Positions 1 through 64,000 of a DNA stretch of 64,000 nt are shown piece after piece (position 1 is the stretch's first letter; each line of letters begins with the position of its first letter). This DNA comes from Callorhinchus milii (Eukaryota): the NCBI RefSeq assembly GCF_018977255.1, contig NW_024704742.1, positions 92,258,001-92,322,000 of the forward strand, written 5' to 3'. The position numbers were made by a program, and so were the translations under genes. A model generated the notes under the pieces. That model saw nothing but the letters and a program-made list of their open reading frames with translations. It had not been told where the DNA came from and did not search any database.

Positions 1-89
1 TGTGATAGTTTTGCTTAGCACTTAACATATATTATAAACCATGACATCACTGCAGATCCGTCTCATAATTGCTTTTCTGGGGGTAATAG

Positions 90-219
90 TTCTGAGGAAG
101 GGTCTTGGACCTGAAATGTTGACTCACTTTCCTTTCTCCATAGATGCTGCCTCACCTGCTGATTGTTCCCAGCGACTTCTGTTTTTGTTTCAGATTTCCA
201 GCATCTGCAGTATTTTGCG
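90..219 (+). mobile_element. Penelope-like element terminal fragment with hammerhead-like core
   Basis: ctgaggaagggtcttggacctgaaatgttgac...gatgctgcctcacctgctga...ttccagcatctgcag resembles the abundant chondrichthyan Penelope-type repeat tail (recognised from memory). Confidence 0.55.
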
Positions 220-224
220 CAAGG

Positions 225-256
<32 letters not shown>

Positions 257-616
257 GCTGCCTTAAACGACTAATAGGTGGCAACGCACCACTCTAGGTG
301 AGTCCGTTTCAGGCCAGGTCGCCACCATGTTATATTGCTGAAGCGAGGGAAGTTTGTATTGCAAATTGTAGGCCCTAGAGATGCTTAAAAAGGGGGTTTC
401 TCTTTGCTGATTATATATTTTCTAGGGTTAATTTGCTGAGGAGGAGTGAAACTCGTGCTCTCCTCAACCTAAACATAACTGTGCTAATGGACCTCGATTG
501 CTAACTCGATACACATTTATGTGGCCAGAAGTGCAAGTAGTGGGTTTGTCCCAGCACAAGTGACAAGGCAATGATAAAGCAACTACAATGCAGTTTATTC
601 AAATAATAACAAGCTA

Positions 617-1506
617 ATGAAGGTGATAGATTGCGAAGCTGGACAAGATAGGTTACAGGAGGATTTGAACATGCTTGGGAATTGGGCAGATCGGAGGCAG
701 ATGAAATTCTATGTGGAGAAATGTAAAGTACTTCACATGGGGACAAAAAATCCTGGAGTATACTATTATTTGAACAGAAGGAAAACAATATATATGGAAA
801 ATAAAAAGGACCTGGGGGTCCTGATTGACAATAAATTGAAGCTCTCCCAACAATGCTCTGTGGCAGTGAATAAAGCAAATCAGATGTTGGGATATATCAA
901 AAGATCCATAGCAAGCCGAAATAGTGGGGTAATCCTGTCACTGTAAATCATTGGTGAGACCATACTTAGAGTACTGTCTACAGTTCTGGTCATCGCAGTA
1001 CAAAAAGAATATTGGAGAAATCGAGAAGATACAGAGGAGGACAACCAAGATGATTGAGGGAATGGAGGGTCTGGACTGTGAGGAGCGACTAAGTAAATTG
1101 GGCTTGTTCACGCTGGAAAAGAGAAAATTGAGAGGTGACATGATTGCTGTGTTTAAGATTGTAATTCTACAATCTAGATCATAACAGGCTGTTTCAACTT
1201 GTCCAGAATAGTAAAACCAGAGCACATCACCTGTGATTGAAGGGGGTTAAATTCAGAACAAATCTACAAACACTATTTTAGTGAGCGAATAGGGAACCTG
1301 TGGAACACGCTTCCTAGGGAGACAGTTGAAACAGGAAGTGTTGATTCTTTCAAACACAGATTAGATAGTTTTCTTTTAGGAAATAACATTATGGGATAAT
1401 AGATAGTTTGAGACATATATGCATTCGACTACCAGGAAGGTGGTAGAGGAACTAGATGAATCTAAGTCTTTTTTTGGTCTAGCATTTCTTATGTTTTTAT
1501 GTTCTA
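617..1506 (+). mobile_element. CR1 LINE, 5'-truncated and degenerate (RT C-terminus and 3' UTR)
   Basis: ORFs 617..946 (LQEDLNMLGNWA, KDLGVLID, ANQMLGYIKR) and 951..1184 (VRPYLEYCLQFWS, LRGDMIAVFK); short tttctatg-type 3' repeats. Confidence 0.9.
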
Positions 1507-2159
1507 ACATAATACAACCAGGATTTAGACAGGCAATAACTTATAATATCACTCAAACAATATACAGTCAATCCACTTTGCAATATATTCTGTGAAGCGG
1601 TTTGAGACGTCTCAATTACATGATAAGCTGCTATATCAAATGCAAGGATTATTATTATTCGCCAACTACTACCATAAGGACCAGGCTGATCTGACTAGAA
1701 ACTAACCCAATAGATTTACTATCATTCCCCCTTGTAAATGATATGTTTATGCAACCAACAAAAGGAAAACAGGTTCATTACACCATTAGGTTACTTTCCA
1801 TCTCTGACAGTGTCTTCATTGGCCCTCTACTGCCCTCTATTTGTTCCTCCCATTTAATGAATTGATTCTGCCTTAAAGGGCAGTCTTCCACCACTATTGC
1901 TTCTCCAGATTGTGAAATGATGAAAATAACATGGGGAGGTAGTTGAAAATACAGCACAATATAACTAATTTGTGCCAATCAAAAATCACAGACCCCAAAT
2001 TCCATCTAGTCTTAGCCAATAAGGCCATTTTATTTTAAAATAATAATTATTATTATAATTCTTGCATTTGCTGATGAGCACAAAGTTAATTTTTGGTTGT
2101 GAGTCCACACATTTCACTTTTCCTCAGCAAATTAACCCTAGAAAATAAATACTCTGTAT

Positions 2160-2300
2160 TAAAATTTCAAGATTGTGAAAAAGTCTTAAATTCAGTCTTA
2201 ATGTGGAAGCCAGTTTTTTTAAAAAACTACAGAAAACTGGCTTCCACATTAAGAATGGATTTAAACTTTTTCCTCAATTTTGTGAATCTTAAAAATTAAG
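2160..2300. repeat. Palindromic MITE-like element, family A
   Basis: Perfect 22-bp inverted arms tcttaatgtggaagccagtttt / aaaactggcttccacattaaga with imperfect outer arms; related copy near 28025-28180. Confidence 0.7.
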
Positions 2301-3765
2301 ATAAAATGGTGACTTGGCTAGACCTAGGTAGAATCTCAGATCTTTAGTTTGAATGGCAAAATTGCATCAGGATTATTGATCTAGGGTCCAAACAATACCA
2401 GGGTAAAAAATCCACCCTCTCTCTTTTATTGGCAATAGAACTCAATTCTACAATTCCGAAGAATGGGCCTATAAATCTCTATAAGTTTGGATGAATATAT
2501 GTATGTGTATGCAGTGTATAGTATGTACAAGGGATGTGAGCAGCACTTGTCCATGGCTTCAAAAAAAGCACATTGTTTCCATACTTCTTTCTCCAATGCC
2601 ACGATGTGCGCCAGTACACCTTAGACAAAGCACCGATTTCGTAACAACAATGGAGTACACCTGTAACTCATTCTACCCCACTCTCCCAGATAACAAAAAG
2701 GTTAAGGTACAGATTAAAAAGAACTACACAGCCTAAAAAAAATCAGTTTTGCAAATGTCTTCCAAAATTCAAGATAATAAAATTAAAAATTATATTCTGC
2801 TCAAGAGTCTCAAAAAATCATTAATGTCATAAACATAAAACGTTTCAACAGAGATAGTGGAAAGTCAAGCGTTATTCATGCATTTCATAGAACTGCTGAC
2901 TGATATGAATGGGATATTAAGAAATATCATTATTTGCAGCCTCTTTAAACTGAAGCACAATAGCTTCATTCAATAAACCACGTCATGGTAGAGTTGCCAT
3001 AAATCTGCTGCTGACTCTTATTAAAGCCGTTCTGCTGTAGGTTTTGTTTATGTGGGTTATCCAAACCACCTGGTAATTCCCACAGGTCTGTGTACATATG
3101 GTGCTAACAGCACTTACAGCTGCTGATCAGTTATCATACATTCAGTTGTTTGTTGCCCAGCTCAGCTGGACTGAAGACGAGCAGCACTGTATCCATAGAG
3201 GCGCTGCTATTTACTTTACAGCTAATCACATTCTGATGGTTGCTAGTAGAAATGTTACACAGCTGTAACGAAAAACCCCACAGCAAATGCCAAAAAACAA
3301 CTCCAGACTGTTTCTCCAACTGGGCCCTTTCTCTTCTGCATTTAAGAATCTTATTCACAAAATAAAAGTCTTACCATTTTTAATGGTAAAACCCAATTGA
3401 ATAATTTAGCACTGTTCAAATGCTTCTGTAATTATTACAATGGAATATCGCATTTAATGCTAAAGGTATAATGCTAAATTGAATGAGCTCAGGACCTAAT
3501 TGTGAACTTGGACTGAATAGGACCACTGCTGGTTAATTTATCAAGTATTCAAACATAACCCAATTTTGACACATCTGGATTTAGATACTTTAAAAAATTC
3601 AGTCACAAGTATGACTAACATTCACCATTATTTTCCCATCATTGTTGTAGATGTTAACAGCACAGCCCATTGAGTCTTCACTAGCTCCCAGAGCATGCAG
3701 AACATTCAATCCCACTGCCATGCCCTATTCCCACACACCTTCAAGCCTCTATCTTTCATTTTCGT

Positions 3766-4127
3766 GGAGTCCTGTAGCTCAGTGGTTACAGCACTTGCCT
3801 CGAGAGACCTGGGTTCGATTTGCAGCAGGGTGAAACTCTGGGCAAGTTTCCTTACTCCACACGCCACTGTTTACCTAGCAGTAAGTAGGAAGCCATTGTT
3901 AGTCGATTGGCAGATTGCTTTTCCGGGGGTAATAACGCCTTCAAAAAAAATACTAATAAAAATTCGGTCACTCAATCCACGACTGTTTGTGGGATACTGC
4001 TGTGAGCAATTGACTGCCTCATTTCGCATACAAAATACATAGTCAAGTCACTTTACAGTATATTCTGTGAAGCACTTTTAGGCGTCTCAAAGATTTAAGG
4101 CACTTTATATCAAATGCAAGGATTATA
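3766..4127 (+). mobile_element. tRNA-derived Deu-domain SINE, older full-length copy
   Basis: ggagtcctgtagctcagtggtt head, ctgtttgtggga...gctg central domain, atcaaatgcaaggattat tail. Confidence 0.85.
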
Positions 4128-6089
4128 TACCTGCTATTTCCCGCTTGAATTCCACAATAGATTCTGCCTCGACCACCTTAGTCTCAATAACTCTCTGAAT
4201 GAAAACATTTCTCCTAAGCTCCCCTTTTACACTTCTTGTGACTAACTTATAACTATGACCTCTAGTCACTGGCTCCACTCCCTCCCATCTTCTGTCCCAG
4301 CGCCTTGGGACGTCCTCCCGATGTGAAAGGTGCTATACAAATATAATTTTGTTGCTGTTGTTATCAATTATGGTCCTTGATGCAATTTTCCGCTTGCCAA
4401 TTTTCTCTCTTGTCCTTATTCTTGAGGGAATTTGTTTCATTCCCATCTCCTCAAAGAAGTTTCCCAAGGCACCTGGTCTTTGCACAAGTGATCATTATAC
4501 CAACTTTCACAGATGTGTCCACTCACAAAACACACACTCACTACACTTTGCAGTATATCCTGTGAAGCAATTTGGGGGTCCTTCCAATGTGAAAGGCGCT
4601 GTATCAAATGTAAGGATTATTAACATATTATTATTATTATTGCTATTAGTATCTGTAGCAGTTGTTCACACAGTGGTGATCAAGAGTTGCAGCCCAGGAA
4701 AGTTATTCCCCCTTCCTATCCTAGTCCTGAATCTAATGTGGGTCCATCGCTCTGACCCATCTTCGATCAGCTAACTCTGGGGGCATGGGGATGATCAGGT
4801 GATACTTTTGACTGCTTTTCCTTAATACAAGTATAGAATTCTGGCACTTGTTCTACTTGTGCAAAAAAATTTGGCATTTCTCAAAATTCCAAATTCAGTC
4901 AAAAGTTTGATGTTACTGTGAACCTGCTAACTAGTTTGTCAAAAGTATTCGGTCATAACCATAGAATGTTTAATAATTTCCAATGTTATATGATAATAAT
5001 AATCCTTACATTTGATACAGCGCCTTTCACAATGGGATGATGTCGCAAAGTGCTTCACAGGATATACTGTAAAGAGATTTGACTATGTATTTTATACGAA
5101 ATGAAGCAGCCAATTGCGCATAGCAGTGTCTCACAAACAGTAGTGAAGTGACTGTGTGTATATGATCCAGTTGAAACATTTTAAGCACACTGAAAGCATT
5201 GGATTTAAACTGAGATGCTTACAAATAGTTTAACATAATCCTAAGTAAAATCAAAATTAAACAATTTTATAATTCAACTATTAGAATTGTGGCAGAAATA
5301 CAATGAATAACTAAAACAGACGGTAAAACACCATACAGTACAATACAAAATACAATACCAAATTACATTGTAAAGCACCTTTCATATCAGGAGGATGTCC
5401 CAAGGCAGTCAGGGCTTTGGACCCAAGTGTGGGTGGGTGGGTGTGGGCGGGAGGCAAGGGAGAGAGCTCGCGAAGGGAATGTGGGATGGAGTTTCAAAGG
5501 GTGGAGGCGGAGAGACTGAAGGCTCGACTGCTGATGGTGGGCTGGGTGGGGGACATGGAGTAGGCCAGAGCCTGCTGAGCGGAAAGAACGGACAATGATA
5601 CACCATCAATGAGGTATTTCTAACAAACATCAACCACAAACACCTGTCTTGTCTCGAATGCATGTTGAAGCATGATGCTTCTGCACAGAGACTTGATTTG
5701 CAGACTCACCCACTGCTCCAGTCAAAGCGGTGAAAAAAAACCATTGTTGAGAGCTGAGGCTCAGAGGAGGAATTGTAAGCCCTTAAAAATGACGTGAGGT
5801 CAGTCCTGATCAGTAGGTCAGCCACTGCGTAGAAAGGTTTTGAAAAACCAATTACTTCAAACCACTATATTTTTCAACTCAGATACGGTGTATTTTTCTC
5901 CTCTTGTACATGAGGAAAAAAACATTCCAACACCCTTTCTGAAGTATTTTCTAAAGGTGACGTGTTTTACCAATTGACTCGTACCAAAATTCCAAACTGT
6001 TTCAAAAACTGTTCCACCATCTACCAAAATTTAATTTACCAACTACAATGTAATCACAAAATCACAAGAGAGATACGGATCAGAAATCA

Positions 6090-6380
6090 AGATTCTGGCA
6101 GTTCCAGCAATCCTGGACTCTCTAAAATTGAAAGGCCCACATTTCCACAGTCTGACACATGCAGAAACCCATCACCATGCTTAAGAGTATCCAAACCAAA
6201 CTTACAGTTGCATACATCCCACCTATACATGGAAATCCCAGAGCTAAATTGTTGGAATGGAATGTGCGCTCTCTCCCTGGAGGGAGGCATCCTGCTTACT
6301 TAATTGCGGAAAGCATTAGGCACAGGTTGGCAAGAGTCAAGGCTTGGAGACCCCAGGATGTGCGACGGGGTACCGATATA
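6090..6380 (+). repeat. Unclassified interspersed repeat (several copies in window)
   Basis: Core cagaaacccatcaccatgcttaagagtatccaaacc recurs near 53040-53240 (-), 53430-53620 (+) and 61335-61480 (-). Confidence 0.7.
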
Positions 6381-7648
6381 GTCTAATTAGCTAAAATCAC
6401 ATAGCTTGCAGGTTAACAGGAGCTGACTGGGAACACTCCCTGCTCCCAGTGACTGGTAAAAGTGTGATATGAAATGGTAAAATCAGCGGTGTTTGATGCC
6501 AGTGTAAAATGATCAACCACAGCAAATATTACCCCAGTCAGTCTACAGGGTCAGCGGTTGTGTTTCACAGTGACAATGTCACAATCATTCCAAAGATGTG
6601 AATGGAGCACAGATAAACATTTACAGATCATGATTTGGGTTGGAATATCTGAGCCAAATTAGTGAAAATCATAAACAAAAACGTTTGTAATCCCCTCGGG
6701 AAATGCACAATAGCAGGGACCAAACATCGTTCTGCACACAGGAGTGGTGGGGGGAGGGAATTCAGCAGCTGATTCACCAGAGCTGTCCCAAAGCAGTGCA
6801 ACTAGAAAAGGTGCCAACCAGTCACCTAATTGGATTGATAGCTGACCTATGTGGACATGGGAGAAGGAGGAGGAAAAAAGAAGAAATTCAATAATTTCAA
6901 GTTGTTAAAAAAACAACACACATAGAAGAGTTTCTCTTACTATTGTGTTACTTCTGAAACTGTTTGTCCCCATTGGTCTGTCGAAAAGTTCTGTTTAGCC
7001 AGTGGGCCATTGAGGTTAGTCTAATGGATTAGAAGCTGTCTTGTGACCTGTAACAGAGAGTATGATTGGAAGAAAATGCCATCATTAATTGATTTTGTTT
7101 AATGTTACAGACCATGGTAAAATCAGATTAAGGGAGATGAATTACAGAAGATAACATGCAGGTTTTAATAGCTCTTAAAATGTGAATTTAAATGAAGTTT
7201 GCACAGTGAGTTCTTCTGCATTAATTGACAGCCATAGAAAGGATTAATTTGTGGTTATTTTCTTGTCAGTGCCCTTTTACAATTACAATTTACATTTATA
7301 TAGGGCCTTTCACATGGGGAGGATGTCTCAAAGCGCTTGAGCTATATTTTAACTTATATCAGATTGAGCAATTAAATTGTTCTTGTAGGGTTAAAAATAG
7401 GATTCAAGTAGTTAATGCTAACAATCAAGACCCTATTTTCTGACTGTTGGGTGGAAAGGCACTTTAGACTGGTTCATTGTGGTATCCACAGCCACGTTGC
7501 CACTCAGGCAATAGAGACATAAGTAATAATAATAATAATAAGTGATGAGTTATCAAGCTTTATACAGAGTAAATCCTGTAAAGCACTTTGAGATGTCCTC
7601 TTGATGTTGGAAGATGGTATATCAAATGCAAGGATTATAATTATTAGG

Positions 7649-7830
7649 ATTTATGTAGCATTTCAGAACATCCATAATTCGGCCAATTCTTAAGTAAAGT
7701 CTTTAATTTTGAAGACATGTTTCTGTAAGTTCTTCTAAGAACTTAGAACTTAGAAGAATTTGCAGAAAAATAACTTCAAATTTAATTTGAATTCTGCCAA
7801 ATTTTGGATGCTTTGAAATGACACATAAAT
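7649..7830. repeat. Palindromic MITE-like element, family B
   Basis: Left arm atttatgtagcatttcagaacatcca pairs with right arm tggatgctttgaaatgacacataaat; related copy near 24655-24820. Confidence 0.65.
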
Positions 7831-8769
7831 TGTGTGGAATTTCTCTCCATAGGTGTGTTCTGGAGATGGATGTGGTGCAGCTGAGGGAATAGGAGCCAAT
7901 AGAGCCAGAAATTATGAGTTATCAAATTTTATAAAGAGTAAATCCTGTAAAGCACTTTGAGACGTCCTCTTGATGTGAAAGATGCTGCATCAAATGTATT
8001 TGTGCTGGACGTATTTGTGTGAAAGATCACTCAGAAATTCTTTATACAAGTGAATAAAAATATAGAGATATACAAATATAAATACAGTATATATGTTGAG
8101 TTTCGGAATATTTTTATGAATAAAAGGAATAAAATCACCATGAAAAAATAATGGCATTTGGAAGGTATTAGATTGCTTGTCCGATTTCTGGATATTTTTG
8201 TGCAACCAAAAATAATGTTAAAATTTTAGTAGTGTGTTTTGCTTTAAATCCACGATAGAATGAATGGTTTAACATCAATCGTTGCTTTCAGAAGGCGATA
8301 TCCAGGTTATTACAGTCAAAAATGGACAAGGATGATTTAAGTATTTTAATTTGAACATTATTGTGTATGCTTACTGTATATGCACGGCAAGCCTTGAACT
8401 ATTCCTGCAGATTAAAGACACGATGACAGTCGATTTGCTTTGTCCGCCAACTGAACAAGCAAACATTCTTTGTGTGCAAAAGGTGCTCCATTAAGACAGA
8501 TTGTACACACAGCTGAAGTGACCGTTGTTCACAGGCTAGCAGGCAGGCTGCACGACAAAAACTCTCTCATGTTTGACTTGTTTGACTCTTCGGTCTCTTT
8601 CTCTTTTTTTATGCTGAAGAGAGCTACATTCTTGACCCCTATTACAAAGGGTGGGTTTTGCCATTTTCCCTGCTTCCTTTCTTTTTAAATATGGAACTGG
8701 AAAACCGTTAGACTCTAATTTCCCCTTTTTGAACAATATTTTCTCACTGTGTTTTGTTTCATTTTTGAT

Positions 8770-9226
8770 GTAATAATAATAATCCTTGCATTTGATAAAG
8801 TGCCTTATCATGTCTTTGAGACGTCTCAAAGCACTTCACGGAATATACCGTAAAGTGAATTGACTGTATGTTTTATGGGCGAAACGCGGCAGTCAATTGT
8901 CCCACAAACAGTCGAGGATTGAGTAACCAAATTATTTTTTTTGAAGGGATTATTAAAGGGATGTTGAAGATCCCATTGCACAATTCAAAAAGAGAAGGAA
9001 GCTTCTGCCAGTTATTTGGATACCAATCTCCAAATAAAATTGATCAATTTTTGTGGAATACTGCTCTGTGCAACTTGCTGCCGCTGTTTCTGGGACAATT
9101 AACTGCCGAGTTTCGCCCACATAAAATACACAGTCAATCCACTTAACAGTTTATTCTGTGAAGTGCTTTGAGACATCTCAACAATGTGATAAGGCGCTTT
9201 ATCAAATGCACAAATTATTATTATTA
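8770..9226. mobile_element. Two SINE 3' portions in inverted orientation
   Basis: Reverse copy at ~8770-8950 (taataatccttgcatttgat...) and forward copy at ~9050-9226 (...atcaaatgcacaaattatta). Confidence 0.75.
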
Positions 9227-12111
9227 CTCACATGAATTGCAACAATGTATTTTTAAAAAATAAATTAGAATGCGATTTTTAAAGGGTTTTGAGCAATTAC
9301 ATAATTAAAGGCACGCTAAGTTAAATAAATGAAACATTTCAATATGACAATATTTTTATGCTTCATTTAAGAGTTATGTGGGCAAAATAAGAATACAATT
9401 CTAAGGGCAAGGGATTCTATTAATCAGCAAAGTTCTCCATTATAAACACATTGTAATGTACTATAATAACCTAATGACCAATACAATTCACCTAGTGCAG
9501 TGTTAAATTCAGGAGTGCTTTACCCATTGTTATGGTTTCAACTGTGTATTAACTCAGTTTCTGTGTAGGATCATTCATCATAAAGTTTTCTAAAGCTTCC
9601 TAATTCACTGCTAAAGTCCTGATAAAGTCGGAGGAACTCACTAATCACCCACCAAACATGACCGTTGTTGCACACTACAGTGATTTTTAAAAATGTAGTC
9701 ACCAACAGAACATTATTGTGGTAGCTCCAATCTCCAGGCTGCTGGGAATTTTAACCCTTCCCTTTCTTTGTGGGTACTCTAAAGACATTCAGTAACAATG
9801 TGAGTATCATCATCTCCATATCTTTTAAGCTGTTTTGAAAGAGCCTGCCCCTTTCGTGTTGGGCACAAATTGAGGACAGCGATGATTGCTGATCCTTGTC
9901 TACGTGTGAGATCTGAGGAATAAATGGCTGTTACTTCTATCTGACCTTTGCAGAGCAGGTCATGAGTTAAGCTGTCCATCTTCCTGTTCCCTTTAGTCTA
10001 CGCCTGCAGGGAAAACCTCAAACTCACTTAGCTCTCTGTTGTGCAAATGACTGCTCTCATATTTATGGAGGTATGTATTTAAACTAGTTAATAGCTGGAC
10101 TTTATTCTATTTTTAATTCATTTGATTTTTTGCCATTTGATGCGACATACTATATCATGTGCTTTCATACTTGGCCTTATTGGGAACTGAGCCAAACTGA
10201 ACTCAGGAAATTGAACTTAGTGAAACTGGAAACTACAGGAGGTGCTGAGAGGAGGGTGACTGACTCCAGTGGGATGTTCTGAAGTGGAAGAAGAAAAGGT
10301 TATTTGTATTCCCTGCACAGATTTATATACAGTTCTGATTAAATATTGTGCATTAGCAAACGTTTTAATTGTTTCAGTTCAAAAAATTATTTATTCACCT
10401 CACTTACCTTTACTGTCTTGGAATAGACCTACCTCTACCTTATCCACCCCATCATCAGTCATTCTGCCCCCACTCCCTGGAACACACCCCAGTGACCTTC
10501 GACGTGTCCCCTTCCTCCTCCTTTCAAAGCCTGTGTTTACGGTCATCTTTTCTCCCCTCCCCCACCCTCCAGATCCCCCCACTCCTGGCTTGGGTGCTCA
10601 GCCAGCTGTGTAAAGTCCTTTGAGGCGTCATCCTGCCATGAAAGGCGCTATATAAATGTAAATTGTATTCTATTGTAGTTCCAAATAGGTGATGTTGGCA
10701 ATAATTTCTCTTCACAAGAACTTCCTTGGCTTCCCTTTTTGACAGGGAATTTATCTATTTATTATTCCTCATTGACACCAGGTATGATGACATGTTTTTG
10801 CAATCAGATAATGTTCTTTTCCTCAATTTTCTGTTTGGACACAACTGGAATCCTCTTTTCTTCCATTATCTCAACTTTGGGGACAAGAGACAAATTATGG
10901 TTTAACTGAGAATGGGGTAAACAAGATAGTATAAACAACCTTTGTCATTGCAGTCTAATCTTCCTGTTCTTTTGTCCCAATCCAAGTTTCCATTAAAGTC
11001 AAGGTGGGAATTCAAGCCCAATAAAATGAACCCTAATAAGAAAAACTATATTGTATCTGTCCCCAGGTAATCATAATAAGAACATTCATGTGTATGTGAG
11101 TTGTTTAGGTGAATGTGAGCTCGGATGAAATTGCTGGAACTGGTTAGTTCTAACTGAAGGAAAGCTGCAGTAACACAAAAGCATCAAAACCATAGTGCAC
11201 AACTGACTGGTAAGAGTAGCCAGCTGCTGTTTTCATCAACTTTACATGCAGAGGACAAAGACACAGTTAATTTCATTTACTGTTCTTTTCTCCAGCGTGA
11301 AATAAGCAGGGACAAGTTAAAGGCTGTGGAATGGGAGCTACTTATCTGACCTCCTTTGTATGAACTATTTCTATGAGGTACAAGTTTGTACCATTTATTT
11401 GAAATATGATATGACATGTATAAACCGATATGAGTCTGGTATTATTACGCTTAAATTGTTTTTTAAAAAAATTAAATGACGTCCTTTTAGATGTTAAAGA
11501 TGTAGTATTACTGCATTATACTACATCACAGCAGATGATGTATAAATATTCTTCTTCCTATTTTCTCTTTCAGTTCACTTACTTCACACTCTATTCCCTA
11601 CCCAAACGGCAGGAAATCATTGCTGAAACTTTGCCAATTGTGTAGATGTTTGCCCACAAAATATACGGTCACTACACGTTATAGTAAATACAGTACTGTG
11701 AAGCGCTTTGAGACATCCTCCCAACTATATCAAATCCAAGGATTCATTAACAATTAATTTAATTATATTCTTTAATCTGCACGAGGAAAGAAGGAAAAAA
11801 TTGCATTGTTATAGGATCCATCTTTCGGCTGAGTCGTTAAGCCGAAGTCCTGTTCTGCCTGCTCAGGTTGATGTTACCGATCCCATGACACTATTTGAAA
11901 AGAGAGAGGAGTTTCTCCAAGTGTCCTGGCCAACAATCACACAAATAAAGTTAAGTTGGTCACTCACTCCAAAGCTGTGGGACACTGCTGTTCGCAAACT
12001 GGCTGCCGTGTTTCGCCCACAAAATACAGAATCAATCCACTTTACAGTATATCCTGTGAAGCGCTTTGGGATGTCTCAACAACGTGCTAAGGCGCTATAT
12101 CAAAATTATAT

Positions 12112-12512
12112 TGCAACAACAACAAAATTACATTTGCATAGCGCCTTTCACGTCGGGAGGACAATCAGTGTTTCAGACCTGAGCTGGGGGTCGGGATTGG
12201 GGAGGGTGGAGAGCAGGGGAGGATGGAGGGTGATTGAAGAGGAGGGGGTCAAGAGGGGTCTTGAAGGAGGCAAGGTTGGGGGGCAAGGTGGAGGGACTGC
12301 AAGATGGAGTTCCAGAAGGTGGGGGTAGAGTGGCTGAAGGCCCGCCTGCCAACAGTGGGGCAGGCGAGGCGCTGGACATGAAGCAGGACGGAGCCCGCTG
12401 AGCAGAGGGAGCAGGCAGCATGGTAAGGGGTTAGGAGTTCACAGAGGATGGGGGAAGCGAGGCCATGGAGGCCTTTGAAGGTGAGGACCAGGATCTTGAA
12501 CTGTATCCTCTG
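12112..12512 (-). mobile_element. L2 LINE 3' end
   Basis: ORF 12249..12590 has RIQFKILVLTFKGLHGLASP and GRRAFSHSTPTFWNS; (caa)n tail. Confidence 0.85.
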
Positions 12513-15500
12513 TATTGCAAGGATTATAACACAAGGATTATTATTATTATAGGTAATTACTGTCAGTGGAATGACTATTTTTGAAGGCAAACTCCATAGT
12601 TATTGTCACAAAGAGCCATGAGTTGAATGACCGATTTACCTGGAGGATCAGGACAACATACTGGCAGAAACTTCCTTTTCTAATTATAATTGTAATAATA
12701 ATCGTTGCATTTAACATGGCACTTTATCACATTATCGAGATGTCTCAAAGCACTTCACAGGATTTTACTGTAAGTTTAATGTATTATGCCGTGGTATCTT
12801 AATATCCCCTTGAAGTAAGAGACTGTCTCTTGGTTCATCTCATCCTAAGGATGGCGCCTCTGGCAGTGTTACACTAGTATGTCAGCCTACACTATTAGCT
12901 GAAATGTCAACTTAAGCCTTGAACCTTCAGACCCAGACCACACGAGCGCTACCAACTGAACCAAGCTGCAGGATAATTTGCATGAAAACAATTCTCACTG
13001 ACTTATTGCTTCCCTCCTTGAATCAGGGCAATTAACCCAGTTCTACTCAGTCTTTAGTTATCTTACTCAATGTGTCGGGAATCGCAAATGCCCTAACTTA
13101 TGTCTGTGATACAACTCAATCCAAATAAAGGGTTTGTTAATAAGCTTCTTTATTTATCAATCCAAACACTTATAAGTCCACCACTCTGAATCACACACTT
13201 TGGCCCACTCCCAGTGTCCTCTTGTACTTCCTGCCCTTCTGCTTATGGGCCCTTTTGTTAATTATCAATTTACTCTTAAAGGAGTACCCTAACACTGTCC
13301 TACTGTACTGCAGCGCAGGCTGATTGTACGTGAATGCACAGCAACACTTAATAATTTCACTTCTATCCGTAACCTCTGGGAATGTTTTCTTGAAATGCTC
13401 AACAAATTGCCAATGCAGAAATTATTCAACTATGCGACTGTTATCTGTTTTTTTTCCAAGATGATTTCTTCGACTTGATTACATCTCAAAGATTCAGTGT
13501 AAATAGTGCCTCAGTGAGTGTCATGTCTTTGAGAAGGCGGTTTTATACAGTGTCTTTGTTTGCAAGGAAACCATAAATAATGGAGGGGATTTATGACACT
13601 TCATGATAGATTCAACGTGGTATCACTAAATGTGTGTTATATTTAGGGTTTTTTCCCCCTGTATTTCAGGGTGTCATGGTGAGCAGAAAGTTTGCAGCGC
13701 TTTACTGCTGCTGATAGTGCCAATGGTTTACTGTATTGCTACAGTAATAGTGCAAAAATACAGGGTTTTGTTTGGTTTTAGTTTAGAGGGAAATAAGTTA
13801 TTGAATTTTTAAAAAAATTGTAATAAATGGTGCAATCTTTCACTTTGAGAAATAATGTAACTCTAAAACAGCAATCGTATTAGGAAGAAGTGTAAATAAT
13901 ATATTCAGCAACAATAGGAATGTCTGGTAAAAAATGTCTGCTTTTTTTTATTTCTATTCACCCCTTCCCCCTCTCCATTCATACTTTCCCCTGTGCTGTG
14001 AGGTTCTGAACTCAGCAATCTGCTGACGGTGCCAAATGGAGAAGAGATGTTTCACTATAGGAAACAAAGGAAAATTGAAGAATATCTGGTCTGATCTGAT
14101 GTGTATTTCAATAATCAGAGTATCATTGGCAGAGGGCTGTCTGTCTTGCCACTCACTCAAATTGAAAAGGCGGCAACATAAAAATAATAATAATAATCTT
14201 TGCATTTGATAAAGCGCATAATCACTCCATTGAGATATCTCAAAGCTCTTCACAGGATATAATGTAAAGTGGATTGACTGTGTATTTTGTGGGCGAAACG
14301 CGAAAGCCAGTTGCGTACAGCAATGTTCCACAAACAGCCATGGAGTGAGTGGCCAAATTTTAACGCATTGGATGAAGAGGAAATAAAAAGGGGAGAGAAT
14401 AAAGTAAGATTTTAAAAAAAACTTGCATTTATATAGCCCTTCACACAGAGTGGCATTTCTGAGCTCTTTAAAAAAAATGTTGGAACTAAATCAGACATCT
14501 TTGACTTGTTTTTCTTTATTCATTTACAACATTTATTATTATACGGTTACAAATAACTGTGCATATTGTAGCAAAATATTATATTGCTAGATAACAGATT
14601 TAGTTCCAAGCACCTCACACCATGGTGCTTTGGCATTATTGATTGAAAGCATTCAGTAATAAATACATTAAATTCAGAACTGGGTTGGTTTAAAACACCC
14701 ACATATCATTCTACAATCATCTTTTATTAAATAAATCTGGTTTAAAATAAAAATGAACCACTGGCAAATAATATAACTTTAAAACTCTTTGGATAGTTCA
14801 ACACAATAAAGTTTTTTTGCCAAAATATTATATCAGTATAATTTAAGTTAATTTAATAAAATTAATATAGGTTTAAGAAAAAAATGCAAACAAAAATGTA
14901 TTGTCAAATGGTCAGAATATTTACAGAACAAAGTCCATATACAGTAAGATCATTCTTCTGGTCTTACCTTGCAAAGTTTAAATCAAACTGTAACTCATTT
15001 TGATCACCAGCACAGATCAGTTGGTCACACACATATTGTGAAATACTAATTCTATGGAACAGAAGCTCTGCCTCTGTAAAGCCTTTGCACACAAACCACG
15101 GTCTCACTTTCTCCACGACATACCATATGACAAGGTCGGATTTAGCAGTTATACCTGTTCGTTAAAAAATACATTTAGTTTACATTAATACCCTTCCTTT
15201 GAAACACAATATTGTAAAATATTTTTTACACGTCTTACAGCATAGTAAAGATTAACAGATCCAGGTATTATTATAATTGTAACCACAGAATGCATTACAC
15301 ACACACATATGCAGAATGAAATACTACTGTTACAAGCTGTTGTAGAAAATTCTCCAGTTCCCAAGATACCTTCACTATAGTCTCCTAGAGGAGCTCAGAC
15401 CTCAGTCAGGACAACTATCTAGATATTCCCTGCTAGTTTCTAGTAACGAACTTTGATAGCTTTGAACTGAAATGATGGCCACGGCTGTTGGATAAGAGAA

Positions 15501-15864
15501 ACATTTCTTGCACTATTTTGCCTACTAATCTATATCAGTGCCTATTTCACAAGAGATAGGAATTCAAAGTGTGCAACGTTACGTGGAAACGGTCGCCCAG
15601 AAAAATAGTCACATGAGCGGTTGGGATGAAGAGGACCCTTCGGCCTTTTCAATCTCATCGTTTCAGAAGATTTACCTTCCCATCATACCATCAGCTGTGG
15701 TTTTAATGAGTCCAGGTGTAATGAGAAAACACTGGCTACAATGTTTAAGATAGTAAACTGTTGCCCTCTTTGAGTGACAGAAAAATTTTCAATAGTAATT
15801 TTATCCTCTGCTTAATTGTGTGCAAATGCAGCTCTCAACTGCATCTCTACACTGAGTAATAAAG

Positions 15865-15972
15865 GTACGGGGATAAGGTGGGGCAGTGAGATTGGATTGA
15901 TCTCATTGCTCCGTGAGCCGGTGTGGACTCGATGGGCCGAATGACCTCCTTGTGGGTAGTTGATTTCTATGT
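15865..15972 (+). mobile_element. CR1 3' UTR fragment within the probable TAL2 3' UTR
   Basis: ggtacggggataaggtggggcagtg...gactcgatgggccgaatgacctcct...tttctatg is a CR1-type 3' end. Confidence 0.7.
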
Positions 15973-16318
15973 TGCTAAGCAGCACAGCCCCACATCAGAA
16001 ATAAGATGTCGGGCTTACTGCCAACCATGCTCTATGTTGTGCTCTTTCCGCTAAAGCTTTGCAGAAATCAAAATGTTAGGGCGACTCAATGTTTCACTCG
16101 GGCCAGTAAAAGAGACTAAGCGGAGGAATAGCCACACACACACACATACACACATAGGGGTATGACTCTGTACGGAGACACGTGCTCACGTTTAACCCAG
16201 GGCACAAACTATAAAACGTGTAAGTTTTTGAACAAAGCAAACTGATTGAGATATATGATGGTTGGGGCCACGGTGTTATCAGCTGATTCTGAATGTTCCT
16301 CGAATGAGCTGCCGGGGC

Positions 16319-16651
16319 TCACCGACCCCTCGATACAGCCACTGCAGCCTGAAGCTGGCGATGGAGCATTGCTGTCACCCACTGGTGTCCTCTCGCTTGT
16401 GGACTGCAGACGACAGTTTCTGGGAAAGATCCAGATTTGCTGAAGTCTGCTGTCTCTTGGTCTATGCCCTGATCTTTAAGCAGCTTGACTAGAAAGTCGA
16501 TATATTTCATCGCCAACCGAAGGATTTCGTTTTTGCTCAGCTTCTTGTCTGGAGGGTGGGTCGGGACAAGTTTTCTCAGCTCAGCAAAGGCGCTGTTTAC
16601 GTTCTGCTGCCTCCACCTCTCTCTGGTGTTTGTAAAGACCTTTCTGGTCAT
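16319..16651 (-). CDS. TAL2: T-cell acute lymphocytic leukemia protein 2 (class II bHLH); 110 aa as assembled, with a probable frameshift in the tail
   Basis: [58 protein letters not shown] closely matches human TAL2; same strand and downstream of FKTN as in human 9q31; splice acceptor ttttgccacattacag 14 nt upstream of the ATG (exon starts at 16665). Confidence 0.95.
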
Positions 16652-18606
16652 CTTCTGTGGTATCCCTGTAATGTGGCAAAACACGAACAATCTAAGCTCA
16701 GGTCATTTCAGGACTTTACCTATTATGTGATTACAACCCATTCTCTCTTTTTCTCAGGTATCTAGTGTTTCAGATTAAGTCAGCTTCCAGTTTTTGTTTG
16801 CTGAAGCATTTCAGCATTTTGTGGCAGAAGGAACAATGGTAATAATTAAGGATTGTGGTATTTTTTTGAATGCATTTTGTTGTATATTATGTCATAATAT
16901 TATTATATTTTATATGTAAAAAAATGCTTTTTAACAAATGACTAGTTTTGCTTACTGTAACCTAGTGATCTTGTTTATTGATCAATGGACAATACTCCCC
17001 AACAGAGATCTGCTCTGTAAGAATACATTTTACAGATATTAGCTGAATTATTAAAGAGCCTTTTTTTTACAATTCTCTTTATCACTGTAGACATTCCGAG
17101 ATAACTGTTTACAGGTGCTTAAGGTTTCTGAAGGTGACGATTTGCTTGCTAATCTCTGTCCTCTGTTCTAGTAGGGAGTCTGGTAAGATCAACCACTGTA
17201 ACTATTATAACTTATCTGATGTTTATATCCCCCTCCCCGCTCAAAAATATCACTTATATTTAATGGATGTCTCTGAAGACGGAGTCTATGATTGTATAAT
17301 GTTCAAAATCAACAAAATCAATCTATTTTTTTTCAAAAAACTAAAATGCTGTATATATAAATATTTATTTATGAAAAAAATTGAAAATGTTCAATCAATC
17401 CCAAAACTGACAGTGCATTGAAAGAAAATGTCATTGTTGAAAATTCCAGTTGAAAATTGTATGACAGAAGTATTTGCGATGGCAACCTTTGACACTTGCA
17501 GAATGTGAGGCTGTATCTATTTATACATCTATTTATTTATAATAATAATCTTATAATAATAATCCTTACATTTGATGTAGATCCTTATCACATTGTTGAG
17601 ACGTCTCAAAGTGCTTCACAGAATATACCTTAAAGTGAATTGACTGTATATATTGAGGGCGAAATGTATATATGCAACTGCCGTGTTTTGCCCACAAAAT
17701 AGTCAATCCACTTTACAGTGTTTTCTGTGAAGCGTTTTGAGACTCTTAATGATGTGATAAGACCCTATATCAAATGCAAGGATTAGTATCATTATTATCT
17801 GGTGCACTAACCATTATTTATTCCTCTGTCTGAGACATGTATGATACAGGAGCATGGAATAATTACACTTAGAATAAGGAAATGTGTTGGATAAGTTACT
17901 GTTGGTTTGAGGGGACAGCCATGACATCAGGAAGTGATTCTCAGCATCTCTAATACATTCCCTGAAGCATTGTTGTTTTGTGCAATCATGAACAGAACCA
18001 AATTCATTCCCTCCACGACTTCATTTGTGGAAGCATTTCAGGGTGAGTAGATCGCACAGGTGATGAGCCGGTGGGTAGTTAAAGGTAACAGAGATGCAAC
18101 ATCACAATGTAATAGACAACTGAGAGTCTCATAATGGGAAAAAAATCAGTATTCTTGCAATAAGATCTTTACGGCAATAAAATGATCAGAAAATACAGTG
18201 GTGTGCTGTACCTTGCATATACTGTCACCATCAAATACATCAAGATTGAATATAACAATGTCCCGACCACAGAATGGTGGTGTAAGTTTAAACAGTTAAT
18301 GGTACGACAAGATAATTAACCCAAAATTATCCTGACTGCATCATTTGATTACTTATTTAATCGAAAAATAAATAATCCAGAGCAAGAAAAATTGGCATTT
18401 TTTGTCTTAAAAAAAATCTTGGCCATAGGCAAGACAAAAGAGAAGAAACCAAGTTATAGGGACCTATCTGGTAAGGTATGATATTACTGCGTTTACACTT
18501 ATGCTGAACACTCATGGGGTCCACATTCCTACCCTATACCCTATACTTGCAATGCATTTTGTCGATATTAACAAAATTACCATCTGAATTCAAAATGATC
18601 CCTTAC

Positions 18607-18755
18607 CTGTTTCACGAAAGTGCTGGGACGTCAACGGTTTGTATCAGGAATATGCGTGAAGGGAGGAGAAGCCACTGAAAGGTCCGAGTCTGTGAGCTGT
18701 ATGGTTTTTGTGAGCTGCTAAGACCGAGATACCCAGATCCTCTGCAGATTCGTGC
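18607..18755 (-). other. TAL2: Probable non-coding first exon of TAL2
   Basis: Strong donor CAG|GTAAGG at 18607/18606, no ATG in the segment, TATAAA upstream; 5' end estimated from TATA spacing. Confidence 0.6.
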
Positions 18756-18779
18756 TATGGGTTTGAGGGGGTTCCTGTC

Positions 18780-18820
18780 ATTTATAGTGTGGCTGTGCCT
18801 TTGTTTGACGTGTGTCACTA
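18780..18820 (-). promoter_or_regulatory. Candidate TAL2 core promoter (TATA box, SOX-like AACAAAG, CRE half-site)
   Basis: Minus strand reads gtgacacacgtcaaacaaaggcacagccacacTATAAAtgac, with TATAAA at 18786-18781. Confidence 0.55.
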
Positions 18821-20399
18821 CTTTGTGCTACAAGTGAATTTATTTCTGTCTCCTTGGAGACTCCTGGTACAATGCTTCAGGCACCCTTCCCATTCTTTGA
18901 CATCTTGTTCCTTCTATTAAAAAGCACGGTGTCCCATTTTCATCACATCTACTTCAGTGTGTGTCATTTAGCCTGAAAAGGCGAGTGATATTTTTGAAGT
19001 ATTTTTAAAAGAAGAGGACAAGCTATTTGAATAACATTATCCTGTGTTTCGATGTATTTAAAATATTCCCACATTTATAGCATCAGAGAAGAGAAATTTA
19101 GAAGACTAAACATGTATTGTGGGTCTGTTTTATTTTTATTTAATTTTATGGTCCTGGAATTTAACCCCCGAATGGGGCTATAGAAATGACTGAGCATTTT
19201 GTGAGGCTTCAAGCTTCTTGCGCATCGACTTCATAATGTGCAGTGAAAATAATGGAATGGTTATAGAAAAACATGCTTTTGATTTCATTCTGATAAAATA
19301 ATACACTGCGGATGAGAATCATTGCACAAAAGTGAAAATGTTAACCTGTAAGTTAATACGCTTAACATGTTATTTAGTTGATGAGAACAGAACAAGCAGA
19401 AACCAGTGCTGGCAGAGTTAAGGAGAAATATGTTGCAATTTGTTTTAGGTGTACATAATAAATCAAAATTCACCTCCATTTTCTGTGTATACTGACATTG
19501 TTTATAATTTATGCTGTTATTATTTTTTTCCCCTCAAGTGCTTTGTTTCAAAGTGACAGACTCGCTATGGTGTTTCACTTTGTGGAGTATGAATTTACAT
19601 AATCCGATTACAGGGATTATCATGTGTCTGCAAAACTGCCCCAATGGGTTTGAGTAAAAATCCTTACTATTCATTGCACTCTCTGCCCTGCAAAGGACTG
19701 CACCTGCAATTCTGGCTGACACTCTTTCAGGACTCTAGTAGGATCTAAAATTTACAAAAACTGCTTCATGTATGCATCGCCTTTAATTGATCCATCTGGA
19801 TTAATCTTGAGGAGACTGAAAACGAACGTTTGGATGCTCAGTATTATCTAAAGGGTCATCGGATTCTTAAAAGGGCTAACTTGCATCGTTCCTCAGTATT
19901 TTCCATTCTGATGGTTTGTATTGTCTAACACCAACTCAGCGGCCACAACAGTGCTGAGAGGAATCATTTTGGCTCATTCAGTTTACTTTACTTTTAAAGT
20001 TTCAGAGGTAAATGACTTCAATCAGGCAGCAGGTCGGTTCTCACAATAAATCTAGTTTAAAGGCACAGTGTGAGGGCTCAAACTCTAATTAATCCTTCCA
20101 GCACATTGCAGAGGGCAAATTAGCTTAGACAAATGTTTACATTTTCTGAGGAATTGCCTCCATTGAGTCTTAAATGACTAATTATTAGTAAACTATCTTT
20201 ATTTGTTTGCTGACAATGGGAAAAGTGCCACTTTATATAAAAAATACATACGATTACTTTAAACGTCAGAGAAAATAACCGGTAAGACGAACGAATGCGA
20301 GTTATTTTTTTCACATAAACACTTGGAGTTGTGCAGTTTGCAGCCATTGTGAGACAAGACCTTTGATATTCCATTCAGAGTGGAGAGGGGATCATTCCA

Positions 20400-20530
20400 G
20401 TAAGCTGGCCACTGCAGATAAGACTTTTACAGGCTCTGGAAGGACATGATAAGGAAAGCTGCAATTATTAATCAAGGATTAATTGTTAAGCAGTCAGTAA
20501 AAAGATATAGTGGAAGGTTTATCTGTTCAA
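20400..20530. promoter_or_regulatory. Candidate TAL2 enhancer with two CTG-N8-WGATAA composite sites, an OTX-type GGATTA and a third GATA site
   Basis: ctg-gccactgc-agataa (20405-20421), ctg-gaaggaca-tgataa (20436-20452), ggatta (20476-20481), ttatct (20519-20524). Confidence 0.5.
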
Positions 20531-21589
20531 CTGCAAGACTTTAACTGTTTTGCATTCTAAAACAGATACAACATTGATTTAGTGCTTTTACATGCACATA
20601 ACAGTATTCACAGCTCAGAGGCGAGATGAATTTGGCACCACTCCTAGCGATAATGTGACGCTGTTCAAGCCTCCATCATCTGTAAATGTGGAGCTGAAAA
20701 ACAAAATGAACAAAAGATTGAAACTGCATTTGGGTTTTGATTTGCACTACATTTATTAATTAATGTTATTATTTTGTAGTTGGATTTAGAAGTTTTGGTT
20801 CAGTAGTTCATCGTTTTTTTACACCCAAATAATTCTTAACGCAATGTAGGTCAAAATTTTTTTAATTAAAAATTCAAAGAAAAAATCCTTGCTGGATGCA
20901 GGAATCTTATTTTTCCCCTTGCTCTCTTTACTTCATTTGGAGAATCGGCAAGAGCTGACAAGCTGGGTACCATGCAATCATTCCTATTCACTTCAATTTG
21001 TCCACACAGTCTCACAGAAAGACAGTGATCTCTTTGAAAAATTGATTGCAAGCAAACAATGAAGCTGATCACTCAATCCTGGTTATGATCTGAAACAATG
21101 CAGGTGATATAAAAAAGATTAATGACCATTGGGTAATGCTGCAAAGTAGCAGAATTCTGTGTTGTAGGAAGGAATTGGACTGAATCTGGTGTTGATAAAT
21201 AATATAATAATCCTTGCATTTGATATAGCGCCTTATCAAATCTTCGAGGCATCTCAAAGAGCTTCACAGAATATACTGTAAAGTGAATCGACTGTATATC
21301 TTGTGGGCAAAATGCGACAGCCAATTACGCAGAGCAGTGTCCCACAAACATTCATGGATTGAGTAACCAAATTATTATTATTCCTTTATTTTTTTTTGAA
21401 GGAATTATTACCCCCAGAAAAGCAATCCGCCAATCAAATAACAATAGAGTTCCTACTTACTGCTAGGTAACAGAGGCGTGTGAAGAGAACAATATCTGTA
21501 GTATGATGTCTGTGGTTTGGGGCTAGGGTTGGGGGATTCTTGACTCTGGTTGGCTTAAATAGTGGTGCAGCACAATCATTAATTATTAT

Positions 21590-22440
21590 AACAACAGCTT
21601 GCATTTATGTAACACTCTTCAAACAGGTTAGAGTCTTGGGGTGCTTAACAGTGGTGGAGCCTAAAGCTGAGCTGGGGAAGGTGAGCATAGGCACAGTTGT
21701 AGAAGAAGGTCTTCAGGCATGATCTGAAAATGGGGCAGGAGGAAGCAAAGCAGAGGGAATCAGGCAGAGTTCCAAAGTTTCGGGGCAAAGTAGCTGAATA
21801 CACGGATGCTGATGGTGAAGCAGAGGGGTTGAGGGATAAGGTAGGAAGATGCCAGGGAATGAGAGGGTTTATAAACAAGTTTGAGGATCTTGAAATCTAT
21901 CCGTTCTGTGAAAGGGAGCTAGTGGAACCTGGCAAGGACTGCTGTGATGGGGCTACAGAGTTTAGTGCGGGTGAGCAAACGGGCATACTGGATTTTGTGG
22001 ATAGGAGAGCTGAGGAGATTGGGGAGGAAGGCTTTGGAATAATTGAGGCGAGGGATGATGAAAGCTTGAATGACGGTTTTGACTGCGTCAGAGACAGCTA
22101 TTGGTGGAGGAAAGCTGTCCTGGTCAGAGATGGGATACGGGTAGGAAGGAAAGCTGGAGATCGAACCTGACGCCTGGGTTATGTACAGGTTCAGCAAATC
22201 TAAGGGATATGCCAGAGAAGTTGAGAAGGTCAGAATTGCAGGAGTGAAAACGTTGACGGGATCCAAGGAGTATGGTCTCTGGCTTGTCAACATTCAACTG
22301 CAGGAAGTTTGCGCTCACATCAGCCTTGATGTCAGACAAGCTAACAGAATATCAGTGAACCTGGAGTCGCAGCCGGAGGAGGGGAAGTATATGTGGGTGT
22401 CATCTGATTGCATGTGTAAGTTGACCCCGTGTTTGCGGAT
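21590..22440 (-). mobile_element. L2 LINE, degenerate RT C-terminus and 3' end
   Basis: ORF fragments NFLQLNVDKPETILLGSRQR, IQAFIIPRLNYS and FRSCLKTFFY. Confidence 0.85.
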
Positions 22441-22539
22441 AACAGACATGGATTGATGGACAATAATTAATTTCATTATTAATTATAAGATATCAATGAG
22501 ATGGATGAACATTCTGATTTGCTTCATTATGTACGGTTC

Positions 22540-22777
22540 GGAGTCCTGTAGCTCAGTGGTGAGAGCACTCGCTTTGCAAGCGAGAGACCTGAGTTCAATT
22601 CCAGGCAGGTCAGGGCGAAACCTTGGGCAAGTTTCCTTACTCCACACATCTAATAATAATCCCTCCACAAATATACAGTCAATTCACTTTACAGTGTGTT
22701 CTGTGAAGCGCTTTGGGACGTCCTCCCGACGTGAAAAGCGCTATATCAAATGCAAGGATTATTATTATTATTATTAT
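22540..22777 (+). mobile_element. tRNA-derived SINE, young copy with internal deletion of the Deu domain
   Basis: Intact head and (tta)n tail; taatccctcc joins directly to acaaatatacag, omitting the central segment seen in the other copies. Confidence 0.9.
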
Positions 22778-23399
22778 AATGTGGAAGTATCTGTACAGAT
22801 CTTTTCTCCAAGAGATGGAGTGAGTCGTGTGAAGTCTTTGATAGGTTTGGTCATCCACTGGAGCTAACTACTCGAATATCAAGTGCGCGACATGCTGCTC
22901 TGTCATATTTATGACAACATACAATTTGTTATTAAGAACTAGAATTCATATAATGCCTTTCACATAGGATAATGTCTCAAGTTACTTCACAGAGAAAGTG
23001 GTGAAATCCAAACATGGTAGTAAGAGGGAGGTGCCAAAAAGGATGGTCAAACAGGCTGGTTTTTCGAATGGGTTATAAGATAGGGTACAGGATGAATGTT
23101 ATCCTTGCCTTGCTGCAGACCGGCTGGAGGTGTTGGGGAAGGAGCTGAAAACTGTTTGGTGAACAATCCCACTCCTGACTTTATGGTAAAGGGGTGTCAT
23201 TTAATACAATATTGCTGGATCAATTGAAATTTCAAGATTCAGGTGGATACATTTTTGGATATATTTTTGTTAGGTAACAGTATCAAAGGATATGGACAAA
23301 GGCGGGTAAATGGAGTTAAGGTACAGATCAGCCATGGTCTAATATTCCTATTGCTGTGCTCCCTATGTTAACTGAAGATGGTTGTTCCAAGGACACTGA

Positions 23400-23770
23400 C
23401 TGAGGAACTCCTGCAACGATGTGCTGGGGATATGATGATTGTCCTCCAACAATCAACAACATATTTTACTGTGTGAAAGGTATGAACCAGCCACTGAAGC
23501 TTTTATCTCTGAGTTCCATTGACCTAATACTCCATGGTGCCAGATTTGGTCACACATTGCTTGGATGTCGAGGGCAGTTACTTTCTCCACTGCTGTGGTG
23601 TTGGGTTCCTGCACCCATGTCTGGGTGATGAGGGATGTGATGAGATCTGGTGTTGAATAGTTCTGACAGAACCTGAACTGAGCATCTGTGAGCAGGTCAT
23701 CAGCTAATAAGTGCTTCTTGATGGCACTACTGACGACTCCTTCAGTCACTTTGCTGATGATTGGGTGGTG
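23400..23770 (-). mobile_element. Non-LTR retrotransposon RT fragment
   Basis: ORF 23453..23749: EGVVSSAIKKHL, LLTDAQFRF, ALDIQAMCDQIWHHG are degenerate RT motifs. Confidence 0.8.
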
Positions 23771-24094
23771 GCTTTTAAGACAGTATATTAATACTTACAT
23801 TTAGAAATGTAGATTATGGGCATAAAACACAGACACTTTTCGACAAAACCCAGACTCAGAAATGACATTAAGTAGGCAGCATAGAATGACAATTTTTTTT
23901 CCTAATGTAAAACCTTCTCTATGAGTTTGCAGAATATACAGTACAAATGCACGTGTGCAGGTTGGACGGACTAGTCTAGGGCAGGTTTATTGTGGGATAC
24001 ATAGCTGCAGAATGTCTTCAGCACCGTAATATGAAAATTGTAATCCTTCCCCATCTTTATGTCTATCTGTAGCAGAGGTCTATAAACATATAAT

Positions 24095-24550
24095 AAATAA
24101 TTATTGCATTTGATACAGTGCCTTATCACATCATCGAGCCATTTCAAAACACCACAGGATTTACTGTAAATAATAATAATAATAATAATAAAGTGGAGTG
24201 ACTGTGTATTTGTAGGTGAACATGGCAGCTCAAGTGCATAGCAATTTCCCACAAACAGCCGTTGAGTGAATGGCCACTGCCTTTGGGGGATTGTTGGCTA
24301 GGCCACTGGGAGAATCTCCCTTCTCTTTTTGAATAGTGCCACAGGATCTTTAATGTCCACATGAATAGGTAGATAGGATCTCAGCGTTGCACCTCATCCA
24401 CGGGATGGCATCTCTGATAATGTAGCACTCCCCCACCACTGCACTGGAATGTCAGCCAAGACTGTGTGAGTTCAAAGTCCCAACGTGGGGCTTGAACCCA
24501 AAACCTTCTGACTCAGACCGAGAAGCTACTAACTGAGCTGGGCTAGCACT
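24095..24550 (-). mobile_element. Older DeuSINE (SacSINE1-like)
   Basis: tRNA-like head (cttgaacc, aactgagct on the + strand), Deu-like core (tttgaatagtgcca...gtccacatgaa) and L2-like tail; similar copies at ~48240-48540, ~59150-59545 and ~60020-60310. Confidence 0.75.
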
Positions 24551-27500
24551 AGATGGGTAAAAATTCCACCTCGGTCTATATCAAGCTCTCCGAGCCACTA
24601 TGCCACTTGAAGGCCACTATATAAATGCAAGTTGTTGTTGTATTTATTCCATTAAAGTAGCATTTTAGAGTGTCCAGAAATTGTCAGATTTTTAAATACG
24701 ATCGTTAATTTTGAAGTCGGATTTCTGTAAGTTCTTCAAAGAAACTACAAAAAATGGGCTTTAAAGTTAAAACTGAATTGAATGATTTGCCCAATTCTGC
24801 AGTCTGAAATGTTATGGTAATTTAGTAAATAGAGACCCAGGGGGAAATTCTATCCAATTTAAATGGAGCCTTCTTTTAAAAAGTAACTGTATCTGTAATT
24901 CAATGAACTGCTTTCCTTTCAAGCCAACATGACTATGAATATTTCACTGTGCTTAGAATAAAACTACCTTATAATCTACCTTTCCCTCACATGTTTTTCA
25001 AGGAAACTTTATAAACCAGCTGTTTATTTGGTCCTAAATCCCTAGAGAGTTTAAGATATTTCGCAGTCGTTTGGCTTTTCATGATGCAAATAATTTCAAA
25101 ATTAATTGGAAAAGTATAAAAGTGGTTTCTGTAGTGTTTGTAGGGTGGGCGCTTTTCAGATATTGAATTGAACCTCAAAGTTACCTGCCACCTTTATTTG
25201 TGGGTCTGAAGAAACACACTGGGATGTTTAATAATAATAATAATAATGCTTGCATTTGATATAGTGCCTTCGAGACGTCTCAAAGCGCTTCACAGGATAT
25301 ACTGTAAAGTGAATTGACTATATTTTGTGGACAAAATGCGGCAGCCAAATATGCACAGCAGTACTCATTTGATCACTTCAGAAGAAACTATACAGTTATG
25401 AGAAATTATAACATGACCAGTATTTTCAGTTCATTCCAATTGCTAATGTGACCCTTCACGATGGGCCATTGGTGCTTATTGGAGTAACAGGACAGAGCTT
25501 GGAGCCTTGATTCATCACACAGTGAATTTGTGTCATTGAGAGGACACTGCAGAGAGAGAAGACTGACATCAGAATCTCCTCTAGGCTCTTATAATCCTTG
25601 CATTTGATATATCACCTTATCATGTCACATCAAACATCTCAAAATGCTTCACAGGATTTACTATAAAGTCCAGTCACTGCATATTTACAGCCAAAACTCC
25701 TGCCTCCCAACTAACAAAATATTGCACTGCACTGACATCCTTACAACAGGCATGAGGAGAATAATTTTAATGAAATATATACTTTAATAAAGCAACTGTG
25801 CACCTGAGATAGGTCAATCATGCAATTTTTTAAAATGCATTTTAATCTTTCTCCAGTGTTTCCATTTCTTCAACTTCAATCCTGTAGTTTCAGTCACGAG
25901 GTTAAGGCCTCAAAAGAGTACATGCTTACCCACTGCTTCATACTCTACACCAATCGCATTGTATGTATAACACTGTACACTGACCGCACTGTACACCAAT
26001 CAGTGATCTGTGGAAACATTTTTAAAAATCTGCAACAATAGTTTTTTTCTTTTTATTTCCTCCGTCAAATATCTCCCCTCCCTGCCTTCCTGAAAGTATT
26101 TGATAACTTATTCCCTTGTCCTGGGAGTCCTCCTGGATCTCACCCAAGGTGCCATTGTTCATGTTGAGAGCCTTGTCAGTAAGTCTGAGCAGGTAATGGA
26201 TTCCGAGAGGCATTACAGTCAAGTCTGATTGTGTCCTCACCAACATTCACACACGTGCACTTTTCAGCAGGGATCTCTGGATATTTATAAAGAGCCTGGC
26301 TTATATTCCCCTTTCTCACCCAGGGAAGCTAAAACTAATTCTAGCGTCCTATTTGATCTGGCTGAAACGGAAGCACAGGGCATCCAGTGCAGCACTAGGC
26401 CATACATACAATGACAAAATGTGGTTAGCTGCCACATTTAATCGGTTCCCTCTAAAAGATTCAATACGAGCGAAAGCAATGACTGCACCATAACTGTTAA
26501 AAAGGAATTCAGCACTTAAACAGTTACAGACCCAAATTCTCTTGTTGCAAAGGGATAGATACTTAACTTTACAGAAACTTTCACTTTAAAAGTGTCACAT
26601 TTGCCACTTAAGCTAGTTATGGTCAATGAGCATTGCAGTTCTGGTCTTCCTAGTCTGTGGTTTACAATTTGAGTCACTCCAACATAACATAAAGGCCATG
26701 GTAATGACTTAGAAACATATGCAAAGTACTTCCCTATTGGTATTGTGTTTTAAGCAGCTTTGAAAGCGACCTAGAGCACCTGCCTCTTATATGTACATAG
26801 CAAACTATGTAGAGCAGGGATTACTGATCCTTGTTCAGTGTTCTGAACTTTGGATTTAAAGATATATATTCAAGTGAATATCTAGTAGTCATTATGTAAG
26901 CCTGTTCTGTCATTGTGGTGTGTGTGTTTAACTATATCTGTACACATATATGAGTTAAATTATAAAAATTACAAGGTCTGTAGAATAAAGCCATTGCTGT
27001 AGTTATATAATGACTCCAGGTCTTGGGTACTTCAGAAACCTCTCTGTTTATGTTGTTGGTTTCCATAGTATTGGGTTAAAATGCAATTGGATAATTGTTT
27101 TAAACTTGCTGACCGCAGTATTTCCTCTCAGAGCCTCTGCCTTCTTTAATGGTCAGGAAAGGTCTTTGCAGGCTAGCCTTTCCGACGTGCAGGGCGCTAT
27201 ACAAGTATAATTTGCTGTTGTTGTTGTGGAATTAAATCACTCTTCCATGAGATGGTTATGAGCAGTTCAGCTACAGCCAATGCGGTCAGAAACAAGTTTT
27301 ATCTCTGATGAGTACAGTAGTTGTTCTCTGTTGCAGTTAAGCTTCCTTGCATTTATGATATCTGTCGGGAGGAACCATTGTTGTAATTTTTCTGGCCTCT
27401 CATTAAGATGTTCATTTCTCTGGTTGGTCTCAAGGTTACGAGTGTGATGCATTTGACTTCCGTAAAAATGTAGGGCTTGGTAGATATAGATGTTATCTGT

Positions 27501-29796
27501 GAATTGTGTACAGGATATTCACAAAGTCATGTTACCCTTCACCCCACCTTGTTTTTTTCTTACAATGCATTTGTATTTTCTGTTGCAGATGAGTGGAGTG
27601 TAACAATGTCTAACACCAGTAACTTTCTGGTCACTCAGTCCATGTTATGGAACATGTTGCACTGACCATTGGGACAAATCATTATCTGCCATTAAAATGA
27701 TGGCGCTCACACACACCGATCCTCTGGACGTCTAAATACAGTTAAACACTTGTACTGAATACAATTGAGTACTTGCAAATACAATGATCATCATCCACGT
27801 GTTTCAGTTGTTGGTCAATGCACTGCAAAAAAAAGACATAGGGGTAACACGACTTTGTGAACACCCTGTACAATTTCAATCACAATTTTTATTTAGTGAT
27901 CATTTTTTTTCTAATGGGGTACACTCCAGTGGATCAAATTGTCTTATTTCCCTGTCTGACTCTTCTCTGACACATGGAAATTGTTCAGTAGCACTTGGTT
28001 TAATCTGAAGCTCAAAATGGATTTAAAGATTTGAGATTGTGCAGAACTGTGAAAAATTCTTAAATTCAATCTTAATTCAGCAGCCAATTTTCTGCAGCTC
28101 CAACAAAAAACTGGAAAACCTTAAAAATGTTGACTGGATTTAAGAATTTTCCAACCTTTTTGCATGATATTAAATTTTAACACCATGTAGTTTTGAGCTA
28201 AAACCATGTGTAAATTCTGACTTCCAATTCTCGATCCAAATTAATCTCAACAGTTAATACTAATCAAAATTGATTTAACTTGGTCTTTTAATCATTTTGT
28301 TACACAAAATCTAATTTTTATAATACCTTTTAAAGAATATATTTTTGTACTTTTAGTTAATATTTGACATTTTGGAACAAACTGAGCAAAGACTATCATG
28401 ATAACTTAACTCTGTCTCAGTCATGAGTTTAACTATTTGAGTTAAATGTACACAGGATCTTTGTCCTAATTAAAAATATTTTGCTGAATTTGATTTTCTT
28501 TGATGTGCACTCATGCAAAAAAATGCATTCTGTACATCAGTCAATGTGTTCTTTTGTGTTGGCAGATTAATATTCATCTCTAAATGTAAATGCGTAAACA
28601 AAAGACCCAGTGGAAATCCACCAATGTGCCACAGAGCAAATAGGCACAGTAAGTAATTTAGACAGTTTTGTCAGAAGAAAATGTGGAAAATATTACAAAG
28701 GCCATTAGTTGCTCCTGATTATCTGAGTTGTAAATAAAATGTTATCAACATTTAATAATAAGGTCAATAACAGTACTTTATTACATCAAGACATATTAAA
28801 GAACGTCACACAATAAGTTACTGTGTCATACTGTTGGTCGCACTCTTACCTCCAATTTAGATGATTCAAGACCTACTCATACAGTCTACGCTGACAATTT
28901 AATACAATGCTAAGGGTGTGCTGCATTGTTGGAGGTGCCTTCCTTTGGATTAAACATTAAACTTGTCTGTCTCTTCAGGTAGACGTTAAGATCTTATTAA
29001 ACTATTAAAAAAGTGATGTGAATGTGCACTGAAACATCAGTCTTATCTTGACAGACATTGTGAATATAAACAGTACATTGCTCTAGGGTAACAAAATGCA
29101 GTCTAAACATTTTTTAATTAAAGGAAAATTTGGAAATTTCAGGGCTGGCTCTGTAGCTGTAAATTAAGATCGATACAGAAGCTACTTGATTATAGAATCC
29201 TTTACCTTGCAAGATTTTAACAGGTTCGCCTACAAGATGCACACGGTTACACCACTTTATAGTATATTATGTGAAATACTTTGAGACATCTTGATGACGT
29301 GATAAAGCGCTATATTCAAATGCAAGGATTATTATATTAAGTTCTTCACTTCTGCAGAAGTGCACGCTAGTTATTAAACTATCTGCAGTTTAACTTCCTT
29401 TGAAACAATATTCTTTGTTTCAGTATGAGGCACTACCCCAGGGAATTATTGTGGAATGAGATCCATCAACATTTAATAGGACAATTAAATCTGAAATGTT
29501 TTACAAGTCCATTCCAAATTTGGTGGAACCTCTAGAGTTAAGCCATTTGTAATCGTGTAATACATTATTTAATTATCAAATAAAGCCTTGCTCAATTCCC
29601 ATGTGCTTTTCCATTTCATTGCTTTCCAACTAATTTTCTATCAGTTCATTCCCATGCGATTTTTCATGCCCTCTAATTTTCCATCAATCAGTAAACAGAG
29701 CTCATGATCATTACTTTATAATAGACAGCTAATATCTCTGCATAATGTAATAATCAAAGCCTTCTCATTCTTTTATTGTGCTGTGTCTGTAGGATG

Positions 29797-29998
29797 CAGA
29801 GTGGTCCAACCTTTTCGCTGTTGTGAGCCAGATGCCCTATTTGCAAAATGTCTGCAGGCTGCATGGCAATATTTTTGCGTTTCCCTTCCAGAAACGTAAT
29901 ATAACATTTAAGAGTTATGGAGGGAGTGGGTGAGCCAGGTGAAATGAAGGGAGGAAGGGAGGGAAATCGGCCCGCAGGCCGCCAGTTGGACCAGTCTA
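29797..29998. mobile_element. hAT/Charlie-like MITE
   Basis: TIR-like ends agagtggtccaac / gttggaccagtct and internal cggcccgcaggccgc; no 8-bp TSD recognised. Confidence 0.55.
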
Positions 29999-32900
29999 TA
30001 TTGATCAGTCCATTTAGAATATTCACCATTTTTATTTTCCAATGCATTGAGACAGCACACAACAATGTCCCACAAACAGCCATGGGGTGAATGATCAATT
30101 TTATTTGGGGGATTGCTGGTCAGGACACCATAATGTTTTAAAATTCTGAAATAAAGATTGCTAGTTCAATTTCCATTGTTCATCTATCACAAATGTAACT
30201 TCAAAATAGAGTGAACCATTATACAATATTAGTAGGTTTTAGTTTTTATATTAATGAAGTTAGTTTTTATTCTACAATGATTAACAAATTCCTATGTGCT
30301 TGGAAATAGAAATAACAGTACTGTAATAACATCTACTGTAAAGGATATGCAGGAAATTAGGAAAGAACAATTCTGAGAGGTAAGTCATACATAATACTAG
30401 GCATAATGGGATAGTCGTTTTAGTCGTAATTGGCTGGCACCTGTTGCTAAAGTCATTTGTAAATTTCTATTATAATGTCTCTCCCTTCCATTCTCTATTC
30501 AAAACCGTATCATTCCCATCCCCCCCACATCCCCTCATTTTGACATAAGCCAACTTTGCATCCTCTCCAGGTAACATCACTGGATCCAAGAATGGCTATC
30601 ATCACCACGCTTAAGAGCGGGGGTGTCAAACATGCAGCCGTGGGCCAAATCTTGAAAAGAAATGGCCACCAGTATAAGACACATAGATAGTTTGAGGAAG
30701 TATAGTACAGAGAGAGAGTGTAATAGAGAAAGTGATGAGAGGTGGCACTGAGAGAGGAAAAAACTCAAAGAGGAACTCAGCAAAGGAAATCAAACCCAAC
30801 ACTAATATTCTTTTAACATTAGAGATATCAGGTCACAAATGCTTCACATCTGAACGCAGGACACCCCAGTTATAAAGTACCTCATTATTGTGCAATTCTA
30901 CTTGTAATGCGGAAGTCCTGTGGACCTGCAAGAGTGGTTTCCAGCTTTCCTGTACATTGTGCACAAGAAGTGAAACCAGCACTTGACATTTTTATAGGAA
31001 ACCAGCCTATCCTGACCATGGTTCATACTTATCTGTTCATCTGGTCACAAAAGCCAAATAGTTTAACACCAATTTTAGGATTAACCAAACCATACAGAGA
31101 TCCATATATGCATACCATATATATGCATGAAAATTATCCTTTTGCCTCGTATGCAATATGTTTAAGTCAACCTCAATTCACTTCAAAGTTATGGCCAACA
31201 GAGCCAGAAGGCACTTGCAGACTTTCCTATTGTAGGTCTAAGCTGGCTTCAAACCCAGGGACCGAGAAATGAAGGACATTGCACAATTTTTTTTTTTGCT
31301 ATTCTTGTTTAAAGGGAAAAAAAGCACCACAATAACAGAGAACAAATAAATTTATTTTTGAAGTATTTTGAATCATGGAAAAAATGTACATGTAATTTTT
31401 AAATCTCAAATACTTTAACCACGTGAAGTTTGTAACAAGAAACAGAAATTACAATATAGAGCCTCTTCCCATCCTGATTTTTGTTTTTCAGCCATGAGTC
31501 TGACATATGCAAAACCTGCTCACCCCATTTCAACCCTTCTGTTCCAGCTACTGAGAATTCATAGAATTCAATTGGGATTAGCAGTTCTGGAATGTTATGC
31601 ATACTCTCCCTTGGATGGGAGGAAAGGAACCCACTTGCTTATGTCAAGACAGTACAGAAGCCAAGACATTAAAACATCCCAAAGTGTGTGCTATGGTGCA
31701 GGTGGAACTGAACCAATTAAAACTGTTCAGTCCACCAGCACGATGTACCAGTAACCTTCCTAGTGATTGTCTAGGTAGAATTATGTCACCCATTAGATAG
31801 TTTGCTTACAGTGTCCTTAGAAGCGAGTGGGAAGAATCCCATCTCCAGTGACATGTCTACAACTCTATTTGTGCGCTAGTCAGGCTGGTCAATCATTAAC
31901 AGTGCCCTGCAGGATTGAAGAGGTGCTTGGTCGGGATATTGGATCAACAAGACCACTGCCAACATTTCGGCTCAGACTTTTTCTCCCTCTTTGTAGGGCA
32001 TGTCACACTGAGCAAACTCAGTCCCAGCACCCACACTCATCTCTCTACACCCCTTTGCCCTCAATAGGACATGAGCAGAATGCTGTATTTAAATCACCAA
32101 AAAGATGAGTGCAGTATGTCACTTTAAGAGAGGCAAGCACCTCTTCAACTGAAAGTCACTGCCATGATATGAAGAGTACATTGCAGTTTCTAGGACAGAA
32201 CACAGAGAATCTTCCAAATGTTACAGCATGCTGTGCAAAATAGAAACACAGCTACACACATTTTCTACTTGAAAAAACTCTGAATATGATAAAGGCCCTT
32301 GATTAGGTTTATTAAAATAATAAATAGCAAGATCTTCTCGTGCATTTTATCTTATCAACATAACATTTTTCCATGTCACCCCGTACTTAAAACAATAGCC
32401 CACTGTACCATCTTGCATGCAGTCCTGTTCCCGATACAACCACATAATTCAGGTCCATTACGAAGACACATAGTTTTCTACACATTTGTGTTGAATCAGT
32501 TGCTCAACTGAGATGGTAAAATATACCTTGTAAAAAACTGCCTGAATAAAGGCAAAAGGCGCTAAACATCTGACTTGTAAATATGGGCTGTAATATTACA
32601 TTTACATTACACATTCAAGTCAGTTAGCTCATATACTGCCATCTTGTTAATTCATTCAGTATCATACCGTAAATTTTCTTTGTGACTCCATCACCAGTTT
32701 AATATTAGATTTTGAACAAATGTTAAAATACTATTCATGTGTACTTTGTCTGGAGAATTCCACACTAACTGTTCATTTTTAGAAACAAATGTGTTTCAGA
32801 CTCAAAATAAACAGTGTAAACAATGTGTGTGTGTGTGTGTGTGTGTGGTGGGGGGGGGGGGGGGGGAGAAAAATGGAAAGGGACTGTTTGGGACTGAGTT

Positions 32901-34243
32901 GTCTCCAAGGTGATGTGCCTTAAATCAGAATCAAGTTGATCCAATGTAACGGTCACAACATCTGAGCCAGACAGGACACAGTATTCCAAGGCACTGCTAA
33001 TGACAGACCAGCCAGCCTGTCCTGTTAGCAGAATTTGGAGGAATAGCCCAGTCACTGGGAGCAGGGATACTTCTCAGTTGGCTTCTATTCACCTGTAAGC
33101 CAATGTCCTAATAGGTAGGGCGATTCTCACTGCACAACACAGTGGGAAACTTGACAATATTTGCTGTGGCAAGCTGCAGCTTCAGCTGGTTAAACTCCAG
33201 CAGTACTCCAGTGACATTCAGAGGGCCCCAAGCTCTGACTCTTACCAACCTGCATCTAAGCTCTCCAGGATTAGGCAAGTAGGATGGAATATGATTCCAT
33301 ACTCATATAAATGGATATGTGTGACTCTCAGTAGTTTGATACAGAGACTGTTAAACAGAGTGATGGTTTTCTATCGGAATAAGACACTTAACTGACAGAA
33401 CAAGTGGGTCAATGGATTTAAAAGTGCATGTTCTACATTGTAAAGATTACTAGCCCATTGGGAAACAGGTCCATCACATTCTCAACCACCTCTAAAAATA
33501 ATAAAGATCTACAGTATGATACTGTTTAAGGGGGACAAAGTAAAATTAAGTTATAATGATAATATTATTATTAGTAGTAATATTATTATTATAATACTGA
33601 ATTTGGACAATAAATACTGATCCCAATAAACAAGGTTACAAAATTAAACTATTCATAACTGGTAAACAATAAAATCTATGTTAGTTATGATTTAAAAAAA
33701 ATAACTTAATGGAGCTTATGTACAGAAGATTGGAGTGAACTCTGTTGCATTTCTTAATTTAGAAATTCTGAAGTAAATGGATAAAGACTAACGTCTCTCC
33801 AACTAAAAATCTAGTTTGGAAGCAGGTTTGCCCGATGGCGGCATTACTTATTGAAAGAATGTTGAGATTAAAAAGTTCCCAAATACTGTTCAGGTTAGAT
33901 CAGCTAATTCAGGCAGATCTCAGGGATTTAACCTGTAGCTTTCTGGTTTATATCCCTTAATGATGATTTGGGTAGTGCTTTTACCGATAAGACTGCTGCG
34001 GAATGGTTATGTCATAGAAAGTAGTTTCACTGATAGAATAACTAGCAACTGTGAAGATTATTCAGAAGTACCAATTGCAATTTTACAGATTTACAACACA
34101 CCGACTTGGCAATCTTGTTGAAACTGCTTCAGTAGATTGCAAGTGAGGGCCTAACAGGTAGGTGATCAAAAGTAATTCTATTTCATCTTTGGAAAAAAAC
34201 ATCAGTATCTTCACAATCATCTCAATAAAGTAAATACACTATA

Positions 34244-34514
34244 CAGGCTGACCTCGGTTTGACAATACCCATTTATTACGATCCCTCTGGTTATAATGAA
34301 CTCGATATTGAGACACGATATTTCCTATTGATTCTTACCCCGATAGAGCGATTATTAAAGCAGTGCAGTCGCTGATGTTACGATCTGCAATCAAGTCAAA
34401 ATGGTGGGGGTGCTGAGCAGCTAATCACAGATTTCTTGTGAACCTCTTATAGCGAGAACCTGGATATAACGATTCCCCCCAGTTCCCAGGTTTGTTATTA
34501 CCGAGGTCAGTCTG
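34244..34514. mobile_element. Tc1/mariner (Tigger-like) MITE
   Basis: TA|caggctgacctcggt ... accgaggtcagtctg|TA: 15-bp TIR (14/15 match) with TA target duplication. Confidence 0.8.
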
Positions 34515-37436
34515 TATTTTACTTTTATGTATTTAGAAATATCGAAGCACAGAATGTTAAAAAAATTAACAATATAAATCAATAAGCTAAACCTTAGCTC
34601 TCCTCCTGGAATGGTATTAGATTAAAGGGGAGACTTTGTTTAGCACAGACCAGGAATGGATATAAGTTTTGAGCATGGCAAGCCTTGCTGGATTTTGGAA
34701 TGACTTACCATAATTGGTTGTTGAAGCTGAATTACAGAATTTAAAAGGGAATTATATAATAACAATAAGCCTTACATTTGATATAGTATCTTATCATGTT
34801 TCAAAGCGCTTCACAGAATATAATGTAAATTGAATTGACTGAGTATTTTGTGAGCGAAATGGATAAAGACCTGAAGGAAAATAATATTAAAGGATAGAAT
34901 TCTGGGAAAGGGATTAGAATAGTTAGCTCCAAAGGGGAAGCTAGGACTAGAGTGCATGTTTGGCTACACAAACACTATGGGCTGTGTGACCTTTTTCTGT
35001 GCTGTAAACTTCTTTCTGTTTCTATGACACACCTGGGTAATCTCTGGCACCTTCTTTCAGCACATTTCAATAAAGGTGGCAGCCTGGGATCAGATTGTGC
35101 ATCTGTACCTCCTAGCACCAAGTGGCAGGTCAGGTAAAGAAAACTGGATAAATGTACAAGAATAAAAGGCAAATGTACCTGAACATACCATAAAACAAAG
35201 GTGAAGAATTTATTCTGTTTGCTTTTTTTCCCCAGTTTGAACCTCTTCTTTCCTGAAAGGATCAACTCACATTGGGATACTATTGTACAGAAATTAGCAG
35301 TGCTCCATTACCTCATCAAAGTGGACTTTATTCATACACAAACCTAAACTACAATTTTTAGCAAATATTTGAAGAGATAATAAAAGAGGCAGATCAAATT
35401 CTGACCCAAAATCCATACGCTTATACAGTACTACCCAACACGATTCACTGGATAGCAGCCAGGAACTAGAATCCTGATTTACTTTTTCTCTCCCTATCTC
35501 AGGGATAGTGTCAATTTCAGAGAGTGCCATTACCATCAGTTCAGATCAGTTAATGCAGCAAAACAGATTAAATTAAACCATCCTGTTATGTGTACTTGTT
35601 TACTGGGCCAAAAGATAAAGGTTGATCCCCGGTTTCATTTGGGAATTCATAAAATAGCAATGCAGAAACTAAATATACTGTACTAGCAAACCATTGCAGT
35701 ATTAGTCTGTTCTCAATTTTTAATACCATCTGCAGAAGCTTCAAGATGACAGCTGAGAATAGAAGAATTATCTATATTGCCAGATCAAGTATGTAAACTT
35801 CTGGAAACTAATGCTGCATTTATACTGCACGTGTGACATCAAGTCCCTGTGATTTTGGCAGCAAATCTAAAGGTGAAGTATTAAATAAATAAAAGCTTTG
35901 GCAGCTCATTGGTAAGACGCAAAGTTAAAGATCAAAATACCATAAACCAGGATAGAATCCCTAATTGGATGGATTCCTTCTTTTAGCATAATGTGTTAAC
36001 ATGGCTGTGCACTATTGTACGTAGCATTTGCATTCAGAAGTTGTTTTCATTCTCTAAAGTCTCATCACTCTACTTGAGATGTCCTGTAGATTTTCGTAAG
36101 ACAAGAATATTTTTTAAAAAAACTTAAGAAATAAGCATTATAATTTGGAGTACCATTCAGTAGTCTTAACGTTGCATTCACTTTATAGCATTGGCACTGA
36201 TGGCAGCCATGACCTTGAATGTAAACTGTAAACTAATGGGGCAAAGATCCACTGCCAACTATTGAGATTTTTTTAAAATCGATGCTTGCACAGATAGGTA
36301 TACCCCAGCTGGCATTATAAAACAACTCAAACCATCACCTTCTCTGGCCATTGGTGGACTGAGACGGTCATACAGATCAAAAATATAGATTTCATTTTGC
36401 AAGCCTCTACGGACCTTTTCTCACCAACTGGGGAAAGTATGGCTCAGAATAAAAGTTGCAATCTTAAAAACTGTATGTACAATCTGGTGTGGAATTCTAT
36501 CCAATAAACACAGGGACACCACATCATCTAGATCCACAATCAAATATTACAGTACTGTTTGCACATCACATTCGCGACTATTTTCAACATATCTAATTGT
36601 CTTATACTGGCAAACTGGTCATTTTAAACATGCATTTACTTTAGAATACAGTTTGACTTTACACCATTTTGGGTTTTGGCAAAGGTCAGTGCACAAACTA
36701 TTAGTTAATTTTTTTTTGCAAAATAACAGGTAGGTTTAATACTATAGACAACCATACAGCTGTTAACTATTCACATAGAAAGGCTCTACATGTCAAAACA
36801 CTTTTTAATTCAATGTTCAATATTATGAAACCTGAAAACTCATTTAAACTTCTCAATCTTCCTCATTTAGTTGAGGTGCATCTCTCGTTCGCCTTATAAT
36901 AATTAAATCTATTTTCATCCCATATCACATCAAATGTGTTATGAAATGTAGAATTTATTATGAAATGCCCCATTTTTCCATCAACAGTTCAAAAGACTGG
37001 TTATTGAACTGATCATATACACACACCAACTTCAGCATATAGTTTGCTCAAAAGAACAATTTCTTTTTTGTCAAGATCAGAAATTCCTTCACTAACTTGG
37101 ATATTTTTAAGCAGGACCAATATTTTTAAAAATCCTGTAGGCAAACATCGAGTGCTGCTACACAGATTACCAATCAAGTCAATTAATTTTAGCTGCACTC
37201 AAACATTGATCTCTATGATCAGAAACAATAATGGAACAGAAAAGTTTCCAGGACCAATGTTAATGTTGGAGTAGGGGGAGGGAGAGAAACCACTATGCTG
37301 AAGTCTGGGGGTGTTAAAAAGTTTCATTTCCAGTCATTAAGAATGGACAGAAAATGCAACGATTTACAACTGAATGGAATGAATGTGAATTATCGCATCA
37401 CGTCCATTATGAAATATTATATTTTGTATCCAGAGT

Positions 37437-37590
37437 TGTAATAATAATCCTTGCATTCAATATTGCACTTTATCGTGTCTCAAAGAGCTTCACAGAATAT
37501 ACTGTAAAGTGAATTGACTGTATGTTTTGTGGGTGAAACGTGGCAGCACAGCAGTGTCCCACAAACAGTCGTGGATTGAGTGACCAAGTT
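37437..37590 (-). mobile_element. SINE 3' half inside the probable FKTN 3' UTR (sense to the gene)
   Basis: Reverse-complement SINE tail and Deu segment about 125 nt downstream of the FKTN stop codon. Confidence 0.8.
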
Positions 37591-37715
37591 TTTTTAAAAA
37601 AAGTGATTATTACGTTATTACTGTAGTGTACGTTAGACACAGTTTTCTCCCTCCATATAATTGAGCATTAGTTGTGTTAGGATTTCCCATTTTGCCTTTT
37701 CAATTCCATCAATTC

Positions 37716-37929
37716 TCAGTACACCTGGATAACATCATCCCACTCACTGATAGGCCAAACTCCATATTCGTGCACATTAGATGGCGAGGTCTTCCAATCC
37801 CAACTAGTCACAGGAATTGCCCAGTTCCTGCCATAGTTTGCTTCCACATACGCAAGCGTTTCACACGGGACTCCTACTTTCATTTCTAGGAATTCAGTCC
37901 AGCAGTGGGTAAATTTGGGAAACATATAC
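37716..37929 (-). CDS. FKTN: Fukutin, coding exon 9 (last)
   Basis: [33 protein letters not shown]...[13 protein letters not shown]; acceptor ttttgtag; 214 nt. Confidence 0.96.
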
Positions 37930-38548
37930 CTACAAAACAAATCAAAATGAAAAAGATCAGCAAACAGTACTTGTAGTGATAGTTGAAATAAGTATTTTAT
38001 AGTTTCGATTACCCAATACATACAGGAATTTCTAACCTGATTACCTAATTAGGAAACAGAGGTTAGGCTCCTTCTGGTGAATGAAGTACATCACTCAAGT
38101 CATGCTGGCTCAAGGAAATTTGGATCCGAAAGTATATTGTCCCGGAGCAGAATTCCTGTGAGTCGGCATAACATTCCGATTTCCTTATTAACAAAATCAT
38201 TAAAACATCTACCCAGATTATATCCAAGTATTTGCACAGTACTGGCATATTTATTAATCATTGGCCACTGAACCAAATTAATTTGATTTGAAACTGCACA
38301 CTAGCTATCAATGGTCTACTCAGTATAAACCGGACAAAGGCTGCAACAGACATCAGGAAGTTCACCTTGGATTCTCTTTTAAAACAAAATCTGATCCAAC
38401 CTCTCAAACTATAAATATTTAAACATAAATATCTAATTTACCGTAAAATCTGGAATGCACAAGAATGACAAACTCCATTATAACATGACGTTTTAATGTT
38501 TTAAAAAATGCAAGGATTATAGTTTGGATCAATAAACGGAGAACCTGT

Positions 38549-38878
38549 GGAGTCCTGTAGCTCAGTGGTTAGAGCACTCGCTTTGCAAGTGAGAGACCTG
38601 AGTTCAATTCCAGGCAGAGGGCGAAACCTTGGGCAAGTTTCCTTACTCCACACAGAGCCTAATAATAAACCCTCCAAAAACAAAAAAAACAATAATAAAT
38701 TGGTCATTTTCAATCTACGACTGTTTGTGGGACATTGCTGTGCGCAATTGGCTGCCGCGTTCGCCCACAAAAAATATACAGTCAATTCACTTTACAGTGT
38801 GTTCTCTGAAGCGCTTTGGGACGTCCTCCCGACGTGAAAAGCGCTATATCAAATGCAAGGATTATTATTATTATTATT
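38549..38878 (+). mobile_element. tRNA(Ala)-like Deu-domain SINE, young full-length copy
   Basis: A box TAGCTCAGTGG, TGC loop in a ctcgc/gtgag stem, B box GTTCAATTCC, Deu domain, (tta)n tail; near-identical to copies at 43276, 46981, 56345 and 57905. Confidence 0.93.
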
Positions 38879-39951
38879 AACCTGCCTTACAAAAGGGCCA
38901 CATTATAGGACACCAGTCAGTGCTTCTGTGTCATCATGCTGCTGATTTATGTCACAGTTGACATCACTGCACTGTGTATGCTCTTGTGGTAATCGCTCTC
39001 GCAAACGTTCAAAGTGGTTCATGGGAGAGTGCTAAAGCTGGGAGGTCTTCTTAGTCCATCCACTACAGGCAGGAAACGCTCTGAGACACTACCCTGCGTG
39101 AAGGGCGCTATATATGTGCAAGTTGTTGTTGTTGAAACCAACCAGTCAGCACAGGAAGCCGAAGGTGTAATACACTTCCAATACAATGTTAAGAGTTGAA
39201 GGTACACCCATGTTATATACAACCCTACCATATACTGAAGTACAATATAACAAGATCAGACTGTAATTGGATGCCTGCCTCCATAAGTTCACCTACAAAT
39301 AGTGTCAATATGCAGTCAATCTTGTGAAACGCTTTGAGTTGTCCTCCCAATGTGAAAAGGGTTATTATCAAATGTATAAATTATACAGTTTATTTTAATA
39401 AGACCAGTCATGTATAAAGTAATTTTTATATTTGTCAGATGATGCAATCATCATGATTTTGGTACAGTGGCTCGATTGCTTTGGGAAAAATTATTTTTTG
39501 TTTCCCTCAGTTCACTAGAGTGCAGTGCTAACGTTTAATGCTGCAACAGTAATTATGTTGTCTTACCAAACAATATACCATTCTAGTTAACAATGAGCTC
39601 TGCAAGTTATGTTTACTGCTTTTGTTTGTTTAAATTTATATTTATATATTAGTTCTTGTACAGAATACATTTCACTCATTGGTAAAAATCCAATGAAAGA
39701 TTTCTATAAACTGGAAGTGCAACTGTAGACCTGTAAGGATTGTGCACAATAGGCACAAAGATTCATCGGACAAATTAAATGAAGTATTCTCCACCACCCC
39801 ACATCCCCATATAGCTTACTAAAAAAGTGCCTTTTTAATAAGCTAAATTATACAATAGGAGAAAGATGATCAACTGCTTGGAAAGTAGTCTTTTTAAAAA
39901 AAAAACTTATAATAAGACTGTCAACTCAAATACATTCTATTAGTAACTTAC

Positions 39952-40076
39952 TTAAATTTCTTGCCAGTTTTAGCCTGGGTTCCTCCATTCCACATGTTGT
40001 GCATCTCTTCATAAAAGAAGAATATATCAAGCTTCACATCATGAGCCTGGAAGGAAAGCTCCAGGCTATCTTCCAC
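39952..40076 (-). CDS. FKTN: Fukutin, coding exon 8
   Basis: [42 protein letters not shown]; cag| and |gtaagt; 125 nt. Confidence 0.95.
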
Positions 40077-40173
40077 CTGCAATGTACAGAAGAAAAAGTT
40101 CCGTCTAGGCTAATTTTGCATCGATTTATAGATCATTACAAATTTTAAAACACAAAGAATACATTTTATTCAC

Positions 40174-40307
40174 CTTCCCAAACTTGTGTTTAAGTGGAAG
40201 TCCTGCCTTCTGGAATGCCGGGATAATTTCAGGTGTGTAGTTCTTTATCAAAATTCCCAGGTCCACATCTTTACTGTAGGGGATGATACTGCATTGTCTG
40301 AACCACC
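40174..40307 (-). CDS. FKTN: Fukutin, coding exon 7 (LicD-type DxD motif)
   Basis: [45 protein letters not shown]; tag| and |gtgaat; 134 nt. Confidence 0.95.
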
Positions 40308-40357
40308 CTAAACAAGGCAGAGATGAGAATTTAGGACAGCAGTTGCTATTGCTCCAC

Positions 40358-43260
40358 TGTTGAAATACATTGACTATCAACAACAACAACAACAAGATTC
40401 CATTTATAGAGCGCCTTTCACGTCGGGAGGAAAGCTCCAGGCTGTCTTCCACCTGCAATGTACCAAGGTGCTGTACAGTTGGGTCAGGACCCGAGCAAGG
40501 GGGAAATGGTCGTGGGGAGGGAAGGGAGGGAGCGAAGAGGGGGTAGAGAGTCGAGAGGGGAGCTGAAGGCTCGGTCAAAGAGAAAGGTCAAGAGACCGGC
40601 CTTGAAAGAGGAAAGGGAGGAAGCAAGGCAAAGGCACTGGGGTATAGAGTTCCAGAGCATAGGGGCTGAAGGCCCGGCCACCGATGGTAGGGCGGTTGGG
40701 GCGGGGGATGTGGAGCAGACCGGAGCCAGAGGAACGGAGGGTACGGGCAGGTAGGTAGGGGGATAGTAGGTCAGAGAGGTAGGAGGGAGCAAGGCCGTGA
40801 ATGGCCTTGTAGGTGAGGATGAGGATCTTGAATTCGATCCTCTGGGGGATGGGGAGCCAGTGGAGGCGAGCGAGGGTGGGAGTGATGTGGTCCTGGTGCG
40901 GGACAGTGCACGAGCTGCAGAGTTCTGAATGACCTGCAGCTTGTGGAGGGAGGTCCCGGGAAGGCCGGCGAGGAGAGAGTTCCCATAATCCAGCCTTGAG
41001 GTGATAAAGGCGTGGACCAGAGTTTCAGCAGCGTGAGGGGTGAGGTAGTGCCGTAGTCTGGCGATGTTCCGGAGGTGATGGAAGGCGGTGCCAGTTGTGG
41101 TGCGGATGTGAGGGAGAAAGGACAGCTCAGGGTCGAACAGAGCATCGAGGTTCCTGACTGGCTTTGAGAGGTGGAGAGTGCAGCCTTGGATGCTGATGGT
41201 GTCAGCGCCTGAGGTGCGGAGGCGCTGACGTGAGCCAATCAGGAGGGCCTCAGTTTTACGCACGTTGAGCTGAAGAAAGTTGTCTCTCGTCCAGGACTCC
41301 ATGTCGGACAGGCAGGCTGTCAGGACATCGGTGGTCGTGGAGTTGAGGGTAGAAGAGGAAAGGTAGAGTTGGGTGTCATCCGCATACATGTGGAAGTTAA
41401 CCCCATGTCTGTGGATGATGTCACCAAGGGGGAGCATATAGAGGGTGAAGAGGAGGGGACCGAGGACAGAGCCCTGAGGGATACCGCACGAGACAGTGCG
41501 GGGGCCGGAGGAAAAGCCGTTTGTGGAAACAAAGTGAAGACGGTGGGAGAGGTACGACCTAAACCACTCAAGGACAGGGCCTTGAAGGTTGAGGTGGGAG
41601 GACAAGCGGTGGAGGAGGATAGCGTGGTCGACCGTATCGAATGCTGCCGATAGGTCGAGGAGGACGAGGAGGCAGAGGGAGCCCTGGTCGCAGATGGTCA
41701 GGATGTCATTGGTGACCTTGACCAGGGCAGTTTCTGTGCTATGAGCAGCACGGAAACCCGACTGAAGGGATACATTGGTATATTTCAAACAGCAACCGAA
41801 TGTTCCAGAAGGTTTGATAGTTAAATGGTTAAAAGTAGCTTTGCTGGATGGGTTGAGGTTAGCTTCTGATTACATTTCATATTTTCCTGGGAAGATATTC
41901 ACTCCGCTGAGATAATGAGCATAGATGTAAGAATAAAGGACCACAGAAAGAAAAGGCTGCAGTCTCAGACACCTGCCTATCACAAGGCTGGGAAACAAGC
42001 AGACTGTGGAAGGCTGTCCAGAAGTTGTCCATATGTCTCCCTCTGCAAAGCAGCCTGCGAAGGCTGGGGGCTATCTCTGTGACAAGGGGAGATGGAGTTA
42101 GAAATACATAAAAGATGTAACTTTGAAATAGTTGGGAGTTGTGTAGAGGGTCAGCACACTTCCCAGTGGAATTGATGTCAACTCTAATGTATCTATGTAT
42201 ACGTACAGGGGTGAGGGAATTTAGCTCCAGGAAGAAAGTGATCATTAAAAATAAGAGGCGGAATAGCGGGTAATATGGTTTTGGTTCTGTTTGCTAGGCA
42301 GAGAAGTAATAACAGTAATAGTGGTTGGTCCAGGGTAACCCAGAAGTCAGTTTAGGCAGTACGAGTTAGGTCCTGGGCTAATAGCTAGTTATGTCTGTTG
42401 AGTTTACCGGAGCCACTCTCTGCAATTTTGTGTACCATTGTCGGTTGAATATTGTTGTGTATGACTGGTTGGGTCTGAGGGTGTACCGAACCCCAGTCCC
42501 TGTTTAATGTTGGTATTACGAGTGTCAGTTGTCTGAGGGGTATGTCCAGGGGCTGATCTCTCCAGTGTATGTCAAGGTGTGATCCCAGGCCTACTGTTTA
42601 GCCTGGAGTACGAAACAGTGCCTGGATACTGTCGTCCCTGTATTGTCAGTACTACTGTTTGGTCTGGAGTACGGAGCAGTGTCTGGAATCATGTTTGTTT
42701 CGTATATCTGTGTTGTATTATTATTGTGTTGTATGTCATAAAGTTAATTATAGATCGTGAGCTTTACTGTTTCTTTTATAAGATAAACACTATACTCTTA
42801 CCACCGCCTGTCGAATTATTAACAAATTGACGAGCCAGCCAGGAGGGCGTGTATCCCGAGTCATTGTGATCGGTTGATCAGGCCGGGAACCCATAGGGTA
42901 AACCGCTCTAAGATAACAAATGTGTGTGTTGGGGGATTTGTTGTTTTACTGTTCTCCAGGTCAAGTCTGGAAAAGTTATTGCTTCACCACTTGCAAACTG
43001 GGTTTTGCTAGATCTCCAGTTCAAGTCTGGAAAAGTGTTACAGTTTGTCGTGAGTCCAGTGGTTTGAGCCAGTTCAAGTCTGGAAACCCGTTTACTCAAT
43101 TTTGTTTTATTGTCTTTCTTCATTGTTATCTCTCATTGCTTGCCAGTTCGAGTCTGGGAGGTACTTTAGCGTTGTATACATTATTATTTCATTATCATTG
43201 TATTGCTATTTGATATGTTTTTGCTGTTCACTGTTTTATAAATATTGTTGTTTCATTATG
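40358..43260 (+). mobile_element. ERV-like remnant: 5' LTR (interrupted by the L2), tRNA-Arg PBS and repetitive leader
   Basis: ...ttaaca (42824), aat, then TGACGAGCCAGCCAGGAG (42828-42845), which is 17/18 complementary to the 3' end of vertebrate tRNA-Arg(ACG); four ccagktcragtctgg repeats at 42955-43160. The left boundary (TGTTGA at 40358) is inferred; 41801 is an alternative. Confidence 0.6.
40378..41770 (-). mobile_element. L2 LINE, young and 5'-truncated (RT domain plus 3' end)
   Basis: ORF 40484..41788: [49 protein letters not shown]; (caa)n tail. Confidence 0.95.
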
Positions 43261-43275
43261 TATTAGATACACGTG

Positions 43276-43597
43276 GAGTCCTGTAGCTCAGTGGTTAGAG
43301 CACTCGCTTTGCAAGTGAGAGACCTGAGTTCAATTCCAGGTCAGGGCGAAACCTTGGGCAAGTTTCCTTACTCCACACAGAGCCTAATAATAATCCCTCC
43401 AAAAAAACAAAACAATAATAAATTGGTCATTTTCAATCTACGACTGTTTGTGGGACATTGCTGTGCGCAATTGGCTGCCGCGTTCGCCCACAAATATACA
43501 GTCAATTCACTTTACAGTGTGTTCTGTGAAGCGCTTTGGGACGTCCTCCCGACGTGAAAAGCGCTATATCAAATGCAAGGATTATTATTATTATTAT
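43276..43597 (+). mobile_element. tRNA-derived SINE, young full-length copy
   Basis: Same family as 38549-38878. Confidence 0.93.
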
Positions 43598-44090
43598 ATT
43601 ACTATTGGTTTTTCTGACTATAATTGTGTTTGCTATAATAAACCTTATACCGTGATAACTGTACTATGACCAAATTACTTACAAATTGGCTGCTTTTGCA
43701 GCTAATGATCATGTCCAAGGTACAAATGAATCCCTGGTAAAACTAGTAGTGCAAGCATTTTGAAGCAGTAGCACGAATAGATAAAATTTCTATTTCCACC
43801 CCACGTGATGGTCACCAACGATGATATTAACCAACTAAAGTGTTTAAAGAAATGGGAGATTGTCTGTTTCAGTATTTCAGCAATATTCAAAGCCAGTAGG
43901 GAAGGATAGAGGGAACACCCACTGAACTAATATTAAAAATTTCTGTGGCCATACTGTTTATGTTAATCATGATATTATTGGTAATGATGTGCTGTAATTA
44001 CAGATACTAATATTAGTTGAAAGGATTGATTTGGCGGCTGAGGTAAAAGGGAATCATGAAGATTCTGATGGTGATAGTGGGCCTGTGCTG

Positions 44091-44232
<142 letters not shown>

Positions 44233-44969
44233 AATCACTAAATGTCAAGTACTATGAAACCAATGGTGATACTTAGAACAATACAAAACTGGTGGAATAG
44301 CTCGTAGATGGATAATATGGGTGGTTTAATTTGCAGTGGATTATTGCTGGACCCACTCTGGAAGGCATGCAGACGCAAAAAACTCAACACATTGAAAACC
44401 ACATTCCCTAATCCTGCTAGATATGTTGATTGTAAGTATTTTCTTCAACTCTAACCTTTTTACCTCGTTACCTGTGTTCACGTCTTTGTCTTTTGCCCTT
44501 CTACTCTTTCCCTTTGGCATGTCAATTCCACTCCAGTGTATTTTATCTAACCTTTTCTTTGGAGTCTCCATTGATATCCCTCTACAGACATAAGTACCCA
44601 CTACTTCAAATAGCCATGCATCTCATGTTTCTCAAAATGCACATAACCGCCCACCTCCCACACTAACGTAAGTGCTATTAGAAAAAATAAGTTTTTAAAT
44701 CAATTTTTCTCATCCATATAGTCAAATTACTGATTTCAGTTCCCTACAGTCTCTGTTCACATTTGTTGTTGTTAGTACTTGATCTTTGAACACAGCAATA
44801 ACTTGTCCAGAGACTGAGACAAACTGCTCACACACTAAATGTGGCGCTCCAAACACTACAGTTCTCTTTTATCAAAGCCCGCAACACACTTATTGTATAG
44901 TTGTGCATTTTTCGGTAAACATGAACAATTCAGAAGGAATATGTACAAATGTGGATTTGTGTACTTCAC

Positions 44970-45099
44970 CCAAACAAGTTCCACTGCTGAGCCAGAACGG
45001 TATCCTGAGGCCATTTAATGTTTTAACAGCCAACTGAAGCAAATTCTTAGCCTTTTTACGAAACTCTGTGGCTTCTTGAGATGTGTCATCAGGGTAAAG
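44970..45099 (-). CDS. FKTN: Fukutin, coding exon 6
   Basis: [44 protein letters not shown]; tag| and |gtgaag; 130 nt. Confidence 0.95.
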
Positions 45100-45960
45100 C
45101 TACAGTGAAAAAATAATCATACGCAGGATATAAATATACCTCCTGCAATTCACAAATAGCTTTTACAAATGCAAATAGTACTTCAGGCCTAGAATGCAAA
45201 GTCATCAAACACCAAAGAAAGCACATAATATTGGGATGCACCAAGATTCAGTGCCAAATAAATCAACAAAAAACATACAATTCTAGTGACAATAATAAAC
45301 CAAATTAAGGTTATAGTAAAATAGGAGTATGGAAGTCATACAATTGGACAAAGCTGGACTTTTTTTAAGAATAAGGTGCATATAAAGGAAGCATTCTATT
45401 TAATACGGAGTCACACTCCACCTTTTGCACTGAGCCAGAAGACTCCACCACCAAATGTGTAACATGAATGGGACTCAGACACTATAAATCAAACCACTAA
45501 ATTCTGGCTTCAAGAGCAGTCCAATTCACACCGATCAGTATAAATGTGATTTGCAGTGAATTCCACTGGGCTAATCCCACTGAGCTCCGTTCAAAGTGCA
45601 GATGATCCAGGGATTATTTTTTCCTTATTGCAGTACCCAATAAAAGGTAGAAGAACCAGAGATCTGCTGCTCAAGCTCAGCTTTTGGCCTCCATGACTAG
45701 CACTGGATTTAGGCAGTAAAAAAAAACCTAGTTTCACGCATTTAGGTTAACATAACCCTGGACCTCTTGGACACTGAAATGTAATGGCTACGGCTGGTTC
45801 GTGCAATGTGAAATGTCACAGCCACCACTTGAGCATCACTTGCAGTGAACTGGAGACCCAGTATAAAAGCATATACTGACACGTCAGTAACTATTCTATT
45901 TTCATTATTCTGCTGATTAATCATTTGTTTGTAAAAAATACTTGATAGCTAGAGACTAAC

Positions 45961-46093
45961 CTGATAAAATGCTCGAGCTTCTTTATATCTGCACTCAATA
46001 AACTTGGACTGAGAAACTTCATCCAAAAAATGGGTTATTTTCTTAGGAATGTGAATTTCTAATCCATCAATTGAAGCTAGACGCAGCTCTGGT
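45961..46093 (-). CDS. FKTN: Fukutin, coding exon 5
   Basis: [44 protein letters not shown]; cag| and |gttagt; 133 nt. Confidence 0.95.
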
Positions 46094-46365
46094 CTGTAAA
46101 ACATTTAATATTAGCACAACACAGAATGTTCCCTTCCCTGTTAGGAATAAAGAATGACATTGTATTACGCAGTTATAGAAATAACAACAAATTATATTTA
46201 TACAGTGCTTTTCATGAAGGACGTCCCGAGGTGCTGATACTTGATAGCCATAGAGAAGAAAAAAGCCAAAAAAGGAAAAGGAGAAGCAAAAAAAATACAT
46301 CTTACGGTGCCACAACCAAATGGAGGGCATAACAACATTTGTTCATGTGTGATTCATTAGGTCAT

Positions 46366-46920
46366 TACAACAACAACAAATTGCATTTGTACAGCACCCT
46401 TCACGTCAGGAGGACGTCCCAAGGTGCTGGAGAGGCCCAGGTTTTCACCCAAGCTGGGTGTTGAGTTTGGGAGGGATGGAGGCCAAGCAAATAAGGGTTG
46501 GGTGTGGGGGGTAGATAAAAAACCGAAGGCACAGTTAATGAGAAAGGTCTTGAGACAGACATTGAATGAGTCGAGGGATGGGGCAAGGTGAAGGGACTCC
46601 AGATGGAGTTCCGGTGAGTAGTGGCAAACAAGCTGAAAGTCCGACCACATGTAGTGGAACGGTCAGGGCGGGAGACAGCAAACAGGCCAGTGACTGCTGA
46701 CCAGAGGGAAGGTTGGGGGCTGGGCGTTGATAGCCTTTCAGCAGGTCACAAAGTTACAGTGGGGTAAGATCGTGGAGGGATTTAAAAGAGGATCTTGAAC
46801 TCGTTCCTCTGGGAGACAGGGAGCTAGTGGAGCTGGGTGAGGATGGCGGTGATAGGCTCTCAGAGCCCAGGGTGGGAGACGACACAAGTTACAGAGTTCC
46901 TGATGCAAATTTCTTGATGT
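46366..46920 (-). mobile_element. L2 LINE 3' end, degenerate
   Basis: (caa)n tail; SFNVCLKTFLINCAF; aggatcttgaac (FKIL) motif. Confidence 0.75.
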
Positions 46921-46980
46921 GCGTCAGAGGAAATAACCTTATTAGTTTTACTGCATTGTCTTTAGTTTCTCTCTGTTAAT

Positions 46981-47306
46981 AATAATAATAATAATATTAA
47001 TCCTTGCATTTGATACAGCGCTTCTCACGTCAGGAGGAGGTCCCAAATGCTTCACAGAACACACTGTAAAGTGAATTGACTGTATATTTGTGGACGAACG
47101 CGGCAGCCAATTGCGCACAGCAATGTCCCACAAACAGTCGTAGATTGAAAATGATCAATTTATTATTGTTTTTGGTTTTGGAGGGATTATTATTAGGCTC
47201 TGTGTGAAGTAAGGAAACTTGCCCAAGGTTTCGCCCTCTGCCTGGAATTGAACTCAGGTCTCTCACTTGCAAAGCGAGTGCTCTAACCACTGAGCTACAG
47301 GACTCC
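46981..47306 (-). mobile_element. tRNA-derived SINE, young full-length copy
   Basis: Reverse complement of the 38549 family. Confidence 0.93.
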
Positions 47307-47724
47307 ACCGTTCTTCAAATTTTAAAATTACAGTATTTAAATAGTATTTCTAAAAATATATTTAACCTAATGAATAGAATTTTGTCTGTTCCCTCAAAAA
47401 CAGCAACCTAAATGGCACCTGGGGATGTAAAGTGCATCTCCTGCAGTGAACGTCACATACCTCATGCCAACCCACAAGACCCTAACATCAATGTAGTCTA
47501 CTTTTGGGGAACAGTTCCCACAGATCAGTATAATTTACTTCCAATTACCAGATGGAATCCCTATTTGTGAATCAGAGATTTTATTAATAGCCCAGTTTTA
47601 GACCTTATGGTCTAAACAAGATTATGAATGAAACAAAGATTACAGGCATTACATCTAATTTCTGACAACAGATCACAAACCCTATGTCTTCATTAAATGT
47701 CTGAAATAGTTTCTTTCCACTTAC

Positions 47725-48002
47725 TTGTCATAGGCTCCCGGGTGATGTCCAAAATGGAGCTTTCGAAAAGGCACAAATTTTCTGTCTGCATTTTGTTTGA
47801 GCCGTAGTTGCCCATGCCAAAGGTAGTTCCCACTCCGCTCATAAAATACCACAAGGTGGATGGCATGATTCTGCATCTTAAAGATGCAATGCAGTGGAAT
47901 TTCTGTGCCAGAAAGACCATCCATTCCTGCTAGGCGTGGATCCTTCCCATGCAGCTCCATCCACTCAAATCCTTCCTTCTCGGCTGCTTTCTTTAGGGAT
48001 GC
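47725..48002 (-). CDS. FKTN: Fukutin, coding exon 4
   Basis: [14 protein letters not shown]...[19 protein letters not shown]...[19 protein letters not shown]...[10 protein letters not shown]; aag| and |gtaagt; 278 nt. Confidence 0.96.
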
Positions 48003-48682
48003 CTTAAAGGATTGAAAGCAAAATAACAATTTGGAATAGACAAAATATTAAATATAAAAAACCATGGTGATCAATTAGGTAAAAAGCACTTGTGAAAAAA
48101 TATACATGGCCCAAGTGAACACATTTCTAACTCATAAGAAATATGTCCTCTATATGTGAAATTGTATATACACATTTTCATTTAAGGAGAAAACAGGCTA
48201 GAGTATTGGCTATCTTTATACACTAAGAATAATAATAGTAATAATATTTGCAGTTGATATTGTGCCTCATCACATCATTGAGACGTCTCAAAATGCTTCA
48301 CAGGATTTACTGTAAAACAGATCAACTGTGTATTTGTTCGCAAAACAGGACAGCTAGTCTGTGCATAGCAATGTTCCACACACAGCCAGGGAGTTACCAA
48401 TCTTATTTGGAAGATTGTTGGCCAGTACACCAGGAGAAACTCCCTTCGCTTCGCAAATAGTGCAATTAACATCCACCTGAACAGGCAGATAGGACCTCGG
48501 TTTAACGTCTCATCCGAAGGACGGCAGCGATTCTCCACTGCATTTTTAAAAAGGGGAAACTTTTTTAAGTAGAATAGCAATTACATACAACATACAATGG
48601 GAAACAGTTTGATAAGAGTTAAAGTTAAGTTCTTGGTTCATGTAGGAATTTTATTAGACAACACCTATAAAACTGTACTTAC

Positions 48683-48880
48683 ATTGTTTTTCCAAAATTT
48701 ATCCAAGAGTGCAAATGTAGTAAACTCTCTGGGAAAGCACAGGTATTTGCACTTCAGCCCACTGCTGCTCGTACTTTGCTGACGTTGATTTTCATTCAGC
48801 CGTCCCAAAACCAAAGGATCAATGAGATATAAAGGAACATTTTGGATAGAGACCATTTTGAGGAACTTTTTGACCACTTT
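48683..48880 (-). CDS. FKTN: Fukutin, coding exon 3
   Basis: KVVKKFLKMVSIQNVPLYLIDPLVL...CKYLCFPREFTTFALLDKFWKNN; cag| and |gtaagt; 198 nt. Confidence 0.95.
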
Positions 48881-50038
48881 CTGGTAAGAATAAATAGATT
48901 AAACACACTATTGTGCATTAAAAATCAAATGAAGATACACTGTATAATTCTGCAATAAATATAGTTGGGCTTTGTTTTAAATTAACAGAAATGCACACAG
49001 GATTGATAGACAATTACCTTAACACAGACAAAGGAATGAGTGGCACTCTGCTTGTTATACGAATGCTGGGAAAAAAAGCAGAAGTCCAGCACCTCTTCTC
49101 TCGAGTTATTTATCTTACTTTTCACTACATCAACTTCTATCTCACGACCAGAACTAATTATTTTTTAATACTCTTTTGGATTCTCAAAGAAATCCATTTT
49201 TTTGTAATACTTATTATTCACTGTACCAGTCTACTATAACTCCAGTATGAAGACTCTTTAAAATACCTTTAGGTCATGTCTTCCTTAGCAATGCAATCTT
49301 GTCTCCTGGTATACAAATGCTTCTCTGCATCTGCCCCATCATTTCCCTTCATCCCTTTTTTAACATCTAGTCATGTTTGCTTTAATATTTTCCAGTCAAA
49401 ACACACAAACGCTTTATTTTTTCTATATCTTAAATGATCTTGTGCTAATTCCATTTGATTTTGAGTACTGTGCTCGGATAACACTGCCAGCAATGTAGTA
49501 CAATATTAAGATTATAGATCTGTTATGCAGGGTTTATACTGCCAGAAGTAAAGCTGCCTTTACAGTGATGTGCATTCTGCACTTATATTGCCCATTTTGC
49601 TATCACGTGGACTCAAAGAAAATATAGATTTTAATGTTCAATGCACACAGCCCATGAAGTGTGTGCTTCAACATTATAATAAAATAATAATCCTTGCATT
49701 TGATATTAAGGAGACAATCCATATACATACTTACTTGGTATTTGTTCTGTTTCAAATATAGTATTTTCTACAATTTATAGACAGATCACTTCTAATATGA
49801 ACCAGGATTTCCATTACCATGGCATCAACAGGGTTAGATGTACTATCATCACCCGGATATGCACACCATGAGGACAGCAGATAGCATGTGCTGGGCTTGT
49901 ATCTAAGATTTTGTGATGAGTTTAATTTAAAATCTTAGAACTAGTTTCCACTAAAAATGCCTTACAAATTTTATTTTTAGTTCTTAAAATTCTTCCTGTA
50001 AAGGAGAAACATAGTACAGTTTTGAATGGTATACATAC

Positions 50039-50098
50039 CCAGTGCACACTGTCTTCCACATCGTAACTTGCTTTCAAATCAGAAAGATTGGACCCATT
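50039..50098 (-). CDS. FKTN: Fukutin, coding exon 2 (stem region)
   Basis: 60-nt phase-0 exon NGSNLSDLKASYDVEDSVHW between ttctttag| and |gtatgt; same size and NG...W ends as the human exon. Confidence 0.88.
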
Positions 50099-50964
50099 CT
50101 AAAGAAAAACAAGTGGTACACAAATTACCAAATTTGATAGATCTAAACAGATACCATAGCAATACAGGGACCAAAAGTGTCAAATGCTGAGGTACTAGGG
50201 TAAAATATACACATCCTTTTGGCCCTATACTTTTTCAGTATTTGACAACTGGTACTCTTGAGGCTTTCGGTGACCAATATGTATCCCACAGCAGTCTCTA
50301 GTGGCAGAAATAATTCTAGCACCGTGGTTTGCGTCATATTTATTATTGGTTTATGCCACATATACTGTTTTGCTTCAAGTCCTGCATCTGAGAACAATGG
50401 TATTTTGAACTATTGTAGTATGCACATTCAAAATTGTGCTGTTATTTTCTACCTTCCTATGTAAAAATCAAAGGTACAGTTGTGATAAGTCACAAATCAT
50501 AAACTGAATGAAAAGGCAGGGTAATGAACGGACTCTGAATTATAAACATAATTTTATCATCAAATTGTTTTGAAAAATCTCCCTCTCTCTTTGTTATTTC
50601 CTATACTGAGTATCGTATCAGGCCACAAGGGTGGAAAAGTGCCATGCTTTCTTAGTGGTGCTGTTTGCAAGACTGACTCTTCAGTGATTTCTTCTCTGTA
50701 AGGAAAAAATATCTGACCACTGCTGAGTACATTTCCATAATAGGGCAAATTCATTTTATTCAAAATGATGTACCGTTTAGTTATGCTGATCCCTCCTACA
50801 ACCAGGACAACATACAGCAATCTTTAAACTAAATTTAACTCATGTCCTAGCAAATTAGTGCTATTCCTACCACAGAGGAACTTTGTTTCAGCACACCTGG
50901 CTCGGACCAATAGTATAGCAACCATGTTACAAAGAAACTTAAAAAAAAGGCCAACTTCCTGGCA

Positions 50965-51255
50965 GCAACAACAACAACAACAACAAGATTCCATTTATAA
51001 AGCGCCTTTCACGTCAGGAGGACGTCCCAAGGCGCTGCACAGTTGGGTCATGACCCGAGGAGGGGGGAAATGGTCAGGGTGAGGGGAGGGAGGGAGCGAG
51101 GAGGGGGAAGAGAGTCGAGAGGGGAGCTGAAGGCTCGGTCAAAGAGAAAGGTTTTGAGACCGGCCTTGAAGGAGGAAAGGGAGGAGGCGGCGAAGGCACT
51201 GGGGGATGGAGTTCCAGAGCCTCGGGGCTGAGAGGCTGAAGGCCCGACCACCGAT
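50965..51255 (-). mobile_element. L2 LINE 3' end (same young family as 40378-41770)
   Basis: [18 protein letters not shown] and (caa)n tail. Confidence 0.9.
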
Positions 51256-51968
51256 GATGTTCTTTTCTGGGTGTTGAACACATGCGCTCTATATGCACAA
51301 AGAATCGCTGACGTCACTTTCTGCATGTTATGGGCAAGAAACACTGTATTAATCTATGCAAAAGCGCAGCATGTATAAAGTGACATCAGACATGCTCCTA
51401 CCCCACAAGAAGCGTCGTCAACAACAACTAAAAGCCAGCTGTTTTTAGCACAGAAAGCCAACTATCCAGGTGTACTGCACTTCTGGTTAGGGCAGGGACG
51501 CAGTAGACCTGCAGAGGTTAAGTGAGGCAGAGGTTTATCAAAATGTGCTATAAGGGGTTTCCCCATATTAGTCCTACCGTTTAAAAATGCATAGCTTTTA
51601 AGATACATAGCTTTTCAGCCAGATGGAAATTAGTAAAACTTAGAAACCCTTTCATTTTGCCCATAAAATATAGTCAATCAATTTTACAGTATATTCTGTG
51701 AAGTGCTTGGAGTCGTCCCGATGACGTGATAAGGCACTATTATCAGATGCAAGGATTATAATTATTTTTCGGTAGAAAACAGCCATTTTGTTGAACCACT
51801 AAAAATAACATTTATTTTTGAAAAAGGCTATCGCATGATAGTGTCACAAGTGACAAACAACAACTTAACGACAACAACAACTCGGATTTATATAGCGCCC
51901 TCCACGCCGGACAGCGTCTCAGAGCGCTTGGCAAAGGCAAAGGCAAAAATTGACAGTATAATACGTAC

Positions 51969-52073
51969 CTTTGATACAAAATATTGTTTATAGTAGTAAA
52001 GCTGAAATAATAGAAAAACTGAACTGGTCACAATGAGAAGGGTCAATACGATGGTCTTATTGATTCTGGGCAT
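51969..52073 (-). CDS. FKTN: Fukutin, coding exon 1 (N-terminal TM anchor); exon begins at 52102
   Basis: [35 protein letters not shown] resembles human MSRINKNVVLALL...LYYYK; donor |gtacgt; acceptor ttttcctag. Spliced CDS is 1377 nt (458 aa). Confidence 0.96.
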
Positions 52074-54159
52074 TGGTCTTCATGTAGTTTCTCTTGTGAG
52101 AACTAGGAAAACAAAAGAGAACATCCAACTATGAACAGTTATATTCTCCTCTTACATTTCAAATATTACCAGACCAACCCACTGCTTCCATCTTTAACAT
52201 CCTCTAACTTTCTGAGATCCCAACAAAAAAAACACAAAATCACAACTCCGAAAAGCATTCAATATAAAGTTCGATTTGTTCCCTACAAAACAAATCTTTA
52301 ACTCACTTTGCCAGTTTGAAACCATCAGTGACACTTCACTAGCAAATGTCAACATTTTATTGTAAATGCTCAATATTTGGGCACTGCTGGTGGACCAGCC
52401 AACCTGGCTCGTCGGCTTGGGGCTTGAGAGGGGGAGGGATTCTTCCCACTCAGCTCCCGTTAACCCTTCAAGCCAAAACATTAATGTGTACGGTGGATAA
52501 AATTATATAAAATTATATATTTATAATGATGTGGTCCCAGCTGGATAAGCAATGTTATATACATATATATATACATGGCAATGTCACTTGCCATACAGTG
52601 CTCTTGATGCCCAGCTGTGCAGTTTTAACTTGTTAAAAACCAACTTGCATTTATATAGCGCCTTTCATGAGGGGTAGCGTCTTGGGAGCACTTCCAGTGG
52701 TAGAACCCAACATCAAGCTCGGGGGGAGGGAGGAGGTGACCATAGCACAGTCAATGAGGAAGGTCTTCAGGCATGGACTGAAAATGGGGAGGGAAAACAA
52801 AACAACAAAAACAAAATTACATTTGTACAGCGCCCCTCACGTCGGGAAGATGTCCCAAGGCACTGGACAGACAGAGGTACGGACCCAAGCTGGAAGTGGG
52901 GGAGGGCAGGGAGAGAAGCAGAGAGATCAAAAGTACGGTCAAAGAGAAGGGTCTTGAGATGGGTCTTGAAGGTGGCAAGGGAGAGGGCGAAGCGGAGGGA
53001 CCGCGGGATGGAAAAAAACAGTAGTCCTCAACATACACTTTGGGATTTGAAGCCTTGGTTCTTGCCAACCTGCACCTAATACTCTATGGTTTTAGGTAAG
53101 CAAGGTGCATTCATCGAGGGAAAGTGCCCATTCCATCCGACACAGGGACATTTCCATGTGTAGGTGGCATACATATGTGAAACTCTCAGCCGGTTTGGAT
53201 ACTCTTAAGCATGATGATGGGTTTCTGCATATCAGTCACCCAGGTGACCAAAGAAATTATTTGGATGAAGGAGCCTGGTTCATTTTCTTATAGGATACGG
53301 GAGAGGTATAACTCTCAGATTCTCAAGTGTCACAAAATGTAAATATTAGATCAATCATTGGAAAGCACCCACAAATATCCAGCGGGCGAAATGCAATTTT
53401 ATTTAGTCAGATTGGGTGCTTGACATACTTCTGTTGCCATGCTTAGAAGTATCCAAACCAAACTACCAACTGTTCCACTTATGTATGGAAATTTTCCTTT
53501 ATGAGGAATGAAGTGCACACTCTCTCCCTGAAGGGACCCTCCCTGCTCACCGACCTAATCTTGGGAAGTATTAGGTGCAAACTGGCAAGACCCATGTCAT
53601 GCAGACACAAGAGTGTGTTAGAATACTGCTAGAGTACCCCACCTGTACGTCCCTGTGACCGATCTGTTCCTCCGAGCCCTGCTAATGAACCGGACTGTCA
53701 TCAACGGTGCCCTGGAGTTCTGCAAACCTACCTGACTCAGGTAACCAGGACTACTGAGACCACCACAGAAAGATCAAATGAATTTCAACACTCCATTATC
53801 AGGCGTGTCACCTAGGAGCCAATGTGAAATCTCAATTACCTACACTCAATTATTTCTCTGCCTTGTTCTCTCTCTCTCTTCATGTCCATTTCTGCATGTC
53901 CCTTTCTCACTCTTCCCACATCTTCTCCTATCTTCTCTATCCTCCTTCAGTCTCACACTCCTTTTGATTCTCCCCCCTCTCCATCTATCACTTCATTGTC
54001 CCCTCTATCTCTGCACTACTCTCAACCACAAATGTGTTCTTCCTTTCTATCTCCATTCCGTCCTCTGTGTGTGTCTGTGTCTCAGACCACTTCATCTCTT
54101 TCCTTTGTGTACGTCTCCTTGTACATCTTTCTCTATATACCCTGTGTGACACTGTATAT

Positions 54160-54830
54160 AACAACAACTTTCATTTATACAGCGCCCCTCACACAGTGTA
54201 GCACGTCACCGAGCCGGGGAAGGTGACCGTAGGCGCGATCGAATAGGAAGGTCTTCATGCGTGACCTGAAGATGGGGAAGGAAGAGGCAATTTGGAGAGA
54301 TAGAGAAAGAGTGTTCCAGAATTTTGTGGTGTAGTGCCTGAAAGCGCATTCACCAGTAGAGGAACAGTAGAGGGACATGTAGAAGGCTGGAGCCAGTCGA
54401 GTGGAGGCAGCAGGTTGTCGGTTGGGCAGGTCGGAGAAATAGGGAGGTGCCAGGGCATGAAGGGATTTGAAAACGAGTGTGAGGATCTTGAAATCGATCC
54501 ATTCGGTGATAGGGAGCCAGTGGAGCCTGGCTAGAACTGGTGTGATGGGGTTACAGAGTTTAGTGCCGGTGAGTATGCGGGCGGCAGAGTTTTGGATCAG
54601 CTGGATCCTGTGCACGGTGGAGCTGGAGAGACTGGCAAAGCGGGCGTTTGAGAAGTCAAATCGGGAGGTGACGAATGCATGGATGAGTGTTTCATCTGCG
54701 TCTGGGGTAAGGTATGGTCGGAGCAGGCAATGTGGGAGGTGGAGGAAGGTGGTCCTGGTCAGGGACCGGATGCGGGTAAGGAAAGACAGCCATCGGTCAA
54801 ACCTGATGCCTAGGTTCAGTAAGTCAAGCC
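54160..54830 (-). mobile_element. L2 LINE RT C-terminus and 3' end
   Basis: ORF 54175..54867: ETLIHAFVTSRFDFSN, IQNSAARILT, LHWLPI, FKIL. Confidence 0.9.
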
Positions 54831-55084
54831 AGATATATACCATACACAGATCTGTATTTTTAACCAAATATCTCTCGCTGTCATACCCACTTCCACAAAA
54901 GCAGCCAACTGACTGTCTCTGTTATTATCCAGTCTTAAGAGTGTCTCTCACAATCCCCTTTCCACCACCTACTCACTCCACAACAACAAATTACATTTGT
55001 ATAGTGTCTTTCAGGCCAGGAGGATGTCTCAAGGCAATCCCATCCATCCTCCCATCCATCCATCCTCCACTCAGAGCATCCTCT

Positions 55085-55550
55085 GTGCTCTCTCTATATT
55101 CTGTCTCTCTCTCGCACACACACAATCTCTCTATATAACCGTCACACACACTCTATCTTCTCTCTCATCCTCTCTCTCACACACACTCACCCTTTCTCTC
55201 TCTCATACACTCAGCATCTGTATCTCTCTCTCGCTCTCACCTTCTCTCTCACACTCACCCTCTCTCATACACTCACCCTCTCTCTCTCAGCATCTGTATT
55301 TCTCTCTCACACACGCACCCTCTTTCATACACTCATTCTCTCGCACCATCTATGCATATTTCTCACTCACCCTCTTTCTCTCATACTCACCCTTTCTCTC
55401 TCTATCACAAACACCCACTCTCTCTCTCTCTCTCACCCTCTTTCTCTCACACTCACCCTCCCTCCCTCACGTTAATAATAATAAACATTCTCTCTCACAC
55501 ACACACACAAAAACGTTCTCTCACACACACACACCTGTCCCTCTCTCTCC
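55085..55550. repeat. CT/CA-rich low-complexity tract
   Basis: Degenerate ctctctcacactcacc units. Confidence 0.85.
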
Positions 55551-56345
55551 ATAAGACGTAGGGGCAGGAGTAGGCCATTTGGCCCCTCGAGCCTGCCCCG
55601 CCATTTAATAATATCATGACTGATCTTCTAACCTAATTCCATTTACCCGCCCTATCCCCATATCCCTTAATCCCTCTATCCTTTAGAAATCTATCAACCT
55701 CAGTCTTGAATATGTTCAAGGACTGAGCATCCACAGCCTTCTGGGGTAGAGAATTCCACAAATTCACTACCCTCTGAGTGAAGAAATGTTTCTTCAGCTC
55801 AGTTCGAAAAGGCTGACCCTTAATCTTGAGACTATGACCCCTAGTTTTAGATTCTCCAACCAGGGAAAACAGTCTCTCACTATCTATCCTGTCAAGACCC
55901 TTAAGAATCTTATAGGTTTCTATAAGATCACCTCTAATTCTTCTATATTCTTGAGAGTATAGGCCTAGTGTACTCAGCCTATCCTCATTGGTCAACCCCC
56001 TCATCCCAGGAACCAACCTCGCGAATCTACGCTTCACCCCCTCTAAGGCGAGTATGTCCTTTCTTAAATAAGGAGACCAAAACTGCACACAGTATTCTAG
56101 GTGCGGTCTCACCAAGGCCTTATATAACTGCAGCAAGATTTCCCTACTTTTGTACTCTAACCGTTTTGCAACGAACGCCAAAATGGCATTAGCTTCCTAG
56201 TTGCTTACTGTACCTCCATACTAAGTTTCTGTGACTGGTGTACAAGTACACCCAAATCCCTCTGAACTTGTCTCTCCCCCTCTAGAAAATAATCCACTTT
56301 TCTATTTTTACTACCGAGGTGAATAACTTCACACTTCCCCACGTT
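55551..56345 (-). mobile_element. CR1 LINE 3' portion
   Basis: ORF 55633..56181: LYKALVRPHLEYCVQFWSP, RGDLIETYKIL, FFTQRVVNLWNSLP. Confidence 0.93.
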
Positions 56346-56665
56346 ATAATGATAATAATCTTTGCATTTGATATAGCGCTTTTCACGTCGGGAGGACGTC
56401 CCAAAGCGCTTCACAGAACACACTGTAAAGTGAATTGACTGTATATTTGTGGGCGAACGCGGCAGCCAATTGCGCACAGCAATGTCCCACAAACAGTCGT
56501 AGATTGAAAATGACCAATTTATTATTGTTTTTGGTTTTGGAGGGATTATTATTAGGCTCTGTGTGGAGTAAGGAAACTTGCCCAAGGTTTCGCCCTCTGC
56601 CTGGAATTGAACTCAGGTCTCTCACTTGCAAAGCGAGTGCTCTAACTACTGAGCTACAGGACTCC
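56345..56665 (-). mobile_element. tRNA-derived SINE, young full-length copy inserted in CR1
   Basis: Reverse complement of the 38549 family. Confidence 0.93.
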
Positions 56666-56780
56666 ACAATGATACGAAGATAGGTGGGACAGTAAACTGT
56701 GAGGATGACACATGAAGAATGCAAAGGGAAATAGACCGAGTGGGTGAGTGGGCAAGAAGGTGGCAGATGGAGTCTAACAT
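56666..56780 (+). mobile_element. CR1 RT segment, inverted relative to its continuation
   Basis: The + strand reads DTKIGGTVNCEDDT*RMQREIDRVGEWARRWQMESN. Confidence 0.85.
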
Positions 56781-57010
56781 GGAGTCCTGTAGCTCAGTGG
56801 TTAGAGCACTCGCTTTGCAAGTGAGAGACCTGAGTTCAATTCCAGGCAGAGGGCGAAACCTTGGGCAAGTTTCCTTACTCCACACAGAGCCTAATAATAA
56901 TCCCTCCAAAAAAACCAAAAACAATAATAAATTGGTCATTTTCAATCTACGACTGTTTGTGGGACATTGCTGTGCGCAATTGGCTACCGCGTTCGCCCAC
57001 AAATATACAG
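56781..57010 (+). mobile_element. tRNA-derived SINE, young copy truncated at the 3' end
   Basis: Head and Deu domain present; ends at aaatatacagtc and runs into a CT tract. Confidence 0.9.
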
Positions 57011-57153
57011 TCTCTCACTCTCTCTCTCATACCCTCTCACTCACTCTCTCTCTCTCTCACCCTCTCACTCTCACCCTCTCACTCTCTCACCCCCTCCTCT
57101 CCCTCCCTCCCTCTCTCCCCCTCCCCCCCTCTCCCAGTGTTACCGGGTCTCAC

Positions 57154-57280
57154 CCTCTCGGTGTCTCCACAGTAACCACAGCAGCCGCTCATATCGCGAT
57201 ATGCGGAACGACTAACACGTGACATCACTGCGGCCGCCGCGAACCAAACTATCGCGAGATCTCATAGCCCCGCCCCCACC
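57154..57280 (-). promoter_or_regulatory. FKTN: Probable FKTN non-coding exon 1 and CpG promoter
   Basis: Donor AGG|GTGAGA at 57154/57153; local CpG cluster; TATCGCGAGA (57250-57259), CACGTG (57216-57221), GC box gccccgccccc (~57267). Confidence 0.7.
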
Positions 57281-57829
57281 ACACACAGCCCAACACAGCT
57301 CCCACAGCCCGCCCCCCCACACACACACAGCCCCGCCCCCCCCCCCCACACACACACAACCCCGCCCCTCCCCACAGCCCCAACACAGCTCCCACAGCCC
57401 GCCCCCCCACAGCCCCGCCCCCTCCCCCACAGCCCCGCCCCCCACACACACACAGCCCCCAACACCCCCCCCCCACACAACAGCCCCCAACACCCCCCCC
57501 AACACACACAGCCCCCCAACACCCCCCCACACACAGCCCCCACCAAGCCCCCAACACCCTCCCCCACACACACAGCCCCCAACACCCCCCCCAACACACA
57601 CACAGCCCCAACACCCCCCCCCCACACACACAGCCCCCAACACCCCCCCACACAAGCCCCCACCACAGCCCCCAACACCCCCCCCACACACACACAGCCC
57701 CCCCCACCCCCACCAACACACACACAGCCCCCAACACCCCCCACACACACACAGCCCCCAACACCCCCCACACACACAGCCCCCAACACCCCCCCACACA
57801 CACAGCCCAAACCCCCCCAACACACACAC
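57270..57829. repeat. C-rich minisatellite-like tract (cacacagcccccaacacccccc units) running into an assembly gap
   Basis: Seen directly. Confidence 0.9.
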
Positions 57830-57854
57830 NNNNNNNNNNNNNNNNNNNNNNNNN
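57830..57854. other. Assembly gap (25 N)
   Basis: Run of n. Confidence 1.
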
Positions 57855-57904
57855 CTGTGAACCGTGTGGCACCTGAGCCTGACCTCCCACTAGCCAACTG
57901 CCAC

Positions 57905-58227
57905 ATAATAAGAATAATAATCCTTGCATTTGATATAGCACTTTTCACGTCGGGAGGACGTCCCAAAGCGCTTCACAGAACACACTGTAAAGTGAATTGA
58001 CTGTATATTTGTGGGCGAACGCGGCAGCCAATTGCGCACAGCAATGTCCCACAAACAGTCGTAGATTGAAAATGACCAATTTATTATTGTTTTTGGTTTT
58101 GGAGGGATTATTATTAGGCTCTGTGTGGAGTAAGGAAACTTGCCCAAGGTTTCGCCCTCTGCCTGGAATTGAACTCAGATCTCTCACTTGCAAAGCGAGT
58201 GCTCTAACCACTGAGCTACAGGACTCC
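57905..58227 (-). mobile_element. tRNA-derived SINE, young full-length copy
   Basis: Reverse complement of the 38549 family. Confidence 0.93.
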
Positions 58228-58529
58228 ACAAAAAAGGTACAAGGTCTGGCAGGCAGGGGTTTATGTGATCAGATGTGTCAGTGTTGTTACCTCCTGTTTA
58301 GACTTAGACTAATGCACGCTTCACTGATCTTCCCAGCTCCACCGTTCATAAGCTACGACTCATCCAAAATTCCACCACCTGCATTCTTACCCACACCAAA
58401 CTGCACACCTATCAGCCTAGGCCTGCCCAATGGCTCCCTGTGGAGCAATTTTAAGATCCTCACCACCAACAAATCACTCCATGCCTTAGCATCTCTTTAT
58501 CTCTCCAATCTGGTACCCTCTTCCAAACC

Positions 58530-58880
58530 CAACAACAACAACTTGCATTAATATAGTGCCCTTCACGCGGGGCAGTGACCCAGAGCGCTTGACAGTGGGC
58601 GAGTCTGACCCCAAGCCAGGAGAAGATGAAGGGGGAGGTGACCGTAAGCACGATCAAAAAGCAAGGTCTTTAGGCAGGATTTGAAAGTGGGGAGAAAGGG
58701 GGCAAGGCGGAGGGATTGAGGGTGGGAGTTCCAGAGCTTCGGAGCGTAGTAGCTGAAAGCACGGCCATCGATGGTGGAGCGGAGGGGATGAGGGACGAAC
58801 AGGAGGCCGGAGTCGACCGAGCGGAGGCAGTGGGTGGCAAGCAAATTGGATAGGTAGGGAAGTGCGAGGGCATGCCCTAT
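58530..58880 (-). mobile_element. L2 LINE 3' end
   Basis: ORF 58563..58904: GRAFSYYAPKLWNS and FKSCLKTLLFDRAY. Confidence 0.88.
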
Positions 58881-61749
58881 TCCAAACTTGTATTTGTTGT
58901 GCATTCCTTTACTCTCTGAGGCTGCCGAGCCTTCAGATCTTACAGCCCTAACCTCTAAATCTGCCTTCCTCTACCCCTCAACCCACTTTATATCTGCCTT
59001 TACCTAACACCTCAAAATCAGCTCTTCAAACATACCTCCTCCCTTGCTCCATAGGAAAAATGGACTCTGCATCAGAGTAATTGTTAACCTTTTGGATATG
59101 CATCTCTTTGAGGGCAATGTACCTCTGTAAAGGGACAATACAGTAATAATAATCATTCGGTATAGCGCCTTTCATGTCAGGAGGACATCTGAAAGCACTT
59201 CACAATGTTTACTATGAAATGGAGTGACTCTAATTGTAGATGAACACAGCAGCCCAATTGCACACAGCAATGTCCCACAGACAGCCATGAAACAAATGAA
59301 CAATTTTATTCACAGGGGATAGTTGGCCAGGGCGCTGGGAGAAACTCCCTTCTCTTTTTGAATAGTGCCATGGGATTTTTAACGTTCATCTGAACAGGCA
59401 AGCGGGACCTCGGTTTAACACTTAATCCAAAGAATGGCACCTCCTACATGCAACATACCTGCAGTGGAGTATCAGCCAACATGGGGCTTGAACCCACAAC
59501 CTTCTGACTCAGAGGTGGGAGTGCTACCAACTGAGCCGGGCTGACACTAATAAATGGATTTTAAGGATAATGCACATAAAAGGTACAAGGTCTGGCAGGC
59601 AGGGGTTTATGTGATCAGATGTGTCAGTGTTGTAATTAAGACAGTGCTCTACAAGTCCAAAATAAAAAAAAGTGTTCAATCATTTTCTATCCACCCAGCC
59701 TGTCTGGACTAGAGGAACAGCAGCAAAGCTGAATACTTTGGCGAGAAATCGTATGTAGGTGCAAGCTGGTTTGGCATTTTCCCCAATAGAAAGACTTTAT
59801 TTCACCAAGAATGTATTTTGTTTTGTTGACCCTCACATAACATCTGGAATCTGATATTTGGTACACTGCTGCTAAGGGAAACAATTTGGACTGAAATAAT
59901 TTAGCTGCTAAATACTTGCACTTATTTAGATAGTTGCTTGCTATTTATTTTGCTTAAAAAAAATACAGACCACAATAATGAAAGCCAAATTTCTCAACAT
60001 AGCATATCATTCAAAACAATTCACCTTGTCTCAGTTGGTAGCACACTCTCATCTCTGGGTTAGAAGATTGTGAGTTCAAGTCCCACATCACAACTTTAAG
60101 CAGCAATGATCCCATGATACTATTTGAAAAGAGAAGGATGTATCTCCAAGTCTCTTGGCCAACAATTCTCCAGATAAAATTGCCCATTCACTTCATGGTC
60201 CGTGGGACATTGCTGTGCACAAATTAATGCCAAGTCAGCCTACAAAATACACAGTGACTATACATGGCAGCAATTACATGTGAGATACTTTGAGATATTT
60301 CATCATTATACACATTATATTAAGCCAATGATTATTATCAGTATCATTATAAATGTCCTAAAGTCCCAAGAAGTTTAAACTATTTAATATTAAACTATAG
60401 CTAACTGTACGCAATTAGCTGCTGCATTTCGTCCACAAAATACACAATCAATCCATTTTACAATATATTCTATGAAGCGCTTTGAGATGTCTGAATGACA
60501 CAATGAGGCGCTATATCAAATGCAAGGATTATTATTAGTATTAGCAGTAGTGCAGAGCTAGAGAGAGAGCAATGAAACGTTTTTTGTTGTGGGAATAATT
60601 TTCTAATTTGTAATATATTTAATTTAATACGTGAGATTGGGTTTAGGATAGAATGTGTCATGAGTCATAAAACACTCTGACGACAAGGGTGATCAATTGA
60701 AATACATTTGTTAAATACCTAGTCGGTATTTCCTTCATCTACCATCTGCAAATCTGAACATTCTCCACAGTTTGACATGTATTTCTGCGTCATTTATCAT
60801 CCTCAATTATCATCTGTGATTCAGAATGAAAGGAAAGAACACATGAAAAGTGTTGAAAGCTGAGGCTTGATTCTGAAAAGAACAGGAATGTTAAAATTTA
60901 GAAGAAAAGGTGTCATGACAAAGCTGGCACACTTCCTTGAAAGGGATTCTTATAAGAGGTCCGTGCGACAAGAGAAGACAGGATGTGTACACACAGGGCT
61001 TTGTTATTCATTCAATTGAATTGATCTGTGTGTGTGGCATTTCATTTTTCTTTGGCCGTGGATTTTAGTCTCACATATAATCATTTATTTGGAAAATCTT
61101 CATAACTGATTTTTAAGACAAGTTCTCAAAACTTTTTTTTGGCTAGGCCCCAGGGGTTCTGCTGAATGTCTGACACACCCAGAAATCCATCACCATTCAA
61201 GCTAAACTACCCAGAGATCCTCGCTCGCTGGAGGGAAACACTAGCACTGGTCAACTGTCTGACCTTCCAGAGTCCAATTGCGGTGCCTATCCACAAGAAG
61301 GGTGAACCTTAGTGAAACGGGATGCATGGAATTCTCAGTTTGGTATAGATACTCTTAAGCATGGGGATGGATTTTCAAGTGCATCAGACCCCAAGTGACC
61401 ACACGCAAAAAAATATAGAGGGACATACCCATTCCATCTAATCCTGGAGGCAATGTTGGCGATAGCCAAGACTTGGAGATCCCAAGTCACAAATACCTGC
61501 ATAAAGCTACATAGAATGTTGCAATTTGTTCCAAATAGTCTGTGACTCCCAATGAGCATCCATCCCTCTTAATCACCTCTCCCATACCCCTCTAATGCAT
61601 TGAAGTAGCATCTATACTCCCTCATGTATGAATTCCATTTCCTCTTAAATATGTCACATATAAGATATGTGTCGAAAATGCTGCCAAATCAAGTCACTTC
61701 ATTCCTAATCTCTTAAACAGAGATCACTGACTTGTGCAAACAAATCACT

Positions 61750-62500
61750 TCTGGTCATCTTGGAAAGAAAATAATCTGTACGGTTAATGAAAAGGATCTA
61801 GGGGTCCTGATTGACAATAAATTGGAGCTGTCACAACAGTGTTCGGTAGCAGTGAGTAAGACAAACCAGATGCTGGGTTGTATTAAAAGGCCAATATGAT
61901 CCAAAATAGTTGGGTAATCTGCCACGTTACAAATCACTGTTGTGACCACATTTGGAATACTGTGTGTAATTCTGATCACCACAATATAAAAAGGAAATTG
62001 TAGTGATTGAGAGGATACAGAGGAGGGCAACCAAAATGATAAAGGGGATGGAGGGACTGGATTACGAGGAGCGATTAGATAAACTGGGCATGTTCACACA
62101 GAAGATAAGTTTGAGGGGCGATATGATTATGTTCTTTAAGATTCTGAAGGGAATAGATAATGTAGACAATGATAAGCTATTTTATCTTGTACTGAACAGG
62201 AGAACCAGAGGACACACATGGCCTGCGATTGAAGTGGGTAGCTTCAAAACAAATCTGTGGAAACACTATTTCAGTGATCGAGTAGTAAACTTATGGAACA
62301 GGCTCCCTAGGGAGACGGTGGAAGCAGAAAGTGGTGTTTCAAGAACAAATTAGATAGATTTCTGATAGAAAATATTATCTGAGGATACAATGTACAGTTT
62401 GGGACACAACATGTCAAGCGATTGCCAGAATGGTGGAAGGCGAACTGGATGGACCTTGGTCTTCTTTCACCTAATAAATTCTTATGTCCTTATGTTCTAA
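61750..62500 (+). mobile_element. CR1 LINE 3' portion (related to 617-1506)
   Basis: ORF 62003..62353: IERIQRRATKMIKG, LRGDMI, RVVNLWNRLP. Confidence 0.9.
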
Positions 62501-62959
62501 TGTACAATGCATGCCAATTAAAGCTTAGTGTCAAGGTATCAGTGATTAAGCTCATAGATGGTAAAAACTATTATAAGTTATTATTTGCTATAGATTTTGT
62601 AACTTTTTATTGTTTTATCCTATATCTGCAACACGTCATGCTATTCCTGCACACGCACTCATATAACTATACCCATATTGTTGATATGCATTTAAGCATG
62701 GAAATGCCACCTGCACCTGTTATATGGGTGTTTCTTCTAATTGATTGTGTTTCCCTTGGGTGGAGGGAAAGAGTTTGCATTCCTGTGGATATTTCTGCCA
62801 TATCCTTTTGTCTGTTCTCTGGCTTGGTGTATTGTCACCTTTCTATCTATTCATGTGTAATTATGTGTTCAATGTTGTTGCATCTGTTGGCAATAGACCA
62901 ACAACAGTGTGAATATTTGAAAGAATTTTTGATTCAGTATCACTGAATATAGTTATGAA

Positions 62960-63275
62960 AATCCTTGCATTTGATATAGCAGCTTCTTACGTCTTAAAGC
63001 GCTTCACAGAATATACTGTAAACTGAATTGACTGTATGTTTTGTGGACGAAACATGTCAGCCAATTGTGCACAGCAGTTGCACAAACAGTCATGGATTGA
63101 GTAACCAATTTTTTTTTAGGGATTGTTACCCACGGAAAGCGATCGCCAATTAGATTTCAACTTTTTTGCTAGGTAAACAGAGGCACATGGAGTAAGGAAA
63201 CTTGCCTAAGGTTTCGCCCTGCCCGAGAATCGAACCCGGGTCTTCTCACTTGCGAGGCAAGTGCTCTGACTGAGT
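62960..63275 (-). mobile_element. tRNA-derived SINE, older subfamily
   Basis: Reverse-strand head (aatcgaacccggg...gcaagtgctct) and tail; resembles the 3766 copy. Confidence 0.8.
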
Positions 63276-63699
63276 CAATTTACACTGGATATTGATCCAC
63301 ATTAATCAGTCAAGGAAGGGAGGAATCAGCCTAGCAGGGTAATGTAATGGGCTGTAGACTGCAGCGAGGAAAATGTCTAGGAGTTTGGAGTTCAACAGGA
63401 TAATTTCTGGGAGTTTTGGGAGATATCGTGTTGACTCCACCTCAATGGTGATCTTGGCAATGCTTTTAACTTCCCTGTAGCATATTTGGGGAGACAGCTG
63501 GAATGTGAGATAAATTTTAAAAAGATATAGAGAACCTGCTAGAGGTGTCCCAGGCACACTGGTCCAATGACCCCCTTCTGGACCGAGAAACATTTCATAT
63601 TTCTGTTTAACAGTCGGGCTCAATCTTTGAGGTGTCCAAACGATGCTAAGGCATCTTCACTGCAGTTTTTCCAACATTCTCCTGGAATTTTAAGGCTCC

Positions 63700-63922
63700 A
63701 TTATTTATGGAATTCTCTACCCCAGAAGGCTGTGGATGCTCAGTCGTTGAACAGATCGTTGATAGATTTTTAAAAACTAAAGGGATTAGGGGGTATGGGG
63801 ATACAGTGGGTAAATGGAATTAGGTTAGAAGATCAGCCATGATCTTATCAAATGGTGGGGCAGGCTTGAGGAGCCGAATGGCCTACTCCTGCTCCTATTT
63901 CTTATATTCTTATGTTCCTATG
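63700..63922 (+). mobile_element. CR1 3' end
   Basis: LWNSLPQKAVDAQSLN, then gaatggcctactcctgctcct and ttcttat repeats. Confidence 0.88.
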
Positions 63923-64000
63923 CTCCCCTTGTTACTGGGAGCAGGAATTTTTCCCACTTGGCTCCTGTTAATCCTGTAGGTTGGTCCAGCTTGACAAGCA

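What the first reader, a model, noticed from the sequence alone, without database searches (positions are those of the whole stretch)
16209..16450. TAL2 tail looks frameshifted; the hidden frame holds the TAL2-like tail plus a TAL1-like motif
Seen: as assembled, the ORF ends ...[15 protein letters not shown]...SRGR*. Adding one base in the TTTCCC run (~16422-16427) gives [50 protein letters not shown]...LHVL* (stop 16211-16209, 147 aa). From recalled sequences, this aligns without gaps to human TAL2 GLFPQGPHLPGLEDRTLLENYQVPSP (G, FP, L, RT, PSP shared). It then continues into a motif resembling TAL1 LSPNSSCGSSLDGAASPDSYTEE, which human TAL2 lacks. Inference: either an assembly indel hides a longer ancestral-type TAL2, or a real lineage-specific frameshift replaced the C-terminus.
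Basis: partly seen in the sequence, partly recalled or inferred. Interest (0 to 1): 0.72.

Follow-up and report, generated by a model that had tools for sequence, protein, structure and literature searches.

The report
Assembly error truncates elephant-shark TAL2
This genome sequence lacks one DNA letter that other sequence data from the species carry, most likely an assembly error; with it the TAL2 transcription-factor gene encodes the already catalogued 147-residue protein shared with sharks and rays, whose tail keeps a short motif also found in its sister protein TAL1.

Summary
The window's TAL2 frame gives 110 aa; the neighbouring frame holds the real tail. All 5 public runs that cover the site (4 DNA-like, 1 spliced) carry one extra base at 16411-16413, not at 16422-16427. 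With it the gene gives exactly the 147-aa Callorhinchus milii protein already in UniRef/RefSeq. Of 14 shark and ray proteins tested, 13 match the hidden-frame tail and none clearly matches the assembled tail. A lineage-specific frameshift is rejected. An assembly deletion is most likely (0.93); an allele private to the sequenced animal is not excluded. The site is a synonymous C/T polymorphism, which may have favoured the error. The 'TAL1-like' Ser/Pro motif is real: a profile of cartilaginous-fish TAL2 tails scores 110 of 110 TAL1 tails against 4 of 2200 shuffles. It is partly kept in bony-fish TAL2 and eroded in tetrapods, so it is likely ancestral. A conserved terminal hydrophobic segment was seen only in cartilaginous-fish TAL2. 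Ordinary gene, useful annotation fix, modest evolutionary footnote.

The parts
18607..18793 (-). non-coding first exon of TAL2 (5' end given only by the end of one contig)
   Evidence: X5 and X6 contigs join 18606 to 16664, intron ends GT..AG; donor GTAAGG and acceptor TTACAG, only a 3-codon upstream ORF
16666..18606 (-). 1941-base intron in the 5' UTR; holds a high-copy repeat at about 17550-17800
   Evidence: joint table and depth table
16478..16651 (-). start codon and bHLH domain, residues 1-58
   Evidence: PF00010; 51-54 of 58 identical to other TAL2, 48-49 to TAL1/LYL1
16411..16413 (-). site of the missing base: third position of Val80, a synonymous C/T site on the coding strand
   Evidence: G put in behind 16411 in X1, X3, X4, X5; A put in behind 16412 in X2; both give P0003 exactly
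16319..16411 (-). assembled 30-residue tail and stop; artefactual
   Evidence: no match above shuffle level to 13 shark and ray tails (207-892 of 1000 shuffles reach it)
16209..16412 (-). true tail, residues 81-147 and stop
   Evidence: identical to P0003 residues 81-147; conserved in sharks and rays
16296..16361 (-). Ser/Pro motif shared with TAL1 (residues 98-119, SP-x-S-x-C ... SP-x-S-x-x-EE)
16212..16259 (-). terminal hydrophobic segment, residues 132-147, seen only in cartilaginous-fish TAL2; helix in a low-confidence model
37830..52073 (-). FKTN exons upstream on the same strand (synteny that supports TAL2 orthology)
   Evidence: tblastn of stored FKTN proteins

Best explanation
The window lacks one base at 16411-16413 that all five covering public runs carry, most likely through an assembly error, and with that base the gene encodes the catalogued 147-residue TAL2 shared with sharks and rays. 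Shown: the extra base, the spliced transcript that carries it, identity to the database protein, conservation of the tail, and homology of the Ser/Pro motif to TAL1. Inferred: the base was dropped, or left uncorrected, at a site where two alleles differ (GTC/GTT, both Val). The assembled letters are what remains when either allele loses one letter of a doublet. Inferred function: an ordinary class II bHLH factor that binds DNA with an E protein. Its disordered tail likely carries an inherited phosphorylation/turnover motif and a terminal amphipathic helix that would bind a partner.
For: Runs: X1, X3, X4, X5 have G behind 16411 and X2 has A behind 16412; that is 5 of 5 covering the site, from 2 studies; X6 does not cover it. 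The X5 contig is spliced and carries the base. P0003 (UniRef100_V9LDY9, XP_007890745.1) is the 147-aa form of the same species and is reproduced exactly. 13 of 14 elasmobranch proteins match the hidden tail with 0 of 1000 shuffles reaching the score. The terminal motif is in 22 stored proteins from 17 named species. The tree puts P0003 among TAL2, separated from TAL1/LYL1 at 100/99. Short indels causing frameshifts are the commonest error in long-read consensus (PMC8081667, passages seen).
Against: No reads known to come from the sequenced animal were seen. All runs were contigs, which hide minor alleles. The second allele rests on one contig of depth 6.6 (X2). A toy likelihood model did not favour the collapse: with a 50/50 mix the deleted form won 1, 3 and 0 of 40 trials under three error models (0 of 40 when homozygous). 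So the polymorphism allows the error but does not predict it. P0012 (Mobula birostris) and P0279 (whale shark isoform X2) lack the terminal motif; P0012 scored 34 of 1000 against the assembled tail. The function of the tail motifs is untested.
Confidence: 0.93

Rival explanations
1. The deletion is a real, rare allele of the sequenced animal (probably heterozygous). It would give a protein with an intact bHLH and a 30-residue nonsense tail.
For: The window has its own variants relative to all four DNA-like runs (for example 16694). The stop lies in the last exon seen, so the message would likely escape decay (inference). The toy model rarely produced the deletion.
Against: 0 of 5 covering runs show it, and the other database record of the species is intact. 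The lost base coincides with a synonymous polymorphism, which an independent mutation need not do. The tail has been conserved across holocephalans, sharks and rays.
Confidence: 0.06
2. A fixed, lineage-specific frameshift replaced the C-terminus in elephant shark or chimaeras.
For: The 110-aa product is listed in NCBI, UniRef and nr, but it derives from this same sequence.
Against: 5 of 5 covering runs labelled as the same organism and the 147-aa record are intact. The assembled tail matches no orthologue above shuffle level except one marginal case.
Confidence: 0.005
3. The genome really lacks the base, and ribosomal frameshifting or insertional RNA editing restores the tail.
For: A spliced contig carries the base (X5).
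Against: Unspliced, intron-spanning contigs X1-X4 carry it too, so no recoding is needed.
Confidence: 0.003

Closest known systems
Callorhinchus milii TAL2-like protein, UniRef100_V9LDY9 / XP_007890745.1 (P0003, 147 aa)
   Same: Identical to the window's gene once the missing base is counted.
   Different: The window's own 110-aa product (P0001) is also deposited in NCBI, UniRef and nr and is the faulty version.
Shark and ray TAL2 (e.g. XP_067838366.1 Heptranchias, XP_041041473.1 Carcharodon, XP_032873957.1 Amblyraja; 143-150 aa)
   Same: Same layout and tail, 69-84% identical overall, same terminal segment.
   Different: Rays have a shortened Ser/Pro motif (5 of 22 proteins miss the two-SP pattern) and two extra terminal residues.
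Human TAL2, NP_005412.1 (P0250, 108 aa)
   Same: bHLH 51 of 58 identical; ungapped register over residues 74-99; upstream non-coding exon, as described for mouse and human P1 (PMC3784441, passages); FKTN upstream.
   Different: Ends shortly after the first SP; lacks the rest of the motif and the terminal segment.
TAL1/SCL C-terminal Ser/Pro region (human P0230, skate P0132)
   Same: 22-residue ungapped match, 9-12 identities in 7 of 7 TAL1 proteins shown. The second SP serine of human TAL1 lies 32 residues from the end.
   Different: TAL1 has a long N-terminus and a different ending. That this region is TAL1's Notch/Skp2/CHIP degradation signal around Ser300 is recalled from Nie et al. 2008, which could not be read; reviews confirm only that TAL1 is an Skp2/CHIP substrate.

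Membership tests
TAL2 (SCL-family class II bHLH) | SCL-type bHLH domain starting at the N-terminus, no long N-terminal region | tested here: met
   PF00010 from residue 1; spliced 5' UTR has in-frame stops upstream of the ATG; feature as described in PMC3784441 (passages)
TAL2 (SCL-family class II bHLH) | groups with TAL2, not TAL1/LYL1, in a tree | tested here: met
   22-protein IQ-TREE, split 100/99, midpoint root only
TAL2 (SCL-family class II bHLH) | lies downstream of FKTN on the same strand | tested here: met
   FKTN exons at 37830-52073 (-); mammalian and bird FKTN-TAL2 read-through models show the same order
TAL2 (SCL-family class II bHLH) | binds E-boxes as a heterodimer with E proteins | not testable with these tools
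   inferred from bHLH identity only
TAL1 | long N-terminal region and TAL1-type bHLH | tested here: not met
   starts at the bHLH; 48-49 of 58 to TAL1 against 51-54 to TAL2; tree
TAL1 C-terminal Ser/Pro motif | sequence homology of the motif | tested here: met
   profile of 15 cartilaginous-fish TAL2 tails: 110 of 110 TAL1 tails at 9 bits or more, 4 of 2200 shuffles; LYL1 0 of 23; other TAL2 18 of 119
TAL1 C-terminal Ser/Pro motif | phosphorylation-dependent Skp2/CHIP degradation (mapping to this motif recalled) | not testable with these tools
   primary paper not held; searches found no usable text on Ser300
lineage-specific frameshift / novel C-terminus | indel fixed in the species and new frame conserved | tested here: not met

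The most novel reading that the evidence does not exclude
Cartilaginous-fish TAL2 is the last TAL2 to keep the full ancestral SCL-family tail: a working TAL1-type phospho-degron plus a terminal amphipathic helix that binds a partner or an export receptor. Bony vertebrates trimmed this tail stepwise (half the motif in fish and coelacanth, almost none in tetrapods), which would have freed TAL2 from the turnover control that TAL1 retains.
Probability: 0.2. Interest if true: 0.4.

Novelty: already known. Interest (0 to 1): 0.14.

Why it matters
Practical: a faulty 110-aa TAL2 from this sequence is in public protein sets beside the correct 147-aa one, so comparative work on an important outgroup genome could report a false lineage-specific tail. 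Evolutionary: the corrected tail shows that a TAL1 motif was also part of ancestral TAL2 and was worn away in bony vertebrates. It also flags a conserved terminal segment in sharks, rays and this chimaera for which my few searches turned up no description. Neither point changes a major idea.

Tried and rejected
Whole-genome search: no genome is held for this window, so no check for a second copy elsewhere in the assembly. No run was on record as RNA; X5 and X6 are taken as RNA because they are spliced. X6 has no cover over 16229-16482, which says nothing. Insertion in the TTTCCC run was rejected. dN/dS per frame was not run: no orthologous DNA was available, only proteins. A wide search with the 67-residue tail over 1.84 billion representatives gave 3 hits: a ray TAL2 and two tandem-repeat proteins judged spurious. 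A word-based search with residues 95-147 found only P0003 itself and missed known shark relatives, so it is insensitive. ESM Atlas hits were all under 0.8. The structure model is confident only for the bHLH; the terminal helix 131-145 has pLDDT under or near 50. A first strict motif pattern matched 0 of 243 proteins because its spacing was wrong and was corrected. The first human register was off by one and was redone. Scripts stopped early; the missing parts were run. The toy simulation gave only weak support for allele collapse. PMC5632298 (passages) did not describe that mechanism, and the listing was not read further. Literature searches for TAL2 in cartilaginous fish gave nothing relevant.

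Full report
What is in the sequence. On the minus strand an ATG at 16651 opens a 110-codon frame ending at 16321-16319. The first 58 residues are an SCL-family bHLH domain. They are 51-54 of 58 identical to three other TAL2 proteins and 48-49 of 58 to two TAL1 and one LYL1. In a 22-protein tree the protein falls among TAL2, split from TAL1/LYL1 at 100/99. FKTN exons lie upstream on the same strand at 37830-52073. The gene is TAL2.

The correct protein is already catalogued. The best non-self hit is P0003, a 147-aa Callorhinchus milii protein (UniRef100_V9LDY9, XP_007890745.1). It equals the assembled frame up to Val80 and the other frame from Arg81 to the end. Of 680 single-base insertions tried between 16330 and 16499, 6 reproduce it exactly, all at 16411-16413. 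The window's own 110-aa product is also deposited in NCBI, UniRef and nr, so the faulty form is in public annotation.

Sequence runs decide between error and biology. Six of the 24 listed runs (the six with the largest share of words) were laid on the locus. Five cover the site and all five carry one extra base: G behind 16411 in X1, X3, X4 and X5, and A behind 16412 in X2. X6 does not cover it. X1-X4 run through the intron and come from one study. X5 comes from another study and is spliced, joining an upstream exon (18793-18607) across a 1941-base GT..AG intron that X6 also skips. On the coding strand the two versions are GTC and GTT, both Val, so the lost base is a synonymous polymorphic site; the second allele rests on one contig of depth 6.6. 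The assembled letters equal either allele minus one letter of a doublet, which suggests an error made or left unpolished where two alleles disagree. My toy likelihood model gave this only weak support: with a 50/50 mix the deleted form won 1, 3 and 0 of 40 trials, and never when homozygous. Short indels causing frameshifts are reported as the commonest error of long-read consensus (PMC8081667, passages); I do not know how this window was sequenced. All runs are contigs and none is known to be the sequenced animal, so a private deletion allele stays open at about 0.06.

Orthologues agree. Against the post-bHLH tails of 14 shark and ray proteins, the hidden-frame tail scores 126-253 in 13, with 0 of 1000 shuffles reaching it. 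The assembled tail is at shuffle level in those 13 (207-892 of 1000). The fourteenth, P0012 from Mobula birostris, leaves the family alignment at about residue 70. It matches neither tail convincingly (456 and 34 of 1000) and may be a gene-model artefact (inference). A whale-shark isoform, P0279, also ends differently. The terminal motif is present in 22 stored proteins from 17 named cartilaginous-fish species.

The TAL1-like motif. The recalled human sequences are correct (P0250; P0230). Residues 74-99 align without gaps to human TAL2 with 9 of 26 identities, and 0 of 1000 shuffles reach the score; the assembled frame gives 3 of 26. Residues 98-119 align without gaps to 7 of 7 TAL1 proteins shown, with 9-12 of 22 identities. 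A profile built only from 15 cartilaginous-fish TAL2 tails scores 9 bits or more on 110 of 110 TAL1 tails (4 of 2200 shuffles), 18 of 119 other TAL2 tails (2 of 2380) and 0 of 23 LYL1 tails (1 of 460). Classes were set by bHLH residues, and 19 unclassed proteins were left aside. The scores are small and the TAL1 set is highly related, so the counts are not independent. The first half of the motif (SP-x-SSC) is in 18 of 119 other TAL2 entries, among them coelacanth, gar, bowfin and paddlefish, and in 12 of 23 LYL1. The two-SP spacing is in 108 of 110 TAL1 and 17 of 22 cartilaginous-fish TAL2; the 5 misses are ray-type. The simplest reading is inheritance from the common SCL-family ancestor with erosion in bony-vertebrate TAL2; no jawless outgroup was available to root this. 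The second SP serine of human TAL1 is 32 residues from its end. From memory, that is Ser300 in a region needed for Notch-induced, Skp2/CHIP-dependent degradation (Nie et al. 2008). The paper was not held, two reviews (PMC4017836 and PMC10978726, passages) confirm only that TAL1 is such a substrate, and three searches found no usable text on Ser300. The degron reading is a lead, not a result.

The terminal segment. Residues 132-147 are the most conserved part of the tail across holocephalan, sharks and rays. The pattern was found in no other stored protein, and a full-library search with the tail found only a ray TAL2 and two repeat proteins. The model shows a helix at 131-145 with pLDDT under or near 50. 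A partner-binding or export helix is plausible and untested. PMC3784441 (passages) describes TAL2 as a bHLH with a short, poorly conserved C-terminus and no defined domain. Searches for TAL2 in cartilaginous fish returned nothing relevant; the library lacks most subscription journals, and no supplements were read.

Verdict. The frameshift is most likely an assembly error at 16411-16413, and the real product is the known 147-aa TAL2. Interest 0.14; already known.

Noticed in passing
window 16583: A second synonymous polymorphism in the coding region (third position of Ala23) in runs X4 and X5.
   Followed up: partly
window 18770-18793 (-): A TATAAA lies at about 18786-18781, next to the 5' end of the spliced X5 contig (18793), followed by a 3-codon upstream ORF; likely the promoter region. 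An upstream non-coding exon is also described for mouse and human Tal2.
   Followed up: partly
protein P0012 (Mobula birostris, XP_072115552.1): A TAL2-type N-terminus named 'TAL1-like' that switches to an unrelated tail at about residue 70, unlike M. hypostoma; possibly another faulty gene model.
   Followed up: no
proteins P0007, P0278, P0280, P0084: Whale shark, zebra shark and one paddlefish record of TAL2-type proteins are named TAL1 or TAL1-like in the databases; P0007, P0280 carry the TAL2 tail and P0084 groups with TAL2.
   Followed up: partly
protein P0031 (Latimeria, 175 aa): An 'uncharacterized' coelacanth protein groups with LYL1 and keeps the SP-x-SSC motif.
   Followed up: partly
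window 17325-17335: Runs X3 and X4 both have one more T and two substitutions at a T8-C-A6 run in the intron; haplotype difference or a second homopolymer error.
   Followed up: no
window 40484-41869, 54175-54921, 55633-56196: Long frames that look like LINE reverse-transcriptase remnants (family recognised from recall, not searched), one inside an FKTN intron.
   Followed up: no
window 57274-57854: C/A-rich tandem array running into a 25-base N gap, just upstream of FKTN.
   Followed up: no
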